Shown one piece after another: positions 1 through 40,232 of a DNA stretch of 40,232 bases. Source of the DNA: Octopus sinensis. Its lineage: Eukaryota. The stretch spans positions 1 to 40,232 of the forward strand of contig NW_021835399.1 in NCBI RefSeq assembly GCF_006345805.1. The letters are read 5' to 3'. How positions within the stretch are numbered: position 1 is the first letter of the stretch; each line of letters begins with the position of its first letter. The position numbers and the translations under genes are program-made. A model generated the notes under the pieces. That model was given only the letters and a program-made list of their open reading frames with translations, searched no databases and had not been told where the DNA came from.

Positions 1-13
1 CGCACACACATAT

Positions 14-110
14 ACTCGTTTATTTGTTTCAGTCATTTGACTGTGGCCATGCTGGAGCACCGCCTTTAGTCGAGAAAATAGACCCCAGGACTTACTCTTT
101 GTAATCTTAG
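14..110 (-). mobile_element. SINE family A, 3' tail fragment
   Basis: Reverse complement of the tail ...cgactaaaggcggtgctccagcatggcc(g/a)cagtcaaatgactgaaac that recurs at 1295-1500, 7190-7690, 21682-21770, 23170-23575 and 30005-30370. Confidence 0.85.
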
Positions 111-484
111 TGCTCAACTCGTAATTTATTTATCGACGCAGCGGAATTTGTACTAAGAACGGCAAGGAGACAGAAGAAATGTCTGAAAGCTTTTTGACCA
201 ACGTCCTGCCAGTCAACCACTCACTGGACTCAGAGAAAGTAAACTCAATTCACTATCGTCTGTATCAGTCTCCATAAAGCCGCCTTTAGTTGACAGATCC
301 AAGACGCGAACACCTTTAGACAGTTACTGCGTTGCTATCACTAGCATACTGTATTTCATGTCTCATATTTTTCTCATCGTCTTTGTTTTTTATTATTTTT
401 CTTTATGCGCTCCTTTTTTTATTATCAATACAAACTGCATTAAATCAACTGTAACAAAAGCGTCTCGAATTCATTCACATCTAG

Positions 485-693
485 TTGTTTGAAATACTGA
501 ATTTACAACCTCTGACGAAATGGTTGAACGGCACATTTGATCTCCATGGACTTTTCAAACAGATCGAACTTGTCTGCCGGGTGACATTCATTATACACTA
601 TATATATATATATATATATATTAATGTATATATACACACACAACACACACTCACGACACGTGCACACACACAAATACAAATAAAATATATGTA

Positions 694-734
<41 letters not shown>

Positions 735-854
735 GGTTTATTGAAACTCTGTATGCATGTGTGGGTGTACGTGTGGTGCGCGTGTGTGTATCTATATATT
801 ATCATCTATATGTATTTATGCAGTTATATTTACCAATCTATCTATGTATCTATG

Positions 855-936
<82 letters not shown>

Positions 937-940
937 CATA
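485..940. repeat. Compound microsatellite (TA)n/(CA)n/(TG)n followed by (TATC)n
   Basis: Read directly from the sequence. It explains the overlapping IYIY/YLSI pseudo-ORFs at 485-1123. Confidence 0.9.
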
Positions 941-950
941 CATGCATACG

Positions 951-1110
951 TGCATGGTAAGAAGCTTGCTTCCCAACCACATGGTTCCAGCTTCAGTCAT
1001 ACTGCGTGGCATCTTGGGCAAGCGTCTCCTACTATAGCTCCAGGCCGACCGAAGCCATGTAGTGGATTTGGTAGACGGAAACTGAAAGAACTCGTCATAT
1101 ATATATATAT

Positions 1111-1148
<38 letters not shown>

Positions 1149-1249
1149 GTGTATATACATATATGTATATATATATGATTGTATATATTATATGTATATA
1201 TATATATATATATGTATATATATAGTATATATATATATATATTATATAT

Positions 1250-1292
<43 letters not shown>

Positions 1293-1740
1293 TACTCTTT
1301 TACTCTTTTACTTGTTTTAGTCATGTGACAGTGGCCATGCTGGAGCACCGCCTTTAGTCGAGCAAATCGACCCCAGGACATATTCTTTGTAAGCCTAGTA
1401 TTCTATCGGTATCTTTGGACGAACCGCTAAGTTACGAGGACGTAAACACGCCAGCATCAGTTGTCAAGCGATGTTGGGGGGACAAACACAGACATACAAA
1501 CACACACACACTTATATGTACACATACATGTGTGTGTATATCTATGTGTGTGTGCGTCTTTATGTCTCTGTTTGTCTCCCACCACTGCTTCACAACCGGT
1601 GTTGGTGTGATTGTGTCCCCGTAACTTAGCGGTTCAGCAAAAGGTGGCGATAGAGAAAGTATCAGGCTTGAAAAAATATAAAACAGTCCTGGGGTCGATT
1701 TGTTCGACTAAAATCCTTCAAAGAGATGTCCCAACATGAA
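951..1740 (+). mobile_element. SINE family A, near full length, with a second copy nested in its internal microsatellite
   Basis: tRNA-like head (ggtaagaagcttgcttcccaaccacatggttcc...) at 951-1098, then a (TA)n array, then the 3' half (tgtttgtctccaccactgcttcacaaccggtgttgg...ggggtcgatttgttcgact) at about 1550-1740. Confidence 0.75.
1295..1500 (-). mobile_element. SINE family A, 3' half, antisense, nested
   Basis: ttactcttttactcttttacttg...ccatgctggagcaccgcctttagtcgagcaaatcgaccccagg...gatgttgggggacaaacac is the reverse complement of the family A 3' half. Confidence 0.85.
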
Positions 1741-2741
1741 CGAAATAAGTAGAAAATGAAAGTCAAAAGATACAGGTTTGTGTGTCTGTGAATGTGTGCG
1801 TGTCTACATATTATAACTGGTTTATCATAGATCATTCCCGTTAGTTTTTATCATTTATATAACACCGGAGGCTTAAGGAATATCATAATATCCTTATCGT
1901 GGTGTGTACAGGACATGAGGGTGTGGTATTATGTCATGATACATCCATACATATAAATAAAATACAAAACCAGCAGACCTTCAGTAAATATTGATCAACT
2001 TGTTACCAACGCAACTACCGTTAGAAAAGTGTTGTTTCGCGGAAGGAAAAGAGCAAAAAAAAAAACAACCAAAAAACAAAAACATAGAAGAATGGAATAA
2101 CAATATCAATATCTATTGTATTATTTTCTACTGTTGTCAGCAACAGCGTCAGACTGCAGCGAGAACAAGAGAAAGAAATAATGTGGAATGCAAAGAAACA
2201 GAGTAAAAGCACCATCTTCGTGGGTGTGAGCGTACTTATACACTCGCAAATATATAAGCATAGATAGATAGATACTGATTATATATATCCATATATATAT
2301 ATAAATTATATAGCATACATGTATATATATGCATAATATATATGCAATATAATATATACTGCATATACATATGCATGTATATATATATATTATATATATA
2401 TAATATATATATGCATATAATATATATATTTAATAAAATATAGGCATACAACACACCATAATATATATGCATGTATATATATATATATATATATATATGC
2501 ATATACATATGCGCATCTCTATATATAGAGATAGATATAGATATATGCATATATATTTGTATACATATCTATCTATCTATATACACACACAAATATATAT
2601 AATATATATACATGCACAAAACGTGCGTGTGTGCATGTATGCATATATGCATATATATATATATATATTATGCATACCATACATACACGTGCATATGCAT
2701 GGACACTGATGTACACGCACACACTCATTCTCACTCCCTTT

Positions 2742-2773
<32 letters not shown>

Positions 2774-2892
2774 CTTGCAGACACATGTATATAGGTAAAA
2801 AAATCTTTTGGTCGTAACAGAAATATCCACTGTTGATTGATGCAAATTTTATTGCCGGATATATATATATGCATACATACATACATACATAC

Positions 2893-2955
<63 letters not shown>

Positions 2956-3003
2956 ATATTCATATGTATATAAGTATACATGCATACACACACATATATA
3001 TAT

Positions 3004-3186
3004 ATGCTCTTCCGGTCTAGACATGACCACACCATCATCCTTCTCTACTCTACTTTTGCCCGACTCCACCCTGAATACTGTTGCCCACTGTGGTCTCCTC
3101 ATAAGAAGCAACTCATTATGAAAATGGAAGCACTCCAGAGGTCAATAACAAGAAAGATAGACGGTATGACTGGCATTGACTATTGA
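3004..3186 (+). pseudogene. CR1/L2-like LINE ORF2 C-terminal remnant
   Basis: Translation LLYSTFARLHPEYCCPLWSPHKKQLIMKMEALQRSITRKIDGMTGIDY resembles the LY..LVRPHLEYC..WSP.....I..LE.VQR..TK.I region that follows the RT domain in CR1-group LINEs (family knowledge, no search). Confidence 0.8.
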
Positions 3187-3411
3187 AAATACTAATCGGA
3201 CTCAGGCAGTACAGTGTGTCGTTAGCCAGCTGGATGAGATGTCTTCCTGGGGCTATAAAAAACAGTTGCATCTTGCCCTATAGGTCCGCCACATTAGGTG
3301 GAAGATATACTTCACCATTCCGTGCTGTTTACGTCTCACTCAGAGATTTATTATTGCTACACACACACACACACACCTATATATATATGTATATATATAT
3401 AAAAATTAATA

Positions 3412-3675
3412 GTTATCGCCATACTAATATGGCAGTCTTATAAATATAAGACTAAAGCTGTCGCTGGTTAGCTCCATGAGGCCACCGCCTCAAGCTAGCT
3501 ATTTGACACACGAAACTGCGTCCATTAAAACCTTCGAACAAGGGAGGTCAGCCGCTTCGAAGGTTTTTAATGGACGCAGGTTCGTGTGTCAAATAGTTAG
3601 CTTGAGCGGTGGCCTCATGGAGCTAACCAGCGACAGCTTATATTTATAAGACTGCCATATTAGTATGGCGATAAC
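3412..3675. mobile_element. Palindromic MITE, almost entirely hairpin, flanked by TA
   Basis: 3412-3538 is nearly the reverse complement of 3556-3675, with a 17-nt spacer. TA lies at 3410-3411 and 3676-3677, consistent with a Tc1/mariner-type target duplication. Confidence 0.85.
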
Positions 3676-3749
3676 TATGGCGATAACGCACCGTAATCTC
3701 CTTTAGAGAGACTTCTAATTTTAATTATTCTATTATAATATATGGATAT

Positions 3750-3781
<32 letters not shown>

Positions 3782-3953
3782 GTATATTTATATATATATA
3801 TATATGTATATATATATGTATATTATATATATGTATATATATATATATTATACATATATATAGATAGGTATATATATATACATATATACATATATATATA
3901 TATGTATATATATATATGTATATATATTATATATATATATATAACATATATAC

Positions 3954-3984
<31 letters not shown>

Positions 3985-4518
3985 CAATATATATATATAT
4001 ATACATATATATAGAGAGAGAGAGAGAGAGAGAGGGGGGGGAGAGAGAAATACAAGTATACATACATATAATATTCATATGTATATAAGTGTACATACAT
4101 ATATGTAGACATATATGGGCATACATATATACATATAGAGAGAGAAATACAGATATCATACAACTTAAATCGGCGATTTATTAAAAATATCTCCTTTTCC
4201 TGAATGTCATGTCATCTAGGGAGAAATCTTGATTCTTGGGATTATTTCCCGCTGGTCTCAATTACCAATTTATAACTGTCACAGTTCCTCTAGGGGGAGA
4301 GAAATGTTTAGTAAATCAAGAATTGAAATGGTGTGATTTTTAATATGGCTGTATTAAAAATAAAGAATCAAGCGACGTTACGTGAGAACACAGATACACA
4401 CACCTACATATAAACATATGTATATGTGACGAATATATAAATATATATGTATATGTACACACACACATATATATGTATATATACATACACATAATACATA
4501 CATACACACATACATACA

Positions 4519-4587
<69 letters not shown>

Positions 4588-4589
4588 CA

Positions 4590-4750
4590 TACATACGACT
4601 GGCCTCTTTCAATTTCCGTCTACCAAATCCATTGACAAGACCTTGGTTGGCCCGAGGCTATAGTAGAAGACACTATAGAATTTGCCACTCAGCGGGATTG
4701 AACCCTGAGCCATATGGTTGGGATGCAAGCTTCTTACCACACAGCCACTT
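4590..4750 (-). mobile_element. SINE family A, head fragment
   Basis: ...ttccgtctaccaaatccattgacaagaccttggttggcccgaggctatagtagaagacac...ttcttaccacacagccac is the reverse complement of the family A head. Confidence 0.8.
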
Positions 4751-5565
4751 CTGCATATACACACACACAAACACATACACACACACGCGCGCGCGCACGC
4801 ACGCATATATATCACACATATATATAAGAAATAATTGAGATTCAGTTGAATTTGGAACTTAAGTTGAAGCATCAAGTCAGTCCGGTATTATGTGCTCACC
4901 TCGAAGTAAGGTGAATAAAATCACAAGATATCAAGTATTAAATTGATGTAATGATTACATTGTTCAATGAAATAGAGTCGCTTGAAACGGCTGTACTTGA
5001 TATCCTGTTGTTTATTTTGATTTTATATATATATATATATCCATTCACCGTTTTCTTTCTCTCCCTTTCGCGTTGCTCACACGTGACCAGCGGCTATCAT
5101 TCTTTCTTCTTCTTGCTTTACAAGAGATAAGACCTACTTTTGCCTGTCTCCTGTCTTAGCTCCTTTCTCCAACTTTCACCACTTTACCTCGTTATTGTCT
5201 AACAGCCTTCACCGTTTGTTCTTATTGTCCTGTTTTTGTTACCATTTTAACGCCCCGTAAAAATCCCAAATTTTATTTAATTTGCTTTGCAGGAAGGACT
5301 GCTTTAACGAAGTCGTGCCTTGTCCCAACCTTCGGACGCAGAGTAGATAAAACAGGGGACAACTGATGAAGGGATTGTTCTTTATGTTGCCTGTCCCGTT
5401 TCTCTATTTGTTTCTTTCGTAGTTCGAAAAGAGTTCGTTTTCCATGTTTTTGTTTTTTTATGTTCTCGCTTTTCATTTTGTTCACGTTTTTTTGACGTCC
5501 TGTACCGATATATGCATGTATATGTAGGTATGTACATATATTTATGCATGTATATGTAGGTATGT

Positions 5566-5612
<47 letters not shown>

Positions 5613-6121
5613 TACATAGAGATATATATATTCTCCTTTTTTGGGGTTGACACCAGTACCAAAGTTTTAATGTAAAGAGAGTTACGTTACAATTTTTAAA
5701 TCTGCCACATGGGAAGTTTGGTACTCGTAACCACTTTGGATGAGAATATGCGAGATTACTCGAAACTGTACGGGATTTCAGGATAAATAAATATACAGAT
5801 AAGGGGAGTTTGCTTAGAAGGTAATCTTAATTGTTGTCTCCCTAGCATAAGCCCTAAGTTTTCTTTTTGTAATGAACTGCGTTCACCGTGGATTATTTAA
5901 TTCCTTAATCATCTTATGTGAAAACACTCGTGCACGTCCAGATATGTTGGTCGCTACATTCATGTATGTGGTTACGAACATAGCTAGAAAATTCGTGAAA
6001 CATAGACAACCACTTTCCTCACTCACATACGTATTACAAGATGTTCAATAGAGTCAATCCTTTTCAACCACAATAAAATAACATAAATCCACTGATGGTC
6101 TTGTAAATATAGATCCTGAAC

Positions 6122-6297
6122 AATAGGTGCCAGGAAAACGAATTACTATACAAGGCCGGCATTAAGGATTTGAACGGAACAAAAAAAAAACTTACATAGG
6201 AGTGACGGGAAATGTCTTCAATGAAAGATATGCGCAGCATTTAACTTTGCTCAGAGATAAAAGCAAAATCGTTATCCAATGGGCTAGAAAATTGTAA
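6122..6297 (+). pseudogene. Penelope-like element GIY-YIG endonuclease remnant (frameshifted)
   Basis: NRCQENELLYKAGIKDLNGTKK, a frameshift in the A run at 6181-6190, then KTYIGVTGNVFNERYAQHLTLLRDK. This fits the PLE C..IYKA.V...YIG.T...F..RY..H pattern. Confidence 0.75.
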
Positions 6298-6409
6298 AGA
6301 AATCCTTCTTTAAATAACGTTATTTGTAGCTTTATTAACACACAATCAAAGAATATCTATGCGCCAATACGGTGTTGAACACTTACTCTGACTGTTCGAC
6401 ATTAATGTG

Positions 6410-6511
<102 letters not shown>

Positions 6512-6957
6512 ATTAGGAAACCGTGGTTTGGATTTTAACTGCTCATTCTATCATGTTAGGTGTCCTGTTAGGGTAAACTCCTTCGTGTTACACTAATTTT
6601 ATATGAATAATATATAGTCTATTGACTATTTTCTGCATGCTAGGCCAATGGTAGAAAAATTTCTATAATTTTCATAAACGGTATTTGATTTTAGTAATTT
6701 TGAATTAAGTCGACATTCTTATCTACTGCCGACAAAAACTGCGCTTGCGCGGAGGATTTGAAAAATTATAATATATAAAGATGAGACATGTGCTATTTTG
6801 CCTCATAATTATGTTAATCATCCCACTGATGAGAACTTCGCCTAGCAAATTATTTTCTTTTCTAATTGAAGTCGAAACCATGATCCGGTAACAAAATATG
6901 AAATTACACCTAACTGTGGTTGGGATTTTGACTGCTCCTCCTAATTTTATATGTATG

Positions 6958-6991
<34 letters not shown>

Positions 6992-7031
6992 TGTATGTAT
7001 GTATGTGTGTATGTATGTATGTATGTACATA

Positions 7032-7073
7032 CATTGTCTCGACCACGGTCGAACAATGATGATGATGATGATG
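7032..7073 (+). mobile_element. RTE LINE extreme 3' tip: stem-loop plus (GAT)n tail
   Basis: cattgtctcgaccacggtcgaacaatgatgatgat is the exact reverse complement of 24564-24598, the end of the RTE copy. Confidence 0.8.
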
Positions 7074-7189
7074 TATGTATGTATGTATGTATGTATGTAT
7101 GTATGTATGTATGTATCTATCTGTATGTATATATGTATATACTTCGAATTATGCAATAGAAGCAGCTCTAGAGTAAGTACATTATATAC

Positions 7190-7435
7190 TATTTTACTCT
7201 TTTATCTGTTTCAGTCATTTGACTGCGGCCATGCTGGAGCACCGCCTTTAGTCGAGCAAATCGACCCCAGGACTTAATCTTTGGAAGCCTAGTACTTATT
7301 CTATCGGTGTTTTTGCCGAACCGATAAGTTACGGGAACGTAAACACACCACCACCAGTTGTCAAGTGATGTTGGGGGACAAACAGACACATACATACATA
7401 CATACATACATACTACATACATACATATATATATA

Positions 7436-7495
<60 letters not shown>

Positions 7496-7690
7496 TAACT
7501 CACACACACACGTATATATATCTATATACGATGGTCTTCTTTCGGTTTCCGTCTACCAAATCCACTCACAAGGCTTTTGTCGGCCCGAGTCTATAGTAGA
7601 AGACACTTGCCCAAGGTGCCACGCAGCAGGAGTGAACCCGGAACCATGTAGGTGGTAAGCAAGCTACTTACCACGCAGCCACTCTTAGCC
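7190..7690 (-). mobile_element. SINE family A, full length, with internal microsatellite
   Basis: Tail, body, (TACA)n/(TA)n and head are all present in reverse orientation. Confidence 0.9.
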
Positions 7691-8129
7691 TATAGCATAC
7701 ATAAATTTTAGATATATTTAAATATGTGTGTGTGTGTATACATATACATACACGGAGTAAAAGGGCTCCTGCACGGTTACCGCCCAGCAAATTCACTCAC
7801 ATCTTTACTTGACCCCACGTCTATACTAGTTGAAAATTTCGAAATATTCGCCCGATTGAACTGTACTCAAAAGCATCTTCTCTCGAAGCAGATTTTTATA
7901 AAATTCGAATCACCTTTACATATATATAGTTACAGAACTGAAAGATAGTAGGTGCTGTAATAGAATGTAGCTGCACTTAATATACATATTTTCTAACAGT
8001 CAACGTCCTCATCCTTCTCGCATTATCAAAGTGTTGATATTTAATAGCTTTGTTCTCTCTCGAAAAATCAAACGTATCGACTTGATTACAGTCGTATTAG
8101 AAGATGAATATTGATGTTGTGACATCGTA

Positions 8130-9010
<881 letters not shown>

Positions 9011-9499
9011 ACTCTTTTCTTACTCGTTTCAGCCATGTGACTGTGGTCATGCTGGACCACCACCATGTATATATACACAGATGCAATAAGTGTCAATGGC
9101 TTTACATGTGGAAACATTAAAGTAGTCTGTACATCCTTAGAGAGTAATATGTAATATTTCCATCTTGATTTCATGTTTCTAAACTTCTTTTAATGTCACC
9201 GACCTTCTCTAACCCCACCCAGATTAATAACCAGTGGAATACCATCTCAAAGCCTTGGTATTGATTTCATATTATAGTTTATTTGTACATGCATAGGAAA
9301 ACATACGCACACACACACTGACTGCACCTATGCACACGCACAGACTCACATACGGCAAACATATTAATATTTCTGTATCGTTGTTTCTTCTGAACGCAAG
9401 AACGAGTGCATTTATGAAAATCATGGGTATATACTCCTATGTAGCTATATGTAGCTACAGATGTAATACCGATGCATTCATGGACATGTGGACTTGCCT

Positions 9500-9536
9500 T
9501 CACTCACTCACACACACACACATACACACACACACA

Positions 9537-9568
<32 letters not shown>

Positions 9569-9900
9569 ACATACATGCACACACGAACACACGCATGCAT
9601 ACACACACACGTTCGTGATACACGCATATATGTGTATTGATATGTGTATATATGCATATATATGTATATATTTGTTTAAATATATAAATATATATTTATC
9701 ATACATACATATATATACATATATATACATGTATATACATACATATATATACATACATACATATATAAATATATATTTATCAATATATATGTATATATAA
9801 ATACATATATATGTGTATATATATACATATATATATACATGTATATACATACATATATATATACATGTATACATACGTACATACATACATACATACATAC
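9500..9900. repeat. (CA)n/(TA)n/(TACA)n microsatellite field
   Basis: Read directly from the sequence. Confidence 0.9.
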
Positions 9901-11732
9901 ATTAAAAACTATTAAAATTACATTCCTGCCAATATTTAGTCATTATTTATTAATTCTTCATCGTTATGTCGAGCATATCAAAAGGCTGCATATACTAGAA
10001 TAGTGTTTCATAATCTTTTACCAGTTAATATATATGATATAATAGGTCTTAACAAGATGACAAAGGTCTGTATTTCTGAAGTGTTTTTATTTGTTCATAG
10101 ATTCATTCCCAGACGTCTGTCTTCTGTTTGATGCTTTTTAAATAATTTTTGTTATCATCTTTTTCTGAAGTCCTCAGCAGCTTTGATTGATACTTTATAC
10201 CTGCTTAAGTTTACTAAACAATAATCTCAGTGAAACCCGTATATGCTAACAACCACAACAACAACAGCTATTGCGACAAAACTACAAAACGATTTTAACA
10301 TTTGAAAACAATAATAACATCTAAGGACATACATCGAAATATGCACTCGACAACCTACAATAATAAATAAATAAAAGAATGAAAACTAGAACTTATGAAA
10401 TGATCGGGTTATTTCAGCATGACGAAAAATATGATTGGATGAAGTTTTGAATTTATCAAAACGAATTATTCTGTTCTAAGAGTAAGTTGATTGAAGTAGA
10501 CAGAGACAGCAAAAAGCCAAACGAGCTTCTATGCTGTTGTTCGATTTGCTAGAATTAGCAGCTACATCTGACCTCAAGTTGGTTTAGAATATGTTGCGCA
10601 ATGTTACTGCTTAAAGTCGAAAAAAATAATAAATATAGAACTATAAATAAAAGGAATGGTCGCAACAGAAACAACTTTGATCACAGTTTTGTTTTGATCA
10701 AGGTTGATCTGGAATGCAACATCACCAACCATCACAAGCACAGCAACATGAACAAGAGCAACAGTAGCAGCAGCTGCGACAAAGACAACAACAGCAACAA
10801 AGACAACAACAGCAACAAAGGTCAAATGCAGTTATCAAGAAATATGGAATGAAAATATTTAAATATTTCAAATTTTTGAAATTGACTTCTATAATTTTGT
10901 TTTGTTACATAATATTTTACTGATAATGCAGACATGATTTTAGTTTTGGCTTTACGTGACACCGCCTTCTGACTAGAAAAACAAAAAAAAACCCCAGAGT
11001 TCTCGGAACCTAAGATCTTGATATACACTGTTAAAATTTTAGATATTGCTGTTTGCTGAACCCCGGATCAACTCTGAGCATGTCAGTGAATAATCTAAAT
11101 GCTTTCCTTTCTGCAAGTTAATTTATACTGTTAAGTTAAATGTGCGCAAAAAATAAATCACCGAAAAATGTGAGCTGAACGCACACACATTTCTGTGGGT
11201 GTTCTGTTGAGGCTATGTCGAGGTAGACGTTAGCTGCTGTGAAGAATAAATTAAATGCTAAGCAGAATTACACATGACACATGATTGTTCGTACAACGAT
11301 ATACCAGAAACTTTGAGACACTTGCCTCTGTCGAACAAGTGACGCAAAGTGGATAAATATAAAGCAAACTAGAGTTTTCAGAGCATCTATAGAAGAGTGT
11401 GCTCCACAGATTATTACTCTCAAAATAGTTAAAGGAACACTCATGCAATGAATTTTGTGTCTCTAAATGATACAACTTGATGGGTATTTAGCTGTTTGTA
11501 TATTAGGGTGAACATCCACGTAGATGCTCAGTCCTTGGATCGAAATTTTCTCTCTTTTGTATTGGGTGAAATAATAAGATTAAATAGGGAATGTATGCTT
11601 AGATGGTTTTGTAGCAGACACAAATAAATGAACGTCAAAATGATTCAACATAAAATCTTAGGCAGATGTCCACTTTTTCGCAGAAATCAATAGACACACA
11701 CAGATATAAACAGACACAGAGAGAGAAGTAGT

Positions 11733-11735
11733 TTG

Positions 11736-11792
<57 letters not shown>

Positions 11793-11793
11793 A

Positions 11794-11890
<97 letters not shown>

Positions 11891-11928
11891 TTCTGTCTGT
11901 CTGTTCTATGTGTGCATGCATATACATG

Positions 11929-11967
<39 letters not shown>

Positions 11968-12186
11968 CGTACATACATACATACATACATATGCTGTGTA
12001 CCTGTATACATGTTTATTATATGAATAATATATATGTGGGTTTATGGATATATATGTTCCTGTACATACAAGATACACACACACGCACACGTGTGTGTGT
12101 TTATATATATATGTAAATATATGTGTCTGTGTGTATGTTAGTGCATGTGCGTACGTGTATGTGTGTGCGCGCGGGTGCGTATGAGT

Positions 12187-12229
<43 letters not shown>

Positions 12230-12240
12230 TGTGTGCATAT
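11733..12240. repeat. (TATC)n grading into (TGTC)n, then (TA)/(TG) arrays
   Basis: Read directly from the sequence. Confidence 0.9.
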
Positions 12241-12829
12241 CTATGCACTTTCTTCTTGATTGACATGCTTATCGTATTTATATTCAGAATGAGCAGATTT
12301 ACAAAATTATCAAGATTATTAAGAGAACTAACAGAAGATATCTTTGTATAGGGACGTTTTGTTTAGTTCTTAAGTGATTTGCTTTCATTGTGAAAGGCCT
12401 CCAAAGATAAACATTCAGACTGAATTTAAACTGCAATGACAACAATAGGTTTAAATCGTATTAGTGATACAGAAAATTTAAAAGAATGAGAAATGAATAA
12501 ATGTATATCTTGAGCTTAAGAAACAAAATTATATATATATAAACAAAGAAAAAACAAATACAAAAGAAACCCAGGTAAACAAAACTCATGAAAGAGGACA
12601 CTTGTTAACAGTAAGCATAAAATGAGCTCGCATATGCTCAAAAAGTCAGAACTAATCGGTTTCTATGGAATAGTGAAATTACACAGTTTGAATAGTAATA
12701 TGTACCATAGTAATCACGTGGCCGAGCAGGCTATCAGATGTTGATACACGTCGCTGGTCACAATGCGCTTTTGCATTGTTTAATCCTTTAAAAAACGTTA
12801 CCCCGCTAACTAGGCAAGCAGGCCAACAA

Positions 12830-12965
12830 TCCTCTTCCTGATCGAAAGAGGGTGCTGGAGCAACGTGAAATGAAGTGTTTTACACAAGAACACAACGAGC
12901 CATCCAGTCAGGGAATCGAACCCATGATCTAGTGATCATGTGCAACAGTCTCACCAGTGCAACAG
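12830..12965 (-). mobile_element. SINE head fragment (family C-like)
   Basis: ctggagcaacgtgaaatgaagtgtttt...agaacacaacg...gggaatcgaacccatgatct is shared with 22560-22680. Confidence 0.6.
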
Positions 12966-13132
12966 CCTCACCATTAGACCTCGCGCCTTGATATGTACCA
13001 TAGTATTTGAAACTAATGTAAAAATATCTTGTTATGTTTCGGGACGGTCACTTGTTTTTTGCCAAACAAATACACGCAGTATATATTCGTTCTTCACATC
13101 AGATTTATTATTGGTAATATTTTACGTATTTT

Positions 13133-13176
13133 GTCCGAAAACTTTTCGTCCCACACACTGTGACCTCTTCAGTGAC
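13133..13176 (-). ncRNA. Possible decayed minimal hammerhead ribozyme
   Basis: The minus strand reads gtca-CTGAAGA-ggtcacagtgtgtgggac-GAAA-agtt-TTC-ggac. The core boxes are present, but stems I and II are imperfect. Confidence 0.3.
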
Positions 13177-13939
13177 TCTCCATCCCACGTGTCCCCTGTT
13201 TTGTTTAGTTCATTCTGTCTTTCTAGAGTGTGTATCCTTATCTGCGTATACTTTTGCGTCTGTATCTGTGTGAGCGTGCGTGAGTGTGTATGTTTGTGTA
13301 TGTGTGTGTGCGTGTCTACGTATTTTGCAATTGTGCTCTGTGTGTGTGTGTGTGTATGGGTTTATGTATGTAAATAGTATGTCTTTATTTTTGTATGCAG
13401 TATAAATAAATCAAATTTAAGCAAATTAACCAAATAGCAGCACATGTATGAACTGCTAATTTAACGGTAAATTTGCAATTGCTGCGATAATTATTAACTG
13501 GTAATTGAACGGTAAATGTGTAATTTATATACATTGGACCTGCCACCTCACTGTTTTGTTTTTTTTGTCAAGAGTTTCACCTCCAGCCGTTCGTTATGTC
13601 AGTCGACACACATACACTGACACACCATTTTGCTGTTGTGGCCATGAAGACAGAAAGTTGCCGATACTGCGTAATGTTGTTCACATTAGGATATAATTAG
13701 AATTAAAAGTGAAATAATATCATGGTCTTATCACATTAGAATTAAAAGTGAAAAAAACAATATTATATCACATTTACAATGTAAATGTTATTCTTTGAAT
13801 TTTGACATGCAATACCGAACCAGTGGCAATGTTGTATTGTTTTAATCCAAATGAGAAAAAAAATTACATGATGACACATATGGCGCCTGATATCATTACC
13901 ATGTAAAACTTGATTTGATTTTTTTGATTAGGTTGATAT

Positions 13940-14220
13940 ACAGACACACACACACGCACACACATACACACATACACACATATGCATGTATGTATGTATG
14001 TATGTATGTATGTATGTATGTATGTATGTATGTATGTATATGTGTGCATGTATGTATGTATGCGTGTGTATATAGTGTAAACTGCTGGGGAGAAACAGAG
14101 AGGGAGAAACAGAGAACGCGAGAGAGTGAGAAAGAGAAACAGAGAGGAGACGATGAGCAAAAGAAAGAATATGAGTAATGAGTATATATACTACATAACT
14201 ATTATATACTCTCTTTCTCC

Positions 14221-14296
<76 letters not shown>

Positions 14297-14381
14297 CTTA
14301 TATATATTTATATATGTTACATATATATTATATTATATATACATATATATATATATATTATATACACACACATACACACGC

Positions 14382-14420
<39 letters not shown>

Positions 14421-14640
14421 ACATCTTATATATATTTATATATGTTACATATATATATTATATATACATATATATATATATATTATATTACACACACATA
14501 CACACGCATATATATATACACATATATATATATATATATATATATTTATCATACATACATACAGACATTCATACATACAGACATACATGCATACATACAT
14601 ACATGCATACATACATATGTACATATGTGTGTGTGTATGT
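13940..14640. repeat. Compound (CA)/(TATG)/(GA)/(CT)/(TA) microsatellite field
   Basis: Read directly from the sequence. Confidence 0.9.
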
Positions 14641-14650
14641 GTGTCTGTAT

Positions 14651-15052
14651 CAGGCACGTGCTGTCAGTAATTACTCAGGGTAGGCAGTTGGTGATTTTTA
14701 TGTAGTGAAACACAAAAAATAAGCGAAACGCAGAAGCGCGACTGAGTTAAAAGCAGATTTCTTTCTGCCTTTATAGCACGTAAAGAAAACGGTGTTGTAG
14801 GAGTGTACGCAGCATCTGTACTACGGCAGTACTATGCGTAGCTTAAATACTGAGATTGAAAAGCAGGGGTGATTTATGCCTACCTGATTTTCCCCCCCAA
14901 AAAAATTTTGCCTTTTATGCATAGTAATCAGAGTAACCGTTATAATTTTATTGAATTAGGTGCATATTTGCCCTAAAAGGAAAATGTTGCTATCGACCTA
15001 TCTTATTCAAGGTAGGCACTGCCTACCTTGCCTACGTAGGGACACGTCCCTG
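14651..15052. mobile_element. Non-autonomous DNA transposon (MITE), hAT-like termini
   Basis: Left end caggcacgtg and right end cacgtccctg form a 9/10 inverted match. The subterminal gtaggca motif occurs at both ends. No clear 8-bp target duplication. Confidence 0.55.
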
Positions 15053-15183
15053 ACGTATATATATATATATACAGCACAAAGGGAAAACCCTTTAAACTTA
15101 CTAATATATTATTAGGGATGGGAATAAAGTGGAAGTTTACAAAAAGTTTTGTTTTATCATTGTTATATTTTGAATTACATATA

Positions 15184-15632
15184 TACGAGGGGAAACATTC
15201 GCTGTGGGACAAACCCTTAGTAGTTCAAGTTTCCGCGGCTAGAAGCCACTTCATGCGACCCTCAGGCATCAGTCTGCCAACCGACATCGTCCAGTTACGT
15301 CGTACTACCTCGCGGTGCGTCTTTGTTTTACAGTACTTCTCCCCAGTCTATCGATTTTGCGATAGCTGAAACGAAGGAACAGCGTGCTTTCGTGAAATTC
15401 TGTTTTCTGCTTGGGAAAACGACTGCCAAAGCAGTTGTCATGCTTCAGATAGCTTACAGGGTTGCTGCCATGAACAAAACACAAATTTACGACCGGTTTC
15501 TACGCTTTATGAATGGTTACCTGCCGCTTGAAGACCAACGTCGTTCTTGACGACCGTCAACCTCCCAAACGAATGAAAAAATCAGGAAAATTCATGAACT
15601 GATCTTGGAGGACCGTCACCGAACAACAGACA
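15184..15632 (+). mobile_element. Mariner transposon 5' fragment (TIR start plus transposase N-terminus)
   Basis: Begins tacgagggg. The translation KEQRAFVKFCFLLGKTTAKAVVMLQIAY...KTQIYDRFLRFMNG..LEDQRRS*RPSTSQTNEKIRKIHELILEDRHRT fits the mariner HTH region. It is truncated at a SINE. Confidence 0.85.
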
Positions 15633-15636
15633 CAGG

Positions 15637-15860
15637 AGTAGCTGTGTGGTAAGAGCTTGCTTCCCAACCACATAGTTCCGGGTTCAGTCACACTGCGTGG
15701 TACCTTGGCCTGATGTCTTCTACTATAGGCTCGGGTCGACCAAAGCCTTGCGAGTGGATTTGGTAGACGGAAACCGAAAGAAGCCCATTATTGGTATATA
15801 TATATATATATAAAACATACATGTGTGTGTATGTGCCTCTGTTTATCCCTACCATCGCTT
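15637..15860 (+). mobile_element. SINE family A, 5' part
   Basis: gctgtgtggtaagagcttgcttcccaaccacatagttccgggttcagtc...gtagacggaaaccgaaagaagccc. Confidence 0.85.
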
Positions 15861-16270
15861 GTATGTATTAATGTAAACATCAAGAAAGGGAGAGGAGAGA
15901 GAGACAGAGACAGAGAGAGAGAAAGAGAGATGAAATATGATACCGAGATTATAAAAATTTAATGTATAATTTGATATTGATAATTTACAGTTTAGAGATA
16001 AAATAGTTATCGCACGGGTGTGAATATTGTCTAGACGTCGAAGCGAATAGAATGCAGCTCATAATAAAATGATCAAGCGGAGATACTCGCCCGACTTTTT
16101 ATAGTGACGATATGCAAGAACTTAGGCTTCAAGGGAAAGGGACATCACAGAAATAGTAAATGGTTTACGGCACAAAAAGAAAACCCTTTAAACTTACTAA
16201 AATATTATTCGGGATCCCTTATCTCTACTAAGTACAGAAGCAGATGTGTTACGTAAGATTAATATTAATT

Positions 16271-16467
16271 TTAAGGATCTGATAAAAAAAACTTTGTATA
16301 AACAACACCGATAACAACAAAAACAAGAATAATCACAACTATTTTATTTCCAGTTTTCCAAAATGCATCTTCTTTGAGAAACTCACAATCCATGGGATTA
16401 TCTCTGGTTATCGTATTGTTAAGTGCAGGAGAAACAAATTTCATCACCAGACAAAACATGCCTTTTC
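16271..16467 (-). CDS. Candidate coding exon of an unidentified gene, possibly terminal, with a C-terminal transmembrane segment
   Basis: The acceptor tttcattcattctacag|G opens a 64-codon non-repetitive frame: (G)KGMFCLVMKFVSPALNNTITRDNPMDCEFLKEDAFWKTGNKIVVIILVFVVIGVVYTKFFLSDP*. No family recognised and no partner exon identified. Confidence 0.3.
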
Positions 16468-16663
16468 CTGTAGAATGAATGAAACTGGACACTACAAACC
16501 AAAGAGTCCACTCATTAATGCCACAATAACTTTATTGTTATCAGTTATCATGCTATATTAATTGTGATAGCTATCTAGAACTTTGTAGACTCATCTCTAA
16601 GTATAGTTAATTTGTTAATTTCTCCTCTTTATAATTTGAAATCTAACGATGTATCATTATCAA

Positions 16664-17220
16664 AGGCGCGCTAGCAGAACACTCGAGACAAAATGATTAG
16701 GTGGCATTTTATCAGGCTCTTTACGCTCTGAGTTCAAATGCCGCCGAGATTGACATTACTTTTCATCCTTCTAGAATTGGTAAAATAAGCATCAATTGAG
16801 CACTAGGTCCAATCTAATCGATTGCCCCATCCCTTCAAAATTCCTAGTCTTGTGCCAAAATTAGAAAGAACCAATAAGGGTGGTCCGCAGAGGTCGACTT
16901 TGCTTTTTCTTATTGGGATTGACAAAAAGCACCGGTTGTTTATAGGGGACGATGTAATCAACAGCCCCACCCTAAAAACTGCTGGTCTTGTGTCAAAATT
17001 GGAGAAATTTTTGATGGCAGTGAATTGGCAGATCCGTTAAAGCGCCCGGAAAAATAATTGCCTTATTTGCACGAGCTTTTTTACGTTCAGAGTGCAAACG
17101 CTGAGGTCATGCTTACCTTTCATCACTTCGGTGTCAAAAAAATAAAGTATCAGTCGGCGATCCTATCAACTACTTCCTTTACCCTCAAAAGTGTTTGCTT
17201 TGCGTCTAAATTAGAAACAA
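16664..17220 (+). mobile_element. Cluster of three same-orientation SINE family B copies or fragments
   Basis: Repeated ...ctgagttcaaat...gtcgactttgc...catcctt...gatgtaatc...cttgtg(c/t)caaaattaga motifs at about 16664-16868, 16876-17010 and 17025-17220. Confidence 0.65.
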
Positions 17221-19827
17221 TTGTTATATCTCCTGTTTAGTCAAGTTTATGTCAAATCCTATAGAGGGCTTCTGTTTTTGATGCTATTATTATTTATCCC
17301 TAAATCATCTCTGATAATGCAGACCTAGTAATAATAGATCTTCCTGTCTTGGCCATTCATTTTATTTTTAGACATATTGCATCCAGGCTTACATAATCCA
17401 GTGTTATTTTTCTTAAAAAGGTAAGCTGTGAATTGATAGAGATTTGGCCGTTGTTTCTAGCAATCAATTGATTGTATAGAGACATTCCCATTGTCACACT
17501 CACAGAAAGCCTTATTTGGTTGACTTTTTATGATATTCTTATGATATGCAAGTTGTCTCAGTTTGTCAAGTAGACTACGATAAGGTATGTGATGGTATTA
17601 TTATATTATCTGTTAGGCGAGAAGGCAGTGCTCTTGACCCCTTATAGAGCTTTCGAGAGTGGTCGGTGGGAGCGAAGAAGGTATCCCCAAACAGGAGACA
17701 GCCCTAATGCTTACAACAGAGTGTCTATATTTAGTTATCTTTCAAGCAGCAACCTCGAAGGCTTCTAAAATTCGAATTGATAGGGTATTGAATCGAACAC
17801 CACATTGATTTATCGGCATTCATATCATGACACCAGCAATGAAATATGTACATCGTCGAGACAGCTCTCAATTGTTCAGTCGGTCTATCTCTAACATGAC
17901 GGATGTTCTAATATCATAGGTCACAGCCTCAGCTCTATTACTCATAGTATTTCAGATAATATTTTTAAAAGAATGAATGGTTACACAGCTTCACAGAATT
18001 CACATGTCGATGAAGAGGAAAGCTATTCGGAATAGATTGAAAATATATCCACTTTCTGAAGAGATTAAAAGTTAAAATATATTTCAGTCTAGAAACGTAT
18101 CTGTTAAACAATTGTTATCAGTTGAATTTATACCTAATAAGCTCCAATACTTACGTAGATAAAATCTTCGTAGTTATATTTTAAAAGTCCTGTTATTAAA
18201 ACTTATAAACATACTAAAAGATTGTGTTTGTTTATGTTTTTTCTTCTACCCACCAAAATTATTAACCACATAAATCTCGTATAGATTTTCAAATGCTTTA
18301 AATATTTTCAACGGGTTTTCTGTGTTATATTACATGGAAGCGTGGATATGGTTATGCAACCTAAGAAGGCTTAACTAATGTAAGGAAGTACTGTGAACAT
18401 AATACAAAATGCTAATCAGCATGTTCTGAAATGTTTAAGTAAATAAATTTCCTGAGTCATGCATTTATTGCTGATGTTTCGATGCTTCATTTCCTAACCC
18501 AGAAAGAAATAATCGATCGTATGTTATTTGTAATTAGTATAACTTGACACGAATCAATAGCAAAAGGAGTTGACTATTGATCAATAGTTGACTTGGAAGC
18601 ATCCATGACCTATAGAGAGAAAAAGAATTTTATTTGCTTTTACCAAAACTATTGGAGAGGTTTTACAAGAGTTTTACGTCATTGAGAAGTCATTAAAAGC
18701 AAATGTCAACTGAAGAATTATTCTGAACTTTATTTTTCTATTCACGTTTCAAGACTAGAATATTCTTTCCATGCTCGGTTGGAGCTTTAGCCGTCACTCT
18801 CATTGGTCTTTCCTTTTCTTCTTTGAAGAATCAATCGTCTCACGCGCTTTATCTTTTCATTCTTTTCTTTCTATTCTTTTCGATAATTATTTAGCTTTTT
18901 CTTTCTTTCCTTCTTTTTCTTTCTTTCTTTCCTTCTTTTTTCTTTCTTTCTTTTATCTCCCCACTCTACTTCTCAAGTTTTCTTTTTTTTATTAAATTTA
19001 ATTTATTCAACCTCTAAACAAAAACAAAAATACGCATACACAGCAATCATAAAATTTGACAAGATGCTGTGATGTTAAAGTAGAAATTAACAACATTACA
19101 TGGAAGCTATTAAAAGCAGCTACCTTACTATACGCTAAATTTATCGCACTGTAGCTATCATTCTAGATGTGACCTGTTGTTATACATCTGAATTCTTCAA
19201 TGTTTTACATTCATATGGCCGTAGGGAATGGTTTCAGGTGTATCGGTTGTTTGTTGTTATCGTTGTTGTTGCTGTGGCTGTTATTGTTCTTATTTAGCTC
19301 AAGGTCATCTCTGATCAAGCAGACTAATGCTAAAATGTATTAAAATGTATTCCACGCAAGATGAATCCATTTTTTTTTTGTTCAAGAATAGTGTTCTTAA
19401 GACTAGGGCACATTATTTAATGTAACTTCGTTTTTTTTTAAGATGGTAGGAGTTAGTTTAAAGGAAATTTGGCTATTTCTAGCCGACTGAGTATATGTAC
19501 AGCAGTATCTATTTTGATTCTGATATTTTCAAAACGGTTTACTCTACAACGATTCAAACTTTTGCCACTCAATCTCACTAAAACACTGACAACTCTCACG
19601 ACACCCTGCTCTGATAAACACTAACTGAAAGTCTTGAGCTGAGATAAATACCATTTATGACCAGTGCAGTACCACAAGTTTTGCAGTTAGATCAAATTGC
19701 TTTTCTCCTCCTCCACAGTGAAATTTAGTAGAATTTACTATCATATAGGCCCCCGTGTTAACAGCAGAAGAAACTCTCTTTGAATGGATTTCTACAAGAC
19801 TATATATACACGGTAGTGCGTTGTTGC

Positions 19828-19995
19828 CCTTCCTGCTTGCATGAGTGCTTTGTGCTATCCTTGCACGCAGGAGTGCGTTGTGCAAGCCATATGTAGGATT
19901 GCGTTGTGTCGTCCTTGTACACAGGTGCATGTAGAGCTCCTCCTTGCACGCAAGTGCGCATAGTGCCATCCCTGCACTCAGGAGTGTGTAGCTCT
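19828..19995. repeat. Degenerate tandem array with units of about 29-30 bp
   Basis: Recurring ccttgcacgcaggagtgcg-like units at about 19858, 19911, 19941 and 19969. Confidence 0.55.
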
Positions 19996-20114
19996 GTCCT
20001 TACTGTTGTGGGAATTTAACTGGAGTAGTGATCTTTGAATTTCATTCAGTGTGTTCAGTCAGAGTTGATTGATGTCACACTGCAAATACGGCTACACCAC
20101 AATATCTTGATACA

Positions 20115-20300
20115 TGAAGGCAGCAAGCTGACAGAATCGTTAGCACGCTTTAAGTTCTGAGTTCAAATTCTGCCGAAGTCGACTTTGCTTTTCATCCTTT
20201 TGGGGTTGATAAAATAAGTTCCATTTGAAAGCTGGGGATCAATGTAATCGGGGTAACCCTCCCCCGAAATTGCTGGTCTTGTGCCAAAACTTTAAATCAA
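20115..20300 (+). mobile_element. SINE family B
   Basis: aaggcagcaagctgacagaatcgttagcacg...ctgagttcaaattctgccgaagtcgactttgc...cttgtgccaaaac. Confidence 0.85.
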
Positions 20301-21271
20301 TATCTCGATACACTTCACAACGAGCCAGCGAGGACCTTCTATGTCATCGCTCAACATGCCGGAAATAACAGCCAAATCGGTCAAAAAATTCATCTCACGA
20401 TCTTAAAGAAAGAACATACTGCATATGTTGCAAAATATTGTACGTCTCAAATGAAAAATGAATGGTTTAGGTTAGAACGCTTTTGGCCATAGATTATGTG
20501 TAAAACATGAACAGAGGTGACCTGGAGATAAACGATAACAGCAACATCTTTTCATAGTTGAACATACTCACTAGATTTATGCAAGAAAACTAACTTTATA
20601 GCAACAACAAAAGCGATTTAAACGTAACACCATAACGCATCTGATATATGCAAAAGTTGTCAGAGAACATCAATGGTTACGGATCTGTCCAAAACACCTA
20701 TTAAAGTAACTACATTCTTAAAAAGTTTCTCCGTTACACGTAGAAAGATCACCAAGCAACTTCATACACAAATAATCCTGAAAAATATACGATTTTGCCC
20801 GAAGAATAATAATAAAACTGACAGTAACAAAAAAAAAAGATACCCAAAGAACTGGAAGTAACGTCATCTCGTATCCTAATGTCACAGGTCAGTACAGAAT
20901 GCATTTAAAAATTAACACTTCATAATCAAATAAACTTTGTAACCATGACACAAACAATCTAAAAATGCTGCTTGTTACATTAAAGACATTTTATGTGACT
21001 AAAAGATTTTTATCATCACTCACACCGTTCATTAATTCAGGAAAACACAATTAATAGCAGATCACAGAATATTTACCTGTTTGAATTATACTAAAATCAG
21101 ACGAGACAGAAACAACGGGGGTTGGCTGATAACATACTTAACAAAAGACTGGGAATTTAATTGAAAGATATCGCGAATGACGTTCGTAAGCTAATACGGA
21201 TAAAATACAGAGACACTACAAGTGCAAGCTTTGAAAATAACATATAAGACTTGTAAGCGAAGTACATTAAT

Positions 21272-21350
<79 letters not shown>

Positions 21351-21435
21351 TGCGTACATATCTATATATACATATTTTATATCGCACGTTTCCGATGACC
21401 TCTACTCAACAAAAGTAAATTATACCAGACAAAAC

Positions 21436-21597
21436 GGAAAATTTGTGTTGGTAGAAATAAATGGGTTTCAGACGAAAATGCAATTAGATACCGGTTCAGA
21501 TGTATCGATAATGAATACGGCAACATGGAGTAAGTGGTATAAAAGAACTACTAGGATAGCCCACGGTGTGTCAGGGGAACGAGTTCAATTCTTGTTT
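21436..21597 (+). pseudogene. Ty3/Gypsy aspartic protease remnant
   Basis: In-frame GKFVLVEINGFQTKMQLDTGSDVSIMNTATWSK...RIAHGVSGERVQF contains the retropepsin LDTGS catalytic motif. Confidence 0.8.
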
Positions 21598-21681
21598 TAG
21601 CCTACTTCATTGTCTGAGGGCGTCCACACAACAACATACATACATACATATATACATACATAAATACATATATATATATAT

Positions 21682-21926
21682 ATAAGTCCCGGGGTCGAGT
21701 TGCTCGATTAAAGGCCGTGCTCCAGCATGGCCGCAGTCAAATGACTGAAACAAGTAAAAGAGTAAAGAGTTAACTCGACCCCGGGACTTATTCTTTCGTA
21801 AGCCCAGTACTTATTCTATCGGTCTCTTTTGCCCAACCGCTAAGTAACGGGGACATAAACACACCAGCATCGGTTGTCAAGCAATGCTAGGGGGACAAAC
21901 ACAGACACACAAACACACACACTCGC

Positions 21927-21959
<33 letters not shown>

Positions 21960-22120
21960 TACGACGGGCTTCTTTCAGTTTCCGTCTACCAAATCCACTC
22001 ACAAGGCTTTGGTCGGCCCGAGGCTATAGTAGAAGACACTTGCCCAAGGTGCCACGCAGTGGGACTGAACCCGGGACCATGTGGCTGGTAAACAAGCTAC
22101 TTACCACACAGCCACTCCTG
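21682..22120 (-). mobile_element. SINE family A with a locally inverted 3' tail
   Basis: Body and head lie on the minus strand (21772-22120), while the tail at 21682-21770 lies on the plus strand. A perfect 20-bp inverted repeat spans 21682-21701 and 21772-21791. Confidence 0.85.
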
Positions 22121-22122
22121 CG

Positions 22123-22269
<147 letters not shown>

Positions 22270-22278
22270 TATATAGAA

Positions 22279-22331
22279 GGAGCTTCTACAGGACTAGAAC
22301 TGTTTCATTCAATAGAAATCTTCAGGAAGCT

Positions 22332-22333
<2 letters not shown>
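22279..22333 (-). ncRNA. Type I hammerhead ribozyme, solo, embedded in (TA)n
   Basis: Minus strand: ggagcttc-CTGAAGA-t[ttc tatt gaa]t-GAA-[acag ttctagtc ctgt]-A-gaagctcc. This gives an 8-bp stem I, a 3-bp stem II with a U.U closing pair, a 4-bp stem III and a GUA cleavage triplet. Confidence 0.8.
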
Positions 22334-22361
<28 letters not shown>

Positions 22362-22367
<6 letters not shown>

Positions 22368-22685
22368 ACTCCGTCGGTTACGGCGACGAGCGTTCCAGCT
22401 GATCCGATCAACGTAACGGCCTCTTCTTGAAATTAACGCGCAAGTAGCTGAGTACTCCGCAAGTACGCATACCTTAACGTAGTTCTCAGGGAGATTGGTT
22501 TAGCGTGACACAGAAGGTTGACCCTTTGATTTACAGGTGCCACTCATTGTTGCTAGCTAATGGACTGGAGCAACGTGAAATAAAGTGTCTGGATTAAGGA
22601 CACAACGCACCACCGGTTTTCGTACTCTCGACTTTATGATCGTAAGCCGAATACCCTAACCACTCAGCCACGCGCCTTCACATGC
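22362..22685 (-). mobile_element. SINE family C
   Basis: Reverse-complement homolog of 39485-39795, with tail ...cgttgatcggatcagctggaacgctcgtcgccgtaaccgacggagtggc. Confidence 0.8.
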
Positions 22686-22773
22686 CATTCAAGAAGAAAA
22701 TGCATAGATGTACTCACACACACACACACACACACACACACAACACACACACACACATAACATACACACACAC

Positions 22774-22819
<46 letters not shown>

Positions 22820-23169
22820 CGCATTCATCTCATCGAACTAGCTACAATTCTTTCCGAGATCAACCTCCATAAACATACATAGCTATCGCAATCTCTTGGC
22901 GAACATTTCTCGGAGTGCCTACCAATTATCATCAAAAGTTATTCGCACAAGAATGAAAATGAGCAAAAGCAATTTTTTAAAATTTCAAAAAAAAAAGCTT
23001 AAATGAACAACTTTGACAAGAAACAGAATCAAGGTTTTCTAACTCAACAATACCGCAACCAGACACACAAATTTATAATTTTAATAAAACAATTATAGGT
23101 GTACCTAAAACAACACATCCCATATTTATACGCGATTATTTACGGATGCTGGGTAAAATCACAAGTCTA

Positions 23170-23575
23170 GAGTGGCTGAGTGGTAAGCAGTTTGCTTACC
23201 AACTACATGGTTCCGGGTTCAGTTCCACTGCGTGGCACCTTAGACAAGTGTCTTCTACTATAGCCTCGAATAGACCAAAGCCTTGGGAGTGGATTTGGTA
23301 GACGGAAACTGAAAGAAGCCTGTCGTATATAAACATATATATATATATATGTGTGTATGTGTGTGTGTCTGTGTTTGTCCCTCCACCATCGCTTTACAAA
23401 CGATATTTGTGTGTTTACGTTCTCGTAAACTAGCGGTTCGGCAAAAGAGACCGATAGAATGCGTACTAGGCTTACAAAGAATAAGTCTTGGGGGTCAATT
23501 TCTTCGACTAAAAGCTGTGCTCCAGTATGGCCGCAGTCAAATGACTGAAATAAATAAAAGAATAAGAGAATAAAA
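23170..23575 (+). mobile_element. SINE family A, full length
   Basis: Head, short (TA)/(TG) insert, body and tail ending ...gtcaaatgactgaaataaataaaagaataagag. Confidence 0.9.
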
Positions 23576-24563
23576 GAATAACATTATACAAATCTATTGT
23601 CGTAGAAATCCATCATGTACGCATAAAAGAATCATAAGATATGGTATCCCTAATCCACACACTAACCTCCCGAAATCCCAACATAGATTCGTACGAGTAC
23701 ACTACAATACTACTGACAACAATAAACAGAAGCCCTCCCGCCAACAGGCTTCTGCACAGTTTCCACCAAGCCAATTTCATTCATAAGATTCTAGGATACT
23801 AGTCGGCTCTAAGAAATGGGAGACAGCATTTCCCCAAGGAAAGAACTCGATCTTGATACCACGTAGTTGCGAAGAGAAAGTCTTCACCACACAACCTTTC
23901 AACAATTATCCATGGGGAAAAAAAATCCATCAAATTCAATATATAGCTAAACAAAAATAATCCATAAATATCAGCTTTGTTAATATTAAAGCGAAATCGG
24001 TATCATAGCTATGAATACAATACTATACCAAACAAAATATCAAATGACATTTCCTTATAGCATAACTTAACATATTCTGCTGTGTCATACTATTCACCAA
24101 TAAATCGTGCTTGCCACAACACACGATGTACGTCGTGTTATTTCCGTATAATTTCACACTATATCATGCCATAAATCATATTTTATTTATCGCTTACATA
24201 CATATTCTGAAATATATGGCTTCTAATATATGATACCTAAGCAAGTAATCACACTATAGTAATCAACACCACGCTATATACTTTATATACTACTACACGT
24301 TTGCATAATATATCGTCTGACATTTATAAATTCTTTCTCTCTATAAATTTATGTCATAGCTCTAAATAAGCTACAATTTCTATGGTGGGTAAAGCGTTGT
24401 TACGTATTTTTGTGGAAACTGCCCCTCTAAGACTAATTATGTTAAATTGATGTGAGATATGTTCCACGCTAACGGGTATATACAGCTCGAAGAAGGTTAA
24501 TTCTATATTGGGCATTTTGAACTAACTTTTTCTTTGAAAGTTCGTTCTATTAGTTTACATATA

Positions 24564-24800
24564 ATCATCATCATTGTTCGACCGTGGTCGAGACAATGGA
24601 ATTTCTATGCTACGCCAGACTTCACGGTCCATCATAGCATTACGGAGGTCCTGTTGCTGGATGCCTGTATCCCTGGCGATTACATCAGGGTAGGAGAGTG
24701 TGCGCCCTCTGGTATCGCGAGTAGATGGCTTCCAGAGAAGAGGAGAAATAACCTCGTTTTCAGCTCTACAACAATGTCCAGCAATCTGGACTCTCCTACT
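24564..24800 (-). mobile_element. RTE-clade LINE, 5'-truncated 3' end
   Basis: Translation RRVQIAGHCCRAENEVISPLLWKPSTRDTRGRTLSYPDVIARDTG...DLRNAMMDREVWR fits RTE ORF C-termini. It ends in a stem-loop and (GAT)n. Confidence 0.85.
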
Positions 24801-25001
24801 TTTCACAAGAGATGATACAGGCGGTAGTTTCCCATATCTTTGTACTTTGGTTGGATGACGCTTCTACGAGAGAATTTGAGATTTTTACATGTAAAATCGT
24901 TGTTCCTTTGGTACATTCATCTGCTCCATGTTCTTTCATGCCTAATCCGTACGACCATAAGCCGTATCCCTCTGGCCACAGAGCGATTCTGTATTCATGT
25001 A

Positions 25002-25054
25002 CCTCCTGATGAGAGATATATCTATAACTCTCGAAACAGAACATTGCGTAGCGG
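25002..25054 (+). ncRNA. Type I hammerhead ribozyme, partly decayed, in a probable PLE-type 3' region
   Basis: cctc-CTGATGA-[gaga...tctc]-GAAAC-agaacattgc-GTA-gcgg. Canonical G10.1-C11.1 pair, 3 of 4 pairs in stem I, and a stem III two substitutions away from a perfect ACGCAA/TTGCGT stem. Confidence 0.6.
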
Positions 25055-25214
25055 AAGACTTACTACTAGGTAAGACCGCACATCACACCTTTATTTTGTG
25101 TATCAGAAGTTCACCGTTTTCTTTCATTCTTTCACTGTACAGACATGATGTCGTAGCCACGAATAATTCATAATTTATATCAACATTTAGTGAACAATTT
25201 TCGTGAAAAATAAC

Positions 25215-25450
25215 TATTTCTTTACTACCCACAAGAGGCTAAACACAGAGAGGACAATCAAGGACAGACAAACGGATTAAGTCGATTATATCGACCCCAG
25301 TGCATAACTGGTACTTAATTTATCGAACCCGAAAGGATGAAAGGCAAAGTCGACCTCGGTGGAATTTGAACTCAGTACGTAACGGCAGACGAAATACAGC
25401 TACGCATTTCAGCCGGCGTGCTAACGTTTCTGCCACCTCGCCGCCTTTCC
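25215..25450 (-). mobile_element. SINE family B, full length
   Basis: tactacccacaagaggctaaacacagagagg...gaaaggatgaaaggcaaagtcgacctcgg...gctaacgtttctgcca. Confidence 0.9.
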
Positions 25451-25607
25451 GTGAAAAATACCACTCTAAGATTAATTATGGTGTACCCTGGGAGGATGGT
25501 TGATAAATTGTATATCGAGGGAAGAAGCGGTATTTTACGTTTCGGGACTGATACTTCGTATGAGAGAAATTATATTTTTAACAAAGGTTTTTAGGAAGGA
25601 GTGATAA

Positions 25608-25699
<92 letters not shown>

Positions 25700-25748
25700 C
25701 ATCCATCCATCCATCCATCCATCCATCCATCCAACCATCCATCCATCC

Positions 25749-25826
<78 letters not shown>

Positions 25827-25976
25827 ATACACTTGCACAGTTAAATGTATCTTTGCGAACATAAATATACAGTATATATATATAAGTATGTATGTATATA
25901 ATATATATATATATATATATACATATACATGCATACATACACACACATGTACATATATACACATACATACACACAC

Positions 25977-26009
<33 letters not shown>

Positions 26010-26051
26010 TGTCTGCATATATATATATGTATATATATATATACTATATAT

Positions 26052-26082
<31 letters not shown>

Positions 26083-26140
26083 GTGTATGTATGTATGTAT
26101 CATTCATATACGATTGCTCATATGTATTTGTGTGTGAGTG
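25608..26140. repeat. (TATC)n-(CATC)n-(TATC)n followed by (TA)/(TATG) arrays
   Basis: Read directly from the sequence. Confidence 0.9.
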
Positions 26141-26809
26141 AGCGTGTGCATTCATCGTTCATATGTAAATTAATACACAAGAATTTAAATTATACCCATG
26201 CGTGCATATATGAGTGTGCACATGGGCAGTAATTTACATTCTTGAAAATTAATCTCCGCATAAACGATGAACATACAAATACGTTTTTTTTTTTATTTTT
26301 AATATTTTGAAAACCAAATGTCAATGCTGACGCCGAAGACATAAACGAGAACGAATAAAATGTGAGCTAAATCCGAGCAACAGAATAACGTTTAATCTGT
26401 TTCCACTGGCTCGATCTAAAAAGAAAACTAAATATTATTTTCAAATTAAGAAAGGTCATTTGTATCGCCATAGAGATGATACATTGTACATTATACTCAT
26501 ATAAGACTTGTAGCACGCTCAAGAGATTAAATATAGTCTGTTTATTATGTAAGGATATGATGTACTGTTTTAGAATGATCTGCTTTGAACTGAATTAGCG
26601 ATACCAGAAGCACATATAGCTTGCTATGTGCTCTGAGTCATGCATACGTTAAATAAGCATATGTTTGCTATGATTGGTCGGTTGGATGATAAAGTCCTTT
26701 ACGTTCTGAATCCGAATCTCATTAAGTTAGACTTTGCCTTTTATCCTTCTGCGGACTGATAAGGTGAAGTACTAGATTTCCTTATGATCGCCAATATCCA
26801 CAAAAAGAA

Positions 26810-27120
26810 GGAGCAGGGGAGGGGAGGAGAAGTTAGGAGGAGGAGGAGAAGAAGAAGAAGAAGAAGAAGAAGAAGAAAATCAAGTTGAAGAAAATCAAGA
26901 AGAAGAGGGAGGAGGAGGAGGAGGAGAAGAAGAAGAAGAAGGAAAGGAAGAGACAGAAGAAAGAAGAAGAGAACGAAGAGAGAAGAAGAAGAAGAAGAAG
27001 AAGATGAAGAAGAAGAAGAGAAGGAGGAGAAGACAGAAGGGGAGGAAAATCAGGAAGGAAGAAATCAAGAAGAAGAAAATCAAGAAGAAAATCAAGCAGA
27101 AGAAGAAGAAGAAGAAGATG
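26810..27120. repeat. Polypurine (GAA)n/(GGA)n tract with repeated gaaaatcaagaagaa
   Basis: Read directly from the sequence. Confidence 0.9.
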
Positions 27121-27334
27121 TTAGAAGTAATATGAAAATACAGCGAAATGCTAATTATAATATGTTAAATCACCACCCACTCATTAAGAATATATATCTA
27201 GGCTTTAAAAATATACAAGCCATTTCTTGTTTTAGTTATTCAGGATAGCAACAATAAATAAATAAAAAATATTTAAAAAACCCAGAAAAAGCGAAAAACA
27301 AAACAAAAAAAAACCATCTTGCATTCGCTTGATA

Positions 27335-27555
27335 TGCCAGAAATGTTCTTTCTAATTTTGGCAAAAGGTCAGGAATTTTAGAGGAGGGAGCTAAGTTGAT
27401 TACATCGCCCTCAGTGCTTGACTGGTACTTTTCATCCGAAAGGATGAAAGGCAAAGACGATCTCGGAGGGATCTGAATTCAGACGTAAAGAGCTGCAAGA
27501 AATGCCACAAAGCATTTTGTGCAGCGTGCTAACGAGTCTGCCAGCTGGTCGCCAA
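27335..27555 (-). mobile_element. SINE family B (diverged)
   Basis: ttctaattttggcaaaagg...gaaaggatgaaaggcaaag...gtgctaacgagtctgccagctgg. Confidence 0.75.
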
Positions 27556-27799
27556 ATATGTCTTAGAACATCATCCTTTCAGCTACTGCTCTGAAATGGG
27601 TGACTATAGAACATCAGTGAATATGGATATGATATACCAGAAAAGAAATGTTGATGGTCAAACCTGGAACGACGGTCAAAATTGGAACATTCAACACAGT
27701 AACGTATAGAGCAACGAACGGTTTAACATTATGGAATTTGAAAGTGACGACTTTATGGGAAACATGTACTAAAATCTTTGACTAGTAAACAACATCATT

Positions 27800-28100
27800 T
27801 TTGTTTGTTTGTTCCTTCTCGAGTCACGCTTGGCTCATAAGGACCGATTTCCCGGTTTCCTTGGCGTATAGGTTCCCCACCTAGACGGGACGCCGGTCCG
27901 TCGCAGGTGAGCTGCAAAATGCACGAGGAAAGAGTGAGAGAAAGTTGTGGCAAAAGAGTCAGAAGAAGTTCGCCATTACCTTCTGCCGGAGCCGCGTGGA
28001 ACTTAGGTGTTTCGCTCATAAACACACACATCACCCGGTCCGAGATTCGAACCCCCAATCGCGAGTCCGCTGCTCGAACCACTAGGCCATGTGCCTCCAC
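27800..28100 (-). mobile_element. SINE family D (Meta-domain-like central region)
   Basis: Minus strand has a tRNA-like head, then cctgcgacggaccggcgtcccgtctagg...gaaaccgggaaatcggtccttatgagcc. This resembles my recollection of the MetaSINE domain. Homolog at 37130-37405. Confidence 0.7.
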
Positions 28101-28447
28101 TAAACAACATCGTCGCAAAATACTAACGTACGTATAAATGGTCAGAATAGATAATTTAAAAAAAAACTATAAATCATGTGATACAACTTAGAGAAAATTG
28201 AAGGTACGGCCATTATTTTGTTTTCCTGTATACAACTTCGCACAAAATGAAATTAACAAACATGTTCCTTTAAACACAAGAACCAATTTTAAAATGTACG
28301 CCACATACATATGACGAAAAATAACTAACCATACAACATTGGCCCCCAACATCTGTATCACGTACAGGTTTCATGCAAGACAATTTTTCTCGCATAACAA
28401 AATCATGAAGTGCATAATATATAATTTAATTATTGCATATATAATAT

Positions 28448-28635
28448 AGGGGTGATTGTGTGGTAAGAAGTTTGCTTTCCAACCACAGGGTTCCGAATTC
28501 AGTCCCACTGTGTTCCACATTGGGCAAATACCTTGTACTATAGTCCTGAACCGACCAAAGCTTTCTGAGTGGATTTGATAGACAGAAACTGAAAGAAGCC
28601 TGCATTATATATATATATATATCTGTGTATATATA

Positions 28636-28698
<63 letters not shown>

Positions 28699-28756
28699 GT
28701 ATATATATATATATATATCTGTGTATATATATATATATATATATTATATATATCTG

Positions 28757-28810
<54 letters not shown>

Positions 28811-28980
28811 TTGTGTGTGTGTGTGTGTGTATGCTTGTGTTTGTCCCCCACCACCGCTTATAAACTGGTGTTAGTTTGTTTACGTTTCCATAACTTAGCG
28901 TTTCGGCAAAAGATACTGGTAGAATAAGTGCTAGATTTTAAAAGATAAGTACTGGGGTCGATTTGTTCGAGTAAAAGACA
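28448..28980 (+). mobile_element. SINE family A with expanded internal (TA)/(TG) array
   Basis: Head at 28448-28605, microsatellite, then body to ...ctggggtcgatttgttcga. Confidence 0.85.
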
Positions 28981-29224
28981 AAAACAAAGAAAAGCTTCAA
29001 GCATTGTGCCTCAAAGTCCAAAGATTGAAACAAGAAAAAGATAAATGATATTACACATATATTACGTATATAACGCAAAAATCCCTTGTAGATTGCAATA
29101 GTGAATAAAATAAAATTCAAAAATTTATTCTTTCTTTGCTGCCCAGTACCAAAGGATTTACGGTCTGGTACTGGTCCACAATCCGGCGGCTGAAGACCCC
29201 TGATCTACAATATAACGAACAGTA

Positions 29225-29545
29225 CATGCTTAAACATAACTTTTATATAACTAAATTCTTCGTCATCACAGTAGGTATTCATATTACTCTATTACATAAA
29301 ATCAATAGAAGTGGACAACATAACTTTTATATAACTAAAATTATCGTTATCACAGGAGATACTCATTGCTATATTACAAAAAAATCAACACTGTAATACT
29401 TAATTGCTATCAATAGAAATGGGAAATATAATTTTTATACAAGTAAAAGCATCGTTATCACAGGAGACATTAAATAAAAATAATATCATAGAACTCCTAG
29501 TTATTATCAATAGAAGTAGACAGCCCAAATTTTGATCAAGGTATC
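29225..29545. repeat. Degenerate minisatellite, 3-4 units of about 85-110 bp
   Basis: acataacttttatataactaaa..tcgt(t/c)atcacag..ga and caatagaagt recur. Confidence 0.6.
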
Positions 29546-30004
29546 GTAGTATACATAACATCGTTCATTAGATATAGATTCTATAAATGAATCTCCAACG
29601 CCACTGTAAACATTCAAAAGAATAAACTAGGAATACGAAAAGCACTGTTATAGATACATGTCATCACCAAAGTCTTCAATTTGCTTACATTCGACTAATT
29701 CGTTTGCTAGTAAGTGGTCACCAGATTTGCTAAGAACACCAGTTAATCGCTTTCAAACCACACCTCACTGTCGAAAGAAGGACATTTGATACATCATTGG
29801 TTAACGGGTCTGTTTCACTGGGTTATTTACTATATCTACGATGCATCTATGCACTATTAATCGTCTTCATTTGTTTATATTTCAATGTATACAATATACC
29901 CTAGTACCAAACAATACTGATTACCAACAGGTAGAATTAAGATTCGAAAAATTTACCAACACTGCCATCGCTATTATTGACGGTGCTATATAAAACTCCT
30001 GTGT

Positions 30005-30370
30005 ATCGGGCAGACCAAAGCCTCTTGAGTGGATTTGGTAGACGGAAACTGAAACTGATGGTGTATGGTTAGGTATACGAGGTATGTGTAAGTATGTGCG
30101 TGTGTCTGTGCGCATACCTGTGTGTATGTCTGTATATATGTATGTATGTATGTACATGTGTGTTTGTCTTTGTGTCTGTGTTCGCCCCCCCACTACCGCT
30201 TGACAACCGGTGTTGGTGTGTTTACGTCCCCGACAAAAATACCACATAAAATAAGTACCAGGCTTCACAAAATATAAGTACTGCGGTCGATTCATGCGAC
30301 TAAAAATTCCTCAAGGCGGTGCCCCAGCATGGACGCAGTCTAATGACTGAAGCAAATAAACGATAAAAGA
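30005..30370 (+). mobile_element. SINE family A, 5'-truncated
   Basis: gaccaaagcctcttgagtggatttggtagacggaaactgaa...caaggcggtgccccagcatggacgcagtctaatgactgaa. Confidence 0.85.
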
Positions 30371-30606
30371 TATATATATCTTGTTTGTATGATTAGGTTT
30401 ACGACTACAATTGTATGAGCTAGAGCTCCATGTAGATTATCATTATCCAGTCGGCTTCTAGTATAGTGGTTAGTCTCCCACAGTACTTAGTGGTATTGCT
30501 AGTTATGATATATAGAGCATATTTAGTGGAAAATTAAAATGAACACTAGTATAAATATTTAGTTCCTACCTTGGTTTCTCCATTGCAGTTGACTGGGACG
30601 TATATG

Positions 30607-30668
<62 letters not shown>

Positions 30669-30728
30669 CATACACATATACGTACACACACACTTATATC
30701 TGTATATGAGTGTGTGTATGTATCACTC

Positions 30729-30761
<33 letters not shown>

Positions 30762-30763
30762 TC

Positions 30764-30796
<33 letters not shown>

Positions 30797-30888
30797 AAAA
30801 TTATTTGAGACAAAACCACTATTTTGCAAAACAAACAGGAAAGACTTAATCAATACATAAAATTTAATAAATAGTCAAAAAAAAACCG

Positions 30889-30931
30889 CCACTACAATCG
30901 TTTCTTGTCTTGATCGACAATCTTCAGGTGG
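30889..30931 (-). ncRNA. Minimal type I hammerhead ribozyme (left arm)
   Basis: Exact reverse complement of 34192-34234. Confidence 0.8.
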
Positions 30932-33900
30932 ACTTCCAATCTAAAAAATCAAAATTTTAAAATATAAAAATAATACTTTTAAATAATTAAAGTATAATGA
31001 AAAAAATAAGTATAATCCATATATAACCTATATATAATCCATATCGAAAATATAGACTAATTACCACGAATTCCCTAAAAAAAACCATGATAAAACAAAA
31101 CTCTTAAAAACATATAACGATAAAATCTCCCTTTGCTAAACTCTATAACAAACCTATAAAGTAAACCCCCTAACCTAAACATTCACACCAATACACACAC
31201 GTAAACCACAAACTCACGACTTATACACACCTACCTATACTAACTTATAAACCTCAATATACACCAAAACCCACTCCCTCCCCCACAGACAAATTAACAC
31301 ATACATCCCAAAACCTAAATAACAACCCATATACACATTCACACACAAACACAACACTCACACGCAAAACACTCACACACAAAAAATACATATACTCCCT
31401 CACATATACGCCTATACATACTCACTAAACTCGACATATACAACAATACTTACACACCCACAAAAACCTTATATACATTTATGAGCTTTAACTCACCTTA
31501 GCATCTCTAACAAACAACTTGCAGTAACCCAATCCCATTCTCTATGCCTACCTACTACTACAACACTATTCCATTCACATTCCAAGCAACGCTAGTCCAC
31601 CACCCGGTTATTCACGTGGCAAAACGAACACCACTCAAAATTATGAATGAAACAATGTAAAAAAATAACCATCTAAAATATACAAAATACCACGAATTAC
31701 CTAAAAAAACCATGATAAACCAAAACTCATAAAAGCATATAACGATAAAATCTCCCTTTGCTAAACCCTAAACAAACTTATATAGCAATCCCCCTACCTA
31801 AACATTCACACCACAAAAAACCCACACGTAAACCACAGACCCAAGACTTATACACAAACCTATACTAACTTATAAACCTCAATATACACCAAAACCACTC
31901 CTCCCCACACAGCAAATTAACACATACATCCCAAATCCTAAATAACAAACCCAAATACACATTCACACACAAACACAACACACACGCAAAACACACACAC
32001 ACAACAGATACATATGCTCCCTCACATATACGCCCATATACATACTCACTAAAACTCGATATATACAACAATATTTACACCCACACTCATACAGATAAAT
32101 AAATTAATTATACAATTAAAAACTCACAACCAATCTCATATACATAACACTCTTATGAAAACAACAATAAACATCGTAATTAACCAGAATATCAAAAATA
32201 ACATTATGACATAAGGATAAATCAAATACATACTTACAATTCAGTTACAAATTATGAAGTGAAATTAGATTTTTAGCCGTTAAAAAACCAAACAAAATTA
32301 CGTTACCATGGAAATAACTAATGTAAAAAAAGAATACGCGCCATAGAAAGTAAACGTCATTCATAGTATGAATGGAGAAATATAATAAATGGAACTAAAA
32401 ACTATTTCCACGTAGCAAACCAACGCTATTTAAAAAAAATTTATTATGAATGGATTCTTTAAAAACTATCATGAAAATCAATTTTATACATTATGAGCTT
32501 TAGCTCACCCTAGCAACTCTAACAAACAACTTACAGTAACCCATACTCAATGCCTACCTCATTACCACCCTAATCCATTCACAATTCCAAAAACACTAGT
32601 CCACCACCCGTTACAATTCCCAACTCTACCCATTCATTCACAATTTCAACGACGTTCACTTCAACAACTCTACATATAAGCCTCACATATACACCGGAGA
32701 TACACTTACACATCCGTGCGGATGGGTGAGAGTATACATTAAGTGTAGTGATGGGGTTCCCATTTCTAAACACATTTGTACCTGTGTGGTAGTCTCCATG
32801 TGTATATTCACGCACGGGTATAAATACAGGGGGTACACGCTCACTTCATTTACGTGTACCCCTCACATGTACATATGCATACTATATTGGCTCGATATAT
32901 GCAACAATGTAATCACGCCCGTATGTGTGAGCATTCACTGGTTGTGCAATTCACCCATCTGGGTGTGATTGTGTGTAAACTTATCACTGTGGAGGTCGTT
33001 TTTAATTGTATAATTAATTTATTTATCTGTATGAGTGTGGGTGTAAATATTGTTGTATATATCGAGTTTAGTGAGTATGTATTGCGTATATGTGAGGGAG
33101 CATATGTATCTGTTGTGTGTGTGTGTTTTGCGTGTGTGTGTGTGTGTGTGTGAATGTGTATTTGGGTTTGTTATTTAGGATTTGGGATGTATGTGTTAAT
33201 TTGTCTGTGTGGGGAGGGAGTGGTTTTTGGTGTATATTGAGGTTTATAAGTTAGTATAGGTTGTGTATAAGTCTTGGGTCTGTGGTTTACGTGTGGGTTT
33301 TTTGTGTGTGAATGTTTAGGTTAGGGGATTGCTATATAAGTTTGTTATAGGGTTTAGCAAGGGAGATTTTATCGTTATATGCTTTTATGAGTTTTGGTTT
33401 ATCATGGTTTTTTTTAGGTAATTCGTGGTATTTTGTATATTTTAGATGGTTATTTTTTTACATTGTTTCATTCATAATTTTTGAGTGGTGTTCGTTTTGC
33501 CACGTGAATAACCGGGTGGTGGACTAGCGTTGCTTGGAATGTGAATGGAATAGTGTAGTAGTGAGGTAGGCATAGAGAATGGGATTGGGTTACTGCAAGT
33601 TGTTTGTTAGAGATGCTAAGGTGAGTTAAAGCTCATAAATGTATATAAGGTTTTTGTGGGTGTGTAAGTATTGTTGTATATGTCGAGTTTAGTGAGTATG
33701 TATAGGCGTATATGTGAGGGAGTATATGTATTTTTTGTGTGTGAGTGTTTTGCGTGTGAGTGTGTGTTTTGTGTGTGAATGTGTATATGGGTTTGTTATT
33801 TAGGTTTTGGGATGTATGTGTTAATTTGTCTGTGTGGGGAGGGAGTGGGTTTTGGTGTATATTGAGGTTTATAAGTTAGTATAGGTATGTGTATAAGTCG

Positions 33901-34191
33901 TGAGTTTGTGGTTTACGTGTGTGTATTTGTGTGTGAATGTTTAGGTTAGGGGGTTTACTTTATAGGTTTGTTATAGAGTTTAGCAAAGGGAGATTTTATC
34001 GTTATATGTTTTTAAGAGTTTTGTTTTATCATGGTTTTTTTTAGGGAATTCGTGGTAATTAGTCTATATTTTCGATATGGATTATATATAGGTTATATAT
34101 GGATTATATACTTATATTTTTTCATTTATACTTTAATTATTTAAAAGTATTATTTTTGTATTTTAAAATTTTGATTTTTTAGATTGGAAGT

Positions 34192-34234
34192 CCACCTGAA
34201 GATTGTCGATCAAGACAAGAAACGATTGTAGTGG
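34192..34234 (+). ncRNA. Minimal type I hammerhead ribozyme (right arm)
   Basis: ccac-CTGAAGA-[ttgtc gatcaa gacaa]-GAA-[ac gatt gt]-A-gtgg. 4-bp stem I, 5-bp stem II and GUA site at 34228-34230. The stem III segment ACGAUUGU is self-complementary with G.U pairs, as described for minimal PLE hammerheads. Confidence 0.8.
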
Positions 34235-34921
34235 CGGTTTTTTTGACTATTTATTAAATTTTATGTATTGATTAAGTCTTTCCTTGTTTGTTTTGCAAAA
34301 TAGTGGTTTTGTCTCAAATAATATTTTATAATATTTTACTATAAAATTGGATTTAATCCTAAATCTGATTTTTTTTCCCTGTAAATTTGGATATATTCCC
34401 TAATATTTATTATATATATATATATATATATATATAGGCATATATATGTGTATGCATGTATGCTTATACAAACGCTTCTATCAAACACATTTCCAAACTC
34501 ATTCACACACGCAGACACACACACACACACACACAACTCACACATACACTACACAGACACACACACACACATGCACACGCGCTCACACACAAAACGCAAA
34601 AAAGGGGACAGGAATAATAAAAAAAAACATAGATTCGTACGTTCACAGTCGAGATCAGAAGACACAAAAGCCCCAGGGAAATGAGTAAATTACAAGTTCA
34701 CACCTAAAACATATCAATAACATGAAGAACATATTGCATTAGCCAATTTGCCGATATCTTCTATTGATATCAAAATTACCAAACCCCATGAATCCAGAAA
34801 GTAGGTAAAATTATTATGATATATTTCAAGGCTTATAGCATTTCAACCTGAGTCATCACTGCTAGGTGCGCTTTAATATATCCAATAAAAGTTTACCGTT
34901 GATATCACCAACACGTACATA

Positions 34922-36157
34922 CTAGGTGGTGTCAAAAGGCTTCCGGACTAGTTATGTTTAATAAAAGAAAATAACTTATTTACCTTAAATTTTAACATCA
35001 TCTCCTTCGAAATAGTCACCTCACGCAGCAATGCATCGGCTCCAGCGTTCCTATTGCTTTTGGAATCCGGCCTAGAAATCGTTTTCCGTAAGAGAGTCGA
35101 GGAGCTTCTGCGATTCGCTCTTGATCTTGACAACAGTGTTCAAACGGCAACCTTTGAAGTGCCTTTTCATCTTAGGGAAGAGATGGGAATCGGCAGGTGC
35201 TAAATCTGGCGAATAGGGCGGGTGCGGAGGGATACCATGTTGTTTTTTTGGTGGCAAACTCACGAGTGAGGAGAGCTCGGTGACAGGGTGCATTGTCGTT
35301 GTAAAGAACCCAATTCTCTGTAGATGTTAGGATTGCCTGCACGGCAATATATAATTTGAAACCTAACGATGTATCATTATGAAAGGTAGTCAAGGCGGCG
35401 CGCTAGCAGAACACTCTAGACAAAATGATTAGGCGGCATTTTATCAGGCTCTTTACGTTCTGAGTTCAAATGCCGCCGAGACTGACATTGTCTTTCATCC
35501 TTCTAGAATTGGTAAAATAAGCACCAATTGAGCACTGGGTCCAATATAATCGATTGCCCCATCCTTCAAAATTCCTAGTCTTGGCTGCAAACACACGAGT
35601 GAGGAGGGTGAATTGTCATTGTAAAGAACCCAATTCTTCGTAGATGTTAGGATTGCCTGCACGGACGCATACAACAAACCACCAGCAGCAGCAGCAGCAA
35701 TGCTGTTGATTGTCCTCCAGCGATGCTGACGATTTTTCTCCACATTTCTGGGGGTGGCGCTCGTAGCAAGTCTTCGAGATCGTTCATTATCTTCCAGGAA
35801 CGTTCTTCCGCATTCGAAGCGCCCGTGCCACTTGAAACATTGCGTATGACCCACCGCCTCATCGCTGCAAGCTTACCGAAGCATGCTTAATGTCTCTGTA
35901 GCAGACTTCCCAAGTTCAACGCAAAATTTCATTTTGACTCTTTGTTCCAATTTCCTGTCCATGGTAAAAATCGCAGACTACAGCATATACGTGATCACAA
36001 AAACACAAATTTCATAACTTGCAAAGTAAACACAGCGATGTCACTCGGCACGCTGCCTCATGAAGGTCACTGCTAGCTCTCATTGCGCATAAAACCGTGT
36101 GCTGCCATCTGTTGGCACTCTACAGAACTAATCCGGGAACTTATTGATACCACCTCG
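34922..36157 (-). mobile_element. Mariner (DD34D-type) transposon, internally deleted, both TIRs present
   Basis: TIRs at 34922-34947 and 36132-36157 match at 20/26, with TA on both sides. The transposase starts MDRKLEQRVKMKFCVELGKSATET at 35962. Motifs include WVLYNDNAPCH (D-loop) and PPYSPDLAPADSHLFPKMK. Stops, a deletion and an insertion are present. Confidence 0.9.
35390..35583 (+). mobile_element. SINE family B copy inside the mariner, closely related to the copy at 16664
   Basis: Shares private variants and about 31 nt of upstream flank with 16630-16852. Confidence 0.8.
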
Positions 36158-36409
36158 TATTCTTATTATAAATTACTATCTAAATTCAGATCACTACGCT
36201 TAATGATTACGCATATCACGAAAGTTAAACGAAAAATATTCGATGGCTCCAGTAACAAGAAATAATAAGCAAACTAGAAGGGAACAAAAATTAAGTCGAC
36301 ATGCACTGTCTTAACTCTCATAGGCACGAAGAAATCTCTTGGCTTCAGCCAGTTCGCTAACCACTTATACGCAATACTTTTAGGAATAACACAACAGCCA
36401 ACGGTCAGA

Positions 36410-36590
36410 CCATCCACCCATCCATCTATCCATCCATCAATCCATCCATCTATCGATCCATCCAGCTATCCATCCATCTATCTATCCATCCATCCATCCA
36501 TCCATCCATCCATCCATCCATACAGTCATCCAGTGAGCCAGCTAGCGAGCCATCCAGCCAGCTATCCAGCCAAGCAGGCACTCATTCAGA
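36410..36590. repeat. (CCAT)n degenerate microsatellite
   Basis: Read directly from the sequence. Confidence 0.85.
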
Positions 36591-37129
36591 CAGGCAGCTG
36601 GCCATCTTCGTAGTCTAATAACCCTGTGAGGGTTTTGCAGTTAGAGCTCTCATACATGTTCTTGTCACTAAATGTTCCTTCTGGGAAACCAAACGAAGCT
36701 ATGGCTATTACCCAACCATCTTGCTCGGGATCTATCTTTCAGTTTCCTGTCGGTTAACCTTGTCTGTTCCTCAGACATTTTAAATATATTTCAAGTTGCC
36801 AAGACTATGTAATAAACAACAACAGTAACAGTAGCTGCGACAGCAACAATATCAAAAGTAACAGATCTAGAATCTCTAACTTCCTGAATGAAGTTTCCTT
36901 AGTATCAGACCTTTTAGTCATCCGTTTAAATGTATATGTGTACAGCCTTCCCTTCCGTCCTCAAAATGTATATACAACCTCTGACATAGATGGAGTTACA
37001 GTCAAGTCATATCCTTCCGCCATTCGTTATAGATTCACAACCACTCCATCGCTAAAAGAATAATCTAGAATACGTCACTTAAAAGAGTACCACCTGCTCT
37101 TACCTACATTTTTTTGTCGCCCTTTTCAA

Positions 37130-37405
37130 GCCTATCCAGGCTTCCCGGTTTCTGTGGCGTCTGTGTTCCTCCAAGCTGGACGAGACGCCAGTCCATCGCA
37201 GCGTTACTCAAGAAATAGGAAGAGAGAGTGAGAGAAAGTTGTGGCGAAAGAGTACAACAGGGGTCACCACTACCCCTGCCGGAACCTCGGCGAGCTTTTA
37301 GGTGTTTTCACTCAATAAACACACACAATGTCCGGTCTGGGAATTGAAACGGCGATCCTCCGACCGCGAGTCCGCTGCACTAACCACTGGGCCATTGCAC
37401 CTCCA
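37130..37405 (-). mobile_element. SINE family D (Meta-domain-like)
   Basis: Homolog of 27800-28100. Confidence 0.75.
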
Positions 37406-38536
37406 CTCTTACCTACATTACTAAAAAGAATTAAATTATTCATCACATTCAGCAACATATTCACACACATACAAGAAGTTCCAACCCTGACCACTACGCT
37501 CTCTTCTTGAAGATTGCATATCTAGCATATCTAGCACTACTTTATCCATCAATAGGATGTGATTTGAGATTGAGATTTGGCTGCTATTTCCAGGAGATTG
37601 GGCAATCGTGTAGATGGCTTTTCTTTGTAGAAGCAGTATGTAGTGGACCCTATCCGAATATTGTTGAATGTTAATAACTAAAGTAGGTTAAATGTTGAAT
37701 ACTGTACCAAAACGGAAGCTAAATTGCAATGCTACAATTTTCATGAGGGTGAGCACTGAATATACTGTATAGGAGGGGACCTGTGGGGGAAAGATCAAGA
37801 GAAAGTCTACGTCATTGGTGAACTGGAATCATTTTAATTCCAGACATAGCTAAATATACTGTAGTTTATATTGCTTACGATTTTTCATAGACATCGTAAA
37901 CTACACCTTGCACCCGCACTCACACACACACATATGCACACATGCGTACGAACATTCACACATATACAACCACATGCGTACGAGCATTCACACATGTAAA
38001 TTTATATAGAAATTCACTATTGATCTTTGTCGTAATCATCATATGTCAACAGCCAAGCACCAAATATTTCATGCAGATATTGCTTGTGATGGTAACGTTG
38101 TTGTAATAGAATATCACTGATTGATTGGTAGATCAATACCTATGCTATTTTATAGTATTAGTCTGTCAACTGAGGCAAGAAATTCCAGTCAACAACTACG
38201 TCAAGCAGTAAAAGGTTATGACGTCAAGACCAGTTTTGATAATAGAGGCGTCACTAAAGTATGATGATACCACCAACGCGTCAGTCAGAGCAGAGTCAAT
38301 AGCGTCGATATAACTACCGACAGCCGAACACAAAGTGCATGCACCTCCGTTCTGACGAAGTCGCTCGTAGATTAAAATAACACTACATCACAATGACGAA
38401 AGCATTTCTGATTGTGTGTGTATGCGCGTATTGCATGCGCATGTTAATATATAGGAATGTGCATCTATTCTGTGTGCATGTATGTATACATATACGTAAG
38501 TATGCTTGTGAATATATATATAATATATATATATTA

Positions 38537-38593
<57 letters not shown>

Positions 38594-38594
38594 G

Positions 38595-38730
38595 GATTAT
38601 ATATAGATGACGGGCTTCCTCCAATTTCCGTTGCTAAATCAACGCACAAGGCTTTGGTTGGTGAGAGTCTATAGTAGAAAACACCCACCCAAGGTGCGAC
38701 GCAGTGGGATTGAACCCGTAACCATGTGGT
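38595..38730 (-). mobile_element. SINE family A head fragment
   Basis: gacgggcttcctccaatttccgttgctaaatc...ccaaggtgcgacgcagtgggattgaaccc. Confidence 0.75.
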
Positions 38731-39089
38731 TATATATATATGTAGGAGTTTCTCCCGTCGTGAAAAAAAATGAGGGCCATATATATATATATAAGAAATT
38801 CTATAAGAAATTCTTCAGACAAAGAATTAAAATAACAGAGAATTTACACTTGACTGAAGATTTAATTTATAGTCAACAATGGATAGTTAGAGTGGAGAAG
38901 AAAGAGAAAAATATACGCACGCATGTATAGTTATTGCTGGTTTAGTTGAAGATTAATTGGGTTCCAGAAGAAGTACGATTAAAGTTATTGCATGCGAGAC
39001 TGTCCTGTATTTTATTCGGAAATAATGTAACCAGATATATTTATACGAGATATAGTTATCCTTATTTTAGGATTACTTTTGTAAAATTG

Positions 39090-39214
39090 CTTTCTTTCCA
39101 ATCCGGTGGCCTTGGGTTCAGTCTCACTATATGCCATCTTGGGCAATATTTTTCTACTATAATTCTGAGCCGACCAAGAGCAAAGCCTTGCGCGTGGTTT
39201 TGCAGACGAAGCCC

Positions 39215-39215
<1 letters not shown>
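39090..39215 (+). mobile_element. SINE family A head fragment
   Basis: ttgggttcagtctcactatatgccatcttgggcaa...ccgaccaagagcaaagccttg. Confidence 0.7.
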
Positions 39216-39254
<39 letters not shown>

Positions 39255-39417
39255 AGCAACGTGAAATAATGTCTTGCTCAAGGACACAACGCGTCCTATA
39301 TATTATATATATATATATATATAATATATATATAGATTATATATATATATATATATATATAATAATATATATATTATATATATCATATATATAAATTATA
39401 TATATATATATATATAT

Positions 39418-39482
<65 letters not shown>

Positions 39483-39484
39483 AT

Positions 39485-39795
39485 GTGAGGGCGTGTGCTT
39501 AGTAGGCAGGGCAATCGGCTCAAGATGGTACGGTCGTGCGTTCAATTCCCGGAGACGCGTTGTGTCCTTGAGCAAGACTTTATTTCACGTTGCTCAAGTC
39601 TACTCAGCTAGCAAAAATGAGTAGTACCAGTATTTCAAAGAGTCAATCTTGTCACACTTTGTGTCACGTTGAATTGCCCTGACAACTACGTGTCCGTGGA
39701 GTGCTCAGCCACTTGCACGTTAATTTTCACTAGCAAGCTGTTACGTTGATCAGATCAGCAGGGAACCTCGTCGTCGTAACCAACGGAGTGTTCCT
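39485..39795 (+). mobile_element. SINE family C
   Basis: gtgagggcgtgtgcttagtagg...ttgtgtccttgagcaagac...cgtcgtcgtaaccaacggagtg. Confidence 0.8.
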
Positions 39796-39933
39796 TCATT
39801 CTCCATCTTATTTGCTGATGAAAAAATTGAGAAAAATCTTAGAAAAACAACAAATTGTCAAAACCATAAGGTAGTGCAAAACACTAAAATTCATTCTCAC
39901 TGGATCAAAAATGAACAAAGAAACTCCTAACTC

Positions 39934-40232
39934 AACTGCGATACTCACCGTTACCTAATTGAGGGGCCAGAATTTAAATTCAAAGTTGGCCAAACTTTCA
40001 AAGTAAGGTCTAAGCTCACCTGCAATACGGAAAACCTGATCTACGTAATTACATGCAATGGTTGAAAACGGGCGGATCGTTACGCAACAGAATGACGACC
40101 CATCGCTAACAGATCGTTTAAACAGCCATATTGCAACTTGTGCAGGAGAGGTTTTAGCAATTTTCAAAATTTTTCCGATCTACAAGTGCTCATATTCCTT
40201 CAACGAACAACAAAGACTAATTAAAGAAAGAC
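39934..40232 (+). pseudogene. Penelope-like element GIY-YIG endonuclease remnant, running off the window
   Basis: NCDTHRYLIEGPEFKFKVGQTFKVRSKLTCNTENLIYVITCNG*, then GSLRNRMTTHR*QI, then LNSHIATC...FKIFPIYKC...QQRLIKE. This is the PLE CxxC-linker/TC...NLIY.ITC/LR.R...H pattern with the YIG motif missing. Confidence 0.8.

What the first reader, a model, noticed from the sequence alone, without database searches (positions are those of the whole stretch)
30800..34322. 3.5-kb fold-back element with an outward-facing hammerhead ribozyme on each arm
Seen: 30800-32123 and 32998-34322 are inverted copies. The left arm is visibly G-poor (AC-rich) and the right arm C-poor (GT-rich). Each arm has two diverged subunits of about 626 bp, and subunit-specific variants are mirrored between arms (gatacatatgctccc vs aatacatatactccc). 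The inversion therefore postdates the tandem duplication. An identical hammerhead sits about 90 nt inside each outer end on the GT-rich strand, followed by ATTAAA (34253-34258), and I found no coding capacity. Known: PLE pseudo-LTRs carry minimal type I hammerheads, PLEs can form inverted head-to-head structures, and Foldback DNA transposons have long, internally repetitive TIRs. Inference: this may be an undescribed non-autonomous ribozyme-capped fold-back retroelement. Divergent transcription from the centre would give two self-cleaving RNAs, and read-through would give a dsRNA hairpin of about 1.3 kb with a ribozyme-defined 3' end, a strong ADAR/siRNA substrate.
Basis: partly seen in the sequence, partly recalled or inferred. 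Interest (0 to 1): 0.9.

Follow-up and report, generated by a model that had tools for sequence, protein, structure and literature searches.

The report
Head-to-head ribozyme-bearing retroelement copies
Two near-identical, non-coding copies of a mobile element sit head-to-head, each with a hammerhead-ribozyme-like motif near its outer end; this layout is already known for Penelope-like retroelements, so the fold-back is ordinary, but one strand of the element has lost almost all its cytosines and that is unexplained.

Summary
30800-32123 and 32998-34322 are inverted copies with mirrored 625-bp subunits, a 5% G / 5% C strand skew and no coding capacity. One identical 43-nt hammerhead-type motif lies about 90 nt inside each outer end.

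No Rfam model detects the motif. A structural descriptor finds it only at these two sites, against 0.003 hits expected per random 40-kb window. Two copies cofold into a dimeric hammerhead.

The arms differ by 4 substitutions and 27 indels, so they are effectively identical; the indels look like assembly noise.

The 874-bp spacer is not a neutral loop. It continues the left copy. The locus is therefore a 2.2-kb copy plus an inverted, 5'-truncated 1.3-kb copy, with 3' ends outward. That is the published insertion layout of Penelope-like elements, whose repeats carry minimal hammerheads.

Best reading (0.55): one insertion of a non-autonomous, PLE-mobilised element. This is a new member of a known kind, not a new fold-back class.

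New and unexplained: the spacer holds a normal-composition homologue of the GT-rich unit, and about 90% of its cytosines are T in the arms. The ribozyme motif is one of two C-retaining islands.

No other copy could be retrieved, so the family-level claims remain untested.

The parts
30793..32123 (-). Left arm: the 3' 1.33 kb of the longer copy (sense strand is the minus, GT-rich strand). Order in sense direction is U2, B, U1, then the 3' terminal region T.
   Evidence: Inverted match to 32998-34322. The shared terminus ..GTCTCAAATAAT(A)TTTTATA was mapped.
32124..32997 (-). The 'spacer', read here as the 5' continuation of the longer copy. X is 32124-32481 (AT-rich, unique). B' is 32482-32610 (84% identical to B). 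U3 is 32617-32955 (homologue of U1/U2). Composition switches from skewed to normal at about 32694-32715.
   Evidence: (D13, D15).
32998..34329 (+). Right arm: the inverted, 5'-truncated copy (sense strand is plus). U2 is 32998-33447, B is 33448-33634, U1 is 33635-34076, T is 34077-34329.
   Evidence: The inner breakpoint is sharp at 32997/32998.
34192..34234 (+). Hammerhead-type motif: CCAC|CUGAAGA|UUGUC-GAUCAA-GACAA|GAAA|C-GAUU-G|UA^GUGG. The predicted cleavage is after A34230.
   Evidence: Descriptor hit at 0.0033 expected per random window. It holds 8 C in 43 nt against a 4.5% background. No Rfam hit.
30889..30931 (-). Identical hammerhead-type motif of the left copy. The predicted cleavage is between 30893 and 30892 on the minus strand.
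34253..34258 (+). ATTAAA hexamer downstream of the motif. Its mirror copy is at 30863-30868 on the minus strand.
   Evidence: Use as a poly(A) signal is inference only.
33491..33535 (+). Core of block B, the second cytosine-retaining island of the arm (9 C in 43 nt). It is the part best conserved with B' in the spacer.
   Evidence: (D13, D15).
30757..30799 (.). (TC)n/(TA)n microsatellite abutting the left terminus. A second (TA)n lies at 34411-34436, about 80 nt beyond the right terminus.
   Evidence: (D16). Weak evidence of a (TA)n target, because SSRs occur about every kb in this window.

Best explanation
The locus is one insertion of a non-autonomous retroelement that carries a type-I hammerhead-type ribozyme about 90-100 nt from its 3' end. 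The element is most likely mobilised in trans by a Penelope-like element (PLE). The RNA strand is the GT-rich strand. A 2.2-kb copy (minus strand, 32997 to 30793) and an inverted, 5'-truncated 1.3-kb copy (plus strand, 32998 to 34329) lie 5'-to-5' with their 3' ends outward. This is the layout that PLE-type integration often produces in a single event. On this reading the fold-back is a by-product of integration, not the design of the element.

**Shown**
- The anatomy and the near-identity of the arms.
- The non-random ribozyme motif and its orientation.
- The absence of coding capacity.

**Inferred**
- Retrotransposition, and the PLE as the partner that supplies the enzymes.
- Self-cleavage, probably only when two motifs pair through their self-complementary helix III.
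- Any dsRNA or small-RNA consequence of read-through transcription.

The internal 625-bp units (U plus B) lack ribozymes. They are an older tandem duplication inside the element.
For: - **Arms effectively identical.** The arms differ by 4 substitutions in 1341 columns, while the internal units differ by 11%. This fits two copies made from one template.
- **Common defined terminus.** Both copies end at ..GTCTCAAATAAT(A)TTTTATA, and only the inner ends differ. A fixed 3' end with a truncated 5' end is the retroelement pattern. It gives the same polarity as the ribozyme motif and ATTAAA.
- **Spacer belongs to the longer copy.** It continues the left copy in direct orientation through B' and U3.
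- **Motif is non-random.** The hammerhead-type motif is found only at these two sites, with 0.0033 expected per random window. It has a 2-bp helix III with a tetraloop, as in invertebrate type-I hammerheads (PMC7229834). Its 15.1-16.1 stretch ACGAUUGU is self-complementary, and RNAcofold of two copies returns exactly the dimeric hammerhead at -21.4 kcal/mol.
- **Motif keeps its cytosines.** It holds 8 C in 43 nt in an arm that is otherwise 4.5% C (P=6e-4), consistent with constraint.
- **Published precedent.** PLEs form an inverted 5'-truncated copy at the 5' end, carry hammerheads near their 3' ends or in pseudo-LTRs, prefer microsatellite targets and have non-autonomous derivatives (PMC8557442). 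Dual minimal hammerheads on opposite strands are reported in PMC4209133.
Against: - No reverse transcriptase or GIY-YIG remnant lies in or next to the element.
- There is no direct pseudo-LTR and no second ribozyme in the same orientation.
- No 30-40-bp 'tail' extension was found.
- The (TA)n target evidence is weak in this SSR-dense window.
- Rfam hammerhead models do not score the motif at all.
- Helix II closes with U10.1-A11.1 instead of the conserved G-C pair, and helix I is only 4 bp.
- No second copy of the family could be retrieved anywhere. Mobility, family membership and covariation in the ribozyme are therefore untested.
Confidence: 0.55

Rival explanations
1. The fold-back itself is the transposing unit. 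This is the first reader's proposal: a distinct family of ribozyme-capped fold-back retroelements whose copies always have two arms.
For: - Both arms end at the same terminus and each carries the ribozyme motif.
- The arms are nearly identical.
Against: - The arms are unequal (2.2 kb against 1.3 kb).
- The spacer is a direct continuation of one arm. That is what a full copy plus a truncated partner looks like.
- The layout is already explained by PLE integration.
- Only one locus is available.
Confidence: 0.1
2. A solo copy suffered a one-off inverted duplication at the DNA level, for example by replication template switching or fold-back repair. Transposition was not involved.
For: - The arms are near-identical.
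- The inner junction at 32997/32998 is sharp.
Against: - The duplicated segment stops at the element's own terminus on the outside. A random rearrangement would not be expected to do that.
- The flank beyond it is unrelated to the other flank.
Confidence: 0.12
3. It is a Foldback-type or other DNA transposon with long terminal inverted repeats built from internal repeats, and the hammerhead motif is incidental.
For: - It has long inverted arms with internal tandem units and no coding capacity.
- It lies in an AT-rich site.
Against: - No target-site duplication is discernible.
- The units are 625 bp and there are only two per arm, not arrays of short repeats.
- The spacer is homologous to the arms in direct orientation.
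- The ribozyme motif is far from chance and keeps its cytosines.
Confidence: 0.08
4. It is an assembly artefact: one real copy, with the second arm created by chimeric or fold-back long reads.
For: - The arms differ by 27 indels but only 4 substitutions, and about 16 of the indels lie in homopolymers or short repeats. This is the error profile of noisy long reads, as if one molecule had been read twice.
Against: - A fold-back read gives a spacer-less palindrome whose far flank is the reverse complement of the near flank. Here there is an 874-bp asymmetric spacer.
- The second arm ends at the element terminus.
- The two outer flanks are unrelated.
Confidence: 0.08

Closest known systems
Penelope-like elements (PLEs) and their non-autonomous derivatives (Evgen'ev & Arkhipova; Craig et al. 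2021, PMC8557442; Cervera & de la Pena 2014, PMC4209133)
   Same: - An inverted 5'-truncated copy abuts the 5' end of a longer copy.
- A hammerhead-type motif lies near the 3' end, with a short helix III that suggests action as a dimer.
- The site is rich in microsatellites.
- Non-coding derivatives of PLEs are known.
   Different: - There is no RT or GIY-YIG ORF, no direct pseudo-LTR and no 'tail' extension at this locus.
- The 3' end could not be compared with an autonomous PLE.
- The element has two 625-bp internal units.
- The sense strand is extremely poor in cytosine, which is not mentioned in the PLE papers read here.
Metazoan non-LTR retrozymes (Cervera & de la Pena 2020, PMC7229834; Li et al. 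2026 preprint, 10.64898/2026.07.22.740005)
   Same: - Non-coding, low GC, with a type-I hammerhead whose helix III is 2 bp plus a tetraloop.
- Proposed to derive from PLE repeats.
   Different: - Retrozymes are tandem arrays of 150-450-bp units, each with its own ribozyme.
- Here the tandem units are 625 bp and lack the motif. There is one ribozyme per copy, and the two copies are inverted rather than tandem.
Foldback (FB) DNA transposons
   Same: - Long inverted arms with internal repeats.
- No coding capacity in most copies.
   Different: - The arms are unequal, and the spacer continues one arm.
- No target-site duplication is seen.
- The subrepeats are few and long.
- The arms carry a ribozyme motif with retroelement polarity.
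Deaminase-hypermutated retroelement copies (APOBEC G-to-A on the plus strand, ADAR A-to-G; Knisbacher & Levanon 2015, PMC4866542)
   Same: - Paired homologous sequences differ by dense, one-directional transitions on one strand.
   Different: - The polarity here is sense-strand C-to-T, at about 90% of sites and in all contexts.
- That is opposite to editing of first-strand cDNA and is not the ADAR change.
- It affected the unit before its duplication, and it spares the ribozyme.

Membership tests
Hammerhead ribozyme, type I | Catalytic core CUGANGA ... GAAA ... UH in the right order | tested here: met
   CUGAAGA, GAAA and UA are present, with cleavage predicted after A34230. The motif is identical on both arms.
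Hammerhead ribozyme, type I | Three helices around the core, open at helix I | tested here: met
   Helix I is 4 bp, helix II is 5 bp with a 6-nt loop, and helix III is 2 bp with a 4-nt loop. The structure costs -5.4 kcal/mol against an MFE of -6.5. The dimer MFE is the dimeric hammerhead at -21.4.
Hammerhead ribozyme, type I | Match to the curated Rfam covariance models (Hammerhead_1 and relatives) | tested here: not met
   No hammerhead family appears at the gathering score, at E<=1 on 4.2 kb, or at E<=10 on 141 nt.
Hammerhead ribozyme, type I | Conserved G10.1-C11.1 pair and loop1-loop2 tertiary contacts | tested here: not met
   The closing pair is U10.1-A11.1. Helix I is short and has no clear loop 1 (sequence). 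This predicts reduced activity.
Hammerhead ribozyme, type I | Covariation in the helices across homologues; self-cleavage | not testable with these tools
   No homologue was retrieved.
Penelope-like elements | ORF with telomerase-like RT and GIY-YIG endonuclease | tested here: not met
   The longest open frames are 122 aa or less, with no Pfam hit and no protein homologue. The element is at most a non-autonomous dependant.
Penelope-like elements | Inverted 5'-truncated copy adjacent to the 5' end of a longer copy | tested here: met
   The longer copy runs 32997 to 30793 (-) and the inverted partner 32998 to 34329 (+). They share outer termini and have different inner ends.
Penelope-like elements | Pseudo-LTR (direct partial tandem) carrying the hammerhead | tested here: not met
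   The 3' terminal region T and the ribozyme occur once per copy. T shows no significant similarity to B, B' or X.
Penelope-like elements | 30-40-bp 'tail' extension; microsatellite target | tested here: inconclusive
   The 70 nt beyond the right terminus is unrelated to the element. (TA)n abuts the left terminus only, and SSRs are frequent throughout the window.
Penelope-like elements | 3' end or ribozyme shared with an autonomous PLE of the same genome | not testable with these tools
   The source genome is not searchable here.
Metazoan non-LTR retrozymes | Head-to-tail array of 150-450-bp units, each with a type-I hammerhead | tested here: not met
   The units are about 625 bp and carry no motif. 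There is no degenerate ribozyme in block B.
Foldback DNA transposons | Symmetric long TIRs made of short tandem repeats, an unrelated loop, and a fixed target-site duplication | tested here: not met
   The arms are unequal, and the spacer is homologous to the arms in direct orientation. There are two long units only. No duplication is seen at the ends.

The most novel reading that the evidence does not exclude
The element family may pass through a stage in which its sense strand is single-stranded for a long time. Candidates are a persistent or replicating ribozyme-processed RNA, or displaced DNA in an R-loop. In that stage about 90% of sense-strand cytosines, in every sequence context, were converted to U/T, along with some A to G. 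Only two islands escaped, the ribozyme motif and a roughly 45-nt stretch of block B. This would be natural, near-complete, sense-polarity hypermutation of an invertebrate retroelement. Its polarity is opposite to APOBEC-type editing of cDNA.
Probability: 0.15. Interest if true: 0.7.

Novelty: new member of a known kind. Interest (0 to 1): 0.35.

Why it matters
**The fold-back as such.** It adds one more example of PLE-type head-to-head insertion with terminal hammerheads. That is useful for repeat annotation, because such loci break assemblies and are misread as palindromes or hairpin genes. It is not conceptually new.

**The mutational pattern.** This could matter more. A normal-composition relative lies beside a copy that has lost nearly all sense-strand cytosines except in the ribozyme motif and one other short island. 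If other family members confirm this, it would give a direct, polarised record of what happens to these RNAs or cDNAs during their life cycle. That bears on two open questions: whether hammerhead-bearing retroelements have an RNA-to-RNA or long-lived RNA phase, and whether the ribozyme is under selection.

Tried and rejected
1. **Bisulfite-like or methylation-protected conversion.** Rejected. CpG holds 21 of the 66 remaining cytosines, against about 18 expected from composition. CpG cytosines of U3 are converted like the others.
2. **A degenerate ribozyme in block B, which would make each 625-bp unit a retrozyme monomer.** Rejected. T against B, B' or X gives alignment scores within the random range, apart from a short AT-rich stretch.
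3. **A PLE 'tail' in the 70 nt beyond the right terminus.** No similarity to the element.
4. **ADAR neighbour preference at the A-to-G sites.** No signal; n is too small.
5. **Ongoing hypermutation after the U1/U2 duplication.** Not seen. The 40 U1/U2 differences are dominated by A/T changes.
6. **Simple fold-back read chimera.** Unlikely, because the flanks are not mirror images.
7. **Search for other copies.**
   - The window itself: none.
   - Exact-protein look-ups of ORFs 32854-33153 and 35495-35854: none.
   - Concatenated ORF translations against 5.8 billion proteins: none.
   - Pattern scans of JGI metagenomes, IMG/VR and GTDB genomes with the ribozyme, the B core and the 3' end: all zero.
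8. **Organism identification through transposon proteins.**
   - The RTE-like fragment matches only short ENA metagenome contigs.
   - The mariner relic reaches 76% identity at most, and then only over 12% of the query.
   - The guess 'octopus' rests on my memory of the SINE-like repeat, not on a tool.
9. **Rfam 'mir-297/466' hits at the flanks.** These are microsatellite false positives.
Full report
**1. What is in the sequence**

The two arms, 30800-32123 and 32998-34322, are inverted copies. blastn gives 97.1% identity over 1340 columns. A global alignment shows what the differences are: 4 substitutions and 27 indel events, about 16 of them in homopolymers or short repeats. That is not the spectrum of neutral divergence. 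It looks like residual long-read error, so the arms are in effect identical.

The composition claim is right. The left arm has 5.0% G and the right arm 5.0% C. GC skew is -0.75 and +0.76, while no other kilobase of the window exceeds 0.28 in absolute value.

Each arm contains two units about 625 bp apart that are about 89% alike. The unit duplication is therefore older than the inversion.

There is no coding capacity. No open frame exceeds 122 codons. The spacer and junction ORFs have no Pfam domain, and a concatenate of the more complex translations finds no homologue among 5.8 billion proteins.

**2. The ribozyme motif**

Rfam 15 reports no hammerhead. This holds at the gathering score on the whole window, at E<=1 on 4.2 kb, and at E<=10 on the 141 nt around the motif.

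I therefore wrote a structural descriptor of the kind used for minimal and PLE hammerheads:
- helix I of at least 4 bp;
- CUGANGA;
- helix II of 4-9 bp;
- GAAA;
- helix III of 0-3 bp;
- UH.

It matches only 34192-34234 (+) and 30889-30931 (-) in the whole window. It matches once in 300 random windows of the same first-order (dinucleotide) statistics, or 0.0033 per 40 kb on both strands.

The parse is CCAC|CUGAAGA|UUGUC-GAUCAA-GACAA|GAAA|C-GAUU-G|UA^GUGG. Helix III is 2 bp with a tetraloop, which is described as the invertebrate pattern (PMC7229834). The stretch from 15.1 to 16.1, ACGAUUGU, is self-complementary with two G.U pairs. RNAcofold of two copies returns exactly the dimeric hammerhead, with an 8-bp helix III, at -21.4 kcal/mol. 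The monomer hammerhead structure costs -5.4 against an MFE of -6.5.

Three features are atypical: U10.1-A11.1 replaces the conserved G-C pair, helix I is short, and there is no clear loop 1. The motif is therefore real as a motif. Its activity is unproven and would probably depend on two motifs pairing.

**3. The spacer changes the picture**

The 874 bp between the arms is not an unrelated loop.
- 32482-32610 is an 84% copy of block B of the arms, in the orientation of the left arm.
- 32617-32955 is a homologue of the GT-rich unit. The unbiased local score is 58 against 22.9 +/- 3.4 for shuffles.

The left copy therefore continues to about 32997. Read on its sense (minus) strand it is U3-B'-X-U2-B-U1-T.

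The right arm is the same element cut off at its 5' side, U2-B-U1-T, and inverted. The inner breakpoint is sharp at 32997/32998. Both copies end outward at the same terminus..GTCTCAAATAAT(A)TTTTATA, after which the flanks are unrelated.

Three things give the same polarity, with the GT-rich strand as the RNA strand:
- fixed outer ends and variable inner ends;
- the orientation of the ribozyme motif;
- ATTAAA at 34253.

**4. What it most likely is**

PLE insertions are described as highly 5'-truncated and often in partial tandems. [quoted passage not shown] Hammerheads lie in the pseudo-LTRs, near the 3' ends. There is a bias for microsatellite targets, and non-autonomous derivatives exist (PMC8557442). 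Minimal hammerheads in pairs on opposite strands, 100-700 bp apart, were noted when PLE ribozymes were first described (PMC4209133). A 2026 preprint argues that animal retrozymes derive from PLE repeats.

The locus fits this: two copies made from one template in one event, 3' ends outward, each with the terminal ribozyme. I put this at 0.55.

It does not pass as a PLE proper, because there is no RT/EN ORF, no direct pseudo-LTR and no 'tail'. It does not pass as a retrozyme either, because the tandem units lack the ribozyme.

**5. Rivals**

It is not needed, and the unequal arms argue against it.
- *One-off inverted duplication at the DNA level.* It would not be expected to stop at the element's own terminus.
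- *Foldback DNA transposon.* This is disfavoured by the direct-orientation homology of the spacer, the absence of a target duplication and the non-random ribozyme.
- *Assembly chimera.* This is the reading the indel-only differences invite. A fold-back read, however, gives a spacer-less palindrome with mirror-image flanks. Here the flanks are unrelated and the only other long inverted matches in the window are SINE-like repeats and microsatellites.

Gene conversion between arms could also keep an older pair identical. 'Young' is therefore likely but not proven.

**6. The unexplained part**

U3 has ordinary composition from about 32715 to 32997. U1 and U2 have 3% C.

In the well-aligned 230 columns of an unbiased MAFFT alignment, 25 of 28 U3 cytosines are T in both U1 and U2. 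This holds in all dinucleotide contexts, CpG included. Over the whole alignment, C>T outnumbers T>C by 35 to 4, and A>G outnumbers G>A by 32 to 7. The 40 differences between U1 and U2 are not of this kind; 17 are A/T. The conversion therefore predates their duplication.

Two short islands keep their cytosines: the ribozyme motif (8 C in 43 nt, P=6e-4) and the core of block B.

The polarity, sense-strand C to T, is opposite to deaminase editing of first-strand cDNA (PMC4866542), and it is not the ADAR change. Possible causes are:
- C-to-U on a long-lived or replicating sense RNA;
- deamination of displaced sense DNA;
- G.U wobble misincorporation when the sense strand is copied.

The direction of change is inferred by parsimony only. 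Other family copies are needed to settle it.

**7. Limits**

No other copy of the family could be reached:
- none in the window;
- none in the protein collections;
- none in JGI metagenomes, IMG/VR or GTDB genomes.

The organism was not identified by any tool. From memory, the abundant SINE-like repeat of the window resembles one common in octopus genomes. If that is right, recently active Penelope families are reported there (PMC13282606). This is a lead, not a result.

**8. Verdict**

- The fold-back is a known PLE-type architecture, and the element is probably a new non-autonomous family.
- The strand-specific cytosine loss is the only surprising feature, and it needs genome-wide data.

Noticed in passing
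window 21795-22117 (+), 23170-23478 (-), 7492-7685, 15654-15812, 28448-28640 and others: At least ten copies of a SINE-like repeat of about 300 bp, 80-87% alike, each with an internal (TA)n/(CA)n tract. ARAGORN finds no tRNA. From memory it resembles an abundant octopus repeat, which would place the window in an octopus genome. No tool verified this.
   Followed up: partly
window 30800-32123 vs 32998-34322: Differences between the arms are 27 indels against 4 substitutions. This suggests the assembly carries roughly 0.5-1% residual indel error, which would also affect any reading frame in this window.
   Followed up: partly
window 33491-33535 (+), mirrored near 31586-31630: Besides the ribozyme motif, the core of block B is the only other cytosine-retaining island of the arm (9 C in 43 nt). 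It contains a CACGTG palindrome and is the part best conserved with the spacer copy B'. It may be a functional site, such as a promoter or a recognition site.
   Followed up: no
window 35075-35886 (-) and 15224-15547 (+): Frameshifted mariner/Mos1-type transposase relics. The first has relatives with PF01359/PF13358 that reach at most 76% identity, over short stretches only. The second has an HTH_48 hit at E=5e-4.
   Followed up: partly
window 24558-24863 (-): An ORF that I judged by eye to be the 3' fragment of an RTE-like LINE; it has no Pfam hit. Its closest relatives (85% identity) are ORFs on short ENA metagenome contigs (ERZ27289496, ERZ13692193), presumably host DNA in those samples.
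   Followed up: partly
window 21271-21597 (+): Weak retropepsin-like ORF (gag-asp_proteas E=0.002, below the Pfam cut-off), probably an LTR-retrotransposon relic.
   Followed up: no
window 30596-30723 and 34410-34535: Rfam 'mir-297/mir-466/mir-3149' matches far below gathering scores. They are (TA)n/(CA)n microsatellites, not miRNA genes.
   Followed up: yes
whole window: Very high density of simple repeats: 43 TRF rows, about one per kb, including (TA)n, (CA)n, (TATC)n, (ATAC)n, (AGA)n and (CCAT)n. This weakens any argument from a microsatellite at an insertion site.
   Followed up: no
window 27798-28166 (-) and 37107-37521 (-): A further dispersed repeat shared by these two stretches (both translate to ..LLPQLSLTLSS..). 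It was not classified.
   Followed up: no
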